A stretch of DNA of 64,000 bases from Candidatus Lustribacter sp. (GTDB taxonomy: Bacteria; Vulcanimicrobiota; Vulcanimicrobiia; Vulcanimicrobiales; Vulcanimicrobiaceae). Where the stretch lies: positions 3,072,001-3,136,000 of the forward strand of contig OZ255842.1 in the NCBI GenBank assembly GCA_965277805.1. The letters run 5' to 3'. Both the position numbers and the translations under genes were made by a program. Positions 1-64,000 of this stretch are shown here, one piece after another. The notes beneath the pieces were generated by a model that saw nothing but the letters and a program-made list of their open reading frames with translations, did not search any database and was not told the origin of the DNA. The number at the start of each line of letters is the position of its first letter. The first letter of the stretch is position 1.

Positions 1-2673
1 CGTGTAGGTGCCGAGCTGCTCGAACGAGACCGGTAAATTCACGTAGTTGAGGCGATTGAACGTTCCCGTGACGCTGTAGCCGAAGCCGGCGGGCGGGAGA
101 TCGGCCAACGTGAACTCGACGCCGCGCGACTGACGGCCCGAGCCGTTGAGGTTGATCTCCTGGAAGTAGGACACGTTCGTCGCGTAACCGGGCGGCGGCG
201 GAATCGCGATTTGCGTTTGCAGCCACGTGTTGTGCACGAAGACGTTGAAGATGTCCATCGAAAGAACGGTGCCGTTCTTCCACCGGTAGCTGCCGCCAAG
301 ATCTTCGGCGACGACTTCTTCCGGCAAGATCGTCGGGTCGGGAACGGTGAACGCGAAGCCGTTCGTCGCGGTCGTCTGCGAAACGAGGCCCGAGACGAGG
401 CTCGCGTACGGCACCTCGATCGATGAACCGACCGTCGCGCGCATCGAGAGATTCCCGGTCGGCCGCCACACGAAGCCGAAGTGCGGATCGTAGTGCGAGG
501 AACCGTTGATGAACGGCGAGAGCACGATCGGCGCGAGACCGAGATTGATCTTGTCACCGGCCGCGACTTGCGCTGCGCCGAAGGAGTTGAGGAAGTCCGG
601 ACTCTCTTGCTGACCGAGGATCTTGTAGACCGTGAAGTAGTTGCCGAGATCGAACTCGAGTTTCGGGGTCAGTTGAAGTTGCGCGGTGAGCGCGATCGAC
701 GTGACCGACGCGAACGTCTCCGGGATCGCGAGCGGCGTCGCCTTATAGCCGGCCACCAAACCGCAGCCCGGCTGGTAGGCGGGGTCCAAATGGTTGGCCG
801 GCGCCGCGCCGCCGGACTGCGTGAACGAGCATCCGGCTGCGAGCGGCGTCAGGTCGCCCGAGTAGCTCGTCGTGTCGTTGTAATAATGGTCCACGCTGAC
901 GTTGTAGATATTGTTACCGACCGGATGGATATAACTGAACGTGTAGCCGCCGAGCTTGTCGTACTCGAGGGAATCGACGGGCGTGCCGAAGCCCCAGACG
1001 CCGGCGTTGTTCTGCGCCGTGCTCGTCGTGTAGCAGGGCGAAGCAGCGCTGCAAACGAGCCCGTTCGCGTTGTTCGTTACGCCGAACGCCGCCGGCCCGA
1101 GCGCACTAACGTATCCGGGGGTGCCGGGCAACGCGCCGAACGCATAACAGGGGCCCTTCGCTCCGGCGGCCGTCGCCGCGACGAACTGCAGTTGGCAATT
1201 CGCGTTGCTGGTGACTTGGAACGAGGCTTGCGCCGTGGAGCCGTTGCCGTAGATCGAGGTGGCTTGCGAACCGTCGCTCAAACGCGTGATCGTCGCGGTG
1301 TAGGGACGCAGCAGCAGCGTATCGTTGCCGATCGTCGTCTTGAAGTCGAGGTTGAAGTTCGGGTTGTTGTTCGAGATCGCGGTACCGGGGGCGAACTGAT
1401 AGAGCGGGACGTTCGTCTGGCCGGCGATACCGGGCAAGAACGGTGAGTTGTAGCTGGACGTTGCCGTACAGCCCGCACCGCTCGCAGGTTTGCCGCCCGC
1501 GACGCACTGCGGGATATTCGCATAGCCGACGAACTGCGCGAACTCGGCGCCCTCGGGATCGAGGGTGGCCTGCAGTCCGAAGAATTCGAACGCAAGCGAG
1601 GTGGCGTCAGAAAACTTGTAACGGACCTTAGCGAGCTGCGCGTTCATCTCTTGCGGGCTCGTGAGCGGTTGGTAATAGCCGACGTTATTGGCCGTGAGCG
1701 GGTACGGCGGGGCGTAGGTGAAGGTCGCGTTGGGACGCGTGCCGGTGACGCCGTACGCGTACGCCTGATTCGATGAGCCCAGGTAACCGCTGAACGATTT
1801 ACCGAGCACGAACGACCACTTATTGCCGATGTTGAAGTTGAAGAGTAAGTTATAGAGGCTGCCGCCGAAGTTGTCGACGCCGGTTTGAATGTAGCCCGAG
1901 TCCTTCGTGCTGAAATCCGGGGTGCGGACGTTGAGCGAACCGACGGCCGACTCGCCCGCGGTCGGGCCGTTGAGACCGGCTCCATCGAGGATGTCGATGC
2001 CGCCGAGCAGACCCGTGTTGGTGAACTGGCCGAGGAACGTACCGGAAACGCCGCTCGAAATCGGATGACCGTCGATCAGCACCATCGTCTCCTGGCCGAG
2101 GCCGTGGAGACGGAAAAAGCTGTTGTTCGTGGCCGAGTTGGTCGAGGCGACGATGCCCGGCATGGTCGCCACGAGCTTCGGCAGATCCGGCACGTTGCGT
2201 TGCTGGATCGTCGTCTGCGAAAGGGTCGACGTGGCACTCGAGGAGATGTTGAACTTCGCTAAGTTGCCGCCGGTGTTCGTGACCGTGCGGCCGATGACTT
2301 GAAGATTGCTGAGCGTGGATTCCGTCAACTCGACGCTCACCGTCGCCGGGGAGTCGGCGGTGGCGGTGACCTGCGCCGAGCCGCCCTGGTAGCCGCCCTT
2401 GTTGACGGTAACCGTATAGACACCGGGCTGGACCGTCACCGAAAAGTTTCCCGATGCATCGGTCGTGGTCGTCACGTGCGAGGGACCATCGAAGATCACC
2501 GCCGCGCCGCTCAATCCGCCCCCGCCGCCCGCCGCGCTGACCTGACCCGTTACGGTCGCCGTCTGCGTTGCCTGCGCGACGCTCGTGCCGGCTAAGGGCG
2601 CCGCACTGACGGGCCCGGCGAAGGCGCAAAGCGCCAGAATAGCGGCAACCGCTGCACCGTAGACCATGCGCAC
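1..2673 (-). CDS. TonB-dependent receptor-like outer-membrane protein with N-terminal carboxypeptidase-regulatory-like domain (3' end runs off the window)
   Basis: Absent from the ORF track because no stop lies in the window. I translated both ends by hand and they share a frame: GTG at 2673 behind AGGAG, signal peptide (MVYGAAVAAILALCAFAGPVSA), 'TTTDASGNFSVTVQPGVYTVTVNKGGYQ', then Y/N/G/T-rich beta-strand-like sequence. Confidence 0.75.
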   Translation of the reverse strand, partial: MRMVYGAAVAAILALCAFAGPVSAAPLAGTSVAQATQTATVTGQVSAAGGGGGLSGAAVIFDGPSHVTTTTDASGNFSVTVQPGVYTVTVNKGGYQGGSAQVTATADSPATVSVELTESTLSNLQVIGRTVTNTGGNLAKFNISSSATSTLSQTTIQQRNVPDLPKLVATMPGIVASTNSATNNSFFRLHGLGQETMVLIDGHPISSGVSGTFLGQFTNTGLLGGIDILDGAGLNGPTAGESAVGSLNVRTPDFSTKDSGYIQTGVDNFGGSLYNLLFNFNIGNKWSFVLGKSFSGYLGSSNQAYAYGVTGTRPNATFTYAPPYPLTANNVGYYQPLTSPQEMNAQLAKVRYKFSDATSLAFEFFGLQATLDPEGAEFAQFVGYANIPQCVAGGKPASGAGCTATSSYNSPFLPGIAGQTNVPLYQFAPGTAISNNNPNFNLDFKTTIGNDTLLLRPYTATITRLSDGSQATSIYGNGSTAQASFQVTSNANCQLQFVAATAAGAKGPCYAFGALPGTPGYVSALGPAAFGVTNNANGLVCSAASPCYTTSTAQNNAGVWGFGTPVDSLEYDKLGGYTFSYIHPVGNNIYNVSVDHYYNDTTSYSGDLTPLAAGCSFTQSGGAAPANHLDPAYQPGCGLVAGYKATPLAIPETFASVTSIALTAQLQLTPKLEFDLGNYFTVYKILGQQESPDFLNSFGAAQVAAGDKINLGLAPIVLSPFINGSSHYDPHFGFVWRPTGNLSMRATVGSSIEVPYASLVSGLVSQTTATNGFAFTVPDPTILPEEVVAEDLGGSYRWKNGTVLSMDIFNVFVHNTWLQTQIAIPPPPGYATNVSYFQEINLNGSGRQSRGVEFTLADLPPAGFGYSVTGTFNRLNYVNLPVSFEQLGTYT

Positions 2674-2729
2674 GGGGACACTCCTTGTCAGGTCCCTCGG
2701 GGAACCTTCGACACAAAGCTAGTTTTGGG

Positions 2730-2759
2730 ATTATAACCTCTGCTTAACGTTGTCGTCAA
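2730..2759 (-). promoter_or_regulatory. sigma70-type promoter for the receptor gene
   Basis: Minus strand reads TTGACG-N18-TATAAT, about 57 nt upstream of the GTG start. Confidence 0.65.
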
Positions 2760-2856
2760 TGGGCCGAATGGTTAGGGTAAAAGAACGACCGTGAGCCAAA
2801 CACATAGACGCGATTTTCGAGAGAGGCCTCAAATCAAACACAAAGAAGGCGCTGCG

Positions 2857-3807
2857 ATGCTCAAGCGTGTCCTGGTGTTTTTCGCAATCATGCTCGGCTG
2901 TTCGCAATTCTCGTTTGCGCAAGGTCCGACAACGATTATCGTTGCGGGCCCGCCCGACGAAGGTTTCAAAGATGTCTACTATGGCGTGCAGTCGGGTTTG
3001 TTCGCGAAATACGGACTCGACGTGCAGCCGCGCATCGTTCACGGCGGCGCGGTCGTACTTGCCGGCTTAGCCGGCGGATCGTATGCGGTCGCGTATACGA
3101 ACATCGTGCCCGTACTGCAAGCGCACGCGCACGGTCTGCCGTTTCAAATCATCGCACCGTCCACGATCTTCATGAGCGAACGGCCGCAGAACGCGATGCT
3201 CGTCGCCAAAGACGCGCCGTTCAAGACGGCGCGCGACCTCAACGGGAAGACGATCGGCACGCAGTCCCTGCAAGATCTCAACTCCGTTTCCATGCGCGCC
3301 TGGATCGATAAGAACGGCGGCGACTCGAACACGCTGCACGTCATCGAAGTGCCTTCACCCTCGGCTGTTTCGGCGCTGACCTCGCACCGCATCGATGCGA
3401 TGGCGCTATCCGAACCGCTGCTCACGATGGCGCTCGAAACCGGACAGGTGCGCATTTTTGCGCGCCCGCAAACCGCCATTTCGGAACGCTTTCAATCGCA
3501 GGTCTTCGTCGCCAACACCGGTTTCGTGTCGGCCAATCCCGAGGCGATGGAGCGATTTGCGAAGGCCATGCACGAGTCTGCCCTCTATAACAACGCCCAT
3601 CTGTCGCAAACCGTGCGCCTCGTTTCGGGCTTTACTTCCGTGCCCGCAGACGTGATCGCACGCACCACCCGTTCGCTCGATGGGGATTACGCGGCTCCCC
3701 GTTTCATCCAGCCAATCATCGATTTCGCGGCCAAGTACGGAATGATTCCGCAAGCGTTCCCGGCCGAAGAAATCATCAGCCCGGCGGCATTGAAAGCCCC
3801 GCGCTGA
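2857..3807 (+). CDS. NitT/TauT (SsuA/THI5-like) ABC substrate-binding protein
   Basis: Signal peptide from ATG 2857; 'DLNGKTIG...WIDKNGGDS' motif shared with the other SBPs here. Confidence 0.85.
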   Translation: MLKRVLVFFAIMLGCSQFSFAQGPTTIIVAGPPDEGFKDVYYGVQSGLFAKYGLDVQPRIVHGGAVVLAGLAGGSYAVAYTNIVPVLQAHAHGLPFQIIAPSTIFMSERPQNAMLVAKDAPFKTARDLNGKTIGTQSLQDLNSVSMRAWIDKNGGDSNTLHVIEVPSPSAVSALTSHRIDAMALSEPLLTMALETGQVRIFARPQTAISERFQSQVFVANTGFVSANPEAMERFAKAMHESALYNNAHLSQTVRLVSGFTSVPADVIARTTRSLDGDYAAPRFIQPIIDFAAKYGMIPQAFPAEEIISPAALKAPR

Positions 3808-3827
3808 TGAGCCGTTAGGAGTTCCCG

Positions 3828-4895
3828 ATGCCAGACATCATCAACTACGAAGTCGCGTGTTTGCAAACGATCACGCGGCAGGTTTCGCTCACCGACGACG
3901 AGCAGCTCGACCGCGACATCCGCGCCAACATCGCGCGCATCTGCGAGCTGATCGACTACGTTACCTCGTTCGGTAACTCCGACGTCAAACTGGTCGTGAC
4001 GCCCGAATACGCCGTCAACGGAAACTTCCGCGTGATCAACCTCGACGCGTGGTGCCGCATCGCGACGACCGTGCCGGGCCCGTACACCGACATCTTCGCC
4101 GAGAAGGCCAAGGCGCGGAAAATCTATCTTGCCGTCAACATGCTCGAAGTGCACCCCGATTTTCCGCGCCGCTTCTTCAACTGCTCGATGCTCTTCGGAC
4201 CCGACGGCAAAATCCTCATCAAGCACTGGAAAAACAATAACAACTGTTGGGTCTTCCCCTACACGACTCCGGCCGACATCTACACCGAGTTCGTGGCGAA
4301 ATTCGGGCGCGAAAACCTCTTCCCGGTCGCCAAAACCGAGATCGGAAATATCGGTTTGATCACCTGCGGCGAGCTCGGGTTCCCGGAAAATGCGCGCTGC
4401 ACGGCGATGAACGGCGCCGAGGTGCTCTGTCATCTTACCTCCGAGCCCAACAACATGAGCCACGGCGATTCCCGCAACTGGAAGGGCCTGCGGACCGCGC
4501 GCGCCTACGAAAACAAGTGCTACCTGGCGGCCGCCAACATCGGTCTTTACGAAGGTGGTCTGCGCGGTTTGCACGATTCCCACGGTGATTCAGCAATCCA
4601 CTATTTCGACGGATCGATCACCAACGAGATCCAGGGGCCGGGCGAGGCGACCATCAAATGCCGCATCAACCTCAACGACTTGCGCCTTTCGAAGACGCGG
4701 CCGTTCCACCCGACCTCGATTCGCGCTCAGCTTTACGCAAAAGAGTACGCGAGCTGGCCGAGCTGGCCGAACGACGGCTTCGCCGAGAAACCGATCGAAA
4801 GCATCGAGGACACCCGCGCGATTTTCCGCGCGCTGGTTAAGGAAAGGCAAGCCCGCGGGATCGATCGCGCGCCGATCGATTTAAACGCTCTCTGA
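3828..4895 (+). CDS. nitrilase-family carbon-nitrogen hydrolase
   Basis: E-K-C triad: 'LVVTPEY', 'IKHWK', 'GLITCGELGFPE'; 'RAYENKCY'; AGGAG RBS. Confidence 0.85.
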   Translation: MPDIINYEVACLQTITRQVSLTDDEQLDRDIRANIARICELIDYVTSFGNSDVKLVVTPEYAVNGNFRVINLDAWCRIATTVPGPYTDIFAEKAKARKIYLAVNMLEVHPDFPRRFFNCSMLFGPDGKILIKHWKNNNNCWVFPYTTPADIYTEFVAKFGRENLFPVAKTEIGNIGLITCGELGFPENARCTAMNGAEVLCHLTSEPNNMSHGDSRNWKGLRTARAYENKCYLAAANIGLYEGGLRGLHDSHGDSAIHYFDGSITNEIQGPGEATIKCRINLNDLRLSKTRPFHPTSIRAQLYAKEYASWPSWPNDGFAEKPIESIEDTRAIFRALVKERQARGIDRAPIDLNAL

Positions 4896-4902
4896 ACGCC
4901 CA

Positions 4903-4938
4903 TTGACTTTGTAACAAAGCTATCTTATATAAAAGATA
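4903..4938 (+). promoter_or_regulatory. sigma70-like promoter overlapped by inverted repeats (operator candidate)
   Basis: TTGACT at 4903; TATATA/TATAAA at 4926-4933; palindromes CTTTGT-A-ACAAAG (4907-4919) and TATCTT-N6-AAGATA (4921-4938). Confidence 0.55.
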
Positions 4939-4963
4939 CCTTTTTTGAGCTAAGGTAGGGACC

Positions 4964-6163
4964 ATGCGTAACGGATACCGGGTCATCGACGTGGATAGCC
5001 ACGTTACCCCGTCTTTTGAAGTGCTTCACCGGTACGCCGGTCAAGCGATTCGCGACCGGTGGGACGAGTTTTCGCCCTTCATGCGCGAGATGAACTCGCC
5101 CCCGGGACGTGGGCATCCGCTCGGCCCGTGGCACACGATCAAGGTGCGCCCGATTCCCTACGACCGCATCGCGGGCCAAAAAGCCGGCGCTGAGAAGATC
5201 GAAAAAGGCGGCGCCGGTGCCGTGGAAGGCCGCGTCGAGAACATCTCCTCCGAAGTCTGCCACGAGCGCATCCAGCACGATAACCCGGAAGGCCGGCTCG
5301 AAGACATGACGCTCGAAGGCGTCGACGTCAACGTGTTGATCCCCGGCACGTGGGCGCCCGCATCGAGTTCGTTCGAAGCGCCGCTCACGACGGGTCTCTA
5401 CGACGCCTATCACACCTACATGCGTGACTTCTGCAGCGCGGATACGAACCGCCTCAAGGGCCTCTTCCTCGCGCCGGGTCACGACGTTGCGTGGGCCGTT
5501 GCGGAACTGAAGAAAATCGGAAACGAGCCGTGGCTATGCGCCGTCTGGCCGTCACTGCCCGAAGGCATGCCGATCGACGATCCCGATCTCAACCCGCTGT
5601 GGGAAATCATGAACGATCTGCACCTGCCGATCATGCACCACAGCTTCTTTTACGAACCGCCGTACTTCCCGGGCGCACGCGACATCTGGGGAAACTCGGC
5701 GATCGCGCGCACCGCAGCGCATCCTTGGGGCGCGCAGCGTTCGCTCGCGTACATCATCGCCGGCGGCATCCTCGACCGCTATCCGAACATCAAAGTCGGT
5801 TTCGCGGAAACCGGACACGGCTGGCTGCCGAACTGGCTCTTGCGCCTCGACAGCCAAGTGCACTACGTCAAAGGCGTGGTGCCGAAGCTGAAGTACCTGC
5901 CGAGCGAATATGCCAAGATGGGCCGCGTCGCGATCTGCATCGAAGCGCACGAGGGTCCGAACATGACGAAAGCCGTGTTCGACATCCTCGGCGAGACGTG
6001 CTTGATGTACTCCTCGGACTTCCCGCATCCGGAGTGCGACTGGCCGCACTCGGTCGACAACGTCCTGAAGTGGATGGACGTGCTGGGCGAAGACCGCATG
6101 CGTCATCTGCTCGCGACGAATGCCGATGCCTACTTGCGGATGGGAGCGCTCTCAACCAAATGA
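4964..6163 (+). CDS. amidohydrolase family 2 protein
   Basis: 'VIDVDSHV', 'LPIMHH', 'FAETGHGWLP', 'MYSSDFPHPE' motifs. Confidence 0.85.
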   Translation: MRNGYRVIDVDSHVTPSFEVLHRYAGQAIRDRWDEFSPFMREMNSPPGRGHPLGPWHTIKVRPIPYDRIAGQKAGAEKIEKGGAGAVEGRVENISSEVCHERIQHDNPEGRLEDMTLEGVDVNVLIPGTWAPASSSFEAPLTTGLYDAYHTYMRDFCSADTNRLKGLFLAPGHDVAWAVAELKKIGNEPWLCAVWPSLPEGMPIDDPDLNPLWEIMNDLHLPIMHHSFFYEPPYFPGARDIWGNSAIARTAAHPWGAQRSLAYIIAGGILDRYPNIKVGFAETGHGWLPNWLLRLDSQVHYVKGVVPKLKYLPSEYAKMGRVAICIEAHEGPNMTKAVFDILGETCLMYSSDFPHPECDWPHSVDNVLKWMDVLGEDRMRHLLATNADAYLRMGALSTK

Positions 6164-6173
6164 GCGCAAACGC

Positions 6174-6584
6174 GTGGACTACCGCACGGCGATGACCTAC
6201 GTGGAGGCGGCGAAACGCATCGCCGCCGAGCGTGGGGTTGAAGTCAGCGTGGCCGTGCTCGATGCGGCGGGTCATCCCGTCGTCATCGCGCGCGGCAAAG
6301 AAGACGCGTGGCACGGTCCGTATATGGCGGCCGGCAAAGCGCGGCTCGCCGCCGCATTTCGCAAAGGCACGAAACAACTGCTCGAACAATGGGCCGACCG
6401 CCCGATGTATCCGATGAGCCTGACCGAGATCATTCCGGGCGGGGTCACCCTCAATCCGGGTGGTTATCCGATCTTCGTGAACGGCGAATGCATCGGCGCG
6501 ATCGGGGTCGGCGGCGGCTCGCCCAAATTCGACGACGATATCGCACACGATGCGGTCACCTCGCTCGCGGAGACGCACGCGTGA
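6174..6584 (+). CDS. GlcG/HbpS family heme-binding protein (start uncertain)
   Basis: 'VSVAVLDAAGH', 'AAGKARLA', 'GGYPIFVNGECIGAIGVGG'. Confidence 0.8.
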   Translation: MDYRTAMTYVEAAKRIAAERGVEVSVAVLDAAGHPVVIARGKEDAWHGPYMAAGKARLAAAFRKGTKQLLEQWADRPMYPMSLTEIIPGGVTLNPGGYPIFVNGECIGAIGVGGGSPKFDDDIAHDAVTSLAETHA

Positions 6585-6961
6585 AAAAGATCCCGATCAA
6601 AACCGAAGGCGCACCGATCCCCACCGGGCCGTTCAATCAGGCGATCCGCTGGGGCGATCTCGTCTTCACGTCGGGACAAGCCGGACGCAACCGCGAAACC
6701 GGCAAGATGGGCGACGTCGCCGATCAGGCGCGTCGCTGCCTAGCCAACTTGTCGGCGGTACTGGAAGCCGCCGGAACCTCGCTCGAGCACGCGCTGAAGG
6801 TGACCGTGTACTTGCGCAACGTCGAAGACCGCGATGCGTTCAACGCCGTGTACGTGGAAGTGATGCCGAAGCCGTTCCCGGCCCGCACCGCCGCGTTTTG
6901 CGAACTCGGAAATCCGGATATGCTCGTCGAGATCGAAGTCGTCGCCGGCGTTCCCGGCTAA
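6581..6961 (+). CDS. RidA/YjgF/UK114 family imine deaminase
   Basis: GTGA overlap with the previous gene; 'GPFNQAI...VFTSGQ', 'KVTVYL', 'FPART', 'VEIE'. Confidence 0.88.
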   Translation: MKKIPIKTEGAPIPTGPFNQAIRWGDLVFTSGQAGRNRETGKMGDVADQARRCLANLSAVLEAAGTSLEHALKVTVYLRNVEDRDAFNAVYVEVMPKPFPARTAAFCELGNPDMLVEIEVVAGVPG

Positions 6962-6977
6962 CGCAAGGAGAAGGACG

Positions 6978-8456
6978 ATGCTCAAAACCGGGCGCGCTCA
7001 TCTGGAATCGTTGCGCGACGGGCGGACGATCTTCATCGACGGACGGCGCGTGGACGACGTCACGAGCGATCCGGCGTTTGCCAACGCGTCGGCCTCGATT
7101 GCATCCCTGTACGACGTCGTGAGTTCGCCCGAGCTGACCGACCGCATGACCTATGCGCTCGACGACGGCCGGCGGGCGAACCGCATTTGGCAGCTTCCGA
7201 ACTCCTACAACGATCTGGTCGAACGCCGGCACGCGCTCGAGACGCTCTCTGAAAAGAACGGCGGCTTCGTCGGCCGCGGACCCGATCACGTCGCCTCGTG
7301 CATTGCGGGATTGCACATGGGCCGCGAGGTTTTTGAAGCCTACGATCCCAAGCGCGCCGCGGCGGTCAGCGACTACTACGCCTTTGCGCGCAACAACGAC
7401 GTCTACCTCACCTACGCGCTGATCAACCCGCAGGCCGACCGCTCGAAGACCGCCTCCGAACAGAGCACGGAGTTCCTGGCGGCCGGCGTCGTCGACCGCG
7501 ACGCGCGCGGCCTGACGATTCGCGGCGCCAAGATGCTCGCAACCGGCGCACCGTTCGCGAACGAAATCTTCGTGACGTGCATCCAGCCGCTGCGCCCGGG
7601 CGATGAGAAGTATGCCGTCTCATTCGTCATTCCGATGAACGCGCCGGGTCTGAAGATTCTCTCGCGTAAGTCATACGAAGAAAGCGCGGTGTCGGTGTTC
7701 GACAACCCGCTGGCCGCGCGCTTCGATGAAAACGATGCGGTCATCTACTTCGACGACGTGCTCGTGCCGTGGGAGCGCGTCTTCGTCGACACCAATCTCG
7801 AGATGTGCCAGAAGCAGTTCCACGCGACCCCCGCGCACGTCTATCAGAACTACCAGTCCATGATCCGGCTGACGGTGAAACTGCGCTTCATGCTCGGCAT
7901 CGCACGCCGGGCCGCCGAGACGAACGGCATCCTGGGTCTTCCGCCGGTGCGCGAAATGCTCGGTCAGCTGGCGGCGGAGACCGCGATGGTCGATGCGCTC
8001 GTCGTCGCGATGGAAGCCAAAGGGACGATGCACGGTGCATATTACGTGCCCGACCGGCATACGCTCTACGCGGCCCAAGTGCTTACCCAGCAGTTGTATC
8101 CCAAGGTCGCGCACACGCTGCGCGAGATCGCCGGCGGCGGCATGATCGCGCAGCCGTCGTCGTACCTCGACTTTGCCAACCCCGAAATCGCAGAGTACAT
8201 CGATGCGACGCAGCAGTCGCCGCTGAGCGACGCGCACGACAAGGTCAAGTTCTACAAACTGGCGTGGGATGCGGTCGGCTCCGAGTTCGGTTCGCGTCAC
8301 ACTCAGTACGAGATGTTCTACGCGGGCGCGATGTTCGTCACCAAGGGGCACTCGTTCCGCACCTACGACTGGGAGCGCGCAACCAGCCTCGTCGACGCGA
8401 TTCTCGACTCCTACGATCTGCCTGCCGGCACGCCGGCCATCGCGCTCGTCCGATGA
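6978..8456 (+). CDS. 4-hydroxyphenylacetate 3-hydroxylase (HpaB/PvcC-like) flavin monooxygenase, large subunit
   Basis: 'HLESLRDGRTIFIDG', 'IRGAKMLAT', 'RFDENDAVIYFDDVLVPWERVF', 'SEFGSRHTQYEMFYAG'. Confidence 0.88.
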   Translation: MLKTGRAHLESLRDGRTIFIDGRRVDDVTSDPAFANASASIASLYDVVSSPELTDRMTYALDDGRRANRIWQLPNSYNDLVERRHALETLSEKNGGFVGRGPDHVASCIAGLHMGREVFEAYDPKRAAAVSDYYAFARNNDVYLTYALINPQADRSKTASEQSTEFLAAGVVDRDARGLTIRGAKMLATGAPFANEIFVTCIQPLRPGDEKYAVSFVIPMNAPGLKILSRKSYEESAVSVFDNPLAARFDENDAVIYFDDVLVPWERVFVDTNLEMCQKQFHATPAHVYQNYQSMIRLTVKLRFMLGIARRAAETNGILGLPPVREMLGQLAAETAMVDALVVAMEAKGTMHGAYYVPDRHTLYAAQVLTQQLYPKVAHTLREIAGGGMIAQPSSYLDFANPEIAEYIDATQQSPLSDAHDKVKFYKLAWDAVGSEFGSRHTQYEMFYAGAMFVTKGHSFRTYDWERATSLVDAILDSYDLPAGTPAIALVR

Positions 8457-9880
8457 GCGCAACCGCAACGGCTCCGGCCGGCGTCCTCGATACGCGCTTT
8501 CGCGCCGCGCTCTCGCGCATGGCGCAGCGCGGGCGTTTGCGCGCGTATAACGCTCCGGTCGACATCGAACTCGAAACCGCCGGCCTGATGAAGCGCCTCG
8601 ACGGCGGCCCCGCGCTGCTGTTCACCGACGTGCGCGGCTATTCGATTCCCGTCATCGGCAATTTTCTCGCCGCACGCGAAAACTGCGAAGCGGCTTTCGG
8701 CGTCGATTACCGGACGATCCGCGAATTCATCGTCCGCGCACTCGCCGGTCCGCTGACGCCCGAACCCGCTTCTTCCGCACCCGTGCACCAGAACGTGATC
8801 ACGAGCGGCATCGACATCGGCCGTCTGTTGCCCGTGCTCAAGCACACCGCCGCCGATTCCGGCCGCTTCATCACCGCCGGCGTAGTCGTCACGCGCGATC
8901 CGGAAACGTCCGTCTATAACGCATCCTACCATCGGCTGCAACTCGTCGGCCCCAATACCGCCGCAATCCAGCTCGATCTCGGACGGCATTTGCGCGTGGC
9001 CTGGGAGCGTGCCAAAGCGCGCGGTGAGGCGCTGCCGATTGCGATCTGCATCGGAACCGACATCGCGCTGCAGTACACGGCCGCGACGATGGGCTCGCAG
9101 ATGCCCGAAACGACCGACGAGCTCGCCGTCGCCGGCGGTCTTGCGGGGCGCCCGTTGCCGGTTACCGATGCGATCACGCAACCGCTGATCGTGCCGGCCG
9201 AAACGGAGATCATTCTCGAAGGACGCATCCTTCCCGACCAGACGGTGCCGGAGGGACCGTTCGGAGAATTCGTCGGCTATCTCTCGCCGCCGGGACAAGC
9301 GCCGTTGGTCGAGATCACCGCGATCACGCACCGCACGAAGCCCATCTACCACGCGATCAACGGTTACGGTCGCGAGACCGTCATGCTGCGCAAATACGTG
9401 CTCGAAGCGAGCCTGCTCAAAGTGCTCACGGCATCCGTGCCGATCGTCGTGGATGCGGAAATGACGGCCGGCGGATTGCACCGCTTCCACGCCGTGATCC
9501 AAGTGCGCAAGACAGCGCCGCAGCATAACGGCCTGCAGCGCAACGCGATCCTCGCCGCCTTCGGCGCGCTCAAGGATCTCGATCTCGTCACGGTCGTCGA
9601 CGACGACATCGACATCCGCGATCCGGCCGACGTCGAGTACGCGGTCGCGACGCGCATGGAAGCCTCACGCGACCTCTTCACGATTCCCGGCGCCCGCGGT
9701 CACGAATACGTCCGCGTCGGAGCGAACGGCATTCGCGCCAAGCTGGGCATAGATGCCACCGTACCATTCGAGGAGCGGGCCCGTTTCACACGCGCGCAGT
9801 TCGCCCCCGTCGACGTACGCGAAGATGTGATCGACGCCGACGCCGGACGTTTGCGTGCGCTCATCGAAGATCGGTCATAA
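8453..9880 (+). CDS. UbiD family prenyl-FMN-dependent (de)carboxylase
   Basis: ATGA overlap at 8453; 'YNASYHR', 'EIILEG', 'EGPFGEFVGY', 'VVDDDIDI', 'KLGIDAT'. Confidence 0.9.
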   Translation: MSATATAPAGVLDTRFRAALSRMAQRGRLRAYNAPVDIELETAGLMKRLDGGPALLFTDVRGYSIPVIGNFLAARENCEAAFGVDYRTIREFIVRALAGPLTPEPASSAPVHQNVITSGIDIGRLLPVLKHTAADSGRFITAGVVVTRDPETSVYNASYHRLQLVGPNTAAIQLDLGRHLRVAWERAKARGEALPIAICIGTDIALQYTAATMGSQMPETTDELAVAGGLAGRPLPVTDAITQPLIVPAETEIILEGRILPDQTVPEGPFGEFVGYLSPPGQAPLVEITAITHRTKPIYHAINGYGRETVMLRKYVLEASLLKVLTASVPIVVDAEMTAGGLHRFHAVIQVRKTAPQHNGLQRNAILAAFGALKDLDLVTVVDDDIDIRDPADVEYAVATRMEASRDLFTIPGARGHEYVRVGANGIRAKLGIDATVPFEERARFTRAQFAPVDVREDVIDADAGRLRALIEDRS

Positions 9881-10420
9881 ATGAAAGCGCGTCACCAAAC
9901 GGTATCGAAGCCACAGCTCCTCGTCGACGGTGTCGACACCGAGTTCCGTTCGTTCATCCACGATTTTCTCGCCTTCTCGGCCCTGGTCAGCGACATCCGT
10001 GCCGGATTCGGCGCGTACCTCGGTATGACGGGCATCGGCTACACCACGCTCATCTCGATCGCCCACCTCCAAGGCCGCTTCGGCATCGGCGTCAACGCCA
10101 TCGCCGAGCACTTGCACCTCTCGGGCGCGTTCATCACCACCGAGGTCGCCAAACTCGTCCGCGCGGGTTTGGTGCACAAGGGCGTCAACGCGAAAGACAA
10201 ACGGCGCGTGCTCTTGACCGTCACGCCGGCCGGCCGTAAGTTGCTCAACGAGCTCGCCGCGCTGCAGGCGCCGGTCAACGATGCGCTCTTCGACTGCCTG
10301 AGTGCCGCGGAGTTCGCGCAGTTGCGCAACCTGCTCGCGCGCTTGGTGCCCTGCGGCACGCGCGCCATCTCACTGCAGTCCTACCTGATGTCCCCGCAGG
10401 ACCGCGAAGCGAACGCCTAG
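9881..10420 (+). CDS. MarR family transcriptional regulator
   Basis: wHTH 'IAEHLHLSGAFITTEVAKLVRAGLV...DKRRVLLTVTPAGR'. Confidence 0.85.
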   Translation: MKARHQTVSKPQLLVDGVDTEFRSFIHDFLAFSALVSDIRAGFGAYLGMTGIGYTTLISIAHLQGRFGIGVNAIAEHLHLSGAFITTEVAKLVRAGLVHKGVNAKDKRRVLLTVTPAGRKLLNELAALQAPVNDALFDCLSAAEFAQLRNLLARLVPCGTRAISLQSYLMSPQDREANA

Positions 10421-11358
10421 AGCGGGATTTGCGGCGCGAACAGGTCGGTCGCGCGCATCGGTGACTTGAGCACGCCGTAGTTCGCCAACAGATCGAGTAC
10501 GGGCTGTACGTCGGCCGGACGCATCCGTTCGGCGTAGGTCACGCGCGTGTACTCCGGGAGCATGGGCACGTGCGAGTATTTCTCGAGGATCTTGGCTGAG
10601 GCCGCGTGATTCTTGTTCGCCCACGCGCCGGCCGCAAGGACGATCGCGTTGATCTTCCGCACGATGTCGGGATGCGCGCGCGCGTAGTCTTCGGTGGTGA
10701 AGTAAGCGGCGATCATGAACTTATCGCCGATCGCGTCGTAACATGCGGCGAGCAGGCGCGCGTCGGGCCCGTGCAGCGCGTCGTCCATTGCCGGTTCGCT
10801 GACCGATGCGGCATCGACGCGGCCGGCCTTCATCGCCGCGACCGTCTGCGGATCGCTGACTTCCACCCACTTGACCGTTTTTGAATCGCCGCCGTTCTTA
10901 TCGATCCAGGCCTTCGCGCCGTAGTAGCTCATGTTCGAGATGTCGCGCGTCGCGATCGTCTTGCCGTTGAGGTCGGAGGCCTTCTTGATCGTTGAGTTCT
11001 TGAGCACGATGATGCCCGACGTCGGCGTCGCGCTCGAATAGATCGACGACGGCGCGATGATCTTGATCGGCAGCCCGCTCTCGCGCGCGGCAGCGATACC
11101 CGGAATCGTCATCGCCGCGACGGTCAGCGTTCCGCCGACCACGCCGGCCGCGGTCGCGCCGGGATTGTTGAACGCCTGAACGTCGACTTTCAGGCCGGCC
11201 TTCTCGAAGAGACCGAGATCCTTCGCGTAAAAGATCTCGCCGCCGGAATCGTTGGCGGTGCCGGCGATGACGATCGTCGCGTCGTCCTGCGCGAGCGAGG
11301 GCGCGGCGCCGAGCGCCAGCACCAGCGCGGCCGCGCCCAGCATCCGCGCCGCGCGCAT
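10417..11358 (-). CDS. NitT/TauT ABC substrate-binding protein
   Basis: Signal peptide; 'DLNGKTIA...WIDKNGGDSKTVKWVE'. Confidence 0.85.
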   Translation of the reverse strand: MRAARMLGAAALVLALGAAPSLAQDDATIVIAGTANDSGGEIFYAKDLGLFEKAGLKVDVQAFNNPGATAAGVVGGTLTVAAMTIPGIAAARESGLPIKIIAPSSIYSSATPTSGIIVLKNSTIKKASDLNGKTIATRDISNMSYYGAKAWIDKNGGDSKTVKWVEVSDPQTVAAMKAGRVDAASVSEPAMDDALHGPDARLLAACYDAIGDKFMIAAYFTTEDYARAHPDIVRKINAIVLAAGAWANKNHAASAKILEKYSHVPMLPEYTRVTYAERMRPADVQPVLDLLANYGVLKSPMRATDLFAPQIPL

Positions 11359-12161
11359 CAGGCGGCTTTGCGCTCCCGGATGGCAAGCAGCACGCCGTCG
11401 AGATCGGCCATGTAGACGTCGCCGAGATTCGTGCGTTCGAACAGCTTCTTACGCACGGCGCCTTCTTCGCTGAACTCGAAGCTCTTCGGGTGCAGGTCGG
11501 GATTGCGCGTGATGCGTTTGAGGTCGGTTTGAAACGCTTCGAGGCTTTCGACTTCGAAGCCGAGATGGTCCATCGCCGGGCGTTCGATGCCGCTGCCGTT
11601 GTAATCCGAAAGCTTCCACGGGATGATGACGAGGCTGATGCGGCCGTCGGAGAGTTTGAACGAACCGTTCTCCGAGGTCACGTTCAGTTCGAACACCTCG
11701 CCGTAGAATTCGGCCAGCCGCTCGGGCTCGATCGTGCGCAGCGCGAAGTGCGTGAACACGCGGTCCTGTTCCCAGGCCGGCTTCTCGTACACGAAGTCGC
11801 GGTTTTTCATCCCCTTTTGCGAGAGGTCGAAGTACGTGCCGATCGGGTCGTGTATTCCGAGTCCGGCGAACGGACGATTGCTGGGCCGCTGCGTGATTTC
11901 GATCTGCGGCCACTTCTTCGCCACGCGAGCGCGCACGGTATCGACGTCTTCCACCTGAAGGCCGAAGTGATCCAAACCGGCTTGCCGGCCGCAGACACGC
12001 GGGTTGATGTTCATGCCCACGTAACCGTCGCCGATCGCGAGCGCGCCGGTGTTGAACTTCGCCGTCGAGCCCGACTTGAGATCGAACAGGCCTTGGTAGA
12101 AAACGCCCTGCGCGGCGTAGTTGTCCGACACGATCGCGACGTGGTTCAGTTTTGCAAACAT
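11358..12161 (-). CDS. two-domain VOC/glyoxalase family protein
   Basis: 'LNHVAI', 'GLDHFGLQV', 'FTHFALR', 'MDHLGFEVE'. Confidence 0.8.
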   Translation of the reverse strand: MFAKLNHVAIVSDNYAAQGVFYQGLFDLKSGSTAKFNTGALAIGDGYVGMNINPRVCGRQAGLDHFGLQVEDVDTVRARVAKKWPQIEITQRPSNRPFAGLGIHDPIGTYFDLSQKGMKNRDFVYEKPAWEQDRVFTHFALRTIEPERLAEFYGEVFELNVTSENGSFKLSDGRISLVIIPWKLSDYNGSGIERPAMDHLGFEVESLEAFQTDLKRITRNPDLHPKSFEFSEEGAVRKKLFERTNLGDVYMADLDGVLLAIRERKAA

Positions 12162-12229
12162 AGCGGTCCCCTCAGGCCGGGACTACGGCCACCCAAGGGG
12201 GAGTCCTGCTAGGGCATGAAGGCCGCCTG

Positions 12230-12970
12230 ATGCGCGTTAAGACCGAGTTCGTCGACCTGCCGCGCGGGGGCGGTGTGATGCGGGTGATGCTCGCGCGCCC
12301 GGCCGACGGCCTTCCGCGGCCCGCGCTTGCGTTTTACTCGGACATTTTTCAGCTTACCGAATCGACGCAACGCACGATGCTGCGCTTTGCCGGCTACGGC
12401 TTCGTCGTTGCGGCACCCGAGATCTATTGGCGTTTTGAAGCACCGGGTACGGCGTTGGTGTTCGACGACGCCGGACGCGACCGCGGGCAAGCCGATGCCA
12501 AGCGCATGCGTGCGGTTGATTTCGACGACGATATCGCCGCGCTGCTGACCTACCTCGCCTCCCGCAAAGACGTCATCGCCGACGCAATCGGCGCCGTCGG
12601 CTTTTGCCTCGGCGGTCACGTGGCATTTCGCGCCGCACTCTCGTCACGCGTGAAAGCGACGTCGCTCTTTTATCCGACCGGACTGCACGCCGGCGATCTC
12701 GCCGGCGACGGCGATGCCGGATCGCTCGCGCGGGCCGCCGAGATTCGCGGTCCGCTGCTGACGATCTTCGGCACCACCGACCCGCACACCGACGCAGCCG
12801 GACGCGAAGCGGTCAAGCGCGGCTTGGATGCGGCCGGCATTCGTCATCGTATTTCGCTTTACGACGCCGAGCACGCGTTCATGCGTGATGTCGGCGCACG
12901 CTACGACCCGAGCGCAACTGACGCAGCCCTCGCCGAAGCGATCGCGTGGTTTCGCGAGAATCTTATATGA
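12230..12970 (+). CDS. dienelactone hydrolase family protein
   Basis: 'GFCLGG' nucleophile motif, 'DPH', 'AEHAFMRD'. Confidence 0.88.
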   Translation: MRVKTEFVDLPRGGGVMRVMLARPADGLPRPALAFYSDIFQLTESTQRTMLRFAGYGFVVAAPEIYWRFEAPGTALVFDDAGRDRGQADAKRMRAVDFDDDIAALLTYLASRKDVIADAIGAVGFCLGGHVAFRAALSSRVKATSLFYPTGLHAGDLAGDGDAGSLARAAEIRGPLLTIFGTTDPHTDAAGREAVKRGLDAAGIRHRISLYDAEHAFMRDVGARYDPSATDAALAEAIAWFRENLI

Positions 12971-13941
12971 AATCGTTTTGGATTCGTCCCACTGCGGACG
13001 GCACCGTGCTCGAGGAACGCAACGTTCCGACTCCCGAACCGGCCGATGGTCAGTTGCTCGTGCGCGTGCACGCGGCCGGCCTCAACCGCGGCGAACTGCT
13101 GTCCCGTCACGACCTGCACGGCGCGGGCGGCGAAGCGCGCCCGGCCGGCACCGAAGGCGCCGGTGAAGTCGTGCGCATCGGCGCGGGCGTCACGGCGTTC
13201 AAGCCCGGCGATCGCGTCATGGCAACCAGCCGCGGCACGTTTGCCGAGTACGTGATCATGCCGGTGGCCGTCGCGATGCCGGTGCCCGACACGCTAAGCT
13301 GGGCGGAAGCCGGCTGCACGCCGCTGATTTTTCTCGTCGCCCACGACATCCTCGTCGCGCAAGGAAAGCTCACGGCCGGCGAGTGGGTCTTCATTGCCGG
13401 CGCATCTTCGGGTGTCGGCGTGGGCGCGATCCAAGCGGCCAAGGCGCTCGGCGCCAAGACGATCGGCACCTCGGGATCGCCGGCGAAACTCGCGAAGCTA
13501 GCCGAACTCGGTCTCGACATCGGCATCGAAACGCGCGGTCCGGACTTCTACGATCGCGTCATGGAAGCCACCGGCGGAAAAGGCGCGGACCTCGTGATCG
13601 ATGCTGTCGGCGGCACGGTGTTCGGTGAGTGCATGCGCAGCATGGCCTACGAAGGACGGCTCGCAATGGTCGGCTACCTCGACCGCGTGCTGGAGAGCAC
13701 GATCGATCTCGCGACGCTGCATGCCAGACGCTTGAAGTTATTCGGCGTCTCCGCGGTCAACCGGACGCCCGAGCAGCGGGCAGCGGCGGTGCGCGCGTTC
13801 AAGGCGGATTTACTGCCGCTGATTGCAGCCGGCCGCCTCAAACCCTACGTCGACCGCGTCTATTCACTCGACGAGTTGCCGGCGGCGAAAGCGTTTATGG
13901 AAGCGGACGCGCACGTCGGGAAAATCGCCGTCGTTATGTAA
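12967..13941 (+). CDS. NADPH:quinone oxidoreductase / zinc-binding dehydrogenase (MDR) family
   Basis: 'AAGLNRGE', 'AGTEGAGEV', 'IAGASSGVG', 'HVGKIAV'. Confidence 0.88.
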   Translation: MKSFWIRPTADGTVLEERNVPTPEPADGQLLVRVHAAGLNRGELLSRHDLHGAGGEARPAGTEGAGEVVRIGAGVTAFKPGDRVMATSRGTFAEYVIMPVAVAMPVPDTLSWAEAGCTPLIFLVAHDILVAQGKLTAGEWVFIAGASSGVGVGAIQAAKALGAKTIGTSGSPAKLAKLAELGLDIGIETRGPDFYDRVMEATGGKGADLVIDAVGGTVFGECMRSMAYEGRLAMVGYLDRVLESTIDLATLHARRLKLFGVSAVNRTPEQRAAAVRAFKADLLPLIAAGRLKPYVDRVYSLDELPAAKAFMEADAHVGKIAVVM

Positions 13942-14883
13942 TCAGCTGCCGTCCCAGACGAAGTCGGCGGCGTTGACCTGCGGCAGAAACTTATACTTGG
14001 CGCCCGCATCGTAGACGACTTGCATGCCGGCTGCATCTTGCTTCGTCGAGAAGCGGCCGTACGCGCGCGGCTCGTTGATCGAGATGTACTTGTGCAGCAC
14101 GACGGCCGCTTTCTCGGGATTCGCCGTAGCCCAATCGCCGGCGGCATAGATCGCGGAGGCGAAACGGTGCGCCGCATCTTTGTTGGCTTCGAGCCACGGC
14201 CGCAGAGCGTACCACACCGTCTGCACGGTGTGCGCCCCGATCGCATCGTCGCCGCTGCCGATCGAACGCGTGCGATCTTTGGCCGCCGAGAGCATCGGTT
14301 CGGGCAAGACGCCCGCATCGACGCGACCCGTAACGATCGCATTGGTGACGAGGAGCGGCCCCATCTCGACGAACTTCACCGTCGAGACGTCGCCACCGGC
14401 CTGATCGATCAATGCAATTGCGGCCAGCGCTTCGAGGCCGTTGAGCGTCGAAACGGCCACCGACTTGCCGCCCAGATCGCGCGGCGAGGTGATCGGCGAA
14501 TTCTTCGCCACCACGACCGCGCTATTTTGAAAGCGTTTGTCGTGCACTTCGGCCGTGGCGATGATGACGAAGGGAATGTTGTGCGCGTGGGCCACGCCGA
14601 CTTGCAGGGCATTACCGGCACCGATGTGCAGGTCGCCCGACGCAACGGCCGGTGCGATGGGCGCCGCGGTCGGGAGCACGCGCACGTCGGCGTTGAGCCC
14701 GTAGCGTTTGAAGAGACCGAGCTCTTCCGCATAGTAGGCTTCGCAGAGCCCTTCGGTACTCGCGCCCGCGATGCGCACGGCACCGCCGCTTTGCGCGCGC
14801 GCGATCCGTCCGCTGAGACTCATCGCGCCGATGAGCGCGCCGCTGCCGGCCAGCCACGCGCCGCGGCCCGGACGATCGATCAT
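13942..14883 (-). CDS. NitT/TauT ABC substrate-binding protein
   Basis: Tat-like leader; 'DLGGKSVAV...DQAGGDVSTVKFVE'. Confidence 0.85.
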   Translation of the reverse strand: MIDRPGRGAWLAGSGALIGAMSLSGRIARAQSGGAVRIAGASTEGLCEAYYAEELGLFKRYGLNADVRVLPTAAPIAPAVASGDLHIGAGNALQVGVAHAHNIPFVIIATAEVHDKRFQNSAVVVAKNSPITSPRDLGGKSVAVSTLNGLEALAAIALIDQAGGDVSTVKFVEMGPLLVTNAIVTGRVDAGVLPEPMLSAAKDRTRSIGSGDDAIGAHTVQTVWYALRPWLEANKDAAHRFASAIYAAGDWATANPEKAAVVLHKYISINEPRAYGRFSTKQDAAGMQVVYDAGAKYKFLPQVNAADFVWDGS

Positions 14884-15311
14884 CGCGGCGCGGCGCCGAC
14901 CGGCTCTTTGGCCGTCTCTCCGGAACGTTCGACTTCCGTCTCGACGCGTTGGAAACCGTGCTGCGAGATGTCGAACATGTTGCCCTCGGGATCGAGCGCG
15001 CGCTGTTCGGCATACGGCCGGTCGGCCGGACGCTTACGCGGCGCGGGCACACCGGCGCGCGCGAGTCGCTCGCCGATCACGGCGTTGCTGTCGACCTTGA
15101 AACCGAAATGGTTGAGCCCGCGCACGGCTTGTCCGTCGGCGTCGTGCGGCAGCACGGCAACGGTGATATAGCCGTCGCTCAGAAAGACCGCGCCCGAGCC
15201 CGAGGGACTGCGATGGACGACGTCCATTTCGAACACGTCTTCGTAGAACTTCGCCATCTTCGCGGTATCGTCCGCAAAGAGTGCAATGTGGCGGATCTGT
15301 GGTCTCGGCAT
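14880..15311 (-). CDS. single-domain VOC family protein
   Basis: 'IRHIAL...FYEDVF', 'GLNHFGFKV', 'DPEGNMFDIS'. Confidence 0.85.
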   Translation of the reverse strand: MPRPQIRHIALFADDTAKMAKFYEDVFEMDVVHRSPSGSGAVFLSDGYITVAVLPHDADGQAVRGLNHFGFKVDSNAVIGERLARAGVPAPRKRPADRPYAEQRALDPEGNMFDISQHGFQRVETEVERSGETAKEPVGAAPR

Positions 15312-15385
15312 CGGAGGCTCCTCATGTAGCGCCGGCGGGCTTGGGCCTAGATTCGCAACGCCGTCGAGCCTTAACCTTCGAGCCG

Positions 15386-16435
15386 CTAGGTTCCGAGCCG
15401 CGGAAAGAGCTTTAGGGCGTTGCCGCGATTGATCGCCGTCCGCACGTCGTCGGGCAGCGTCGTCGCATCGAAACCCCTGGCGGTCACCGCAATCGGCACG
15501 TAGGGTGTGTCGCTGCCGAACAAGATCTGCGAAACGGGCACGAGGTTCATCAGCGCCGACATCGCCGACGGGTTGGTGGAGTTCGCGATGTCGTAGTGGA
15601 GGCGCTTGAGTTCGGCGATGGCGCCGTGCGGGATCGCCGCATCGAATTCGTGATGGCGCGCGCCGAACGCTTCGATGCGCGCCGAGATCGGCATCGTGGT
15701 ACCGCCCGCATGCGTGAAGATGAACCGGATGTCGGGAAATTGCGAGAACGTGCCGCCGAACAGCATGCTCGTGAGCGTGCGCGTGATCTCGAACATGAAC
15801 TCATCCAGCGACGCAGCAATCCCCGGCAACGACGTCGCACAGCATTGCGGCGACGTCGGGTGGACGAACACCACGGCCTTGCGCCGGTTGAGCTCGGCAA
15901 AGAGCGGCTTGAACGATGGATCGCCCGGGTATTTCTCGCCGTAACTCGAAAGCAAGCCGATGCCGTCGGCCTTGAGCACATCGAGCGCGTATGCCGCTTC
16001 GGCCAGCGAGCCGTCGACATCGGGCAACGGTAACGCGGCGAAGTTTCCGAAGCGGCCCGGATAGTCGCGCAACAGGCCCGCCGCGTACTCGTTGCACGCG
16101 CGGGCGAGCTTGCGCACCGTATCGCGGTTGTTGCTCAGCATCGAGAGCCCGGGCGTCGACATCGAGAGCATTGCCGTCGCCACGCCCGTGCGATCCATCT
16201 CTTCGATCGCCGCTTGCGGCTTCCAATTGAGCACGGCATCGGGATTCACGTCGGCGCCGGCTTCGATTTGCTTGCGTCCCATCGCCAGATACGGCGGCGG
16301 AACCAAATGATTGTGCACGTCGATGCGCCGCGGGCCCGGTGTCTGCGCGAGCGCAGCGTGGGAACCTGCCAGCAGCACCGCGCCCGTGCCGAGAAACGCC
16401 CGCCGCCCGAGCGCGCATACGTCGTCGCCGTTCAT
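15386..16435 (-). CDS. amidohydrolase family 2 (ACMSD/6-methylsalicylate-decarboxylase-like) with Tat signal
   Basis: Likely ATG at 16435; 'GRRAFL' Tat motif; 'IDVHNH', 'VFVHP', 'THAGG', 'FGSDTPY'. Confidence 0.85.
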   Translation of the reverse strand: MNGDDVCALGRRAFLGTGAVLLAGSHAALAQTPGPRRIDVHNHLVPPPYLAMGRKQIEAGADVNPDAVLNWKPQAAIEEMDRTGVATAMLSMSTPGLSMLSNNRDTVRKLARACNEYAAGLLRDYPGRFGNFAALPLPDVDGSLAEAAYALDVLKADGIGLLSSYGEKYPGDPSFKPLFAELNRRKAVVFVHPTSPQCCATSLPGIAASLDEFMFEITRTLTSMLFGGTFSQFPDIRFIFTHAGGTTMPISARIEAFGARHHEFDAAIPHGAIAELKRLHYDIANSTNPSAMSALMNLVPVSQILFGSDTPYVPIAVTARGFDATTLPDDVRTAINRGNALKLFPRLGT

Positions 16436-16477
16436 TTCTTGACAGTCCCCTACGATGCGAATAGCATCCTCTTTCAC

Positions 16478-17359
16478 ATGGAACTTCGTCATTTGCGTTA
16501 CTTTGTGGCCGTCGCCGAGCACTTGCATTTCGGACGCGCCGCAGAAGCGCTGATGACGGCGCAGCCCTCGCTCAGCCGGCAGATCCAGCAGCTCGAAGAG
16601 GAATTGGGTGCGACGCTCTTCGAGCGCAACAACCGCAATGTCGAGCTCACCGCCGCCGGCCGCACCTTCCTCGCCGACGCAAGGCGCACGCTCGACGCCG
16701 CCGATGCCGGAATGCGGCACGCACGCGAAAATGCGGAGGGCACGCGCGGAGAACTGCGCCTGGGCTTTATCGCGGGCGCGATGATGACGCACTTGCCGTT
16801 GGTGCTGCGCGAACACCGGCAGCGCTTTCCTGATGTCGACATCGTTGCGCACTCGATGTCGATTCCCGATATGCAGTCGGCGCTACATACCGGAACGCTC
16901 GATCTCGCGTGGACGATTCCGCCGCCCGATCCGGACATCACGTCGGCGATCATCACCGCAGACTCGCTGGTCGCGGCCGTGCCGGCCGGCCATCGCTTGG
17001 CGAAGCGCAAGGTCGTCGCGATCGGCGACCTCGCCGGCGACGCGTTGATCCTCCTCTCGCGGTCGGTCACACCGGTGCTTCACGATGATACGCTCGCGCT
17101 GTGTTTGGCGAACGGCTTCCGGCCCGCGCGCGTCTACGAATTCTTCGAAGGGTTGACGATGCTCGGATTCGTGGCGGCCGGTTTCGGTGTTGCGCTGGCG
17201 CCGTTCCCGTGGTCGGTCTTGCAGTTGCCGGACATTGCCTTTCGCAAACTCTCGGTAAATATCGCCTATAACGAAGCGCTGAGCTGGCGCACGGACCGGT
17301 ACACGCCGATCATGCGCACGTTCGTGGAAACCGCGACGCGCGTGCTCAAAGCTCAATGA
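16478..17359 (+). CDS. LysR family transcriptional regulator (HcaR/AlsR-like)
   Basis: 'MELRHLRYFVAVAEHLHFGRAAEAL..AQPSLSRQIQQLEEELG'. Confidence 0.93.
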   Translation: MELRHLRYFVAVAEHLHFGRAAEALMTAQPSLSRQIQQLEEELGATLFERNNRNVELTAAGRTFLADARRTLDAADAGMRHARENAEGTRGELRLGFIAGAMMTHLPLVLREHRQRFPDVDIVAHSMSIPDMQSALHTGTLDLAWTIPPPDPDITSAIITADSLVAAVPAGHRLAKRKVVAIGDLAGDALILLSRSVTPVLHDDTLALCLANGFRPARVYEFFEGLTMLGFVAAGFGVALAPFPWSVLQLPDIAFRKLSVNIAYNEALSWRTDRYTPIMRTFVETATRVLKAQ

Positions 17360-17406
17360 TACTTTTCAAGCATCAATATCAGACAAACAAAATATTGGAC
17401 GCATCA
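17357..17406 (+). promoter_or_regulatory. LysR-type binding site (T-N11-A dyad) upstream of the 17491 gene
   Basis: TGATAC-TTTTCAA-GCATCA overlaps the lysR stop and is followed by an AT-rich stretch ending AAATATTGGACGCATCA. Confidence 0.55.
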
Positions 17407-17490
17407 ATCGCGGAGCGGTAGCCTAAAGCCACGGCGGGTTGACCCCGCCCCGTGACCCCGAAAAAAATCGGGAAGAAAAAGGCTCCTCAC

Positions 17491-17937
17491 ATGAACACGC
17501 TTCTGCCCCGCACCCTGATCGCCGCCGCGGCCGTCCTGGCCGGCACGGTGCAGGCCAACGCCGCCGGCACGGCCGCCAATCTCGCCTACACCCCGCCGGC
17601 GGCAACCGCACCGATCCGCATCGATCAGATGCAGCTCCCGCCGTTCACCGCGGGCGAACACAACCTGCTGCCGCGCTACATCACGGTCTCGTTTACGAAC
17701 CTGCAAACGCAGCCGGCCACCGACGTCGTCTTCGGCATGCTCGATAGTAAAGGCCGCGTCGTCGACGAGTACGAGAACCGCGGCACCTTCTCGCCCGGCG
17801 TGAAGATCGCGGCGCAAGTACCCTTCGACCAGATCCTCGACAAAGTAGCGGGCTTCGACGTCGAAGCTGCAACGTTCGCCGACGGCACGACCTGGACGAA
17901 AGACGAGAACCTCAGCCGGCGCCAGTCATCGTTCTAA
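17491..17937 (+). CDS. secreted hypothetical protein (paralog of 20813..21334)
   Basis: Signal peptide; 'ITVSFTN..ATDVVFG..VVDEYENRGTFSPGVKI..FADGTTW'. Confidence 0.65.
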   Translation: MNTLLPRTLIAAAAVLAGTVQANAAGTAANLAYTPPAATAPIRIDQMQLPPFTAGEHNLLPRYITVSFTNLQTQPATDVVFGMLDSKGRVVDEYENRGTFSPGVKIAAQVPFDQILDKVAGFDVEAATFADGTTWTKDENLSRRQSSF

Positions 17938-18040
17938 TAGACTCCATCAAGACACTTCGCAGTACTCCGCCTCGGGCCGGCTCGGCGATGGACCGGCCCG
18001 AGGGTTTTCAGCGCCGCGAGCGCCAACGTCCACCGTCGGC

Positions 18041-19816
18041 ATGCGGCCCTTCATCGCGGGTTTGGTTCGTCCGTATGCACCGGTATTGGTGCTCATTTTT
18101 GCTGCGATGCTGATCGAAACGGCGATGAGCTTGGCCGCACCGTGGCCGCTCAAAGTCATCCTCGACGACGTCGTCGGCCGGCACCATCTCCCGCCGGCGT
18201 TGGAGCGCGCGTTGGGGAACGCGGTCAACGACAAGCTGCAACTGGCGGGCATCGCGGCCGGCGCGTTTGTCGTCATCGCCGCGCTCGGGGCAGTAGCGAG
18301 CTATGTCGATAACTACTATACCGAAAGCGTCGGACAGTGGGTCGCGAACGACTTGCGGCTCGAGGTGTACGCGCACCTCGAACGCGTGTCGCTCGCGTAC
18401 TACGATCGGCACGAAACGGGCCAGCTGCTCAGCACGTTGACCGACGACATCATCACGATCCAGAACTTCGCCTCCGGCGCACTGCTCGGCATCCTCATCG
18501 ACGTGATGACGATTGCCGGCATGATCGGCCTGATGTTCTGGTTGAACTGGGACTTCGCGCTGATCGCGCTGGGAACGACCCCGTTCCTCCTCCTGATCGC
18601 GATGCGGCTCAAAGGTGCGGTGAAGCGCGCGACGCGCGAAGTACGGCGCCGTCAAAGCGACGTGCTGGCCGTGCTCCAAGAGGGTCTGCAATCGATCCGC
18701 TCGGTCAAAGCCTTCGGCCGCGAAACGCTCGAAACGGCGCACCTGCGCGACGCCAGCCGCGCAACGGTCAACGCGGCGCTCTCCGCCCGGCGCGTGAAGT
18801 CGATTCTCGCGCCGGTCGCCTCCGTCGTCGTGGCGCTCTGCACCGCGCTCGTGCTCTGGCGCGGCGCGGCGCTGATCCTGACGGGCGCCATGACGATCGG
18901 TGCGCTCACCGTCTTCCTGTCCTACCTCAACAAATTTTTCAAGCCGGTACAAGATCTAGCCAAGATGTCGAATTCGATCGCCCAGGCCGGCGTCGGCATC
19001 GAACGCGTTCGCGCGCTGCTCGAGATCGACGCGCTCATCCCGGATCCGGCCAAGCCGTACGATCCGGGCCGCGTGCGCGGCGCCATCGCATTCGACGACG
19101 TGACGTTTGCGTATGATACCGCGTTTCCGGTTCTGGCCGGCGTCACGTTTTCCGTCGCTCCGGGACAAACGGTCGGGATCGTCGGTGCGACGGGCGGCGG
19201 CAAGTCGACCATCATGAGCTTGATCCCGCGCTTCTATGATGCGACCGGCGGGCGCGTGTCCGTCGACGGCATCGACGTGCGCGACTACACGATCGAGGCC
19301 CTGCGGCGCCAGATCGCGTTCGTGTTGCAAGATACCGTGCTCTTCTGGGGCACGATCCGCGAGAACATCGCCTACGGGCGTACCGATGCGACTGCCGACG
19401 AGATCGTCGAAGCCGCGCGCGTCGCCAACGCACACGACTTCATCGTCCGGCTGCCCGACGGGTACGATACGGCGGTCGGCGAGCGCGGCCTCACGCTCTC
19501 GGGCGGTCAGCGCCAGCGCATCGGGATCGCCCGCGCGGTCGTGCGCGACGCACCGATTCTGCTGCTCGACGAGCCGACGGCCGCGCTCGACACCGAATCC
19601 GAGCGGCTCGTCATCGAGGCGCTGGGCCGGTTGATGAAGGGCCGCACCGTCGTCACCATCGCGCACCGGCTGAGCACGATCCGGGACGCCGACAGCATCA
19701 TCGTGCTCAAAGGTGGGCGAATCTGCGAGCAGGGAAGCCATGCCGAGCTACTCCAACGCGGCGGCGCCTACGCCGAACTCAACAACGCGCAGTTCGGTCC
19801 GGCACCTGCATCCTAG
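18041..19816 (+). CDS. ABC exporter, fused permease/ATP-binding (MsbA-like)
   Basis: Transmembrane N-half; Walker A 'GATGGGKST', 'LSGGQRQR', 'LLDEPT'. Confidence 0.92.
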   Translation: MRPFIAGLVRPYAPVLVLIFAAMLIETAMSLAAPWPLKVILDDVVGRHHLPPALERALGNAVNDKLQLAGIAAGAFVVIAALGAVASYVDNYYTESVGQWVANDLRLEVYAHLERVSLAYYDRHETGQLLSTLTDDIITIQNFASGALLGILIDVMTIAGMIGLMFWLNWDFALIALGTTPFLLLIAMRLKGAVKRATREVRRRQSDVLAVLQEGLQSIRSVKAFGRETLETAHLRDASRATVNAALSARRVKSILAPVASVVVALCTALVLWRGAALILTGAMTIGALTVFLSYLNKFFKPVQDLAKMSNSIAQAGVGIERVRALLEIDALIPDPAKPYDPGRVRGAIAFDDVTFAYDTAFPVLAGVTFSVAPGQTVGIVGATGGGKSTIMSLIPRFYDATGGRVSVDGIDVRDYTIEALRRQIAFVLQDTVLFWGTIRENIAYGRTDATADEIVEAARVANAHDFIVRLPDGYDTAVGERGLTLSGGQRQRIGIARAVVRDAPILLLDEPTAALDTESERLVIEALGRLMKGRTVVTIAHRLSTIRDADSIIVLKGGRICEQGSHAELLQRGGAYAELNNAQFGPAPAS

Positions 19817-19829
19817 AGGCTCGACGTTC

Positions 19830-20816
19830 ATGGCATCCCGCTCCGTTCTCGTGCTGCCCGACGATTCTCCCAAGGCGATCGTGGACGCCATTGCGGGCGC
19901 GCAGCGTTCGCTGCGCATCAAGATGTTCGTGTTCGACGACGCCGAGCTGCTCGCCGCGGTCATCGCGGCGAAGGCGCGCGGGATCGACGTGCGGGTTATG
20001 CTCAATCCGGCTCGCCGTAACGGCGAAGACGACTGCCGAGAAACGCGGGCGGCCCTCATCGCCGCAGGCGTCGCCGTCAAGGCGAGTTCGCCCGCCTTCG
20101 ACCTCACCCACGAGAAGTCGATGGTCGTCGATGAGGCCGCCGCCTTTATCCAATCGCTCAACTGGACGACGAAAGACCTCACCGAGACCCGCGATTACGC
20201 GATCGTCACCAACCACGTCAAGGAAGTGCGTGAAGTCGCGGGCTGCTTCGATGCCGACTGGAGCCGTCAGGCGTTCGTGCCGCCGGAGGGCTCGCATCTG
20301 ATCTGGTGCCCCGATACCGGGCGCGACCGCATCTGCCGTTTCATCGATGCCGCCCGGGAGACGCTCTTCGTGCAAAACGAGCGCTACCAGGATACGGTCG
20401 TCATCGAGCGTCTGGTGCGCGCCGCGCGCCGCGGCGTGGCCGTTCACGCGATGGTTCCGGCGCCCCACACGCTCAAACTCGACAAGCTCGTCGAAGCCGT
20501 CGGGGGATTGCGCATTCTCGACGACGTCGGCGTGAAAGTGCACCGGCTGCGCCACCTCAAGTTGCACGGCAAACTGTTCCTCGCCGATGGCCGGGCGGCG
20601 CTGGTGGGCTCGATCAACCTCGCGCCGGGCAGCCTCGACGGCCGCCGCGAACTCGCGATCGAAGTGCACGACGATATCGTCATCGGCCGCTTGCAGCAAA
20701 CCGCACACCACGATTGGAAAAATTCCGCACCGCTCGACCTGAGCGATGCCGGCTTGCTGGCCGATATCCACGACCGCAGCGACGCGGCGAACCTGCTCGT
20801 ACTCAAGGAGAAATGA
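19830..20816 (+). CDS. phospholipase D family protein (two HKD motifs)
   Basis: 'THEKSMVVD' and 'LHGKLFLAD...GSIN'. Confidence 0.88.
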   Translation: MASRSVLVLPDDSPKAIVDAIAGAQRSLRIKMFVFDDAELLAAVIAAKARGIDVRVMLNPARRNGEDDCRETRAALIAAGVAVKASSPAFDLTHEKSMVVDEAAAFIQSLNWTTKDLTETRDYAIVTNHVKEVREVAGCFDADWSRQAFVPPEGSHLIWCPDTGRDRICRFIDAARETLFVQNERYQDTVVIERLVRAARRGVAVHAMVPAPHTLKLDKLVEAVGGLRILDDVGVKVHRLRHLKLHGKLFLADGRAALVGSINLAPGSLDGRRELAIEVHDDIVIGRLQQTAHHDWKNSAPLDLSDAGLLADIHDRSDAANLLVLKEK

Positions 20817-21334
20817 TGCGCCTTCCGATTCTCGTCGCGTTGATGCTGCTGGCCACGGCCCGTTCCGCCGTCGCGCAACCCGCGCCGGCCGCGCTGATCA
20901 ACGTTGGCACCTGCGATCCGCAAAAGTCCACCACGGTCGCAGCGTATTCGGCGTTCGCGCCCGCGTACTACCCGTTCGCACCCTACTACTGGAACGACCC
21001 GTACGGGTTCCAGTACAGTCAGCTCGCGCCGATCCCGGCCAACGGCACGTTGTCGATCGATTACACGAACGTCACGAGCAAGGTCATGACCACGATCGAC
21101 TTCGGCCTCGTGGCGCGCGGCAAGCTGGTCGCCGAAGTACGCGACGTCGGCAAATTTTCACCGCACATCGAGATCAAGCACCAGTTCGGTTTGGACCGCA
21201 ACGTCTTTCCGCTGCGCACGGCGCTCTCGAAGTGCGTGCCGCTGCACATCGTCTACGCCGATCAAACGACCTGGACGAATCCGAACCTGCCGCCCGCCGA
21301 TAAGCACATGCGGGGCCGCCACCACAAGAGCTGA
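20813..21334 (+). CDS. secreted hypothetical protein (paralog of 17491..17937)
   Basis: ATGA overlap; signal peptide; 'LSIDYTN..TTIDFG..VAEVRDVGKFSPHIEIKHQF..YADQTTW'. Confidence 0.7.
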   Translation: MMRLPILVALMLLATARSAVAQPAPAALINVGTCDPQKSTTVAAYSAFAPAYYPFAPYYWNDPYGFQYSQLAPIPANGTLSIDYTNVTSKVMTTIDFGLVARGKLVAEVRDVGKFSPHIEIKHQFGLDRNVFPLRTALSKCVPLHIVYADQTTWTNPNLPPADKHMRGRHHKS

Positions 21335-21343
21335 GCCGAACGG

Positions 21344-21811
21344 TTAGAGCTGGCGGGCGAGCGACTCGATGGCGGCGCGAAACTTGGCGTGGTCGACGGC
21401 GAAATGCTTTTCGATCACGCCGAGCTTACCCGGCCGAATTCCCGAATTGGGACGCACCGGCTCGAACGAGCCGCGGATGATCCGGCCGCCGTTGCGCGAC
21501 ATGCCGAGATCGATCGTGGAGCAATGCGCGGTGCCGGTTTGGTCGGCCCGAACGTGGCACAATAGCGTGAGCCGAACCAGACCTTCGCACTCGATGAATA
21601 CCGGCGTCTCCGACGGTTTGGCGGCGATTGGTAAGCGCACTGGTTCGCCGATGGCTTTATCCCGCAGCCCCAAAAGGCCGCCAAGGAGCGCCGCCGCGAC
21701 AGTTTCAGAGTACAGAAAGCGCGCTTGGAATTCGCGCTCATACGCATCTTGTCGTGGATCGCTACGGCCGCGCTTCTGGTCGTTCTCGCGCAGGATGTCT
21801 TCGATCCCCAT
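21344..21811 (-). CDS. hypothetical protein
   Basis: Protein-like ORF filling the gap; GGGGAG before ATG 21811; no motif recognised. Confidence 0.5.
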   Translation of the reverse strand: MGIEDILRENDQKRGRSDPRQDAYEREFQARFLYSETVAAALLGGLLGLRDKAIGEPVRLPIAAKPSETPVFIECEGLVRLTLLCHVRADQTGTAHCSTIDLGMSRNGGRIIRGSFEPVRPNSGIRPGKLGVIEKHFAVDHAKFRAAIESLARQL

Positions 21812-22047
21812 AAGCTCCCCACAATCCAACCCCTTGCTTGGGTGATCCTGCGCCGCCATAGAGCGTGCTGCGTAAAGAACCGGTAGCCGGCCGTGAATCG
21901 AAGTTCGCGCGTAATTAACCCTCCGAGCACACGGTTCACGAGGGATTCGGGAGGGCGTTCGCGTCCCGGAAAGAACCGATCCGCGTTCGTAGAGCGTACA
22001 AATGTTCGCCTAGCGAAAACATTGCGCCCGGTTCGAGGAGTGGTAGC

Positions 22048-23820
22048 GTGGCCGTATCCATCGCCGCCGAAGTGATCGACACCGATGTCCTGGTGCTCGG
22101 CGGCGGCTTCGGAGGCGCCTGGGCTGCGCTGCGCGCGAGCGAGCTTGGTGCCGACGTCGTGCTGGTCGAAAAGGCGCACGTGGCACGCAGCGGTGCGTCC
22201 ACCATGTCAGGTGGCGTAACGACCTGCCCGATCGATTCCGACGACTTGAACATTTGGGCCGAAGAGTTCATCTCCCACGGCGCCTATATGTGCGATCAGG
22301 ACTGGACGTGGCAGTTGCTCGAGGGCGCGCGCGAGCGCGTCAAGACGATCGCGTCATGGGACATACCGATCTCGCGCGACGAGGACGGCGCAATCCGGCG
22401 CTTCGCGAGCCGCGGCATGGTCGACGTCCGCTGTATGCAGTACCACCCGAAAAAGACGATGGAAGAATTGCGCCGCCGCAATCTCGCCCAGGGCGTGCGC
22501 ATCTACGATCGCGTCGCTGCCGTCGATCTGCTCACGAGTGACGGCCTGCACCCGACGAAGGGCAGCATCACGGGTTGCCTCGGCTTCGGCGTGCGCGACG
22601 GCATGTCGTACATCTTCCGCGCCAAACGCACGATCCTCGCAATGGGCGTCATGGCGATGAAGGGCAAATGGCACATCGACAACGTCACCGGCGACGGCGC
22701 GGCAATCGCGTACCGGGCCGGCACGCGGCTCGTCGATCTCGAGATGGGTTGCGGCGGCACGTTCACCGTTCTCATGAAGAACTACGATCTCGGCGGTTAC
22801 AACATCGCCGTCGCGCACGGCGCGCAACTGATCAACGCGGCGGGCGAGCGGTTCATGGCGCAGTACGACCCGCTACGCTTCGAACGCAGCGAACTCTCGC
22901 GCGTCGTTGCGGCTTTCGTCAAAGAGATCAACGACGGGCGCGGCCCGTGCTACATCGATTTGCGTACCTGCGATGCGTCGTACTGGTCGGACCTCGAAAC
23001 GGTCTGGTCGCGCAATTCGCAGATTCTCCTTTCCGATCACATCCCCAATCCGCGCGAGCACCCACTGCTGATCGAACCGCAATGGGGCGCCTGGGCACAC
23101 GGGATGAGCGGCGTGCAGATCGATCTGCAGTGCCGCTCCAATCTCGACGGCCTCTTCGCCACCGGATCGAACGCCAAGAACAAAGCGACCGGCACACACT
23201 CCAGTGCCGGCAGCCCGACGGCCTTCGCGATGAACAGCGGATACTACGCCGGGCAAACCGCGGCCCGCGAAGCGCGCGACCTGCCGCTGCCGCAACTCAA
23301 CACCGGCGACGTGCGAGACCTCATCGAAGCGATGCGCGCACCGCTGACGCGCCCGCGGCAAGGTCTCTCGCCCGACGACATCCACGATCGCATGGCATGG
23401 CTCGAAACCTCGGTCGTGGACGGGGTGCTGAACAACGCCGGCAAGCTGCACCGCAAACTCGGGGTCGTCGAGGAGATGCAGGCCGCGCTCGACGCGTGTC
23501 ACGCGCCCGATCCCCACGAGCTCGCCAAGTTTCACGAAGCGCGCAACATCGTCGAGTTCGCCCGGGCGCAGTATCTCTCGGCGCTCGATCGCACCGAAAG
23601 CCGCGAATCGTTTTACCGCGAAGACTTTCCGGAAACGAATGACGATGAATGGTTCGCTTGGCACGGTATCACGCGTGCCGCGGACGGCAGCGCGGTTTTC
23701 GACCGGGAACGCATTCCACTGGAACGCTTTCCGCTGCAGCCGCCGTTCATCGGCGGACGCCGCTTGAGCCCGGTGGCCGCGATGATGAACGGCACGTACG
23801 ATGCCGCCGCCTATGCATAA
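22048..23820 (+). CDS. FAD-dependent oxidoreductase, SdhA/FrdA/AprA flavoprotein family
   Basis: 'DVLVLGGGFGG', 'VEKAHVARSGA', 'TGDG', 'LINAAGERFM..Y', 'RTESR..YREDFPE'. Confidence 0.88.
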   Translation: MAVSIAAEVIDTDVLVLGGGFGGAWAALRASELGADVVLVEKAHVARSGASTMSGGVTTCPIDSDDLNIWAEEFISHGAYMCDQDWTWQLLEGARERVKTIASWDIPISRDEDGAIRRFASRGMVDVRCMQYHPKKTMEELRRRNLAQGVRIYDRVAAVDLLTSDGLHPTKGSITGCLGFGVRDGMSYIFRAKRTILAMGVMAMKGKWHIDNVTGDGAAIAYRAGTRLVDLEMGCGGTFTVLMKNYDLGGYNIAVAHGAQLINAAGERFMAQYDPLRFERSELSRVVAAFVKEINDGRGPCYIDLRTCDASYWSDLETVWSRNSQILLSDHIPNPREHPLLIEPQWGAWAHGMSGVQIDLQCRSNLDGLFATGSNAKNKATGTHSSAGSPTAFAMNSGYYAGQTAAREARDLPLPQLNTGDVRDLIEAMRAPLTRPRQGLSPDDIHDRMAWLETSVVDGVLNNAGKLHRKLGVVEEMQAALDACHAPDPHELAKFHEARNIVEFARAQYLSALDRTESRESFYREDFPETNDDEWFAWHGITRAADGSAVFDRERIPLERFPLQPPFIGGRRLSPVAAMMNGTYDAAAYA

Positions 23821-24058
23821 CGACCGTTTGGTCATCGACCTCACGCTCTGCGACGGCTGCGGCGTGTGCGTCGACTCGTGTCCGACCGACGTGCTGCGCA
23901 TGGATGCGGACGCAAAGAAAGTCACGATCGCTTATGCCAACGACTGCCAGGCATGCTACCTGTGCCAGGACGACTGTCCGCAGCATTGCATCGCCGTCAG
24001 CTTCAGCTCCCAAAATCCGCGCCGCAAGAGCATCTACGACTTGCTCGACATCGCATGA
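23813..24058 (+). CDS. 2x[4Fe-4S] ferredoxin (AprB-like partner)
   Basis: 'CDGCGVCVDSCP' and 'CQACYLCQDDCP'. Confidence 0.9.
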   Translation: MHNDRLVIDLTLCDGCGVCVDSCPTDVLRMDADAKKVTIAYANDCQACYLCQDDCPQHCIAVSFSSQNPRRKSIYDLLDIA

Positions 24059-24873
24059 CCGTGCCGCTCCCGCTTTTCATCAACGCCGGGGGCATCAAGA
24101 CGCACGTTTACGTAGCGGGTGAAGGCGGCCGCTACCCGGTCGTGTTCGTGCACGGCGGCGGACTCGGGTCCGACTCCCACTCTTGGCTCGGCGCCATGTC
24201 GCAGCTCGCGCGCCGCACCTACGCGTTCGACACGGTCGGCTTTGGCCGCTCCGCGGCGCCCGCGCTGACCTACGACAGCGCGTTGATCGCGCGGCACTTA
24301 CTCGACGTGCTCGACGTACTCTTCCTCGACCGGGCGATTCTCGTCGGCCACTCGCTCGGCGCTACCACCGTCGCGCGGTTCGCCGTCGCGCATCCCGCGC
24401 GCGTGGCGGCCGCGGTGATGGTCGCGCCCGGCGGCGGTTCGGTCGGCCTCAAGTACCACAGCGACGGTCACGCGGCCATGGCCCGCGTTCTCACCGATCC
24501 TTCGTTCGAGAACGTGCGCGCGTTGGCCGCACTGATGCGCGCGAACGACGATCACGCCGACGAAGACGCAGCCCATCGCCTGGAGGTCGCGAGGGCGCCG
24601 GGAGTTCTCGCCGCGCTTCGCGCTTACGGCGCCGCCCCGGCAGCCGGCAGCCTCGAGGAGACGTTGCCGCAGCTCTCGATACCGTTCATGCTGATGTGGG
24701 GCACCGCCGAACGCTTCAACCCGCCGGATCTGGGCGACCGGATCGCCGCCAAGCTCCCCAATCTCACGCGCTATGCGGTCTTCGAAGGTGCGGGCCACTA
24801 CATTCAGTACGATGCACCGGATCGCTTTTGCTCGACCCTATCCAACTTCTTCGATGACGTGGAGGCAGCCTGA
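24055..24873 (+). CDS. alpha/beta fold hydrolase
   Basis: 'VFVHGGG', 'GFGRS', 'GHSLG', 'GAGH'. Confidence 0.88.
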   Translation: MTVPLPLFINAGGIKTHVYVAGEGGRYPVVFVHGGGLGSDSHSWLGAMSQLARRTYAFDTVGFGRSAAPALTYDSALIARHLLDVLDVLFLDRAILVGHSLGATTVARFAVAHPARVAAAVMVAPGGGSVGLKYHSDGHAAMARVLTDPSFENVRALAALMRANDDHADEDAAHRLEVARAPGVLAALRAYGAAPAAGSLEETLPQLSIPFMLMWGTAERFNPPDLGDRIAAKLPNLTRYAVFEGAGHYIQYDAPDRFCSTLSNFFDDVEAA

Positions 24874-25841
24874 TGATCCAAAACCGACGTCACTTCGTTG
24901 CCGGCACCGCAGCGGTGCTGGCCGGTTCGATGATGTCGAACGCCTCGGCCCAAAGCATGACCAACCTCGAGCTGGGAGACGTGTCGAAAACCGCCACCAG
25001 CTGGCCGATGGAAATCGCCCGCGTCAACGGCTTCTTCACCAAGCAAAAGCTCAACATCGACACCACCTACGTCGGCAACAATCCGGGTGTCGCGCAACAG
25101 GTCGTCGGCAGCGCGCTCGACCTCGGGCTCACCACCGTCGAGACGGCGATCCGCGCCGTCGAGAGCGGCGCGCCGATCGTGATGATCTCGAGCGTCATGC
25201 TGAAGTTTCCGTACAACTTCATGGCCGCGACATCGATCAATGCTCCGGCCGACCTCAAAGGCAAGAAGATCATCCTGGATCTGCCGAAAAGCTATCTTTC
25301 CTACACGTGGGCGCGCTGGTCGAAAGCGAATCATCTCCAGCCCGACGACGTCGAAATCGTGTATGACGGCTCCTCCACCAACCGCTTTGCAGCTCTTGTG
25401 GCCGGCGCTGTCCAGCTGGCGCCCGTATTGCAACCGCTCGATCTGATGGCACAAGACCGCGGTTTCAAGAAATTCATCCAGATGAGCATCTTTGCACCGA
25501 ATTTCGGCTTTGACGCGCTCGTCGCGCGCAAGGCCTGGCTGCAAACGAACGGCGCGACCGCACGCGCGTTCATTAAAGCCGCCGCCGATGCCGTCGATTA
25601 CTTTTACGACAAGAAGAATCGGGACGCGTCGATCAATGCGCTCGTCGAGTTCTCGAAGGTCGACGCACCGACGGCCGCCCGCGTGTACGACTACTACGTG
25701 AACGACCTGCACCCGTATGCAAAAGGAATGGCGCTCCCCGACGCGTACGTGAAAACGGTGTCCGATTATCTCGTCGTCTCGGGCGATCTAAAATCCGCCG
25801 GGCCGCCCTCGAAATACGTTGACCATAGCTTCCTTCCTTGA
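24873..25841 (+). CDS. NitT/TauT ABC substrate-binding protein (Tat signal)
   Basis: 'NRRHFV' Tat motif; 'DLKGKKI'; 'RFAALVAG'. Confidence 0.85.
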   Translation: MIQNRRHFVAGTAAVLAGSMMSNASAQSMTNLELGDVSKTATSWPMEIARVNGFFTKQKLNIDTTYVGNNPGVAQQVVGSALDLGLTTVETAIRAVESGAPIVMISSVMLKFPYNFMAATSINAPADLKGKKIILDLPKSYLSYTWARWSKANHLQPDDVEIVYDGSSTNRFAALVAGAVQLAPVLQPLDLMAQDRGFKKFIQMSIFAPNFGFDALVARKAWLQTNGATARAFIKAAADAVDYFYDKKNRDASINALVEFSKVDAPTAARVYDYYVNDLHPYAKGMALPDAYVKTVSDYLVVSGDLKSAGPPSKYVDHSFLP

Positions 25842-26605
25842 ATAAAGTCGCGGTTGCACGCGGCACCGTTTCCTTCGCCGCTGCCATCGCCGGTTGGGAA
25901 CTGATCGCGCGTTTCGCGGTCCATAATTCGCTGTTTCTCGCCGGCCCGATCGCCGTCGCTCAAAAGAGCGTCGAACTCTGGGGCACCGGCGAGTTACAGA
26001 AAAATCTGCTGACGAGCTGGAGCGAATTCGCGATCGGTTTCGCGCTCTCGGCCGTCGTCGGAATCGGCGTAGGCGTCTTGCTCGCGCACTCGCAAAAGGC
26101 ACGGCACTACATCGACCCCTGGGTGTCGATGCTCTACGCGACCCCGCTGATCGCGCTCGGGCCCGTCTTCATCCTGTGGCTCGGCATCGGCCTGACCGCG
26201 AAGGTCGCGGTCATTTTCCTCACCGCGGTGTTTCCAATTTTGCTCAACACGGTCTCCGGGTTGCGCGAAACCGATCCGCAACTAGTGGAAGTGGCGTACT
26301 CGTTCGGCGGCAACGAATCGCAAGTTTACCGTTTCATTCGTTTCCCGGCAGCGCTGCCGTTCATCATCGTCGGTTTGCGTCTGGGGATCGCCCGTGCGCT
26401 CGTCGGCATTGTGGTCGCGGAATTCTTCGGCGCTCGCGCGGGGGTCGGGTTCATGATCCTCACATCGGCGCAAACGTTCGATACGGCGTCGGTCTTCCTG
26501 GGCGTGATTATCCTCGCGATCGCCGGCGTCGGCAGCACCGAGTTCCTCAAGTGGCTCGAGATGCGGCTCGCGCCTTGGCGCTATTCGATCGGCCAACCAG
26601 AATAG
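25838..26605 (+). CDS. NitT/TauT ABC permease
   Basis: Multiple TM helices; 'YATPLIALGP', 'EVAYSFGG', 'PAALPFI', 'VVAEFFG'. Confidence 0.9.
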   Translation: MNKVAVARGTVSFAAAIAGWELIARFAVHNSLFLAGPIAVAQKSVELWGTGELQKNLLTSWSEFAIGFALSAVVGIGVGVLLAHSQKARHYIDPWVSMLYATPLIALGPVFILWLGIGLTAKVAVIFLTAVFPILLNTVSGLRETDPQLVEVAYSFGGNESQVYRFIRFPAALPFIIVGLRLGIARALVGIVVAEFFGARAGVGFMILTSAQTFDTASVFLGVIILAIAGVGSTEFLKWLEMRLAPWRYSIGQPE

Positions 26606-26643
26606 CGCCAAGGCGATAACCACGAGGAGCGTGTCGAAGGGTG

Positions 26644-27033
26644 TCAGTTGTCGAAGTCAACTTCGAACAGATACGACCCGGGGGTCGCAGTGCAGTTCTG
26701 AACGGCGGGGCTGAACTTGCTGGCGCGAGCGGCGTCGAGCGCAGCACGGTCGAGCACGCCGTAGCCGGATGATTTCGCGACCTCAGCACCGATGAGGTTG
26801 CCGGAGGCATCGATATCAACCTGAACCAGCGTTTTGCCGGCGAGGTGGAATTGGTTGGCGATGTCGGGCCGGTCGGCAACCGCGGCGTACGTGGTCGCTG
26901 CTTGAACGTTCGGAACGCTGCAGCCCGGGGCGTCAACGCCCTGTGCGCCGGCGGGAGTGATGCCGGCCGCCAGCGGCGCGACCGCAAAAAACGCGGCGAC
27001 CGTCAAACGGGCAAACGTGGTAGACGTATTCAC
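26644..27033 (-). CDS. small secreted TonB C-terminal-domain protein
   Basis: AGGAG RBS; signal peptide; 'VQVDIDASG....VAKSSGYGVLDRAALDAARASKFSPA'. Confidence 0.8.
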   Translation of the reverse strand: MNTSTTFARLTVAAFFAVAPLAAGITPAGAQGVDAPGCSVPNVQAATTYAAVADRPDIANQFHLAGKTLVQVDIDASGNLIGAEVAKSSGYGVLDRAALDAARASKFSPAVQNCTATPGSYLFEVDFDN

Positions 27034-27213
27034 GATATGGCTCTCCTGTTACGGCCACGCAAATGCGGGCCTGAGGAGAGACTAGTCAGCCGCGGTAAAA
27101 AGCCGGTTACTGCCCACTTGTACGGATAAGACGTACGGATGAGCGTGTTCGCGCTCGCCCGCTAATTGCAAAATTGCGTTAACCCCCTCGTAACCAAAAG
27201 CGAGTTAACGCAC

Positions 27214-27966
27214 ATGATCGCAGTAGCACCGGCGCCCGCGTCTCCACTCTACGATAACGATCGGATCGAAGTCCGGATCCTCGACGGGACGACGTTCTTC
27301 GGCGGCCGCGAGATCAAGCTCACCGACCGCGAGTTCGCCATCCTTGCGGCGATGGCGCTGAACCGTCAGGCCCTCAACCGCGATGAGTGGTGCGATAAGC
27401 TCTGGCCGGATCGCGATGCGGATTCCGCCGCCAGCCTCCTCAAAGTCTACGTCCACCGGATACGCGCCAAATTCGGCACGGCTGGGATCATCGAAACCCA
27501 GGGCAACGGCTACCGCCTCGGGCGGCACGTCGCGATCGACGTCCACCGGTTCGAGGAGATAGCGCGCCGGCACGACGTTTCGCACGACCCGCTCGGCGGC
27601 GACGTGTTCGCGATCGTCGCGGGGGCATTCGAGAGCATCAAGGACCGCCTCTACCGTCGCATCGCCTCGCTCGAATATTACGAAGAACTGGAGCGCCGTT
27701 TCGTCGCGATCGGAGTCGAACTCGCGCGCCTTCTCGTGCACGACGCCTTCCTGCGCGGTGACACGGCGTACGCAGCACGCATTGCGGAAGAGCTGGTCTC
27801 CCTCGATCCCTACGACGACGTCGCGGCGGAACTGTTCATCCGCGCGCAGTTGCTGCTCGGCCGCCAGGATGCGGCGGCGCGCCATTTTCGCACCTTCTGC
27901 CGGACGCTGCGTGACGAACTCGACGTGCCGCCGCCGGCCCACCTCACGCAGCTGTTCGCGCGATGA
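27214..27966 (+). CDS. winged-helix + BTAD-like transcriptional activator (SARP-like, no ATPase)
   Basis: 'LTDREFAIL', 'LWPD..LKVYVHRIRAK..IET..NGYRL', 'DPYDD', 'LRDELDVPPP'. Confidence 0.8.
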   Translation: MIAVAPAPASPLYDNDRIEVRILDGTTFFGGREIKLTDREFAILAAMALNRQALNRDEWCDKLWPDRDADSAASLLKVYVHRIRAKFGTAGIIETQGNGYRLGRHVAIDVHRFEEIARRHDVSHDPLGGDVFAIVAGAFESIKDRLYRRIASLEYYEELERRFVAIGVELARLLVHDAFLRGDTAYAARIAEELVSLDPYDDVAAELFIRAQLLLGRQDAAARHFRTFCRTLRDELDVPPPAHLTQLFAR

Positions 27967-28108
27967 ACCCGGCCGATGCCATGTATCTCCTTCGCCTTGC
28001 GGCGTTCCTCGCGGCATGCGCTTGGGGGAGTGTCAGCCCCCTCGCCCGTAATCGTACGCGGGACAAGCAGTAGCCGATTGTCCCTCATTCTCGTTTGGGG
28101 GAAATGCG

Positions 28109-30331
28109 CTGAGCAGCGACGCCAGGTCCGGCGTAATCGATGGCGCTCCAGCCTTCGGGCCGCTATTGCGCCGCTTGCGAATTGCCGCCGGCCTCTCGCA
28201 AGAGGCCCTCGCCGAGCGTGCGCGGATCAGCACCGAAGCGGTCGGCTCGCTGGAACGCGGCTCGCGCCGTGCGCCGCAGCGCCAAACGCTGGCGCTGCTG
28301 ATCGATGCGCTGCGGGTCGAGGGCGAGGAACGCATCAGGCTCGAGCAGGCCGCGATTCGACCGTCGTTGCCGCGCCGGCGCGAAAGTGGCCCGAGCGTGG
28401 CCGGCGTGGCCTCCGCATTGCGTCTGCCGGCACCGCTGACGTCGTTCGTCGGACGCGGACGCGATCTGCACGTCCTCGAAGCGGCGATCTCCGGCGCGCG
28501 CCTGGTTTCGCTCGTCGGCCCGGGCGGTGTCGGCAAGAGCCGGCTCGCACTCGAGGCGGCGCGGCGATCCGGGGACCGTTTCGCAGACGGCGTGGTGCTC
28601 GTCGAACTGGCCCCGATTGCAGCCGGAGCGTCGGTAGTCAGCGCGTTCGCAACCGCGCTAGGCGTCGCCGACGAGGGCGAGATACGGCTGCTCGACCGCG
28701 TCGTCGCGGCTTGCCGTGCGGGGCACCGGCTCATTATCGCCGACAATTGCGAGCACGTGCTCGATGCGTGCGCCGAAGTCGTGCTCGCATTGCTGAGCGT
28801 TTGTCCAAACGTGCGCGTGATGGCGACGAGCCGTGAGCCGTTGCGCGTAGTGGGCGAACACATTCTGCGGCTCGGCCCGCTTGAACCCGAAGCGGCGCTG
28901 CAGCTCTTCATCGACCGCGCCAAAGCGGTTGCGCCGCACCTGCGCTTCGAACCGGACGAATTGGAGGTTGCCGCACAAATTTGCGGCCGCGTCGACGGGA
29001 TTCCGCTGGCGATCGAATTGGCCGCCTCGCGGGCCGACATCTTCGACCTCGAAACGATACTCGCCCGGCTGCGCGAACGCTTCAAGCTGCTCTCGGTCGG
29101 ATCTCGCACCACGCTTCCGCACCATCGGACACTGCGCGCGCTCGTCGACTGGAGTCACGAACTGCTCGACCCCGACGAAGCGCGGCTGTTCGGGCGCCTC
29201 GGAATCTTTGCCGGCGGCGGCCGGTTCGATGACGTGGAGCGAATTCTCGCCTTCGACGGGATCGAACCGGGTCCCATCTGGGAATTCCTCGCCCGGCTGC
29301 ATGCCAAGTCGCTCGTCGATGTCGACCGCGCTAATCCGCCGCGCTTCTCAATGCTGCAGACGATTCACGATTACGCCCGGGAACGACTCGCCGGCACCAA
29401 CGAAATCGCCCAACTCGAGCACCGGTTTGCGACGCATTTTCTTGAGTTGGTGATTGCGTCCGGCCCGGCACTGCGCAGCGCTCTCCAAGGCGAAACGATC
29501 GACCGTCTGTCGGCGGAAGTGGACAACATTCGTTCCGCCTTGACGCTGAGCGGCGGAAATCCGGCGCTGCACGAACTAGGCTTACGAGCGCTGGGGCCAC
29601 TCGCATTTTATTGGATGCGCACGGGCGCGTTAACCGAGGCATCGACGCGCATCGAGTCGCTCACCAAAGATGCGCGGAAACCGACGCTCGGCGTCGCTTG
29701 GGCATGCGCCGGCGGCGCGTTCATCGAGTTCAACCGGGCGCGCTTTCCCGAGGGAAACGCCTATGCCGCGCGGGCCCACGAAGCCGCGCAGGCGTGCGGC
29801 GATGAGTGGGTGAGCATCTACGCTTCGTTAGCCGTCTGTTGGGGACGTTCGCGCGCCGGCGAGAGTCCGGATGCAGCGGTTCTCGACGCCTACGAACGCG
29901 CGCAACGCCTCGGCGATCCCTGGCTCATCGTGTCAGCCGCCTTTGAGTTGGGCGGAGCGGCGCTCGCGCGAAATGACCGCGCGAGTGCGACGGACCGTTT
30001 TTCCGAAGCTCTCGAAAGCGCGCGAACGATCGGCGACAAGTTCATGGTGTCGTCGTCGGCGGTGCAACTCGGACGTTTGCTCGCAGAAAATGAACCGGTC
30101 AAAGCCGCCCGGCTGATCGGCGATGCCATCGAAAACCTAGCGCCGAGCGCCGTCCGGGCACGTTCGGTGTGCATGGACGCACTGGCGCCGATCGCGCTTG
30201 CGTTCGATCGGCCGGATGATGCCGCCCGGATAACGGAAACCGCGAGCACCCTCCGGCTGACGGCCGGCGGCGGATCGTCGCTTGCCGAAGCAAACGACGC
30301 CGTTCACTCATTCTTGTCCGCCCTGAACTAG
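28109..30331 (+). CDS. XRE-HTH + NB-ARC (STAND) ATPase + TPR-like regulator; start uncertain (CTG 28109 or TTG 28166)
   Basis: 'FGPLLRRLRIAAGLSQEALAERA..ERG', 'LTSFVGR', Walker A 'GPGGVGKS', 'DNCEH', 'DGIPLAIELAA', 'DWSHELL'. Confidence 0.85.
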   Translation: MSSDARSGVIDGAPAFGPLLRRLRIAAGLSQEALAERARISTEAVGSLERGSRRAPQRQTLALLIDALRVEGEERIRLEQAAIRPSLPRRRESGPSVAGVASALRLPAPLTSFVGRGRDLHVLEAAISGARLVSLVGPGGVGKSRLALEAARRSGDRFADGVVLVELAPIAAGASVVSAFATALGVADEGEIRLLDRVVAACRAGHRLIIADNCEHVLDACAEVVLALLSVCPNVRVMATSREPLRVVGEHILRLGPLEPEAALQLFIDRAKAVAPHLRFEPDELEVAAQICGRVDGIPLAIELAASRADIFDLETILARLRERFKLLSVGSRTTLPHHRTLRALVDWSHELLDPDEARLFGRLGIFAGGGRFDDVERILAFDGIEPGPIWEFLARLHAKSLVDVDRANPPRFSMLQTIHDYARERLAGTNEIAQLEHRFATHFLELVIASGPALRSALQGETIDRLSAEVDNIRSALTLSGGNPALHELGLRALGPLAFYWMRTGALTEASTRIESLTKDARKPTLGVAWACAGGAFIEFNRARFPEGNAYAARAHEAAQACGDEWVSIYASLAVCWGRSRAGESPDAAVLDAYERAQRLGDPWLIVSAAFELGGAALARNDRASATDRFSEALESARTIGDKFMVSSSAVQLGRLLAENEPVKAARLIGDAIENLAPSAVRARSVCMDALAPIALAFDRPDDAARITETASTLRLTAGGGSSLAEANDAVHSFLSALN

Positions 30332-30333
30332 CC

Positions 30334-30591
30334 TCAGGGATGCGTGATGACGTTAACGATTTGAAAATTGCCCGGCGGGGGCTTATCGCCTACAACGATC
30401 ATGCTTGCGGCCAGCGTCATGATGTTCTGGACGTCCCCGGGTTGGACGAGATTCTGCGGCATGACCGTTTCGTTGATGAGGTTGGCTATTTTCTCGTTGC
30501 TGCTTCCCGCGCCGGCTAATGCTTCGCGTACCCGTGGGTTCGTCGCCAGATGACCGACCCAGCTGCGGGTGATTTGATCGATGTCTGTCAT
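30334..30591 (-). CDS. 85-aa small protein; candidate precursor/substrate of the YcaO-TfuA pair
   Basis: AAGGAG RBS overlapping the ycaO stop, 8-nt gap; protein-like composition. The precursor role is inference. Confidence 0.7.
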   Translation of the reverse strand: MTDIDQITRSWVGHLATNPRVREALAGAGSSNEKIANLINETVMPQNLVQPGDVQNIMTLAASMIVVGDKPPPGNFQIVNVITHP

Positions 30592-30599
30592 GGTGCTCC

Positions 30600-31871
30600 T
30601 TAGAACGTAGGGACTGGAACGAGGTTGAGAATGGCGCGGACCGCCGGTCCGTACGTATTGCCGGACGCGGGAGTTTCAAGGCGTGGCGCAACGGCCCGCA
30701 CGACGTAGAGGGGAAGGTCCGTCGGGGAAAGATCGACGAGCGCGACTGGTCCGGCGTTCGCGGCGCGCAATGCGGCGACGAGCACACCCACGTCTAGCGC
30801 TACGTCGCTCGTCGATCGATCGGCGAACGAACTTAGCGCGCGCGCGGGGGCCGGCGCATCGTAGAACCAGCGCCCCGACGGAACGCCGAACGTGCGCCGA
30901 ATGCCGTAATCAGGAACGTTCGCGTCATCGTGACGGCACAGATCTTCGCGCGCGCCCAAAAAGTCGGAAGCGCGCGCTTGAGCGGCTTCGGTGAGGGCGC
31001 GGATCGCGGCATGCTCGGGCGACAACGAGCAGCCGGCGCCGCTGTGCGCCGCGGATTCACCGCCCGCGTGGTCGGCGATCGTCGCTAAGACAAGAAGCGG
31101 AAATGGATCGACCTCCAGCGCGCGTAGCCGGCACGACAGGCCCGCCGAACGGATCCGATCGATGAGCGCATCCACCATCGCGAACCCGGAGGGCACCTCG
31201 ATATCCGAAGCGATCGGGTCATCGATGAACCCGGGGATCGATCCGGTTCCGCCGGTAAAGCGCGAGACGATCGCCCGCGGACGAAGATATCCCCGGGCGT
31301 GTCCAACCGCCCAAAGATGGCGCTCGGCCAGCTCCGTCACCGCATGGTAAACGGCTTCGGCATACGTGTTTCCGCTCGCCAGTCCGTTGGACGAGTCGCC
31401 GAAGATGACGCGTTCACCATGCCACGGACACTGCACGAGAGCGAGCGGGACGTCAAGCGCATCGCCTGTGAGCAAATCCGTCCCAGCGACGCAGACGATC
31501 TCTTCCGCCGGCGGCGGCGGCCAGTGGCCGCCGGGATCGATTGCGGCCAGCACGGTCTTGGCATCGCGCACGAACGCCGGCAAACGCGGCGCAGCCGCGA
31601 CCTGCCGTTCAACGGCTTCCATCACCGCTCCGGCGAGCGCGCTCTCGCGCGTCGGTCCCTTGCCGTTGTAGACGCTGATGACGTCCGGTGAGCCGGGGGC
31701 GATCGCGCTCATTACCGGAATGCCGATTCGATCGAGGTGCGTGATGTCGGCGATGCGCGTGATGCCGAAGCGCTCGCGCAGTTGCGGAATCAGCGCGAGC
31801 GTTTGTTCCACCGGCACGCAGCGGTCGAACGAACCCGGCGCTTTCGGAGCGCAACGCACAAGCTCAAGCAA
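30600..31871 (-). CDS. ycaO: YcaO family ATP-dependent amide-backbone activating enzyme (TfuA-associated type); start TTG 31871 or GTG 31859
   Basis: 'GITRIADITHLDRIGIPV', 'YNGKG...GAVMEAVER', 'SNGLASGN...ELAERH', 'RALTEAAQAR...GAREDL'. Confidence 0.92.
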   Translation of the reverse strand: MLELVRCAPKAPGSFDRCVPVEQTLALIPQLRERFGITRIADITHLDRIGIPVMSAIAPGSPDVISVYNGKGPTRESALAGAVMEAVERQVAAAPRLPAFVRDAKTVLAAIDPGGHWPPPPAEEIVCVAGTDLLTGDALDVPLALVQCPWHGERVIFGDSSNGLASGNTYAEAVYHAVTELAERHLWAVGHARGYLRPRAIVSRFTGGTGSIPGFIDDPIASDIEVPSGFAMVDALIDRIRSAGLSCRLRALEVDPFPLLVLATIADHAGGESAAHSGAGCSLSPEHAAIRALTEAAQARASDFLGAREDLCRHDDANVPDYGIRRTFGVPSGRWFYDAPAPARALSSFADRSTSDVALDVGVLVAALRAANAGPVALVDLSPTDLPLYVVRAVAPRLETPASGNTYGPAVRAILNLVPVPTF

Positions 31872-32499
31872 CGGCGCCCACCCGGGTACGTGCGCGCAAC
31901 ACGCGGCGCAACGCAAAGCGCGCATCCCAGCGCTTGAGATCGCCTTCGCGACGTGCGATGTCGAGCAGTGCGGATTGGGCCGCCGCCGGCGCACAGGCTA
32001 CGGCGCCCGGCCAAGATCGTTCGGCGTAGTAGATCGTCGTGCGCGCTTCGTGGATCCAGTCGCGAGCCGCGGTACCATCGAGGATCCCGCGGCGAAGGGC
32101 GAGCCACGCAACGTAGCGGACGTTCACCGACGGAACGCTCAAGGGGGCGTGCGTTTGCGGATGCATCGCGACCGCGACCTCGTCGTCGCCGTCGATCGCA
32201 CCGCTTTCGTACCAGCGCGCGATCGCGCCCAGCGCAACGGCGCCGTAGGGACGGCATTCAACGGCGCGTAGCGCGCCCATACTGGCAGCACCGTAGAGCC
32301 GCACGCGGCGCGCTGCGGCGAGAACTTCTTTCGGCGTCGGCGCGAGTTCGTGGTGAAAGACGCCATCCAGCAGCAAAACGGCACCGAACGTTTCGGCCGC
32401 ACGCGCGACGTCACCGCGCGCTGCCGGCGGCGCGTACGTGACTCCGGGAAGCATGAGCCGGTCGGCGGGCGGCAACGACGGGCCAGCAAAAACACAGAT
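31864..32499 (-). CDS. tfuA: TfuA-like protein (start codon problematic, see findings)
   Basis: 'VFAGPSL', 'PPAARGD', 'LLDGVF...PTPKEV', 'GAASMGALRAVE', 'DDEVAV', 'PLSVPSVNVR', 'YYAERSW', 'DLKRWDA'. Confidence 0.9.
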   Translation of the reverse strand: MCVFAGPSLPPADRLMLPGVTYAPPAARGDVARAAETFGAVLLLDGVFHHELAPTPKEVLAAARRVRLYGAASMGALRAVECRPYGAVALGAIARWYESGAIDGDDEVAVAMHPQTHAPLSVPSVNVRYVAWLALRRGILDGTAARDWIHEARTTIYYAERSWPGAVACAPAAAQSALLDIARREGDLKRWDARFALRRVLRARTRVGAVA

Positions 32500-32700
32500 G
32501 CGTTCTAGAAACGCATCGTCGGCGTCTTCGTCGAAAGCTCTGATTTCGATGCGTCCGGTGTTCTCGCGCTCCGCTGGATCGCCTTCATGCTTTGGGCCGC
32601 CGCAGCACCGAAAGATTCGCCCTTATCAGCCGCCGCCGGCCCGGCTACGATGGGATCGAGAGACAGCGTATCTCTCTGTCTTTTCCAAGAAAGCAAGACC

Positions 32701-33027
32701 ATGCAGAAGTACATTTTTGCGGTCGCACTCGCAGCCGCCGTTGGGGCGCCGGCCATTGCCTCCGCGCAGACCGCCCCGGTGAGCGTGACGACGATCGTCT
32801 GCCGCACGCCGAACGCGGGCGAAACGGCGACCGCGAACATCCAAAACGCGCCGGTTGTGTGCCACGTAATCAATGTGGAGAAAATCCGTACGGCGATGAA
32901 CGCCGTGATGAATTCGAACCTGAGCACCGATCAAAAGGCGAAAATGCAAACGGCGATGACGGTCCTTAGAGACGAACTGCAGCTCGAACCGACATATCCG
33001 GGCTTCAACGGCAACCCGAATAACTGA
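32701..33027 (+). CDS. secreted hypothetical protein
   Basis: Signal peptide MQKYIFAVALAAAVGAPAIASA; two Cys; no family recognised. Confidence 0.7.
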   Translation: MQKYIFAVALAAAVGAPAIASAQTAPVSVTTIVCRTPNAGETATANIQNAPVVCHVINVEKIRTAMNAVMNSNLSTDQKAKMQTAMTVLRDELQLEPTYPGFNGNPNN

Positions 33028-33048
33028 CGCAGCCCGCGCGCACAAGCG

Positions 33049-33077
33049 AGCAGCGGCCCCCGAGGGTGACCGCTGCT
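33049..33077. terminator. hairpin between convergent genes (possible bidirectional terminator)
   Basis: 8-bp stem AGCAGCGG...CCGCTGCT. Confidence 0.45.
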
Positions 33078-34069
33078 TATTTGCCGCCGGGATTCGTGAT
33101 CAGTGAGGCAATCGAGACGGTGACGGCGCCGGTGCGTGCTAACGCGCGGCCCGTGAATTGCGTGGCCGAGGTTAGCGTGACCGAATCCAACGCGAGAACA
33201 TTGCCGGAGAACGACTGGGCGCCGAGGATTGCCGAACTGCCGACTTGCCAGTAGATGTTGCACGCGTTGGCGCCGTTGATCAGGTTCACGTTGCCGCTGT
33301 TCGTTCCGTTGAGCGTCGTGGTGAGCGTGCTCCCGGCTTGAAAAATGAAGACGCTCTGCGCGTTGCCGCCGCCGTCGAGCGTCAGATTTCCGGCCAAGAT
33401 GCTCATCGATGAAGCCGACTTATAAACGCCCGGAGGTAACGTGCCGGTCGGGTGGCCGGGCACGCTGGCCTGCGAAAGATCTTGTCCGCCGGGGAACGTC
33501 ACGGTCGACGCCACGCCGGCAAAGTTGTTATACGCGACGGTCAAGGCGCTTTGGGCCGCGAGCGTGACGGCCGGCTGATTGCTGTATCCGGCGCCGATAG
33601 CGTAGATGGCGGCGGGACCGTCGGCATCCGTACCCGGCGGATAGAATCCAACCACGGCAGTCCCGGGCGACACGCCGATCAGATCGTCATTCAAACTTCC
33701 GGTGGTCGCACCGGGCGCATACGTCACATTGGTCAAGCCGGTGTTCGTAATCGTCGAACCGGCTAGCAATGCGAACGGCGTCAGCGCCGTTCCGAGCGCC
33801 AACGCTCCGGCGCCTTGACTGCACGCAACGGCGGGAACAAACGGTACGGTTGTGGGTACCGTCGTCGGAGCCGTCGTCGGCACACCGCCCGGCCCCGTCG
33901 TTGGAAATGTCGTCGGAGCGGTCGTGGGAACTCCGACGGGACCCGCCGCTGCGCCGGCGGTAAAGCCGGGGACGTTGCAGTTACACGCGCCGCACGCGGC
34001 CAGCGACAAGACGGAAGCGAGCGCTGCGAACCGCTGCGGTTTTTTGAACATGTTGCTCATCCTCATCAC
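33077..34069 (-). CDS. DUF3494 ice-binding lipoprotein with Pro/Thr-rich linker
   Basis: Lipobox 'LAAC'; PTT repeats; 'FALLAGSTITNTG', 'PGVY', 'LTLDGGG..VFIFQAGSTLTT', 'NIYWQVGSSA', 'GRALA'. Confidence 0.9.
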   Translation of the reverse strand: MMRMSNMFKKPQRFAALASVLSLAACGACNCNVPGFTAGAAAGPVGVPTTAPTTFPTTGPGGVPTTAPTTVPTTVPFVPAVACSQGAGALALGTALTPFALLAGSTITNTGLTNVTYAPGATTGSLNDDLIGVSPGTAVVGFYPPGTDADGPAAIYAIGAGYSNQPAVTLAAQSALTVAYNNFAGVASTVTFPGGQDLSQASVPGHPTGTLPPGVYKSASSMSILAGNLTLDGGGNAQSVFIFQAGSTLTTTLNGTNSGNVNLINGANACNIYWQVGSSAILGAQSFSGNVLALDSVTLTSATQFTGRALARTGAVTVSIASLITNPGGK

Positions 34070-34071
34070 GG

Positions 34072-35366
34072 CTAGATCTTCACGCCGAGACCGATATACG
34101 GGCCGTCATGGATCTGACCAATCGGTGCGTTTTTGGTCGCGGCGTAATGATCGCCGCTGAATCCGCCAAAGAGATAGACCGGCGAGTGCGCGATGACGAG
34201 CGCGACGCCGATATCGTATTTGATGATTTGATACTGCTGTTGATAGCTGGTGCCGGCGTTGGGGCTCGCCGCATTGCTGACGGTATACGTGCCCGAGGCA
34301 CTCGGATAATAGAATGCGGAACCGTAGAAGCTCAGCCCGGGCCGTAGATCCGGTAGCTTTTCGAGCCCAACGCCGACCGCGTTCAAGTTCGGATAGCCGT
34401 AGTTGTTGGCGTCGTGAAGGTAGGCTACGCCGGCGTAGATGCGCGGCTTCAGGACTTGATATTCCAGCCGGATGTCGAGGCTGGTTTGGCGCGCCATGAA
34501 CACCGGTGTGAATGCCGTTCCGCCGTCGATGGTCGCAAATTGCGTGTAGTGATTGCCGATTCCATCAACGGCGTTGCTGCTCGTGACGTAGGCGTCTTGC
34601 CGGAAATCGGCTTTGAGCGCGATGGGTGAATTCTGCGGCGCGAAGGCGGCGTTGAAGATGAACGTATCGCAATACGTTCCGGCCACGAACTCGTTGTAAT
34701 TCTTCGGCGTCGAGTACGCGGCTTGGAGGAAGGCCGTATACGAGGGTTCGAGCGGCACGGGAGTAGGCGGCACGGCGATCGCGACGGGCAGCGTAACGGC
34801 CGCGGACGGCTTCGGTGTGACGACCGGAGTCGCGGTGGGTACGACGACCGGCGGCGCGCTCGGAGGCGGCGGCGCGGGCAACGCGATGTAGCGTACGACG
34901 ACGACGCGCCGCTCCGGGACCCATTGCACGTAGGCGCCCATCGCTTCGGAAATCACGCGCACCGGAACGAGAACCACGCCCTTGTAGAGCATCGGCGGCA
35001 CGTCGAGCGCGCGCGACTCGCCGTTGATGATGACTTCGTTTTTGCCTAACGTGACCGAGACGCTCGACCCCGGCTTCGCTGCGGTGATGGTTTTGCCGTC
35101 CGCCGAAACCGAGACGCTTGCGCCCATCTGTTCGAACATGCTACGTAACGGCACGTAAATCTCGCCGTCTTTAACGAGCGCGGCCAGCACGCGCGCCTGC
35201 TCGAGCAAGTCGGGCTTGGCATAGACGGTGTGGTCGTTGAAGAGGATCGGAACTTCAGCGGCCGGCGGGCTACCGAAGTCGGCCGCTCGCGCGCCGGCGC
35301 CGCTTAAGAGCAGCGCAGCAAAAGAGACGCTTACCGCAACGAATTGCGTGAGAGCCGTGCTCGCAT
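34072..35366 (-). CDS. copper amine oxidase N-terminal-domain protein with C-terminal beta-barrel-like region; apparent frameshift just after ATG 35366
   Basis: 'DFGSPPAAEVPILFNDHTVYAKPD', 'YVPLRSMFEQMGA', 'VPVRVISEAMGAYVQW', Pro-rich linker, C-terminus 'GPYIGLGVKI'. Confidence 0.75.
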
Positions 35367-35473
35367 AGCAGAAGCCTTCCCATAGAGCAAAGGCCCTACG
35401 ATTTGGATGGACGGGCTAGCGGTACGGCAGTACTGCGTCCGTTATAGTACCAAATTACCCGGGAAAGCCATAC

Positions 35474-36427
35474 CTAAACGGCACTATACATTATATCGGA
35501 CGCCGGGAACGGCGCGAACTTCGCGTACTTTGCCGTCACGTCGATCCACGGTTGGAGTTCGGCCGCGATCAGCCGGTCCGAAAAATAGGTCCGGTTGGAT
35601 TGCGCGATGACGGCCGGATCGCCGTGCAGGTCCTTCGCCAGAATCGGTATCGTCTTCGCCGGATTCGCGTTGGCCCAACGTCCGGCATCGCGCATCGCCG
35701 AGACAAAACGCGCGACGAGATCGGGATGCGCTTTGGCCCAGGGGGCGGTGGCGAACCAGACCGTCGCGAGATAACTCGTCCCCAGTGCGTCGTCCGGATA
35801 CACGAACGAGCGAACCGTTCCCGACTTCAGCGCGGTCGTTAAAAACGGTTCGACCATGTACGCCGCGTCCACGCGGCCCGAGGTGAGCGCGTCGGCCTCG
35901 AGCGGAAACGGAATCTCGACGAACTTCACCGTCGATGAATCGCCGCCGTGTTTATCCATCCACGCGCGCGGCAGGAACTCGCCGATCGTTCCGAGCCCCG
36001 GCGTCGCAAACGTCTTGCCGTTGAAATCCGCCGCTGTTTTCGCGGTCGAAGTGTTCGCGACCATGATGCTGCCGACAATTTTTCCCGGTTGCCAGCCGGC
36101 GCCGGGCGCGATGCAGACGAACGGCAAGCCGCGCACGTGCGCGACGGCGATCGTCGAGATGTTTGCGAACGCCGCGATGTCGTAGGTGCCGGCCGCGACG
36201 GCAGCGACGATCGCGGGCGTCGATGCGTTTTGCGTGATCTCGACGTTCAAGCCGGCCTTGCTGAAGTAGCCGTTTTCGCTGGCATAATAGATCAATGCGG
36301 CAGGCTCGTTCGGAATCATCGCCGCGTGAACAAGCGGCATCGTCTGCGCTTGCGCCGGCGCGGCGCACCACGGGAACGCAGCTGTCGCGGCCAAGCCCTG
36401 AACGACGCGTAAGCGGGTGACTGCCAT
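35474..36427 (-). CDS. NitT/TauT ABC substrate-binding protein
   Basis: 'DFNGKTFATPGL...WMDKHGGDSSTVKFVEIPF'. Confidence 0.85.
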   Translation of the reverse strand: MAVTRLRVVQGLAATAAFPWCAAPAQAQTMPLVHAAMIPNEPAALIYYASENGYFSKAGLNVEITQNASTPAIVAAVAAGTYDIAAFANISTIAVAHVRGLPFVCIAPGAGWQPGKIVGSIMVANTSTAKTAADFNGKTFATPGLGTIGEFLPRAWMDKHGGDSSTVKFVEIPFPLEADALTSGRVDAAYMVEPFLTTALKSGTVRSFVYPDDALGTSYLATVWFATAPWAKAHPDLVARFVSAMRDAGRWANANPAKTIPILAKDLHGDPAVIAQSNRTYFSDRLIAAELQPWIDVTAKYAKFAPFPASDIMYSAV

Positions 36428-36511
36428 AACATCGCCTCCTGCGGCATTGCACCGAGAGTGCGCGCGTTGGCCAAGTGGGTATACGCGCCCTGCAGAGAGG
36501 GAGGATCGTTT

Positions 36512-36904
36512 ATGTCATGGTCGGTGGGAACAGTTGGGCACTTCGGACTCGCCGTGCGCGATCCGAAGAAGAGCGCGCGCTGGTGGATCAAGAACTTGGG
36601 CTTTAAACAAGCGTTCGCGTTTGAGGGCGGCGTCGCAATCGAAAACGACGCCATCACGATCGTGCTCAAGAAGGGTACGCCGCGGCCGAGCACGATCGGC
36701 CACATGTCGTTTCATCTTCGCTCGATGCGCGCTTTACGCGAGGCGCTGGCCGATTTGCGCAAGCGCCGCGTCGAATTAGAAGATCCGGGGGATGAGATCG
36801 GGCCGGAAGCCCCCGGCTCGCCGCATTGCGGGCTGTGGTTCCATGACCCCGACGGCTATCGCTGGGAACTCTCGGTTCAGAACGCCCTCAAGCGCCGCAC
36901 GTAG
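36512..36904 (+). CDS. VOC family protein
   Basis: GGAGG RBS; 'GHFGLAVRD', 'GHMSF', 'FHDPDGYRWEL'. Confidence 0.85.
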   Translation: MSWSVGTVGHFGLAVRDPKKSARWWIKNLGFKQAFAFEGGVAIENDAITIVLKKGTPRPSTIGHMSFHLRSMRALREALADLRKRRVELEDPGDEIGPEAPGSPHCGLWFHDPDGYRWELSVQNALKRRT

Positions 36905-36942
36905 CGCAACGCCCGCACGCGCAGCCGGTTTATGCGAACGTT

Positions 36943-38166
36943 ATGTCCGCGATAAGCCGGCGCTTTGCACCATCGGTTTCACATGCGGTGGCCGGCGCAG
37001 GACTTTCGCCGGCGCTGACGTTCGTCTTCGCGCTTGCCGCGGGGGCGCTCGTCGCCAATGTGTACTACGCGCAGGCGCTGATCACGGTGATCAGCCCCGC
37101 GCTCGGGATACCGCTGCACTTTGCGGGTGCGATCGTCACGGTGACGCAGCTCGGGTACGCTGCGGGACTGATCTTCCTCGTCTCGCTAGCCGACCTGATC
37201 GAGAATCGCCGGCTCATTCTCCTCTGCGTTGCCGGAACCGTGGCCGGCCTCATCGGCACGATGCTTGCGCAAAATGCGGTATCGTTCATGATCGCCTCGG
37301 CCGTGGCCGGCGTGTGCTCGGTCGGCGCGCAGATCATTATCCCGTTCGCGGCAACGATGGCGAAAGACGAGCAGCGCGGGAGCGTGATCGGCAACGTCAT
37401 GGGCGGTTTGATCGCCGGCATCATGCTCGCGCGGCCCGCGGCAAACTTCATCGCCTCGGCCTTCGGCTGGCGAGCGGTGTTCGGTACCGCGGCCGCGCTC
37501 GCCGTCGTAATCTTCGCCGTGCTGTGGCTGTGGCTGCCGCGCCGGATTCCACTCTCGGAATTGAGCTACGGCGGCATCTTGAAATCATCGCTTGCAATGC
37601 TGCGCGTTCATCCGGCGCTGCGCCGGCGCGCGCTCTATCAGAGCGTGATGTTCGGCATCTTCAGTTTGTTCTGGACTGCGGTACCCTTCGTGCTCACGCA
37701 ACGCTTCGGCTTCGATCAGCGCGGGATCGCGTTGTTCGCGCTGGCCGGTGCGGGCGGTGCGCTCTCGGCACCGATCGCAGGACGGCTCGCCGACCGCGGC
37801 TTCACGCGCGTCGCCACGGCCGGAGCGATTTCGACCGCGGTCGTCGCGTTTCTCATCGCCGGCTGGGCCGGCGTGGCCGGCGCGGTCGTCATCCTGGCGC
37901 TTGCAGCGATCGTGCTCGACGCGGCCGCCCAAGCCAATCAGATCATTAGTCAGCGCGTGATCTACAACCTCGACCCGCACGCGCGCGGCCGCATCAACGC
38001 GATCTACATGACGTGCCTTTTCATCGCCGCGGCCATCGGTTCGCTGCTGGCCGGTGCAACCTACGCGGGCGGCGGCTGGATCGCGACCACGCTTACCGGC
38101 GCCGGACTCGCCGCCGCCGTGCTCGCGGCATTCGCAACCGAACGCGTTGAAGGACCCGGACCGTAA
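36943..38166 (+). CDS. MFS transporter
   Basis: About 12 TM helices; 'ANVYYAQ', 'TQLGYAAGL', 'GRLADRG'. Confidence 0.9.
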   Translation: MSAISRRFAPSVSHAVAGAGLSPALTFVFALAAGALVANVYYAQALITVISPALGIPLHFAGAIVTVTQLGYAAGLIFLVSLADLIENRRLILLCVAGTVAGLIGTMLAQNAVSFMIASAVAGVCSVGAQIIIPFAATMAKDEQRGSVIGNVMGGLIAGIMLARPAANFIASAFGWRAVFGTAAALAVVIFAVLWLWLPRRIPLSELSYGGILKSSLAMLRVHPALRRRALYQSVMFGIFSLFWTAVPFVLTQRFGFDQRGIALFALAGAGGALSAPIAGRLADRGFTRVATAGAISTAVVAFLIAGWAGVAGAVVILALAAIVLDAAAQANQIISQRVIYNLDPHARGRINAIYMTCLFIAAAIGSLLAGATYAGGGWIATTLTGAGLAAAVLAAFATERVEGPGP

Positions 38167-38231
38167 GCGTTTCAATTTAAGCGTGATTGCTTGAACGCGA
38201 CGCTCTGCGAACGTCGGCTGGGAGAAAACAC

Positions 38232-39128
38232 ATGTCCATGCAGCACCCGGGACGCCGGCTGCGCGAACTGATCGCACAGCCCAACATCACGTTGATGCCG
38301 GGTGCGTACGACGCTCTCTCGGCACGCATCATCGTCAAGCACGGCTTCGAAGTCATGGTGGCCGGCGGTTACGCCGCAACGGGCACCTTGCTCGGCGAAC
38401 CGGACGTCGGGCAGATGACGATGCACGACTACGTGGATCAGTACGGGCGCATCGCGCAGGCCGTCGAGGTTCCCGTCTTCACCGACGCCGACACCGGCTT
38501 CGGTGGACCGAATAACGTACGCCGCACGGTACGCGCGTTCGAGCGCGCCGGCATCGCGGGCATGTTCGTCGAGGATCAGCAGTCGCCGAAGCGCTGCGGG
38601 TACTTGCCCGGCAAGACGCTCATTCCGGCCGAGCAGATGATTGCGAAGATCAAAGCCGCACTCGATGCGCGCATCGACGACGACTTCTTTTTCGTCGCGC
38701 GCACCGACGCCGCGGCCATCTACGGTCTCGATGAAGCGATCGACCGCGCTCAGCGCTACATGGAGGCGGGCGCCGATATGGTGCTCTTGCAAGGCGCCGA
38801 CGAACCCGACGATTTCCGGCGCGTGATGCGTGAGGTCCCCGGACCGCGCTTTGCCAACATGTCGAATGCGCGCGGCAAGGTCGCGACGACGATCGCCGAG
38901 CTGGAAAAGCTCGGCGCGTCGGTCGTGTCGTTTCCCTCACTCCCGCTCTACGCGGCCGCAACCGCGGTCGACCGGGCGATGGAAGCGCTCGCGCGCATGC
39001 GCTCGCTCACCGGCATCGTGGACGATCTCATGACGGTCGACGACTACAACAAGATCGTCGGGCTCGACGAGCACAACGAACGCGAGCGCCGCTACGACGA
39101 GGCCGCCGCGTTGCTCGCGAAAGCGTGA
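38232..39128 (+). CDS. isocitrate lyase/PEP mutase family (PrpB/oxaloacetate hydrolase-like)
   Basis: 'PGAYDALSA', 'DADTGFGG', 'EDQQSPKRCG', 'VARTDA'. Confidence 0.88.
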   Translation: MSMQHPGRRLRELIAQPNITLMPGAYDALSARIIVKHGFEVMVAGGYAATGTLLGEPDVGQMTMHDYVDQYGRIAQAVEVPVFTDADTGFGGPNNVRRTVRAFERAGIAGMFVEDQQSPKRCGYLPGKTLIPAEQMIAKIKAALDARIDDDFFFVARTDAAAIYGLDEAIDRAQRYMEAGADMVLLQGADEPDDFRRVMREVPGPRFANMSNARGKVATTIAELEKLGASVVSFPSLPLYAAATAVDRAMEALARMRSLTGIVDDLMTVDDYNKIVGLDEHNERERRYDEAAALLAKA

Positions 39129-40246
39129 GCATCGGCGTCACCGGCCTCCGCAAGTCGTTCGGCGACGTTTCCGTCGTCCATGGAATCGACTTGCACGTCG
39201 ATGACGGCAAGATGCTGGTGCTGCTCGGACCGTCGGGATGCGGGAAGACGACGACGATGCGCTGCATCGCCGGCTTGGATACGCCCGAGGCCGGCCGTAT
39301 CTCGATCGGCGACAAGGTCGTCTTCGATAGCGCGACGGGCGTGAACGTTTCCGCCGACAAGCGCAATGTCGGAATGGTCTTCCAGTCCTACGCGATTTGG
39401 CCGCACATGACCGTCTACCAGAACGTCGCCTTTTCGCTCGACATCGCGCGCACGCCGCGCGCCGAAACGAAAGCCCGGGTTGAGGCGATGCTCGAGCTGG
39501 TCGGGCTGCGCGATTTGGGCGCGCGCGGCGCGAGCCAGTTGAGCGGCGGCCAGATGCAGCGCGTCGCGCTCGCGCGCAGCCTCGTGACCAACCCGTCGGT
39601 GCTGCTGCTCGACGAACCGCTGAGCAACCTCGACGCGCGATTGCGCGACTACCTGCGCGTACAGCTGCGCGAGATTCAGACGAGCCTCAAGATCACCGCC
39701 CTTTACGTCACGCACGATCAGCATGAGGCGCTCGCGCTGGCCGACGACATCGTGGTGCTGGAAGCCGGCGAAGTACTGCAGCGCGGCGCGCCGATGGAGA
39801 TGTACTATGCGCCGAGCAGCAGCGCCGTCGCGCAGTTTCTGGGCTACAGCAACATCTTCGATGCGACCGTCCGCCGGCGCGAAGGTTCGGCCTGCGATAC
39901 GGTGCTCGATACGTGCGGCTTACCGGTGAAGGGCACCAGCGGAACGTCCGTGGCGCCGGAGAGCGCCGCCGTGTGCGTGCGGCCCAACGATATCCGCTTG
40001 ACGCCGGTTCCGTCGAATACGGCGGCGAGCGACTTGCCGGAAAACACGTATCTGGCCGAGGTCATCTTCTCGAGTTTCGAGGGAACCCAGGTCCACTACC
40101 GCGCCCGTACCGACGGCGGCACGATCTGGGACATCGTGAGCCCCGACGTTGCGGGAACGATCGTCATGGGCACGCAGGCGCTCGTGCACGTCGCTGCGGA
40201 CCGCGTCTTGGTCTTACCGCGCACGCGCAGCGACACAGCCGGATAA
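39125..40246 (+). CDS. ABC ATP-binding protein (Fe3+/polyamine type)
   Basis: 'GPSGCGKTT', 'VFQSYAIWPHM', 'LSGGQMQR', 'LLDEPLSNLD'. Confidence 0.92.
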   Translation: MSIGVTGLRKSFGDVSVVHGIDLHVDDGKMLVLLGPSGCGKTTTMRCIAGLDTPEAGRISIGDKVVFDSATGVNVSADKRNVGMVFQSYAIWPHMTVYQNVAFSLDIARTPRAETKARVEAMLELVGLRDLGARGASQLSGGQMQRVALARSLVTNPSVLLLDEPLSNLDARLRDYLRVQLREIQTSLKITALYVTHDQHEALALADDIVVLEAGEVLQRGAPMEMYYAPSSSAVAQFLGYSNIFDATVRRREGSACDTVLDTCGLPVKGTSGTSVAPESAAVCVRPNDIRLTPVPSNTAASDLPENTYLAEVIFSSFEGTQVHYRARTDGGTIWDIVSPDVAGTIVMGTQALVHVAADRVLVLPRTRSDTAG

Positions 40247-41931
40247 TGCGGGCTACCCTCGCAAAGTTCACGGTTCCGGCGGTGCTCTACGTCGTGCTCG
40301 GCGTGCTCGTCGTCATCCCGATCGTGATGATCCTGGCCGCATCGTTCTTGAACGTGCCGCCCTTCAGCGGAGCCGGCGCACTCGCGGTGACGGCCGCCAA
40401 TTACGGACAGCTTTGGAACGCCAGCATCGGCATGGCCGCGTTCAACACGTTCACGATCGCGCTCGGCGGATCGGCGCTCGCGCTCGTCATCGGCTGCGGT
40501 CTCGCCTGGCTTGCCGCACGCACGGATGTCGCCGCACCGTCGTTCGTCTATCTCGCCGGGATCATGCCGCTCTTCGTGTCGGTCCTCGTCGCGGCAGCAG
40601 CGTGGTCGTCGCTGGCATCGGGGCACTCCGGCTACATCAACCTGTTGCTCACCGGCATGGGCATCCCATGGCACGTCGACGTTGAATCGCGCACCGGCAT
40701 CGCGTTCATCTTCGGTTTGTATTATGCGCCGTATCCGTTTCTCTTTATGTACGGTGCGCTGACGCTGGTCCACTCCGATATGGAGGAGGCGGCAGCGCTC
40801 GGCGGCGCATCGATCGTCACGACGTTGCGGAAGATCACGTTCCCGCTCGTCAAGCCCGCGCTGCTCGGAGCGATGCTGCTCGTCTTCGCGCTCATGGCCG
40901 AGGACTTTCCGGTGCCGGAATTACTCGGGCAGCCGGTCGGGATCCAAACGCTCTCGGTTGCCATCTACAACCTGATGACGCACACCCCGACGCAGCAAAA
41001 TGCGGCGAGCGCGTTGAGCGTGCTGTTGATGTGCGTGACGGCGGTGTTCGTCTTCATGCAGCGCCGCCTGCTCGGCGGCAACGACTACCGCACCGTAACG
41101 GGCAAAGGCATGCAAACGCGCCGCTTCCGGCTCGGCTGGGCACGCAATTTCGCGTTCGCCGGCGTGATCGTGTACGTGGTCGTCGCGATGGTACTGCCCG
41201 GGTTCGCCTTGCTCGAGGGCACGTTCCGCACGAATTTGTACATCGCGGATGTCGGCGCGCTGTTTTCACCCGCCGGCCTCAGCTTCGCCCCGCTCGTCGC
41301 GGCCGTAACCGACCCGGTCGTCCTGAGCGGCGCACTCAACAGCTTCGGCTCCGGGCTCGGTGCGGCGCTCGTGGGCACCGCGATCTTCTTCAGCATCGCC
41401 TACGTCGTGCATCGTACGAAGTTGCCGGGCCGCGCCCCGCTCGAATATCTGGCCACAATCCCGGTCGCGATTCCCGCGCTGGTGCTCGGCATCGGCATCT
41501 TGTGGACGTGGCTCGCCTCGCCGTTGCCCGTCTACGGCACCCTGACGCTGCTCTCGATCGGCTACATCGCGCGCTTTCTGCCGCAAGGCTATCGGGCGGT
41601 TGCCTCGAGCATGATGCAAGTCCACGACGACCTCGAACACGCAGCGCAGATCGGCGGCGCGAGCCGTCCGCAGATCCTCTGGCACATCATGCTGCCCCTG
41701 ATCCGTGACGGCGTCGCCTCATCGATTTTCATCGTGTTCATTCTTTCGCTGCGCGAACTCACGGCGTCGCTCTTCCTCTACACGACGAACACGCGCACCC
41801 TCGCGATCGTCATCTACGAGAAGTACATCTCCGGCAGCTGGTCGCAGGTTGCGTCGATCAGCGTCCTCTTTACCATCGCGCTGGCGCTGGTGACGCTGGG
41901 CGGCCGGCGCTGGCTTCAGAACCGGGTCTAA
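40246..41931 (+). CDS. ABC permease (FbpB/AfuB-type, two modules)
   Basis: TAATG overlap; two EAA-like loops ('MEEAAALGGAS', 'LEHAAQIGGAS'). Confidence 0.9.
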   Translation: MRATLAKFTVPAVLYVVLGVLVVIPIVMILAASFLNVPPFSGAGALAVTAANYGQLWNASIGMAAFNTFTIALGGSALALVIGCGLAWLAARTDVAAPSFVYLAGIMPLFVSVLVAAAAWSSLASGHSGYINLLLTGMGIPWHVDVESRTGIAFIFGLYYAPYPFLFMYGALTLVHSDMEEAAALGGASIVTTLRKITFPLVKPALLGAMLLVFALMAEDFPVPELLGQPVGIQTLSVAIYNLMTHTPTQQNAASALSVLLMCVTAVFVFMQRRLLGGNDYRTVTGKGMQTRRFRLGWARNFAFAGVIVYVVVAMVLPGFALLEGTFRTNLYIADVGALFSPAGLSFAPLVAAVTDPVVLSGALNSFGSGLGAALVGTAIFFSIAYVVHRTKLPGRAPLEYLATIPVAIPALVLGIGILWTWLASPLPVYGTLTLLSIGYIARFLPQGYRAVASSMMQVHDDLEHAAQIGGASRPQILWHIMLPLIRDGVASSIFIVFILSLRELTASLFLYTTNTRTLAIVIYEKYISGSWSQVASISVLFTIALALVTLGGRRWLQNRV

Positions 41932-41948
41932 GAACGGGGAGTGCCACC

Positions 41949-43013
41949 TTGACGAGAGTTCGTGCCCGTCTGCTGGGCGCGTGTTTGTGCGCTTTCGCAT
42001 TGCTATCGGGCCCGAGCACGGTCTCGGCCGCATCCGGCGGTCTCGTCTTCGACGGCGTACAGATTGCCGACGCTCCGCTCCTCGATGCGGCGAAGAAGGA
42101 AGGCAAACTGCTCCTGTATGCCACGTTCGAGACGCACGGCATGGCGGAACTCGTTGCGAAGTTCCAAGCCGATACCGGATTATCGGTCGACGTCATCCGT
42201 TTGCCGTCGGCCGAAATGTTTGCCCGGGCCACGAGCGAATTTGCCGCGCATCGTTTGTCTGCCGACTACGTCGATACGACGGACCTGACCCTCACGCAGC
42301 AGCTGGCGGATCGCGGCATCCTAACCGCCTACAAAGTGCCGGATTTCAGCACACTGGAGCCGGCACTGCGCGAGAGCAACGGCAAGTGGTATACGCTGTG
42401 GCGTTCGATGATGGCGATCGGGGTGAATACCGCACAGGTGAAACCCGCCGATCTGCCCTCGCAGTGGACCGACATACTGGATCCGAAGTGGAAGGGCAAA
42501 ATCGAACTCGAGAACATCGACGCCGGCGGCAGCTCGTTCAGCTTCTGGTTCTTCTTCCGCCAGCGCTACGGCCTCGACGCCTGGCGCAAGGCCGCAGCGC
42601 AGAACCCGCGCATCGGATATGCGGCGCAGCCCGTCGCGATCGACCTTGCCCGTGGCGAAGCGGCGATCGTGGTCACCCCGGTTGAGTCGATCATGACGCA
42701 AATCGCCGCGGGTGCTCCGCTCAAGGTGATTCTGCCGCCGGGCGGTCCGGCGTTCGGGATCTCGGGCGGCATCACGAGCGTCGCGCCGCATCCGCATGCG
42801 GCGCAAGTGTGGATGAACTGGATGACCAGCAAGCACGCGAGCGCGGTATTGGCCGCGGCCGGCGCCTATTCGCTCCGGCGCGGCGCCTCAACGCCATCGG
42901 TTCCCGGCGTAGCGATGCCTCCGGCAAGCAGTGTCTACAATATTCGCGTCTCCGACTACTTGAAATCGTATGTTCCACAAGTCAAGGAATGGCACGGAAT
43001 CTTCGCGCACTGA
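41949..43013 (+). CDS. AfuA/FbpA-type extracellular solute-binding protein
   Basis: 'AAKKEGKLLLY', 'WTDILDPKWKG', 'APHPHAAQVWMNW'. Confidence 0.88.
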   Translation: MTRVRARLLGACLCAFALLSGPSTVSAASGGLVFDGVQIADAPLLDAAKKEGKLLLYATFETHGMAELVAKFQADTGLSVDVIRLPSAEMFARATSEFAAHRLSADYVDTTDLTLTQQLADRGILTAYKVPDFSTLEPALRESNGKWYTLWRSMMAIGVNTAQVKPADLPSQWTDILDPKWKGKIELENIDAGGSSFSFWFFFRQRYGLDAWRKAAAQNPRIGYAAQPVAIDLARGEAAIVVTPVESIMTQIAAGAPLKVILPPGGPAFGISGGITSVAPHPHAAQVWMNWMTSKHASAVLAAAGAYSLRRGASTPSVPGVAMPPASSVYNIRVSDYLKSYVPQVKEWHGIFAH

Positions 43014-43019
43014 TAACAG

Positions 43020-44081
43020 ATGAATAGACGTCATGCGATTCGTGTAGCTTCGTTGTTGTGCGCAGCCGCGCCGCTGCTCTCACCGGGGCAAGCCTCGGCC
43101 GCCGGCGGACTAGCGATTGACGGGGATCAGATTGCCGACGCGTCCCTGTTCGATGCGGCGAAAAAAGAAGGCAAGCTCCTGCTGTATGCAACCTACGAGG
43201 CGCACGGCATGGGACTGATCGTCGACAAGTTCAAGGCCGATACGGGCCTCGCCGTCGACGTCATTCGCCTGCCGTCGGCCGAGATGTTCGACCGCGCGAC
43301 GGCCGAATTTTCGACGCATCGTTTGGCCGCCGACTACGTCGACACGACCGACGTCACGTTGACGCAAAAACTCGCTGATCGCGGAATTCTAACCGGCTAC
43401 AAAGTACCGGAGTTCGGCAACCTCGAGCCGGTGCTGCGCGACGGCGGCGGCAAGTGGTACAACATCCTGCGCTCGGTGATGTCGATCGGCGTCAACACGG
43501 CGCTGGTGAAGCCGGCCGACATGCCGTCCAAGTGGACCGACATCCTCGATCCGAAATGGAAAGAGAAGATCAGCTTCGCCAACATCGACGCCGGCGGAAC
43601 GTCCTTCAGCTTCTGGTTCTTTCTGCGTCAGCGCTACGGACTCGACGCGTGGCGCAAGGCAGCGGCGCAAAACCCGCGCATCGGCTATTCCGCGCAGCCC
43701 GTTGCGACCGACCTCGCGCGCGGCGAATCCGCAATCGTCGTCGACCCGATCGAATCGATGATCGCCGGCATCGCTGCCGGCTCACCGATCAAGATCGTGC
43801 TGCCCACCGGCGGACCGGCGTACGGCATCTTCGGCGGCATCACGAGCGTTGCACCGCATCCACACGCCGCCCAAGTGTGGATGAACTGGATTACCAGCAA
43901 ACGCGGCGCCACGGTGCTATCATCGATCGGTTCGTACTCGATTCGCCGCGACGCACCGGCCGCGGTCGTTCCCGGCGTCGCGATGCCGCCATCGAGCAGC
44001 CTGTATAACATTCGCTCGTCCGACTACGCGAAATCGTACGTGCCATTCGTCAAAGACTGGCACGCGATGTTCAACCACTAG
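43020..44081 (+). CDS. AfuA/FbpA-type solute-binding protein, tandem paralog
   Basis: Same motifs as 41949..43013 with long identical stretches. Confidence 0.88.
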   Translation: MNRRHAIRVASLLCAAAPLLSPGQASAAGGLAIDGDQIADASLFDAAKKEGKLLLYATYEAHGMGLIVDKFKADTGLAVDVIRLPSAEMFDRATAEFSTHRLAADYVDTTDVTLTQKLADRGILTGYKVPEFGNLEPVLRDGGGKWYNILRSVMSIGVNTALVKPADMPSKWTDILDPKWKEKISFANIDAGGTSFSFWFFLRQRYGLDAWRKAAAQNPRIGYSAQPVATDLARGESAIVVDPIESMIAGIAAGSPIKIVLPTGGPAYGIFGGITSVAPHPHAAQVWMNWITSKRGATVLSSIGSYSIRRDAPAAVVPGVAMPPSSSLYNIRSSDYAKSYVPFVKDWHAMFNH

Positions 44082-44097
44082 ACGAGCGTAGCGCGGT

Positions 44098-45057
44098 TCA
44101 GCCTTTCCAGATGAGATCGGTCGCGGGAACGGGCTTCGGGATCAAGCCGTAGCGCGATCCGAGGCTGAGAACCGGCGTCAGCATCGATGCGTCGAGCGTC
44201 GTTCCGTAGACCGCACGAACGATTTTGCTCGCAATTTCGGCCGGCATCTTCGTGTGGCTGGAGAGCATCGCGGCGCTTTCGGCTTGGTGACCGTTGGCCC
44301 ACTCCGATGCTTGCCGCATGATCTCGACGAATTTCTTGGCGGTCGCGCCGTTCTTCGCCAGCCAGTCTTCGGATGCGAACCATCCGAGCAGCAAGAAGCG
44401 CGGCCCGACACCGTCGAACGCGTTACCGATCACCTTGCCGACGTTCGTATCCGACGTACTGAACGGCTCGGTCGGAAAGATGATGTCGACGCGCTTCTCT
44501 TGGAGCGCTCCACCCATCGCGGGGAACGGGACTTCGACGAACTTGACCGTGTTCGAGTCGCCGCCGAATTTGTCGACGTAGCCGCGCGCTTCGATCTCCT
44601 GCAGATCTTTCAAGCCGTTGATCGCGATCAGCTTGCCGTTCATCCCGGCACCCGGCGTAATCGCGGAATCTTGCAAGACCATCACGACGTCGGTCGGTTT
44701 TTGACCAGGGTTCACGACGGCCGCCGGGGCGATCACGCGAAACGGAAGCCCGCGCAAGCGCGCGTTTCCGAGCGTGGCCACATTCGAGATACCGATATCG
44801 ATCGCGCCGCCGGCAACCGCTTGCGCCAGCACCGGTCCGCTGGCCATCACTTGGAATTCAACGGCGAAACCGGCCTTCGTGAACAGGCCGAGGTCTTGCG
44901 CGTAGTACGCGTTGGCCGCAACGTCGACCGGGATGATCCCGATCTTGAGCGGCGTGAGCGACTGACTTCGTACGATCGCCGGAAACCCGGTAACGAGCGC
45001 GGGCGCCGCAACGGCGCCGGCGATAATGCTCATGGCACGTGAACGGTTCATAACCAT
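44098..45057 (-). CDS. NitT/TauT ABC substrate-binding protein
   Basis: 'MNGKLIAINGL...DKFGGDSNTVKFVEVPF'. Confidence 0.85.
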   Translation of the reverse strand: MVMNRSRAMSIIAGAVAAPALVTGFPAIVRSQSLTPLKIGIIPVDVAANAYYAQDLGLFTKAGFAVEFQVMASGPVLAQAVAGGAIDIGISNVATLGNARLRGLPFRVIAPAAVVNPGQKPTDVVMVLQDSAITPGAGMNGKLIAINGLKDLQEIEARGYVDKFGGDSNTVKFVEVPFPAMGGALQEKRVDIIFPTEPFSTSDTNVGKVIGNAFDGVGPRFLLLGWFASEDWLAKNGATAKKFVEIMRQASEWANGHQAESAAMLSSHTKMPAEIASKIVRAVYGTTLDASMLTPVLSLGSRYGLIPKPVPATDLIWKG

Positions 45058-45167
45058 AACGGCTCCCTGTCGAGCATGGTGGAATCGGTTGTCCGAGCAA
45101 TGCAGCCGGTTGGTCGCACGTTCCTTCTCTACATGGTTCGACCACGCGAGACGGCGAACGACCGCGC

Positions 45168-45893
45168 ATGCATACCGATCGCTTCACCGAGCGCGCACGC
45201 GCCTACGCCGCGACGCGGCCGGCGCATCCGCCGGCGGCGATCGACTACGTCCTCGACGGCTTCGGCGACCCGGCCGCCATCAATCTGGCCGATCTCGGGT
45301 CCGGTACGGGGCTCTCATCGCGTCCCTTCGCCGACGCCGGCGCAACGGTGTGGGCCGTCGAGCCGAACGACGGCATGCGCGATGTCGCCGAGCCGCATCC
45401 GCGGATCGTTTCGGTGAACGCTTCGGCCGAGCACACGACGCTCGACGCCGCGTCGATCGATATCGTGACGGCGTGTACGGCGTGGCACTGGTTCGATCAC
45501 GGCGTTGTGGTCGACGAAGTGCGGCGCATTCTCAAACCGCGCGGCCGGCTCGCGATCCTCGAGATCTATTTCGACGAGACCGACGCGTTAACCAAAGCAT
45601 GGCGCGACACGTACTGGCGGTTCGCAACGCGCACGCCGCAGATGCCGGGCAACTTAACCGATCACGCCCTCGCGCTCAATCCGAATGCGGTGACGCGGGC
45701 GGCCTTTCCATTCGCGCAACCGCTCGACCGCGCGGCCCTGCACGTCTACACCGACAGCAACTCGTTCACGCCGACCGATCCGGCTCTTTACAATGCACTG
45801 CACGCCGCGATCGACGCGCTGCTCGACGATCTCGGCTCGCCCGAGCGCGTCGCGCTTCACCGCGTCAGCGACGTTACGCGCATCGAGCGCTGA
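45168..45893 (+). CDS. class I SAM-dependent methyltransferase
   Basis: 'RF..RA..YA..RP', 'ADLGSGTG', 'AVEPN', 'AWHWFD'. Confidence 0.88.
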   Translation: MHTDRFTERARAYAATRPAHPPAAIDYVLDGFGDPAAINLADLGSGTGLSSRPFADAGATVWAVEPNDGMRDVAEPHPRIVSVNASAEHTTLDAASIDIVTACTAWHWFDHGVVVDEVRRILKPRGRLAILEIYFDETDALTKAWRDTYWRFATRTPQMPGNLTDHALALNPNAVTRAAFPFAQPLDRAALHVYTDSNSFTPTDPALYNALHAAIDALLDDLGSPERVALHRVSDVTRIER

Positions 45894-46063
45894 GCACGTA
45901 CGGAGGAGCTAAGAATTTTGTTTAAGTAGTGGTACGACTGGGCAATCGTTACCGGCTGGTGCCGCAGTGGCAGTAGCTGTGCGTGCGTTGGCGTACGCAG
46001 CCTAACAGCACGCAGCTATTCCTCGCGTCCGCATCTAATAGGTCCCGCATGGAGGCTCGGTTC

Positions 46064-46498
46064 ATGGCATCCCATGATCCGATTGGTTCGGACGGCCACG
46101 GCTTTCACATTTCGCTGCCGAACACGGCTGCAGCGGCGTCGCACGCTCGAAGGCAGTTCATCCGTTTCATCGAGCATTTTCGTGTAAGCGCGGACCTCGT
46201 TGCGGACATCGAGGCGGTCGTCGGCGAAGCGCTTGCAAATGCCGCCGAGCACGGCCACAAAAACCACGGTACGATCCGCGTCGAGGGCACTCTCACCAAA
46301 GGGTACCTTGAAGCATCGATCTCGGACGATGGCCCCGGATTCTTCTTACGCGGCCCGGTTTCGGCAGATCATCCGCCGGCGCACTCACCGCGCGGCTACG
46401 GCCTCTTCCTGATCCGGACGTTGGTGGATGAGTTGGAGTTCAGAAATGATGGTCGGACGGTCTGGTTTCGAAAGCGTCTAGAAACGGGTAGCGAGTAG
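46064..46498 (+). CDS. anti-sigma-factor-like ATP-binding protein (HATPase_c_2)
   Basis: GGAGG RBS; 'EALANAAEH', 'DDGPGF', 'RGYGLFLIRTLVD'. Confidence 0.85.
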   Translation: MASHDPIGSDGHGFHISLPNTAAAASHARRQFIRFIEHFRVSADLVADIEAVVGEALANAAEHGHKNHGTIRVEGTLTKGYLEASISDDGPGFFLRGPVSADHPPAHSPRGYGLFLIRTLVDELEFRNDGRTVWFRKRLETGSE

Positions 46499-46504
46499 GC
46501 AAGA

Positions 46505-46783
46505 ATGAGCCAAGAAGACGATCCGGGGTCTCAAAGCAACCCCGCCTCAAACAAGAAAACTGAAGCGATTTATTCGCTACGCGAGGCTGCTGAAGCCAAG
46601 GCCCTCGCTGAAGTGAAAGCTGAGGCAAATCCAACGCCCGCGGCACGCGATGCGCTTCTCGAGGCGCGGCTCGAACTCGAAGCCAAGACTCAGGATGCAG
46701 TCGAGGCTTGCCACGAATGCGGTCACACCCATGCGGCGGATGCACCACACTACGTCGATAACGTTGTTCCCTTTAAGAAATAA
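46505..46783 (+). CDS. hypothetical protein with C-terminal CxxCxH motif
   Basis: Helical N-part followed by 'CHECGHTH'. Confidence 0.6.
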   Translation: MSQEDDPGSQSNPASNKKTEAIYSLREAAEAKALAEVKAEANPTPAARDALLEARLELEAKTQDAVEACHECGHTHAADAPHYVDNVVPFKK

Positions 46784-46796
46784 CGGATAGCGGCCG

Positions 46797-47750
46797 CTAG
46801 AATCGCGCGATGAGGTCTTGCGCTCGCAGGGGCTTTTGAATCGCGCCGTATTTCACCGCGACGTCGATGATGGGCTGCAGGTCGCTGACGCGCAGTGCAT
46901 CACCGTAGAACGGCGGGGCCACTAACGATTGCGCGATCGCCGGCGGAAGCTTAAGCGAATCGACGAGAATCCGTTCCGTTCCGGCTCGATTCGCGTTCGC
47001 CCAGACCGCGGCATCGTGCATGGCTGCCGCAAGCTGCACGGCTGCGGCGCGATTCTTGCCCACCCAATCCGTCGTTGAAAACCAGCCGTTCAGCATGAAC
47101 GTCGGAGCGATGCCCGATTTGGTAAATCTGACGACCCGCATGTCGCCCCGCGCGACAGCCATCGCGAAGATCGGTTCACCGGCAACCGCGGCCGCAACCG
47201 TCCCCTGCGCAACCGCAACCGGCATCTGCGGAAGCGGCGCCTCAATGAACTTCACCGTCTTCGAATCGCCCCCATTAGCATCGATCCACACCTGCGCTTC
47301 AAGGCTCGATATCGAATTGAGCGCGTTGACGGCGACCACTTGCCCGTTCAAAGCCTTCGCCGTTTGCAGTTGCGAATCGGACTTGACGATCAATCCGCCT
47401 TGCGAGAACGCCGGCGTATTGAGGATGCCCGCGGCGATGTATTCGAACGGCAAGCCGCGCGAGCGCGCGTTGGCAATGCTGATGACATCGGAGAACCCGG
47501 CGTCGAGCGAACCGCCGGCGACCGCTTCGGCGATCGCGGAGCCGCTATTCATCGGTACGAGTTCGACCTTCAAGTTGTGTTTTTCAAAATAGCCCTGCTG
47601 TTGGGCAATGTAACCTAGGGCGGCGCCGATCGACGGAATGACGCCCAGGCGCACGGCCGCAGGCGGAGCGGCCTGCGAATAGCCCGGACTGCTCGCCCCA
47701 AGAGCGGCGCCGATGAGCGCAAACAAGACAATGGTTCGGATAGCGGACAT
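46797..47750 (-). CDS. NitT/TauT ABC substrate-binding protein
   Basis: 'LNGQVVAVNAL...WIDANGGDSKTVKFIEAP'. Confidence 0.85.
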   Translation of the reverse strand: MSAIRTIVLFALIGAALGASSPGYSQAAPPAAVRLGVIPSIGAALGYIAQQQGYFEKHNLKVELVPMNSGSAIAEAVAGGSLDAGFSDVISIANARSRGLPFEYIAAGILNTPAFSQGGLIVKSDSQLQTAKALNGQVVAVNALNSISSLEAQVWIDANGGDSKTVKFIEAPLPQMPVAVAQGTVAAAVAGEPIFAMAVARGDMRVVRFTKSGIAPTFMLNGWFSTTDWVGKNRAAAVQLAAAMHDAAVWANANRAGTERILVDSLKLPPAIAQSLVAPPFYGDALRVSDLQPIIDVAVKYGAIQKPLRAQDLIARF

Positions 47751-47783
47751 GATGCCTCCGGAACTTGATTCAGAGAGCGAGGT

Positions 47784-48290
47784 CTAGGCGGTTAATTCGC
47801 GCAACCGAAGCGCGTGTGCGTTATCGCGAATGGAAATCAGGAAGTCGCGGACAAAGTCCACGTCCTTTTTGGACTTGCCCGCAAGCACGGCGTCATGCTG
47901 CTCGGCCGAATACGCTAAGATGATCGGGCGCAGCGCACACCCCTTCTCCGTCAGGAAAACGTTGATGCGCCGCCGATCTTCCGTGCTGCGGACGCGAACG
48001 ACAAAGTCGCGCTCCTCCATCGCGTCCAACACGATCGTTAACGCCGGGCCCATCACGCTCACGCGGTCGCTGATCTCACGCTGCGTCAGCCCGTCATCTT
48101 GCCAGAGTTCGCGGAGAATGAAGTACTGGCCGAGCGTCAGCTGGTGCTTTTCGATGCGTTGCTGGAAAGCCGACATTACCGCTTTCGATGCGTCGCGCAG
48201 CAAGTAGAAGAGGCTGCCCTTGGGGTCGAGGCTGAAGCCCAAACCGTGAATCGGCGGCGCCGTCGAGCTACGTTTTTGGCGATTTCGCAA
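47784..48290 (-). CDS. MarR family regulator (start uncertain)
   Basis: 'LWQDDGLTQREIS', 'EDRRRINVFLTEKG'. Confidence 0.85.
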   Translation of the reverse strand: MRNRQKRSSTAPPIHGLGFSLDPKGSLFYLLRDASKAVMSAFQQRIEKHQLTLGQYFILRELWQDDGLTQREISDRVSVMGPALTIVLDAMEERDFVVRVRSTEDRRRINVFLTEKGCALRPIILAYSAEQHDAVLAGKSKKDVDFVRDFLISIRDNAHALRLRELTA

Positions 48291-48308
48291 GCAGGAACCT
48301 CGATTCGA

Positions 48309-48326
48309 TAATACTATTAACTATTA
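48309..48326. promoter_or_regulatory. AT-rich inverted repeat between divergent marR and Rieske genes (operator candidate)
   Basis: TAATA-CTATTAAC-TATTA in an otherwise GC-rich context. Confidence 0.4.
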
Positions 48327-48344
48327 CTGGCATTCACGGTTTCC

Positions 48345-49652
48345 GTGAAGAATCCCGCTCGCAGGGAGATCCACTTGAAAGAAACGTTCCTGACGCGCCC
48401 CTATGGCGCGTATCACTACAACCGCATCGCGCCGCAGAGCGACCTCGAGCTCGTGCAAACGGGCCCCGGCACGCCGTGTGGTGAGTATCTACGAACGGCG
48501 TGGCAGCCCGTCGCGCTTGCGAGCGACCTCACCGACATCCCCAAGCGCATCCGCATTCTGGGTGAGGACTTGGTGATCTTCAGAGACCGAAGCGGCGATG
48601 TCGGACTTCTTCAGATGGCGTGCAGCCATCGCGGAACGTCGCTCGAATTCGGAATCATCGCGGACCACGGCATTCGCTGCTGCTATCACGGCTGGCACTA
48701 CGCCGTCGACGGGACCATCCTCGATATTCCAAGCGAACCCGAAGGGACACTGAAGAATCGCTTATGCCACGGGGCGTATCCAACGCACGAGTTCCGCGGG
48801 CTGATCTTCGCCTACATGGGACCGCCCGAGAAAAAGCCGGAATTCGCGATGTTGGATACCTGGAACATGCCCGGCTACACGTCGGTGCCCGGACCGCGCC
48901 ACTACCTGCCTTGCAATTGGCTCCAGGTGCGCGAGAACAACATGGATCCGGTTCACACCGCGTTTCTCCACACGATCGTTAGCGGCGCGCAGTTCACCGA
49001 GCAGTTCGGCGTCGTCCCGGAGTTGGATTTTCAGGAAACGCCCGTCGGGATGATCTATTCGGCAACGCGGCGGGTCGGCGAGATGGCGTGGGTGCGGATC
49101 ACCGAGATCATTCTGCCGAACATGAATCAAACGCCGCCCTACTGGGAAACGGCCGATGAGGAAAAGAGCGGCGTACCGCCGATGCTGACGGCCTGGATCG
49201 TGCCCGTCGACGATACGAACACGGTTCGTTTCATCTTGCTCCACAATAAGGAAGGTCATGGCCCCGGCGCAGAACGCGTAACCGCAACGCTGAACTTTGA
49301 GGTCGACGAGAGCCGGACGCCGGAAGATCGGCAACGCGTGCCCGGGGATTACGAGGCCCAAGTCGGGCAAGGCGCCATCGCCAATCACGATCGCGAGCAC
49401 CTCGTTGCATCCGACCGCGGCGTCATCATGTACCGTAAGCTCGTCCGGCACGGAATTCGTGCGTTGGAAAGCGGACACGTTCCATCGACGTGGGCGACGC
49501 AAACGCAGACCCCGATTCCGACGTACTCCCGCGACACCGTGCTCCGCGTCGCCGCCGGTAAGGACGGCCAAGCCGATCGTGAAGTGTTACGGGCCGCCGC
49601 GAAGGACGTCTTTCAAAGCCCCCTCACGCGTGCACTCCACACGGTCTCATAG
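48345..49652 (+). CDS. Rieske non-heme iron oxygenase (phthalate 4,5-dioxygenase-like family); start uncertain
   Basis: 'GPGTPCGEYLR', 'CSHRG...CCYHGW', 'CNWLQVRENNMDPVH..FLH'. Confidence 0.88.
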   Translation: MKNPARREIHLKETFLTRPYGAYHYNRIAPQSDLELVQTGPGTPCGEYLRTAWQPVALASDLTDIPKRIRILGEDLVIFRDRSGDVGLLQMACSHRGTSLEFGIIADHGIRCCYHGWHYAVDGTILDIPSEPEGTLKNRLCHGAYPTHEFRGLIFAYMGPPEKKPEFAMLDTWNMPGYTSVPGPRHYLPCNWLQVRENNMDPVHTAFLHTIVSGAQFTEQFGVVPELDFQETPVGMIYSATRRVGEMAWVRITEIILPNMNQTPPYWETADEEKSGVPPMLTAWIVPVDDTNTVRFILLHNKEGHGPGAERVTATLNFEVDESRTPEDRQRVPGDYEAQVGQGAIANHDREHLVASDRGVIMYRKLVRHGIRALESGHVPSTWATQTQTPIPTYSRDTVLRVAAGKDGQADREVLRAAAKDVFQSPLTRALHTVS

Positions 49653-49672
49653 CCGCAAGGCTGCCGCGCATC

Positions 49673-50836
49673 ATGCCTCGTTTGCAGGACGCGATCACGA
49701 TCGATGATCTCAAGATCTTGGCACAGCGGCGATTGCCGCGCGTCCTTTGGGACTACCTCGAAGGCGGCGCCGAGGAGGAGCAAACGCTGCGGGCCAACCG
49801 CCGGGCGTTTGACCGCTACGCGTTCACACCGCGCGCGGCGACCGGCGAGGGCAAGCAAGACATCGGCATCGAGCTCTACGGCCACAAGTTGGCCGCGCCG
49901 TTCTTCGTCGGTCCGACCGGGCTCAACGGCATTTTCCAGCCCGACGGCGACCTTCAACTCACGCGAGCGTGCGATGAGGCCGGCATCGGCATGGCCCTCG
50001 CAACAGCTTCCAACAACTCCATCGAGGAAGTCGCAGCCGTCGCTACGCGTGGCACATTCCGGATGTTCCAGCTCTATCCGTGGGGCGGTCGCGAGTTGCA
50101 TTCGCATCTCGCAGATCGCGCTGCGGCTGCAGGATTCGGCGCGCTCATCGTGACCGTCGACTCGCTCTTTCCCGGTAATCGCCTGCGCGATCGGCGCAAT
50201 GGCTTTGCTCATTCGCTGCACATGACGCCGCGGACGGTCGTCGATGGCTTGCTGCACCCGGGCTGGCTCTTCTCCACCTGGCTTCCACGCGGAATGCCGA
50301 GCCTCAAGAATATCGCACCGTTACTGCCACCCGGGACGAGCGCGTTCGAACTTGCGGACTACACGCGGCGCCAGCGCAACACATACTATAACTGGGACGA
50401 TATCGCGTGGCTGCGCAGGACGTGGAACCGGCCGCTCATCGTCAAGGGTTTGTTGAATCCCGCAGACGTGCACCGAGCCCGGCAGGAAGGCCTAGACGGC
50501 GTCATCGTGTCTAATCACGGCGGTCGCGCTCTCGATGGCGCGCCGGCGACGTTGGACATTTTGCCGGCCATGCTGGAAGCCGCCGGCGACATGCCGGTCA
50601 TGATCGACAGCGGCTTTCGCCGGGGAGCGGACATCGTGAAGGCGCTTGCGCTCGGAGCCCGCTGCGTTCTGATCGGACGCGCTACGCTCTACGGACTTGC
50701 TGCGGGAGGCCAGGCGGGCGTCACGCGCGCTATCCAAATCTTGGCAGACGAAACCGAACGGGTTCTCGCACTTCTAGGCGTGGGCTCGGTGAACCAACTC
50801 AGTCCGAATCACGTCCAACAAACCCACGTGTTTTAA
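49673..50836 (+). CDS. FMN-dependent alpha-hydroxy-acid dehydrogenase/oxidase (LldD/MdlB-like)
   Basis: 'DYLEGGA', 'VTVD', 'IVKG', 'VSNHGGR', 'DSGFRRG', 'IGRATLY'. Confidence 0.92.
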   Translation: MPRLQDAITIDDLKILAQRRLPRVLWDYLEGGAEEEQTLRANRRAFDRYAFTPRAATGEGKQDIGIELYGHKLAAPFFVGPTGLNGIFQPDGDLQLTRACDEAGIGMALATASNNSIEEVAAVATRGTFRMFQLYPWGGRELHSHLADRAAAAGFGALIVTVDSLFPGNRLRDRRNGFAHSLHMTPRTVVDGLLHPGWLFSTWLPRGMPSLKNIAPLLPPGTSAFELADYTRRQRNTYYNWDDIAWLRRTWNRPLIVKGLLNPADVHRARQEGLDGVIVSNHGGRALDGAPATLDILPAMLEAAGDMPVMIDSGFRRGADIVKALALGARCVLIGRATLYGLAAGGQAGVTRAIQILADETERVLALLGVGSVNQLSPNHVQQTHVF

Positions 50837-50846
50837 GGGGTCATCC

Positions 50847-51578
50847 ATGCGCGAGATCAAGGTTGCATATGAAGTCAACGGCCGGCCGCACGAGGGAAGC
50901 GTCGTCTACGATGAGACCCTCGAGCGTCCGCGACCCGCGCTCTACATGCAGCCGAATTGGTACGGCGTCTGCGAAAAGAACAGCGCACAAGCGGCGAGCA
51001 TCGCGGGGCGAGACTACGTCGTTCTCCTGGCCGACATGTTCGGCGCCGGCCACTTCGAAAAGGCCCTCACTCCGCCGGAGCGTTTGGAGCAAGTGAAGCA
51101 CCTCCACACGAACGTTGACGGCTTCACGCTTCCATGTTCGAATACCGCATTCGACGCGTTGATGGCGGAGGCGGTCAAGCAGGGCTGTGTCGACGCGTCG
51201 AAGCCTGCGTTTGGAGTCGGCTTCTGCGCCGGGGCGGGCGTGATGCTCGATCAGATGCGTAACGGTCTGAGCCTCGAAGCGTGTGCGCTCTTCCATTCCA
51301 CATTGCCCAACTCGGCGCGGCCGCCGGCCGAAAACAAACTGCGCGCGCGCTGTTTGATCCTGCACGGAGCAAACGACCCGGTTACATCCAAGGCCGACAT
51401 CGACACGCTCCAAACGGAGCTAACTGCCGCCGGAGTCGATTGGCAAACCGTGATGTTTGCGAATGGCCTCCATTCTTTCACCGAGCCCTACTGCAAGCCA
51501 AGTCCCGCCGAACGCTATGACGAGCATGCCACGTTGAAGGGCTACGATCTCATGAGGGATTTCTTCCTCAACTGGTAA
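50847..51578 (+). CDS. dienelactone hydrolase family protein
   Basis: 'GFCAG', 'HGANDP', 'HSFT'. Confidence 0.85.
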   Translation: MREIKVAYEVNGRPHEGSVVYDETLERPRPALYMQPNWYGVCEKNSAQAASIAGRDYVVLLADMFGAGHFEKALTPPERLEQVKHLHTNVDGFTLPCSNTAFDALMAEAVKQGCVDASKPAFGVGFCAGAGVMLDQMRNGLSLEACALFHSTLPNSARPPAENKLRARCLILHGANDPVTSKADIDTLQTELTAAGVDWQTVMFANGLHSFTEPYCKPSPAERYDEHATLKGYDLMRDFFLNW

Positions 51579-51604
51579 CGCGAAACGCTGCCGGATCTCG
51601 ATAC

Positions 51605-52693
51605 TTAAAACTCGTGCATGTGCGGTAGCACTTTGGATCCGAACAATTCGATCGAGCGCATCGTGCGTTCGCCGAGCTGAACGCCCACGGGCAGGTCAAT
51701 GAGGCCGGCGCCGAGTTCGTCGTGTATCCGCCGCACTTGTTTCAAGACGGTCTCCGGACTGCCGACGACGAGTTGCCCCAGTTCGATACGCTCGGCCAAC
51801 TGTCGCGTTGCGTTGCGCGTCGTCTGCCCCTTATAATCGCTGCCGAAGTATCCCGATTTGGTGACGGCTTCCGAAAGCGCTTTGTTCTGGTTGGTCAAGC
51901 TCACCCGCGGCGGCAGCGTGGCCATATCCGCGAAGGCTTGCTCGTCCGTCTCCGCCACGTGGAATGCGGCGCGGTAGATCACGTTCTCGGCAGTTGGTTC
52001 CCACCCGGCGGCGCGAGCGCACTCTCGATAATGCGTGACCGACTTTTTCGCGAGCGGAACCGTGGTGAAGGCGAATCCGGCGCCGATGTGGTTGTTGGCA
52101 GCGAATTCCGCCGCTTCCGGGCTCGACGTCGACATGAACATCGGCGGATGCGGATTCTGCACCGGCCTGGGCCAAATGGAGACCGTCCGGTTCTGGAAAT
52201 ATTTCCCTTCCCAGCCGAAGGGCTCCATCTCCGTCCAGCAGCGCCGGATCAAAGCCACGGCCTCGGCAAAACGCTCGCGCGATTCAGACGGATTGATGTT
52301 GTAGGTGACATACTCGTTGCCCGTGCCGCGCATCATTCCGGCCACGAGCCGGCCATTGGACATGACGTCGATCATCGCAAATTCTTCCGCCACGCGAATG
52401 GGGTTGAGGATCGGAATGGTGGGTCCGAGGACAGCGATCTTTGCTCTTTTCACGATTTGGCACAGCGCGCCGGCCATGACCATAGGGTTCGGCGTCAACG
52501 ACATCGGCGAAAAGTGGTGCTCGGCGCACGTGACCCAATCGAAACCGTATTCGTCGGCGAGACGAAACTGATCGAATGTCGTCTGCATCGAATGCACCGC
52601 GACGTCCGGCTCATAGAACGTTCCCGGCAAAGGCCAGACATCATCAGGTACCGTCGCCGCATAGCGGGCGCTGCAAAACAGTGAAGCCTTCAT
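51605..52693 (-). CDS. LLM (luciferase-like) flavin-dependent monooxygenase
   Basis: 'GFDWVTCAEHH', 'NPIRVAEEFAMIDVMSNGR', 'PRPVQNPHPP'. Confidence 0.9.
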   Translation of the reverse strand: MKASLFCSARYAATVPDDVWPLPGTFYEPDVAVHSMQTTFDQFRLADEYGFDWVTCAEHHFSPMSLTPNPMVMAGALCQIVKRAKIAVLGPTIPILNPIRVAEEFAMIDVMSNGRLVAGMMRGTGNEYVTYNINPSESRERFAEAVALIRRCWTEMEPFGWEGKYFQNRTVSIWPRPVQNPHPPMFMSTSSPEAAEFAANNHIGAGFAFTTVPLAKKSVTHYRECARAAGWEPTAENVIYRAAFHVAETDEQAFADMATLPPRVSLTNQNKALSEAVTKSGYFGSDYKGQTTRNATRQLAERIELGQLVVGSPETVLKQVRRIHDELGAGLIDLPVGVQLGERTMRSIELFGSKVLPHMHEF

Positions 52694-53325
52694 TACGATC
52701 TTTCAGGGTGAACGAGAGCGCGCGTCTCGCGGACGACAAATTGTTCCTTGCGGGTCAAGAAATCTCCGACCACCGATGCGAATGCCTCAGGTTGGTCGGC
52801 ATCGATCGCTTGAGCTGCGCCGTAAACGAACACGACGTGGCAGCTCCGCAAGACCTGACGGTAGAGGCGCGCGCCCTCCGGCGCTACCTTGTCGTCGGCG
52901 CCGAAAAGGATCAGCACCGGTTGCGCCAGCTCGGCGACGCGCTTCTCAAATGATTCGTCGGGCGGCGACGCGGCCGGGGCGCTCAAGACGATCGTTTCCA
53001 CCGATTCCGGCTGAAGGATCGCCATCCACAACGCGACCGTCGATCCGAGCGCGGTCCCCACGACGCTGTACCGCTCGATGCCGAGCGCAGCAGCCGCAGC
53101 ATTCACGTGGCGAGCAAGATCCTCGATGGAGGCCGAGCCTCGATTCTCCGGCAGCTCCAAAGCGATGACGCGAAAGGTTTGCGCCAGTAATTCGCGGCTG
53201 GGTGAGCGTTGCAGACTGCCGGCTTCGTGCAGATAGATGATCGGGTGGCCATGCCCCGCCTGAACCCACCGGACGCGAAAACCGCCGGCTTCGACGAACC
53301 CCTCTGTAGAGGACTCACTGATCAT
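52693..53325 (-). CDS. alpha/beta hydrolase fold protein, apparently lacking catalytic Ser and His
   Basis: Fold motifs present, but 'GTALG' at the nucleophile elbow and 'GAAQA' at the His position. Confidence 0.75.
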   Translation of the reverse strand: MISESSTEGFVEAGGFRVRWVQAGHGHPIIYLHEAGSLQRSPSRELLAQTFRVIALELPENRGSASIEDLARHVNAAAAALGIERYSVVGTALGSTVALWMAILQPESVETIVLSAPAASPPDESFEKRVAELAQPVLILFGADDKVAPEGARLYRQVLRSCHVVFVYGAAQAIDADQPEAFASVVGDFLTRKEQFVVRETRALVHPERS

Positions 53326-53367
53326 GGGTAGCCGTCTTCCGTGCTCGCGGCCGATTCGCATGCAATG

Positions 53368-53392
53368 AAAAAACCCCGATTTCTCGGGGTTT
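53368..53392 (-). terminator. Rho-independent terminator
   Basis: Minus strand AAACCCCGA-GAAA-TCGGGGTTT followed by TTT. Confidence 0.7.
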
Positions 53393-53412
53393 AAACTGGA
53401 GCCGGCGGCGGA
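53380..53412 (-). repeat. degenerate copy A of tRNA-Thr 3' end plus downstream sequence (att-like)
   Basis: TTTCTCGGGGTTTAAACTGGAGCCGGCG-GCGGA versus TTTCTCGGGTTTGAACTGGAGCCGACGAGCGGA starting at 63135. Confidence 0.75.
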
Positions 53413-53417
53413 TCTGC

Positions 53418-53903
53418 TCAGGCAGCCTTTTTTCGCGTGGGCGGCACTTTGGCGGGGTCGGCAGGGAGCTGCTGACGCGCCTTTTCCCATTTCTTACCAA
53501 GATCGTCAAGCTCAGCCTGCGTGAGCAACTTCTTCGCAAGCGAGAAAATTGTCGATTCCTCTTCCTGCACATGGTGTTTGATACTTTCGCCGAGAACCTG
53601 GAGCTCGGCCTTGAAGCGCTCGTCGCGCTTACGCCGCGATTTCAGCATTGCGATCAAATGCGAAGCGACTTCGTGTTCCGTGTAGGCTTCGAAAACGTCG
53701 ACGCGCTCATCTTGCTCTTCCGCTCGCTTACGCAATTGGGCATAGAAAAGCCGCTCCTCGATTTCCACGTGCGTCGTGAGCGCGTGCTCGATGCGCTTTG
53801 CCAGGTCAGCCAATTGCGCGTCGTCGGGTTCGAGTTTTTCCGCTTCGTCCAACATTGCCGCCGCGTCGCGATGCTCTTTTTTGATGATGTCGAGGATGCT
53901 CAC
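53418..53903 (-). CDS. hemerythrin (HHE) domain protein
   Basis: 'KEHR', 'HVEIEERLFY', 'EAYTEH', 'HHVQEEE..F'. Confidence 0.88.
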   Translation of the reverse strand: MSILDIIKKEHRDAAAMLDEAEKLEPDDAQLADLAKRIEHALTTHVEIEERLFYAQLRKRAEEQDERVDVFEAYTEHEVASHLIAMLKSRRKRDERFKAELQVLGESIKHHVQEEESTIFSLAKKLLTQAELDDLGKKWEKARQQLPADPAKVPPTRKKAA

Positions 53904-54000
53904 GGGTACGTCCTTTCTGACATATTGCGCGGCCGGATGGCAGCTACATGAACGTTCATACCCACAGCGCCATGGCGGTTAACCCCGTTCAATCCCCCGA

Positions 54001-54036
54001 TTTCTCGGGGGTTTGGAACTGGGCCGGCGAGCGGAC
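54001..54036 (-). repeat. degenerate copy B of tRNA-Thr 3' end plus downstream hairpin (att-like)
   Basis: TTTCTCGGGGGTTTGGAACTGG-GCCGGCGAGCGGAC; hairpin CCCCCGA-TTTC-TCGGGGG at 53994-54011. Confidence 0.75.
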
Positions 54037-54095
54037 CGGCGCCGGGGCGGCGAAGGCCGTTCCGCGGCACGTGCTCGCCGTCGAGCGGTGCTGCG

Positions 54096-54123
54096 TTGAC
54101 GATCCCAAACCGATCCGTATACT
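54096..54123 (+). promoter_or_regulatory. sigma70-like promoter for the Rieske gene at 54160
   Basis: TTGACG-N16-TATACT. Confidence 0.55.
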
Positions 54124-54159
54124 GTTTAAAGCTTATTCTTGTGAATTCGAGGCCTTGCC

Positions 54160-55386
54160 ATGGCGCTAGCTCCCGACGTCAATAAGTTGCTGACGCAAGT
54201 CGGCCCAGGGACCCCCGGCGGCGCGCTGTTGCGGCGTTACTGGATGCCGATCGCACCGGTGGCGGCGCTGGACGCCGGCCCCAAGATGCGTGTCCGAATC
54301 TTGGGCGAGAATCTCGTGCTCTTCCGCGACGGTACCGGCAGCTACGGCCTCATTCCCGAGGCCTGCCCGCACCGCCATGCCTCACTCTATAACGGCTTTG
54401 TCGAAAGTGACGGACTGCGCTGTCCGTACCATGGCTGGAAGTTCAGCGCCGGCGGCGCCTGTATCGATCAACCATTCGAACCGGCAGACTCGAAGCTGCG
54501 CGCCCTTGCCGCTCGCACGGCCTATCCGGTACAGAAGCTAGCAGGCCTCCTGTTCGCGTATCTGGGGCCCGCGCCGGCGCCGCTGCTGCCGCGCTGGGAG
54601 TATCTCGTGCGCGACGATGGAACGCGCTCGATCGTCGTGCTGCCGGAGCATCACTGCAACTGGCTGCAGAGCCAAGAGAATTCGAACGATCCGGTGCACA
54701 CCTACCATCTGCACGGCCGCATGATGCAAGAGCAGGGTCAAGCCGAAGTTGAGCGCGCCGCGATCGCGTACTTCCTGCGGCCGATTGAGAACTACAGCTT
54801 CGAGCTGTGTCACGAGCCGGCATGGAGCGGCATTCGCAAAGTGCGGGCCTTCGGCGGCGATCGGCCGGAAGTCGAAAGCGGTCATCCGGCCATTTTCCCC
54901 AACATTCTCGTCGCGCCGCAGGGCCGTGAGATCACGATGCATTGGCGGGTACCGATTGACGACGAGCACACGCGAATCTTCTGGTCCGAGTTCACGCCGG
55001 CGGAGCACAGCGTGACCCAGCGCGATGAGGATATCCCGGTGACGTATCTTCCGCATCCGCTGCGCCCCGACGGCGAATACGATCTGACAACGTTTCCGAA
55101 TCAGGATCTTATGGCGTGGGAGACGCAAGGCCCCATCGTCGACCGATCGACGGAATTGCTCGGTGCGTCCGACAAGGGCATCTTGATGTACCGTAAATTG
55201 CTGCGCGAACAGATCGAACTGGTGCAGAACGGCGGGGAACCGGCCGGGGTCATTCGCGATGCCGAACTCAATCGGATCATCGAGCTCTCGGTACACCGCG
55301 GACTCGCGAACATAACGAACGAGCTACAGCCGGATGACGGCACGGCCGGGTCGCGATCGGTGTTCGCCTCAGCTAATGGCGACTAG
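54160..55386 (+). CDS. Rieske oxygenase alpha subunit (phthalate 4,5-dioxygenase-like)
   Basis: 'CPHRHASL...RCPYHGW', 'CNWLQSQENSNDPVH.YHLH', 'QDLMAWETQG'. Confidence 0.9.
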   Translation: MALAPDVNKLLTQVGPGTPGGALLRRYWMPIAPVAALDAGPKMRVRILGENLVLFRDGTGSYGLIPEACPHRHASLYNGFVESDGLRCPYHGWKFSAGGACIDQPFEPADSKLRALAARTAYPVQKLAGLLFAYLGPAPAPLLPRWEYLVRDDGTRSIVVLPEHHCNWLQSQENSNDPVHTYHLHGRMMQEQGQAEVERAAIAYFLRPIENYSFELCHEPAWSGIRKVRAFGGDRPEVESGHPAIFPNILVAPQGREITMHWRVPIDDEHTRIFWSEFTPAEHSVTQRDEDIPVTYLPHPLRPDGEYDLTTFPNQDLMAWETQGPIVDRSTELLGASDKGILMYRKLLREQIELVQNGGEPAGVIRDAELNRIIELSVHRGLANITNELQPDDGTAGSRSVFASANGD

Positions 55387-55776
55387 TCCGGCACGCGCGA
55401 CGATTTCGTCCTCATGCGAGGGCCGGCCCGAAACCCCGATGCCTCCGACGCATTCGTCCTTATAGATGATCGGCAGCCCACCCTGAACTTGCAACAGATT
55501 CGCCGGATTGAGAAAATTTACGAAGCCGGGCCGGTCTTTCATGCGTTCTTCCAGCTCTTTTGTCGGACGTTTTGTGAGCGCGGCCGCGCGGGCCTTAGCG
55601 AGCGCCACTTCGCCTCCCGGAACACCCGGCTCGCCAACGATCTCGACGTGGATAACATTGCCGCTGTCGTTGACGATTGCAATCGAAACGTTCCAGCCGT
55701 TTTTCTGCGCCTCGGCTTTGGCGTGCGCGATGATGTTCGCGATATCGGAGGTTTCGAGGATCGGTCGGGTTCGCAT
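55369..55776 (-). CDS. GlcG/HbpS family heme-binding protein
   Basis: 'VSIAIVNDSG', 'ALAKARAA', 'QGGLPI..VGGIGVSG..EDE'. Confidence 0.88.
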   Translation of the reverse strand: MRTRPILETSDIANIIAHAKAEAQKNGWNVSIAIVNDSGNVIHVEIVGEPGVPGGEVALAKARAAALTKRPTKELEERMKDRPGFVNFLNPANLLQVQGGLPIIYKDECVGGIGVSGRPSHEDEIVARAGLVAIS

Positions 55777-55813
55777 CGTTACACGTTCCTTTGCTCATGA
55801 AAGCTGATCGTCT

Positions 55814-56995
55814 ATGTTAGCACGCATCTTTCGTATCGCACTCGTGGCGCTACTGCTCGTCCCGGCGACCCCGAACTGCGCCGGAGCAGCCGCTACGTCG
55901 GGTACCCCGATCGAAATCCACGCCATCGCCTCGCTGACGGGGTACGCCGCATTTCTCGGAGCCGGTACCGCTCAAGCGATCACGGCGGCCGAAACAGCGC
56001 TAAATGCTGAGGGCGGCATCAACGGGCGTCCGATCAAGTTCGTCGTTCACGACGACCAGTCGCAAGCGCAGCAAGACGTGCAGATCCTCAACGATCTCAT
56101 CACGCGGAATGTGCCGGTCATCGTGGGGCCGGGTCTGGTATCCGCATGCGGCGCGATGTTACCGCTGCTTTCGAATGGCCCGGTCGATCTGTGCTTTTCA
56201 ACCGGTGCGCATCCCCCAGCCGGCAGTTATCAGTTCGTCATGGGTGTTCCGAGTCAGGATCAAATCGCAGCGTCACTGCGCTATCTGCGCGCGCGGGGCT
56301 TGCGGAAATTCGCACTCATCATCCCGAACGATGCGACCGGTCAGGACGCCGGCCGCGTCATCGATTCGGTGATGGCGCTGCCGGAGAATAAGGAACTCAC
56401 GATTGTCGATCGTCAGTTTTTCTCCCCCGCTGACACGAGCGTCAGCGCACAGATAGCGCGCATTCGCAGCAGCGGCGCGCAAGCGCTGATCGCTTGGGCC
56501 ACGGGCGCCCCGTTCGGCACGGTCCTGCACGGCATCCAAGACGCGGGTCTGGATATACCGGTTCTCGGCGGCGCCGGCAACGTTACCTACGCGACTCTGG
56601 CCGCGTACGCTTCGATCCTGCCGCCGAACACCTTTTTCCCGACCTATCCCGCGCTCGTCGTGCCCGAAAGCATCCAAGATCCCGGCGTTCGCCGCGCGGT
56701 CGCGGCGCTGCGCGCAGCTTACACGTCCTTGGGCACGGAGCCCGATCTCGCTGCGATTCCGTGGGATGCCGCCCACATCATTGTGGCAGCGTACCGCAAA
56801 TATGGCGCCGGCATGACGTCCGCACAGATGCGCGACTTTATGTCCGCCCTCAAATATGCCGGGGCGTTCGGATCGTTCGATTACCAGGCGCACGTGCAAG
56901 GCGGCCTCGACACGAGTACCGCGCTCGTCGTCCGCTACAATAAAGATAAGAAGGCGTTCGAAGCGGTGAGCAAAATGGGCGGCGAACCGCGGTAG
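55814..56995 (+). CDS. branched-chain amino acid-type (LivK-like) substrate-binding protein
   Basis: 'SLTGYAAFLG', 'GGINGRPIKFVVHDDQS', 'QIARIRSSGAQA'. Confidence 0.88.
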   Translation: MLARIFRIALVALLLVPATPNCAGAAATSGTPIEIHAIASLTGYAAFLGAGTAQAITAAETALNAEGGINGRPIKFVVHDDQSQAQQDVQILNDLITRNVPVIVGPGLVSACGAMLPLLSNGPVDLCFSTGAHPPAGSYQFVMGVPSQDQIAASLRYLRARGLRKFALIIPNDATGQDAGRVIDSVMALPENKELTIVDRQFFSPADTSVSAQIARIRSSGAQALIAWATGAPFGTVLHGIQDAGLDIPVLGGAGNVTYATLAAYASILPPNTFFPTYPALVVPESIQDPGVRRAVAALRAAYTSLGTEPDLAAIPWDAAHIIVAAYRKYGAGMTSAQMRDFMSALKYAGAFGSFDYQAHVQGGLDTSTALVVRYNKDKKAFEAVSKMGGEPR

Positions 56996-57031
56996 TCCTC
57001 ACGCACCGCCGGCCGCGAAAACCCGAGCTTA

Positions 57032-57436
57032 TTAGCTCGGCGAGCCGATAACGATACGGCCAGCCTCTATCACGACCGGGATCGGCGGGAGTCTCTCGCC
57101 CGCGCAAACACCATCGTCGCATATGCCGTCGTCGAATCGAAAGCGAGCGTAGTGATGATCGCACAAGATGTAGGCACCGATCGTGCGCACGTTCTTCTGG
57201 AGGTTTAGCGTGATGGATTCGTGCGGGCAGAGGTTCTCATAAGCGAAGATGCCTTCTGCGCTGCGTACGATGATTACGCGCCCGAAGAGGCGGGCGGTTC
57301 CGACTGGCACGTCGGTAACGCCGCAGAGATCGGTACCCGGCGGCGGTACTAAACCCAACGCCCTAAGTACACGGCCGGCGATTTCTCGTGCGGCGCGACG
57401 TCCGCAAAGAGCGTGATGCCGAATTCCATGCTCCAC
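57032..57436 (-). CDS. small Rieske [2Fe-2S] ferredoxin (start uncertain)
   Basis: 'AYENLCPH...ILCDHH.ARF..DDG.C..G.C.G..L'. Confidence 0.75.
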   Translation of the reverse strand: MEHGIRHHALCGRRAAREIAGRVLRALGLVPPPGTDLCGVTDVPVGTARLFGRVIIVRSAEGIFAYENLCPHESITLNLQKNVRTIGAYILCDHHYARFRFDDGICDDGVCAGERLPPIPVVIEAGRIVIGSPS

Positions 57437-57495
57437 TGTATTCGGCGCGGGTCGGCTTAGTCAATTGCCTTGCATGCCCAAAGATTAAGTTGCTG

Positions 57496-58248
57496 CTACC
57501 CAGACTGAGTCAGCGTCGTGTAGTAGCGCCAAGTAGCTTTTGCACGCCCGCCCGGCTTGCCGGCGCCGGCGGACGAATACTGCGGGCTCTCCCGCTCAGC
57601 GCGAAAGACGGCCTGATCCTGCTCGGAAATCGGTTCTGGATCGCCGAGCAAGTGCGCCTCGTAGTTCATCGTCGCGAGGGTGTTCAGAGTGATCGCATCC
57701 AGCGCCGCTTCTTCAACGCTCTGATTAGCCGTTGTGATTCCGTGTCCGCGCATCAGACACACGCGCTTCGAGCCGATCGCACGCACTAAATCGCCTCCAA
57801 GCTCCGGCGTGTTAATCGTAACGCTGCGTTCGTACGTGGGTATTCCATCGAGTACCAGCTTGGCACCGGAAGGGTCGTACGCACCGAAGAGCGGGAGCAG
57901 CGGTTTTCTGCAGATCGTAAACAGCACGACGGTTGCCGGATGGATGTGGACAACGGCGTTGACTTCCGGTCGCGCGCGATAGAGCGCCGTGTGAATGAAG
58001 ACCTCGGAGGGCGCAACAAGTCCAGGCCGGTTACCGATGGCGTGCCCGTCGAGATCGATCTCGATGACCTCGTCCGGCGTGGTATAGCGAACGCCGAGTT
58101 CGTCTTGTCCGCGTGCGCGGATGAACGCACGCTCTGTTCCGGGGAGGCGCGCGCTTACATGGCCAGTAGCGGCTTTCGTGAGGTTTAGCGTTCCGAGCAC
58201 GCGACACGCCTGCGCGACTCGTTCGCGAATATCGTCTATCTCATTCAT
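57496..58248 (-). CDS. class II aldolase/adducin family protein
   Basis: 'GHVSAR', 'PSEVFIHTALYRARPEVNAVVHIHP', 'LMRGHG'. Confidence 0.9.
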   Translation of the reverse strand: MNEIDDIRERVAQACRVLGTLNLTKAATGHVSARLPGTERAFIRARGQDELGVRYTTPDEVIEIDLDGHAIGNRPGLVAPSEVFIHTALYRARPEVNAVVHIHPATVVLFTICRKPLLPLFGAYDPSGAKLVLDGIPTYERSVTINTPELGGDLVRAIGSKRVCLMRGHGITTANQSVEEAALDAITLNTLATMNYEAHLLGDPEPISEQDQAVFRAERESPQYSSAGAGKPGGRAKATWRYYTTLTQSG

Positions 58249-58418
58249 GTCCGGCGCTTGTTGATGCCCGGTTCCATTCCCCCTTTAGCTCGCCGCCGGA
58301 GCCGAGCTGCAGCTAACGGCCGTTAAGGAAGCGTAGAGTGAACCCGCAATGTCGCTGACTACGCTTCCACCGATGCGAAGCTTTGGAACCGTCCGGGCAC
58401 TCCGCATCGTCAGCGCAA

Positions 58419-59393
58419 TTAGTCACGCTGGCCGCCATTGCGCACCCCCCGCGATTGGGCGAAGATCAATTCCGTGGCGGCGAACGCGCGTGGAATGACA
58501 TGATACTTGGCTGCTGCGTTGATGACCGGTTGAATCATTGCCGGGTCGATGGTCAAAGCAACTTCGGTGTACTGCATGTGCGCGAGTACGTCAACCGGGA
58601 TGTGCGAGAACTGCGAGACCAGCGGGTAGAGTTCGCGGTAGTGGGCGTTGATGTACACCGACGCGCGGTTGTAGGCGTTTGCAAAATCGAACACTGCCTG
58701 GGGGTGCTGCTCGGCCCACGGGCGGTACGCGAAGTCACAGTCGACCAAAAACTTCGGTCCGATCGAATCGTATGGCTTGGCGATCGATCTGGCCCCAATT
58801 GCAAGCGCGGCGCTGAGAAAGGGATCGTACACGCCGGCCGCATCGATCTTTCCAGCCTGCAACGCACTCGCAACCGATGGTGGCGGCATCTCGATGAAGT
58901 GCACGCTCGAGCTATCACCGCCGTCTTGATCGACGATACCCTTGATCGAGACCGTGAAGAGATCGCTCAGCCCGGGTACCGCAACGTTCTTGCCGTTGAG
59001 GTCTTTGGCTCGACGGACCGCCGATCCGGGCGCCGCGACCAGCTGGATGTTTTCGCTAATGGTGCCATCGTAGGTTGAGCCTGGCGTGACGATCGCAACC
59101 GGGACTCCCTTCGCATGCGCCAGGCAGAGCGAGAGCACGTTGCTGTTAGCAATTTGCGCGCTACCACCGATCAGCGCCGCCATGGCGACTGCTCCGGACG
59201 TTTGCGGCTGGATTGTCACGTCGAGCCCAGCTTGGCGAAACCACCCCTGCTGTTGAGCGTAGTACACGCTCGCGTTGTCCGGACCGGATAGCGGGGCCAC
59301 GATGACGGGGGTCGTTGTCTGCGCTGCGACCGGATACGTCGCGGAACCGAGAGCGAGCGCGGCCGAGGTGCCGAGAAACCGTTGGCGGTTCAT
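58419..59393 (-). CDS. NitT/TauT ABC substrate-binding protein
   Basis: 'DLNGKNVAVPGL...DQDGGDSSSVHFIEMP'. Confidence 0.85.
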   Translation of the reverse strand: MNRQRFLGTSAALALGSATYPVAAQTTTPVIVAPLSGPDNASVYYAQQQGWFRQAGLDVTIQPQTSGAVAMAALIGGSAQIANSNVLSLCLAHAKGVPVAIVTPGSTYDGTISENIQLVAAPGSAVRRAKDLNGKNVAVPGLSDLFTVSIKGIVDQDGGDSSSVHFIEMPPPSVASALQAGKIDAAGVYDPFLSAALAIGARSIAKPYDSIGPKFLVDCDFAYRPWAEQHPQAVFDFANAYNRASVYINAHYRELYPLVSQFSHIPVDVLAHMQYTEVALTIDPAMIQPVINAAAKYHVIPRAFAATELIFAQSRGVRNGGQRD

Positions 59394-60667
59394 GAAGTAC
59401 TCCTGATGGGGGCGGATTCCGGTTCAACTGCGCTGAGCAACTCGGAGTCGTAATCGGAGCGCAGCTCAACTTGGCGATGGAGCGTTACTTCGCGATGCTC
59501 GTGCGCTGACTGGACCAACCCGAGCGTTGCCTCGAGGGTCGCCCGCCCCCAGGCACCGCTGTGATAGGGCGGCAGACCGTCGAAGGCCGCCGCGCGCAGC
59601 TCGGTCAACGCGCCGATCGTTGCGCCGCCCTCGAGATCGCGAGCGCGATGCTCGATCGAGCGCAGATCGATCTCGCGCTTGCCGTTGTCGCTGTAGACGT
59701 ACACGCCGTGTTTGGCGTGACGCAGCACCCCGCGAGTGCAGCTCACTACCGTCATTCCGAGGTCCGTCGGAAACCAGGCAGAGCGGTCGGAATCGGCCAT
59801 GCGTTGGGTTGGATCGAACGCGCCGCCGATGCGGAATGCCTCCTTCTCGCTCTGCTCATTGCGTGTTCCAGCCGCCAACTCGCGCCGAATGCGCAATCGG
59901 TCCTCGTCGTCGTATCGCCAGTTAATCGGTGCGCCTTCGAACAACTCGCCGGCCATGAAATAGCCGTAGCCGTTCAGGACCGTCGTCGCAGACGTCCCGT
60001 TCTCGAATTCAAAGAAGCCGGTAAAGAACCCAGGAACCGCGCGCTCGGGCATCCACTGGCCGGTCGTCCCGGAGACCCGGCGCAACTTGCCGCCGCCAAG
60101 AAGGCGCAGCACATCGACCTGATGCGGTCCCTGGCGGTGAACAATTCCGGCACCGGCTTCGAGCGACAACTCTTCCGGAGTTCGCGCGCGTAACATCCAG
60201 TCCATGAACGACCACATCAATACGTGGCGGAAGCCTTGCAGTTCGTCGCTCAGTGCCAACCGGCGCATGACTCGGATCGGAATGCCGTAGCTCGAGGTGT
60301 GCGCCGCGATTAGCGCGACGCCGTACTTCTCGCTCGCGTCGACCATGCGGTCCGCGTCCTCGATCGTTACCGCCATCGGTTTCTCAACCGCGACGTGCTT
60401 ACCGTTTCGCATCGCCAAGATCGCACCCTCGGCATGGAACTTGTTGGGCGTCGACACCCAGATCGCGTCGAGGTTGGCATCCTTGCAGATGGCCTCTGCA
60501 GATTCGTAGACCGGGCGATCCGGATATCGCCGCTCGAACGCCTCGCGCATGCGGGGATTCACGTCGGCTCCCGCAGCGAGCTGGATCCCGTCCATCGAGT
60601 CAATCGTCGGCATAACATTGGCCGCCCCTTGACCCAAACCAAGAACCCCAATCTTTAGCGTCCGCAT
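59390..60667 (-). CDS. Gfo/Idh/MocA oxidoreductase (phthalate cis-dihydrodiol dehydrogenase-like)
   Basis: Likely ATG 60667; 'IGVLGLG', 'STPNKFH', 'VEKPMA', 'HRQGPHQVDVLR', 'NGYGYF', 'WGRATLE'. Confidence 0.88.
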   Translation of the reverse strand: MRTLKIGVLGLGQGAANVMPTIDSMDGIQLAAGADVNPRMREAFERRYPDRPVYESAEAICKDANLDAIWVSTPNKFHAEGAILAMRNGKHVAVEKPMAVTIEDADRMVDASEKYGVALIAAHTSSYGIPIRVMRRLALSDELQGFRHVLMWSFMDWMLRARTPEELSLEAGAGIVHRQGPHQVDVLRLLGGGKLRRVSGTTGQWMPERAVPGFFTGFFEFENGTSATTVLNGYGYFMAGELFEGAPINWRYDDEDRLRIRRELAAGTRNEQSEKEAFRIGGAFDPTQRMADSDRSAWFPTDLGMTVVSCTRGVLRHAKHGVYVYSDNGKREIDLRSIEHRARDLEGGATIGALTELRAAAFDGLPPYHSGAWGRATLEATLGLVQSAHEHREVTLHRQVELRSDYDSELLSAVEPESAPIRSTS

Positions 60668-60913
60668 GCTGATCAGACCGCCGATACACTCGAGCGCGCG
60701 GGGTTCATCAGGACGCGACTTTGACTTGCGGTTCAAGGTACGAGTCGACACAGAACCGCATCTCTCGTTCTTCGCCCTCGCGCTGCGGGGTGCGTTCGGC
60801 TTCGGTCATGGTGTGCCCGATTTGCGGGGCAACGCACAGGTCCTGTGGATGTAACGTGCCGGCAGGGTCGCTGCTCACACGGTCGAACGCGAAGTTTTTG
60901 GAGGGTTCTTCGC

Positions 60914-62107
60914 GTGGCGCTTACTCCTGAGATGAACGATGATTTCACCCGCGTCGGTAAGGGGACGCCGTGCGGCGAGTTGTTCCGCCGCTATTGGCTC
61001 CCGCTGGCGCCCGCGAGTGAGCTTTCCGCGGAACGTCCCAAGAAGCGCGTGCGCATCCTCGGCGAAGACCTCGTGCTTTACCGTGACGCGCACGGCAAGC
61101 TAGGCCTGATTCCGGAGCGTTGCCCACACCGCCACGCCTCGCTCTACTTCGGATTTCTCGGTGAAGAGGGTGGATTGCGCTGCGCATATCACGGCTGGCG
61201 CTTCGACACGGAAGGCAACTGCGTGGAGCAGCCGTTCGAGCCGCCCGACAGCAAGTTGCGCGCGCTGGCCTGCCGGCCGCATTATCAAGTGCAGCAGCTT
61301 GCCGGCATCCTGTGGGGCTACCTTGGGCCAGATCCGGCACCACTCTTGCCGCGTTGGGATTTACTCATCCGCGACGATGGCATGCGCGCGGTCACGGTGC
61401 TGCCGATCCACCACTGCAACTGGTTGCAGGCGCAAGAGAACTCGCACGATCCGGTTCACACGATCTACCTACACGGACGAATGCTCCAAGAGATTCAGCC
61501 GGCAGGCAACGAGGGCGCAATCGCATACTATACTCGCCCGCTCGAGAACTACGACTTCGAGGTCTGCCGCGAGCCGGCGTGGACCGGAATCCGCAAGACC
61601 CGTGAGTTCGGCGGCGACAAACCGCAACGCGAACTCGGCCATCCCGCAATCTTCCCTAATGCACTCGTCAACCCGCAGAGCGATAAAATCGTGATGCACT
61701 TCCGTACGCCCATCGACGACGAGCACACGTATATATTGTGGTCGGAATTCGTTCCGAGCGCAGACGGTTCGCGAGTGGATCAGCCCGATGAAGCAATACC
61801 CGTCAGCTACCTACCGCATCCGCGGCGACCCGACGGCGAGTACGACCTCATGACCTTCGTCAATCACGATATCATGGCGTGGGAGACGCAGGGTGCGGTC
61901 TATGATCGCTCGACCGAACTGCTCGGAGCATCGGACCGCGGGATCACGCTCTTCCGCAAGATGCTGCGCGAAGAGATCGAGAAGGTTCAAGCCGGTGAAG
62001 ATCCCGCAGGCGTGATTCGCGATCCGGCACTCAACGAATCGATTCCGGTTGGGAAAGCAGCCGCAGACCAGTTTCGCCTACGGGTCGAGTTCCAAGCCGC
62101 GCAATAA
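60914..62107 (+). CDS. Rieske oxygenase alpha subunit, paralog of 54160..55386
   Basis: GTG 60914 aligns with the paralog start; 'CPHRHASL...RCAYHGW', 'ENSHDPVH.IYLH'. Confidence 0.9.
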   Translation: MALTPEMNDDFTRVGKGTPCGELFRRYWLPLAPASELSAERPKKRVRILGEDLVLYRDAHGKLGLIPERCPHRHASLYFGFLGEEGGLRCAYHGWRFDTEGNCVEQPFEPPDSKLRALACRPHYQVQQLAGILWGYLGPDPAPLLPRWDLLIRDDGMRAVTVLPIHHCNWLQAQENSHDPVHTIYLHGRMLQEIQPAGNEGAIAYYTRPLENYDFEVCREPAWTGIRKTREFGGDKPQRELGHPAIFPNALVNPQSDKIVMHFRTPIDDEHTYILWSEFVPSADGSRVDQPDEAIPVSYLPHPRRPDGEYDLMTFVNHDIMAWETQGAVYDRSTELLGASDRGITLFRKMLREEIEKVQAGEDPAGVIRDPALNESIPVGKAAADQFRLRVEFQAAQ

Positions 62108-63070
62108 CTACTGGGGTTTGAAGATCAAATCGGTAGCGGGGAACGCGGGGAAATTTTCGTAGCGCGCCACGACGTTGATCTCGGGCTGAACCATCGCGGG
62201 CGTCGTACGCTGCGCAAACGTGGCTAGCGACGCCGTTGATAGCGATGACGGAGCTTGTCCGAATGTCCGCGTAATGATTTCAACGGACTTTGCGGGGTTC
62301 TTCTCGCAAAAAGCAGCCGATTCGCGCATGGCGGACGCAAACCGGGAAACGAGATCTGCGTGCGCCGTCGCCCACGAGCTCATCGCAAACCATGCGGTCA
62401 CTACGAACGACGGAGCCACCGCCGCCGACATCGCGCCCGTTAGCGGACGCGCAACCTTGCGCGCATCGCTCAAAAACGGTTCTCCGAGCTCCGCCGCATC
62501 GATGCGGCCGGCAGCAAAGGCGGAAGCCATCTGCGAAAACGGCATTTCAACAAACTTCAACGTCGATGAGTCGCCGCCGTGGGCGTCGACCCATGCGCGT
62601 ACGGCATAGACGCCCATCGTTGCGAGGCCGGGCGTACCAATCGTTTTGCCGTTCATATCCTTGGCGGTTCGAATTGATGTTTGATTGCCGACCATGAGGT
62701 ACGCGATCGGCGGCACGGTGCTGGCCGAGTAAAGTGCAGCGCCCGCAACGATGACGAAGGGAACGTTCTTGTGCCGCGCTTGCGCGAGCGTCGCGACGGT
62801 TGCGATGCCGATGTCGACGGCACCCGCCGCGACGGCCCCGGCAAGCGCCGAACCGTAGGCGATCTGCTGCAACTCCGCCGCGATGCCCGCTTTGGTAAAG
62901 AACCCCATTTCTTGGGCGAACAGCACCTGAGCGCTATATTGAAACGGCAGATACGCGATCCGCAGCGTATCAAGGCTCTGCGCACGCGCAGGCACCGGTG
63001 TCGCTAGCGCAAGCGAAGCGCCGGACGCGAGGCTTCCTGCGAGCGCAATTCGCCGAGAGAAATTAGGCAT
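62108..63070 (-). CDS. NitT/TauT ABC substrate-binding protein (Tat signal)
   Basis: 'SRRIAL'; 'DMNGKTIGTPGL...WVDAHGGDSSTLKFVEMPF'. Confidence 0.85.
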   Translation of the reverse strand: MPNFSRRIALAGSLASGASLALATPVPARAQSLDTLRIAYLPFQYSAQVLFAQEMGFFTKAGIAAELQQIAYGSALAGAVAAGAVDIGIATVATLAQARHKNVPFVIVAGAALYSASTVPPIAYLMVGNQTSIRTAKDMNGKTIGTPGLATMGVYAVRAWVDAHGGDSSTLKFVEMPFSQMASAFAAGRIDAAELGEPFLSDARKVARPLTGAMSAAVAPSFVVTAWFAMSSWATAHADLVSRFASAMRESAAFCEKNPAKSVEIITRTFGQAPSSLSTASLATFAQRTTPAMVQPEINVVARYENFPAFPATDLIFKPQ

Positions 63071-63150
63071 CGCGCGTTTTTCGCGCTAGGTAAGAACCTT
63101 CCGCCCTGCGAGCTGCACGCTTGCCGGCGTTCGGTTTCTCGGGTTTGAAC

Positions 63151-63226
63151 TGGAGCCGACGAGCGGACTTGAACCGCTGACCTGCTGATTACGAATCAGC
63201 TGCTCTACCAACTGAGCTACGTCGGC
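63151..63226 (-). tRNA. tRNA-Thr(CGT)
   Basis: Reverse complement GCCGACGTAGCTCAGTTGGTAGAGCAGCTGATTCGTAATCAGCAGGTCAGCGGTTCAAGTCCGCTCGTCGGCTCCA: 76 nt cloverleaf, anticodon CGT, encoded CCA. Confidence 0.97.
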
Positions 63227-63285
63227 ATCATCGGTCTTGCGACCGCAGCCTACCCCAATTCGGTGGAGAGGCCCTCGCCCTCCCC

Positions 63286-63696
63286 CTACGACATTTCCGT
63301 CAGCCGATCGAGCACGCGCGCGAAGGCGGCCAGGTCTGAGGCCGGGCAGCCGCGTAGGGCCGCCGCCTCGATTTCCCGGAGCGCCTCATAGATCCGAGCG
63401 CTCAGCGTCCGTCCGGCGGCTGTCAAGAACACGACCACCGAGCGCCGGTTGCTTGGATCAGCCTCACGCTTGATTGCCCCGCGGGTTTCGAGCCGGTCCA
63501 GGACGCTCGTCAGCGTCGAGCGGCGATGGCCGAACTCAGCATGGATATCGTTGATTCGCGCGTCACCATGCATGTGAAGATACGCCAGCACGTGCGCTTC
63601 GGCTTGATTAACGTCGAGATCGGCTCGTCCGGCGAGATAGAGGGCTACCGCGTGCGTGATGCGCTCGATCTTAGGAATCGCGACTAGACGTTTCAC
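63286..63696 (-). CDS. MarR family regulator
   Basis: 'STLTSVLDRLETRG..R..DPSNRRSVVVFLTAAGR'. Confidence 0.85.
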   Translation of the reverse strand: MKRLVAIPKIERITHAVALYLAGRADLDVNQAEAHVLAYLHMHGDARINDIHAEFGHRRSTLTSVLDRLETRGAIKREADPSNRRSVVVFLTAAGRTLSARIYEALREIEAAALRGCPASDLAAFARVLDRLTEMS

Positions 63697-64000
63697 GAAC
63701 CCGGATGCGAGGCGAGGTAGGCCGCGATCGCCGACTGCATCTCAGCCGACATCTCATGCGCGTGCAACCGGATCTGCTCGGCGTGCGCCGCACCGGCATC
63801 GTTAAGGGGTACGACATCGTAGGTCATCGTTGCGTCGCTGCCGGCGGAAGCGCTGACGACATCGATCGTGAGCGTAACGACGAACGTCTGCGGCTCGAAA
63901 ATCACGTATTGCACGACGCCCTTCGAAGGATCGAATTCGCGCAAGAGCCAGACCCTCGACCCGGTGGTGAACACCGCACCGGCGGCTTGCAGCGGTTCGG
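63693..64000 (-). CDS. hypothetical protein, 5'-truncated by the window (possibly SRPBCC-like)
   Basis: Open frame overlapping the marR start (GTGA); beta-rich part followed by a C-terminal helix. Confidence 0.5.
   Translation of the reverse strand, partial: EPLQAAGAVFTTGSRVWLLREFDPSKGVVQYVIFEPQTFVVTLTIDVVSASAGSDATMTYDVVPLNDAGAAHAEQIRLHAHEMSAEMQSAIAAYLASHPGS

Follow-up and report, generated by a model that had tools for sequence, protein, structure and literature searches.

A minimal tfuA-ycaO gene set with a new family of precursor-like small proteins in a Candidatus Lustribacter genome

The archaeal YcaO-TfuA pair acting on the McrA glycine (MJ1094, PDB 6pe3/6peu; TfuA 6xp8) provides the closest solved structures, by sequence, to the two enzymes studied here, and the same reaction is presumed for both pairs. 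In the thioamitides of the thioviridamide type, YcaO-TfuA also install backbone thioamides, in this case within a hydrophobic part of a ribosomal peptide. TfuA-dependent YcaOs lack a recognised leader-binding (RRE) domain, and how they choose their substrates is, to our knowledge, still an open question. In thiovarsolin biosynthesis of Streptomyces varsoviensis, the minimal unit consists of a precursor (VarA) and an adjacent YcaO-TfuA pair (VarY, VarT), and in the available excerpts of PMC6511847 varA-varY-varT alone give a thioamidated product. The same excerpts indicate that the pathway works without a protease or exporter of its own, that a linear backbone-thioamidated peptide is to be expected from such a set, that the VarA core is repetitive and APR-containing, and that the heme-oxygenase-like VarO is encoded in the cluster. 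Further, the accessible part of Malit et al. 2021 (PMC8120280) describes TfuA-related clusters in which YcaO-TfuA occur together with a precursor whose long, helical leader is of the Nif11 type. Their precursors match the Nif11 model, carry a GG cleavage motif and are accompanied by dedicated transporters or radical-SAM enzymes; the products are uncharacterised as far as this text goes. According to the same part of that paper, putative precursor families linked to TfuA number in the hundreds in genome surveys.

The window, by which we mean the whole stretch of 64,000 nt that was analysed, belongs to contig OZ255842.1 of a Candidatus Lustribacter assembly (positions 3,072,001 to 3,136,000). 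The host is a soil-type bacterium of the little-known, barely cultured phylum Eremiobacterota. An earlier, sequence-only reading had described three coupled genes on the minus strand, and all three, tfuA, ycaO and an 85-aa small ORF, were found. The features of the region, in window coordinates, are:

27166..27966, plus strand, SARP-like regulator (winged helix and BTAD; Trans_reg_C 5.1e-11, BTAD 1.8e-9)
28166..30331, plus strand, STAND-type regulator with HTH_XRE, NB-ARC/AAA ATPase and TPR-like C-terminus (HTH_3 9.6e-10, AAA_22 6.1e-7, NB-ARC 1.4e-5)
28300..32000, no strand, hypervariable block with 61-80 % nt identity to the near-identical genome G003
30334..30591, minus strand, small precursor-like gene (85 aa and stop; no Pfam or NCBIfam match)
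30337..30399, minus strand, variable tail, residues 65-85 (VGDKPPPGNFQIVNVITHP region), presumed core and thioamidation site
30400..30591, minus strand, leader domain, residues 1-64, with four predicted helices (4-17, 19-28, 32-43, 51-64)
30596..30601, minus strand, ribosome-binding site AAGGAG of the small gene, overlapping the TAA stop of ycaO
30600..31871, minus strand, ycaO, 423 aa from the likely start TTG 31871
31864..32499, minus strand, tfuA, ~211 aa with the start at ATC 32497-32499
32497..32517, minus strand, perfect inverted repeat with arms of 8 bp, GATGCGTT-5 nt-AACGCATC, and a T-run behind it; the presumed tfuA ATC forms the end of the 3' arm

Both enzyme assignments passed the profile check that had been proposed for them. 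The tfuA product matches PF07812 over the whole profile (1-119/119, E 8.8e-30, 103.4 bits, cut-off 30) and the TfuA of PDB 6xp8 (7.2e-27), and the motifs by which it had been recognised, GAASMGALRAVE and DDEVAV, are both present in its translation. The ycaO product matches PF02624, again full length (1-325/325, E 2.7e-46, 158.9 bits, cut-off 25.7), and reaches 147.7 bits with TIGR00702, above the cut-off of 75.65. Its motifs GKG..MEAVER, SNGLASG..ELAERH and TEAAQAR..GAREDL, likewise noted earlier, are all in the translation, and the ATP/Mg-binding motifs are intact and align to MJ1094. The best solved match is this thioamide-forming MJ1094 (6pe3, 1.7e-24); the azoline-forming TruD is weaker (6.5e-5). 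In contrast to the McrA-glycine pair, the putative substrate is a dedicated small protein and not McrA, and both enzymes stay below the respective equivalog cut-offs (TfuA with NF033432, 134.7 vs 235.2 bits; YcaO with TIGR03266, 170.4 vs 365 bits). The YcaO is the single one of the whole genome.

The likely ycaO start, TTG 31871, aligns with the ATG of the orthologues in the genomes G001 and G002; with this start, ycaO shares 8 nt with the end of tfuA (stop at 31864-31866). The TAA that ends ycaO is located at 30600-30602 and the ATG of the small gene at 30589-30591; coordinates read directly agree with the earlier description of an 85-aa ORF whose AAGGAG overlaps the ycaO stop. A domain scan of the nine neighbouring ORFs (26644-35208) revealed no dehydratase, decarboxylase, E1/ThiF, dehydrogenase, protease or transporter, which is what had been claimed for the adjacent genes, and no AviCys machinery (HFCD decarboxylase, kinase/lyase) or other tailoring domains. 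Unlike in the thioamitides, AviCys and tailoring genes are thus absent from these nine ORFs, and the precursor is unrelated. Domain and family matches bear out the view that the layout is unlike that of the thioviridamide, thiopeptin and MCR clusters.

The small protein has no match in Pfam or NCBIfam (0 families at E<=10) and belongs to a rare, unannotated family of 83-106 aa, in which the N-terminal domain is conserved and the tail (~21 aa, rich in Gly and Pro) varies. A family profile was searched against 1.84 billion representatives and had 38 matches at E<=0.001, of which 33 are small proteins. In the family alignment the leader shows the conserved motif SRSWVGHLATNPxVR ... LINETV.P ... 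DV..I. The fold is an AlphaFold2 prediction: the model is all-helical, with block pLDDT of 89-96 over residues 1-60, and the tail is predicted to be disordered, without secondary structure (pLDDT 55-70). The tails are hypervariable across the family and contain 26 % Gly+Pro vs 10 % in the leaders. Since cysteine is present in only one of 34 family tails, thiazoline formation cannot be the reaction common to the family. The tail in the window is single, has no repeats and ends with THP, and the C-termini vary across the family. The last helix is followed by GG or GA in some members only, and by G-D in the protein of the window. One genome harbours two tandem copies of the family member, and in another genome the member adjoins a B12-radical-SAM gene and not YcaO/TfuA, as in shared RiPP leader families.

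At the profile level, the leader has a faint likeness to RiPP leaders of the Nif11 type. Alignment of the family profile with 15 Nif11-like leaders of the phylum by hhalign resulted in a probability of 64.5 % (E 6.3e-5, 50 columns) and a score of 28.6, compared to 9.1 for the reversed control and at most 12.8 for 40 shuffles. With curated models, two of 34 members matched TIGR03798 weakly (best E 0.0031) and one matched an NHLP-clan model (0.01), and the protein of the window is detected neither by the Nif11 model (TIGR03798) nor by the NHLP models. It differs from the Nif11-like precursors described above in this respect, the likeness being at the profile level only, and also in having no linked transporter; a search of the genome with PF03412 (C39 peptidase) gave no match. 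From thiovarsolin, the locus is distinguished by the single tail without repeats, the absence of a VarO-like neighbour, the unrelated four-helix leader, the other phylum and the STAND/SARP pair. Foldseek against the PDB found nothing at E<=0.001 for the small protein (best 1.9), and a protein atlas search gave no usable match. The possibility that the small ORF encodes a sulfur carrier of the ThiS/MoaD type was rejected, because the protein is all-helical and not beta-grasp and a C-terminal GG is not conserved.

Because the small ORF has syntenic homologues in other genomes, the gene set is more than a chance arrangement. Within the genus, the small ORF is present in three of seven other genomes, which are exactly the three with YcaO. 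A family member was found in 13 Eremiobacterota genomes, in 12 of them with YcaO within ~4.5 kb, and in the DNA examined 11 of these 12 YcaO-linked loci also have an adjoining or overlapping TfuA gene. The neighbourhood comparison suggested by the sequence-only reading was thus in its favour, the small ORF accompanying homologous YcaO and TfuA. Starting from the enzyme, a YcaO homologue is encoded in 11 of 41 relatives, and nine of the 11 have a family member at a distance of at most ~4.5 kb; no member was detected by profile in the YcaO-positive genomes G016 and G018 (72 % completeness). One genome contains the small gene and YcaO, with no TfuA seen within 1.5 kb downstream. By family profile search, nine of 401 sampled genomes of the phylum were positive. 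Seven small-protein/YcaO pairs have an equal longest-contig size, which is only a proxy for location on the same contig. The gene orders differ and the linkage persists (TfuA-YcaO-small; small-YcaO-TfuA; TfuA-small-[regulator]-YcaO). In metagenome scans, one family alignment gave no relative and another gave a single contig of 1093 nt, which has the same layout as the window. A 108-aa secreted protein encoded at 32701-33027 was also considered as a substrate; it is kept only in the flank-identical G003 and is absent beside the G001/G002 cassette, and was rejected.

Modelling of the complex predicts that the leader of the small protein docks on YcaO. The ipSAE values were 0.67, 0.66 and 0.68 and the best of three controls had 0.00; the partner pLDDT was at least 74 and at least 44 % of the contacts agreed between runs. 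The mark applied to such models is met by 58 of 80 solved complexes and by two of 110 mismatched pairs, counts which are rough here, own alignments having been used. In the modelled interface, the most conserved motif of the family (residues 12-26) lies on the YcaO loop 198-219, and the tail (residues 68-85) is not confidently placed in the active site. Compared to MJ1094, the YcaO has ~23 extra residues between the aligned positions 190 and 232, and these constitute the predicted leader-holding loop.

The explanation that we favour and regard as probable is a RiPP-type module of four to five genes (tfuA, ycaO, the precursor, the STAND regulator and its SARP partner), which thioamidates the tail of the small protein. 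The 85-aa product would be the substrate, and its folded four-helix N-terminal domain (residues 1-64) would act as the leader by docking on the variable YcaO loop at ~198-219. YcaO would use ATP to activate at least one backbone amide of the flexible C-terminal tail (~21 residues), and TfuA would deliver sulfide, the probable source being one of two ThiS-type carriers whose genes lie elsewhere in the genome, so that backbone thioamides would be formed. Outside high-sulfide habitats, ThiS homologues and TfuA tend to deliver the sulfide, according to the available excerpts of PMC13063428. Judged by the established TfuA-YcaO chemistry, thioamidation is the most likely modification, and the tail is its presumed site. 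Three elements typical of a RiPP locus of the antiSMASH 'TfuA-related' kind were found: a YcaO with intact motifs, an adjacent TfuA, and a precursor-like gene at the same locus, its leader conserved and its core variable. A protease or transporter is not part of the conserved module in the loci whose neighbours were scanned.

That the 85-aa ORF encodes the substrate had been proposed before; linkage, precursor anatomy and predicted docking now speak for it, and the substrate role itself is what we infer from them. The precursor family is new, and so is the hypervariable YcaO-precursor-regulator block in a 94-99 % identical background, but the novelty implied was too high, because the minimal set of precursor, YcaO and TfuA is already known from thiovarsolin and survey families have been listed. 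In the literature at hand we found no paper on TfuA in Eremiobacterota, and the supplements of PMC8120280 and PMC6511847 might list the family; on biosynthetic gene clusters or RiPPs of this phylum, this literature, partly in excerpt, comprised general surveys only. With this module, the thioamidated peptides would gain a new family of precursors and reach into a barely cultured phylum. Its three genes are a compact system in which to study substrate choice by TfuA-dependent YcaOs, and the predicted contact between the conserved leader motif and the lineage-specific YcaO loop is directly testable. We see in it a good lead for natural products and enzymology, and no new biological principle.

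The same chemistry could also act on a protein that is never cleaved. In this case the four-helix domain would be retained and the whole small protein would function inside the cell, for example as a ligand or partner of the STAND protein, similarly to the modification of McrA and uL16 and without a secreted peptide. The compact and confidently predicted N-terminal domain is compatible with this, as are the lack of a conserved protease or exporter in the scanned loci and of a C39 peptidase in the genome, the STAND regulator present wherever neighbours were scanned, and the precedents of McrA (PMC5589413) and uL16 (PMC13063428), whose thioamidation is established according to the excerpts of these papers. 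However, the tail is hypervariable like RiPP cores, tandem paralogues exist, a radical-SAM gene accompanies one member, the remote likeness is to Nif11-type leaders, which undergo cleavage, and thiovarsolin too is made without a dedicated protease and exporter (PMC6511847 and PMC8120280, in excerpt), so that we consider a retained protein unlikely. It is very unlikely, in our opinion, that the small protein is a mere accessory of YcaO (a specificity adaptor, chaperone or inhibitor) and that the real substrate, possibly a housekeeping protein, is encoded elsewhere. Such a role would suit the model, in which the helical domain binds to YcaO and the tail is not in the active site, and it would suit a genome with one YcaO only; uL16-modifying YcaOs exist in other bacteria, as stated in the excerpts of PMC13063428. 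On the other hand, in these excerpts the uL16-type YcaOs have no TfuA nearby, the YcaO of the window scores 20.3 bits with NF040716 (S12/YcaO, cut-off 700), and the cassette belongs to the accessory genes, with YcaO in four of eight genomes of the genus. Moreover, a hypervariable disordered tail is unexpected for an adaptor, and the protein is not ThiS-like. Since the YcaO superfamily catalyses several reactions, including amidine formation (10.1101/2020.05.04.076059, in excerpt), the enzyme could also perform another ATP-dependent backbone reaction on the tail, resulting in an azoline or amidine, with TfuA being incidental. We find this hardly credible in view of the TfuA genes adjoining or overlapping in nearly all YcaO-linked loci, the thioamide-forming MJ1094 as nearest solved relative, the rarity of cysteine in the tails, and the absence of an E1/Ocin-ThiF partner or dehydrogenase among the nine ORFs.

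A different question is whether the cassette is active in this genome. The earlier reading had placed the end of the operon at 32516, where an ATG is indeed located, but in another frame, with a stop after three codons. The tfuA frame has no ATG, GTG or TTG upstream of the conserved VFAGPSL motif, and where G001 and G002 have their GTG start, the homologous codon here (32497-32499) and in G003 is ATC. The ORF list contains a 203-aa tfuA starting at TTG 32475, which would remove the VFAGPSL motif. Lacking a canonical start, the tfuA-ycaO pair may be poorly expressed or impaired. The cassette could thus be silent or decaying, its GTG start having been replaced by ATC and a hairpin lying over that codon. 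In addition to the ATC, the inverted repeat with its T-run at 32497-32517 points in this direction, as does the fact that the public runs give no RNA evidence for the locus. The repeat is retained in G003 with one G-U-compatible change, and a promoter scan revealed no sigma-70-like site. In the public runs, the locus is found on low-depth contigs from one sample, their kind being unrecorded; a contig of 13,456 nt spans 27000-34200 with zero differences, and possibly derives from the assembly's own source, so that it is not independent. We nevertheless think that silencing is quite unlikely. None of the three reading frames is disrupted, TfuA shares 91 % identity with the G003 copy, and the motif at its N-terminus has stayed in frame ahead of the first canonical start. 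Bacteria rarely use ATC and ATT as starts, but such starts are functional, and terminator-like matches in the region are at chance level (3 observed vs 3.2 expected).

The hypervariable block carries the YcaO, precursor and STAND regulator genes. The flanks (24485-28300 and 32050-36494) mostly have 94-99 % nt identity to G003; within the block, 30229-30417 is not alignable and the 150 nt from 31617 (5' part of ycaO) have 92 % identity. At the protein level, the identity to G003 is 92 % for SARP, 90-91 % for TfuA, 68-69 % for YcaO, 67 % for STAND and ~46-47 % for the small ORF. Along the STAND protein it is 100 % in the HTH and falls to 25-60 % in the C-terminal part, and the divergence of the two YcaO alleles equals that of distant congeners. 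One may speculate, with little confidence, that YcaO, the precursor and the sensor half of STAND form 'specificity groups' similar to the agr/comQXP pherotypes. A thioamidated peptide or protein would then be a self-made signal for the neighbouring HTH-NB-ARC-TPR regulator, and this trio would diversify together, in contrast to TfuA as a generic sulfur-delivery partner. The idea is suggested by the divergence of YcaO, the precursor and the STAND C-terminus, and not of TfuA, between flanks of 94-99 % identity in two genomes. Allelic hypervariability of enzyme, substrate and regulator amounts to a natural experiment on specificity.

The STAND gene is convergent to the small gene, with the two stops 2 nt apart, and in every locus with neighbours scanned, the small gene adjoins a STAND ATPase whose output domain varies. 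STAND and SARP presumably regulate the cassette. A defence-system reading of the region was dropped, PADLOC having given weak HTH matches on the regulator alone. SARP-like genes adjoin the cassette in G001-G003, and in other genera a SARP-like module is fused to the STAND protein (BTAD-NB-ARC in three loci).

The three tightly coupled minus-strand genes claimed by the sequence-only reading are indeed present, from 30334 to about 32499, as judged from translations and ORF reading. The upstream gene encodes TfuA (PF07812, E = 8.8e-30) and the middle gene a YcaO protein (PF02624, E = 2.7e-46), the whole profile being covered in both cases, and all motifs quoted for the two proteins were found in their translations. 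As had been stated, an AAGGAG ribosome binding site spans the ycaO stop codon, and the start of the 85-aa ORF lies 8 nt past that stop. The ATG at 32516, which had been taken as the end coordinate, is in another frame, where a stop is reached after three codons. In our view the locus is real, a well-supported candidate for a thioamide-peptide cassette whose precursor family is new.

The YcaO protein scores above the cut-off of the kinase-domain model TIGR00702 (147.7 vs 75.65 bits). Among solved structures, it is nearest by sequence to the thioamide-forming MJ1094 of M. jannaschii (6pe3, E = 1.7e-24), followed by the M. kandleri YcaO (4.3e-9), while the azoline-forming TruD matches only marginally (6.5e-5). 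The closest solved relative of TfuA is PDB 6xp8 (E = 7.2e-27). The most likely start of ycaO is the TTG at 31871, which lines up with the ATG start codons of the orthologues and results in an 8-nt overlap with the tfuA stop. Many YcaO homologues with 46-48 % identity (among the matches P0081-P0136) are YcaO-TfuA fusions of 575-657 aa with both PF02624 and PF07812, which supports a functional coupling of the two proteins.

No family of Pfam (E<=0.01) or of NCBIfam (E<=10) matched the small ORF. A word-indexed search detected two metagenome homologues with 76-78 % identity, and a six-sequence profile yielded 38 matches at E<=0.001, 25 of them at E<=1e-10, among 1.84 billion representatives. Five of the 38 were set aside as long proteins (572-3622 aa) with the match split over several short stretches; the other 33 are small proteins of 56-106 aa, hypothetical or nameless in every source. 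Our family alignment of 34 rows comprises 30 of these 33, the window's protein, the match P0002, the copy of the congener G001, and P0003, which is both a profile match and one of the six query sequences; the truncated P0014 and P0038 were excluded. In this alignment the first ~65 residues (the leader) are conserved, with G13 and R22 invariant and H14, T17, A36, I39, N40, D53 and I57 nearly so, and the last ~20 residues (the tail, presumed core) vary freely. Glycine and proline make up 26 % of the tails vs 10 % of the leader, and the tails often contain a short hydrophobic stretch, e.g. IVNVI. With this alignment AlphaFold2 predicted four helices (4-17, 19-28, 32-43 and 51-64) with a block pLDDT of 89-96 for residues 1-60 and an unstructured tail (55-70). 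With Foldseek no relative in the PDB was found at E<=0.001. Since the predicted fold is not beta-grasp and a C-terminal GG is not conserved, we rejected a role as sulfur carrier of the ThiS type; two genuine ThiS-family genes are located elsewhere in the genome.

The genome holding the window is a single contig of 5.53 Mb, and its named relatives are Candidatus Eremiobacterota MAGs. The idea that the small ORF travels with YcaO and TfuA was borne out: the family occurs in 13 genomes, in 12 of which YcaO lies within ~4.5 kb, and TfuA was also present in the fetched DNA of 11 of these 12 loci. A YcaO homologue (E<=1e-10) was detected in 11 of 41 relative genomes, the genome under study included. 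In the genus, three of seven other genomes carry the small ORF, exactly the three having YcaO. In each of them the genes are arranged as TfuA-YcaO-small, with a STAND regulator in convergent orientation; the window's layout is also repeated on a metagenome contig of 1093 nt. Profile searches revealed the order TfuA-small with YcaO ~3 kb off in G025, G026, G027 and G029, and in the examined loci of the last three an opposite-strand LuxR-AAA regulator gene lies in between. In G023 the regulator is divergent from small-YcaO, and no TfuA was found within 1.5 kb downstream. Two genomes of the phylum sample, G285 and G200, carry small-YcaO-TfuA with a BTAD-NB-ARC-TPR regulator in divergent orientation. 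In a third, G283, two family members in tandem come after TfuA-YcaO, and a cyclase-STAND protein is convergent with them. Both tandem members (locus L035, 3477-4606) have long hydrophobic tails ending HPP or GHGG, and the second one scores weakly (E = 0.003). For seven small-protein/YcaO pairs the longest contigs are of identical size, a proxy for co-location only. Two results speak against this reading: of the 401 phylum genomes sampled only 9 contained the family, and no family member was detectable by profile in two genomes with a YcaO homologue, G016 and G018 (the latter 72 % complete).

The exception among the 13 genomes is G021, in which a family member is divergent from an adjacent gene for a B12-binding radical-SAM protein (locus L033, 4088-6315), and a gene for a sedolisin-type (Pro-kumamolisin) protease lies close by. 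Neither YcaO nor TfuA was found in the 12 kb fetched, nor a YcaO genome-wide with the query used. RiPPs typically share leader families among different maturases, and the G021 locus looks like a second maturase type on the same leader family.

The curated Nif11 and NHLP models missed the window's small protein, and only 2 of 34 members weakly match TIGR03798 (best E = 0.0031) and one an NHLP-clan model (0.01). From 30 loci of other Eremiobacterota we extracted 21 Nif11-like leaders, 15 of which were used after removal of near-duplicates. Comparison of our family with these 15 by hhalign gave a probability of 64.5 % (E = 6.3e-5, 50 columns) and a score of 28.6, while the reversed template reached 9.1 and 40 column-shuffled templates at most 12.8. 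Measured against these controls, the profile similarity to Nif11-like leaders is remote but non-random.

A complex model of YcaO (91-row alignment) and the small protein supports, at the level of prediction, a binding of the two: ipSAE was 0.67, 0.66 and 0.68, compared to 0.00 for the best of three controls, with a partner pLDDT of at least 74 and a run-to-run contact agreement of at least 44 %. During calibration of the tool, 58 of 80 solved complexes attained this level, as did 2 of 110 mismatched pairs; these counts are only roughly valid here because own alignments were used. The confident predicted contacts connect residues 12-26 of the small protein, its most conserved motif, with YcaO residues 198-219, which belong to a segment without aligned counterpart in MJ1094 (query 190-232 vs MJ1094 183-202). 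The model does not position the tail in the active site.

Because of what is established for the TfuA-YcaO pair, we propose that the helical leader would dock on YcaO, that YcaO with ATP would activate amide bonds of the tail, and that TfuA would act as sulfur supplier, resulting in thioamides in the tail. The near-absence of cysteine, found in 1 of 34 tails, argues against azoline chemistry. In published work varA-varY-varT are described as sufficient for a thioamidated product (PMC6511847), and thioamide-forming YcaOs as receiving sulfide equivalents from TfuA and ThiS homologues (PMC13063428). Instead of a released peptide, the product may be an intact, intracellular thioamidated protein; this is a live alternative, since no protease or transporter is conserved across the loci scanned and no C39 peptidase domain was found in the genome. 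The kind of system is already known and not categorically new. The text of a survey reports thousands of TfuA-related clusters, 613 gene-cluster families and 797 families of putative precursors, some clusters having Nif11-like precursors, and it names Proteobacteria, Actinobacteria, Cyanobacteria, Acidobacteria, Firmicutes and archaea (PMC8120280). Within the literature collection searched, no paper joins TfuA and Eremiobacter.

A STAND ATPase adjoins the small gene in every locus with neighbours scanned. Its output domain varies, being HTH_XRE in the window and SARP/BTAD, LuxR or cyclase elsewhere. The genes concerned in the window are:

27166-27966, plus strand, separate SARP-like gene preceding the STAND gene (fused to STAND in other genera)
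28166-30331, plus strand, STAND regulator
30334-30591, minus strand, small gene

The best NCBIfam matches of the STAND regulator, both NB-ARC/TPR proteins from other RiPP systems and both far under cut-off, are HaaT of cyclophane RiPPs (56 bits vs 1125) and FxSxx_TPR of the FxSxx-COOH system (39.6 vs 300). The stops of the convergent STAND and small genes are 2 nt apart (30331-30336), and the spacing is likewise tight, 2-19 nt, in G001-G003 and in locus L036. This leaves no space for a terminator, so the two transcripts would overlap.

Only one congener, G003, has near-identical flanks (94-96 % with 1.5-kb probes), and the comparison with it revealed a hypervariable block.

Identity of the window to G003
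24485-28300 and 32050-36494, flanks: mostly 94-99 % (nt)
About 28385 to 31900, block: 61-80 %, one 150-nt window at 92 % (nt)
30229-30417, surroundings of the small-gene tail: not alignable (nt)
SARP: 92 % (protein)
TfuA: 90-91 % (protein)
STAND: 67 %, with HTH 100 % and C-terminal part 25-60 % (protein)
YcaO: 68-69 % (protein)
Small protein: 47 %

The YcaO is equally far from G003 (68 %) and from the distant congeners G001 and G002 (69 %), whereas TfuA tracks genome relatedness (90 % vs 77-78 %). Hence YcaO, its presumed substrate and the regulator's sensor half have been exchanged or diversified jointly, while the locus around them stayed conserved. The hypervariable block fits leader-YcaO recognition and allows the bolder idea that the STAND regulator senses the product of the cassette, although hitch-hiking of a recombined block would produce the same pattern. 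The allelic hypervariability and the predicted, testable YcaO-leader contact are the aspects worth following. The ycaO of G003 shifts frame near codon 27 (loci L003/L018); since in this MAG two genes of the flank, ice-binding-like and Cu-amine-oxidase-N, are likewise broken into two ORFs each, these are probably assembly errors and not pseudogenes. Outside the cassette, at 32701-35208, the window encodes two secreted proteins, one of 108 aa that matches no family and one that is ice-binding-like (PF11999, 5.1e-40), as well as a protein with a Cu_amine_oxidN1 domain; the genes are 94-98 % identical in G003.

In the tfuA frame no canonical start (ATG, GTG or TTG) was found upstream of the conserved N-terminus VFAGPSL. 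Where G001 and G002 have their GTG start, the homologous codon is ATC in both the genome under study and its closest relative, G003. Exactly on this presumed ATC start ends an inverted repeat, read from the sequence:

32497-32517, minus strand, perfect 8-bp inverted repeat GATGCGTT-5 nt-AACGCATC, then the T-run TGTGTTTTTG

Terminator-like matches in the region are at chance level (3 observed vs 3.2 expected). A search of public sequencing runs turned up no RNA data for the locus. The repeat may serve as attenuator or operator; G003 retains it with a single G-U-compatible change, and G001 and G002, which have the GTG start, lack it.
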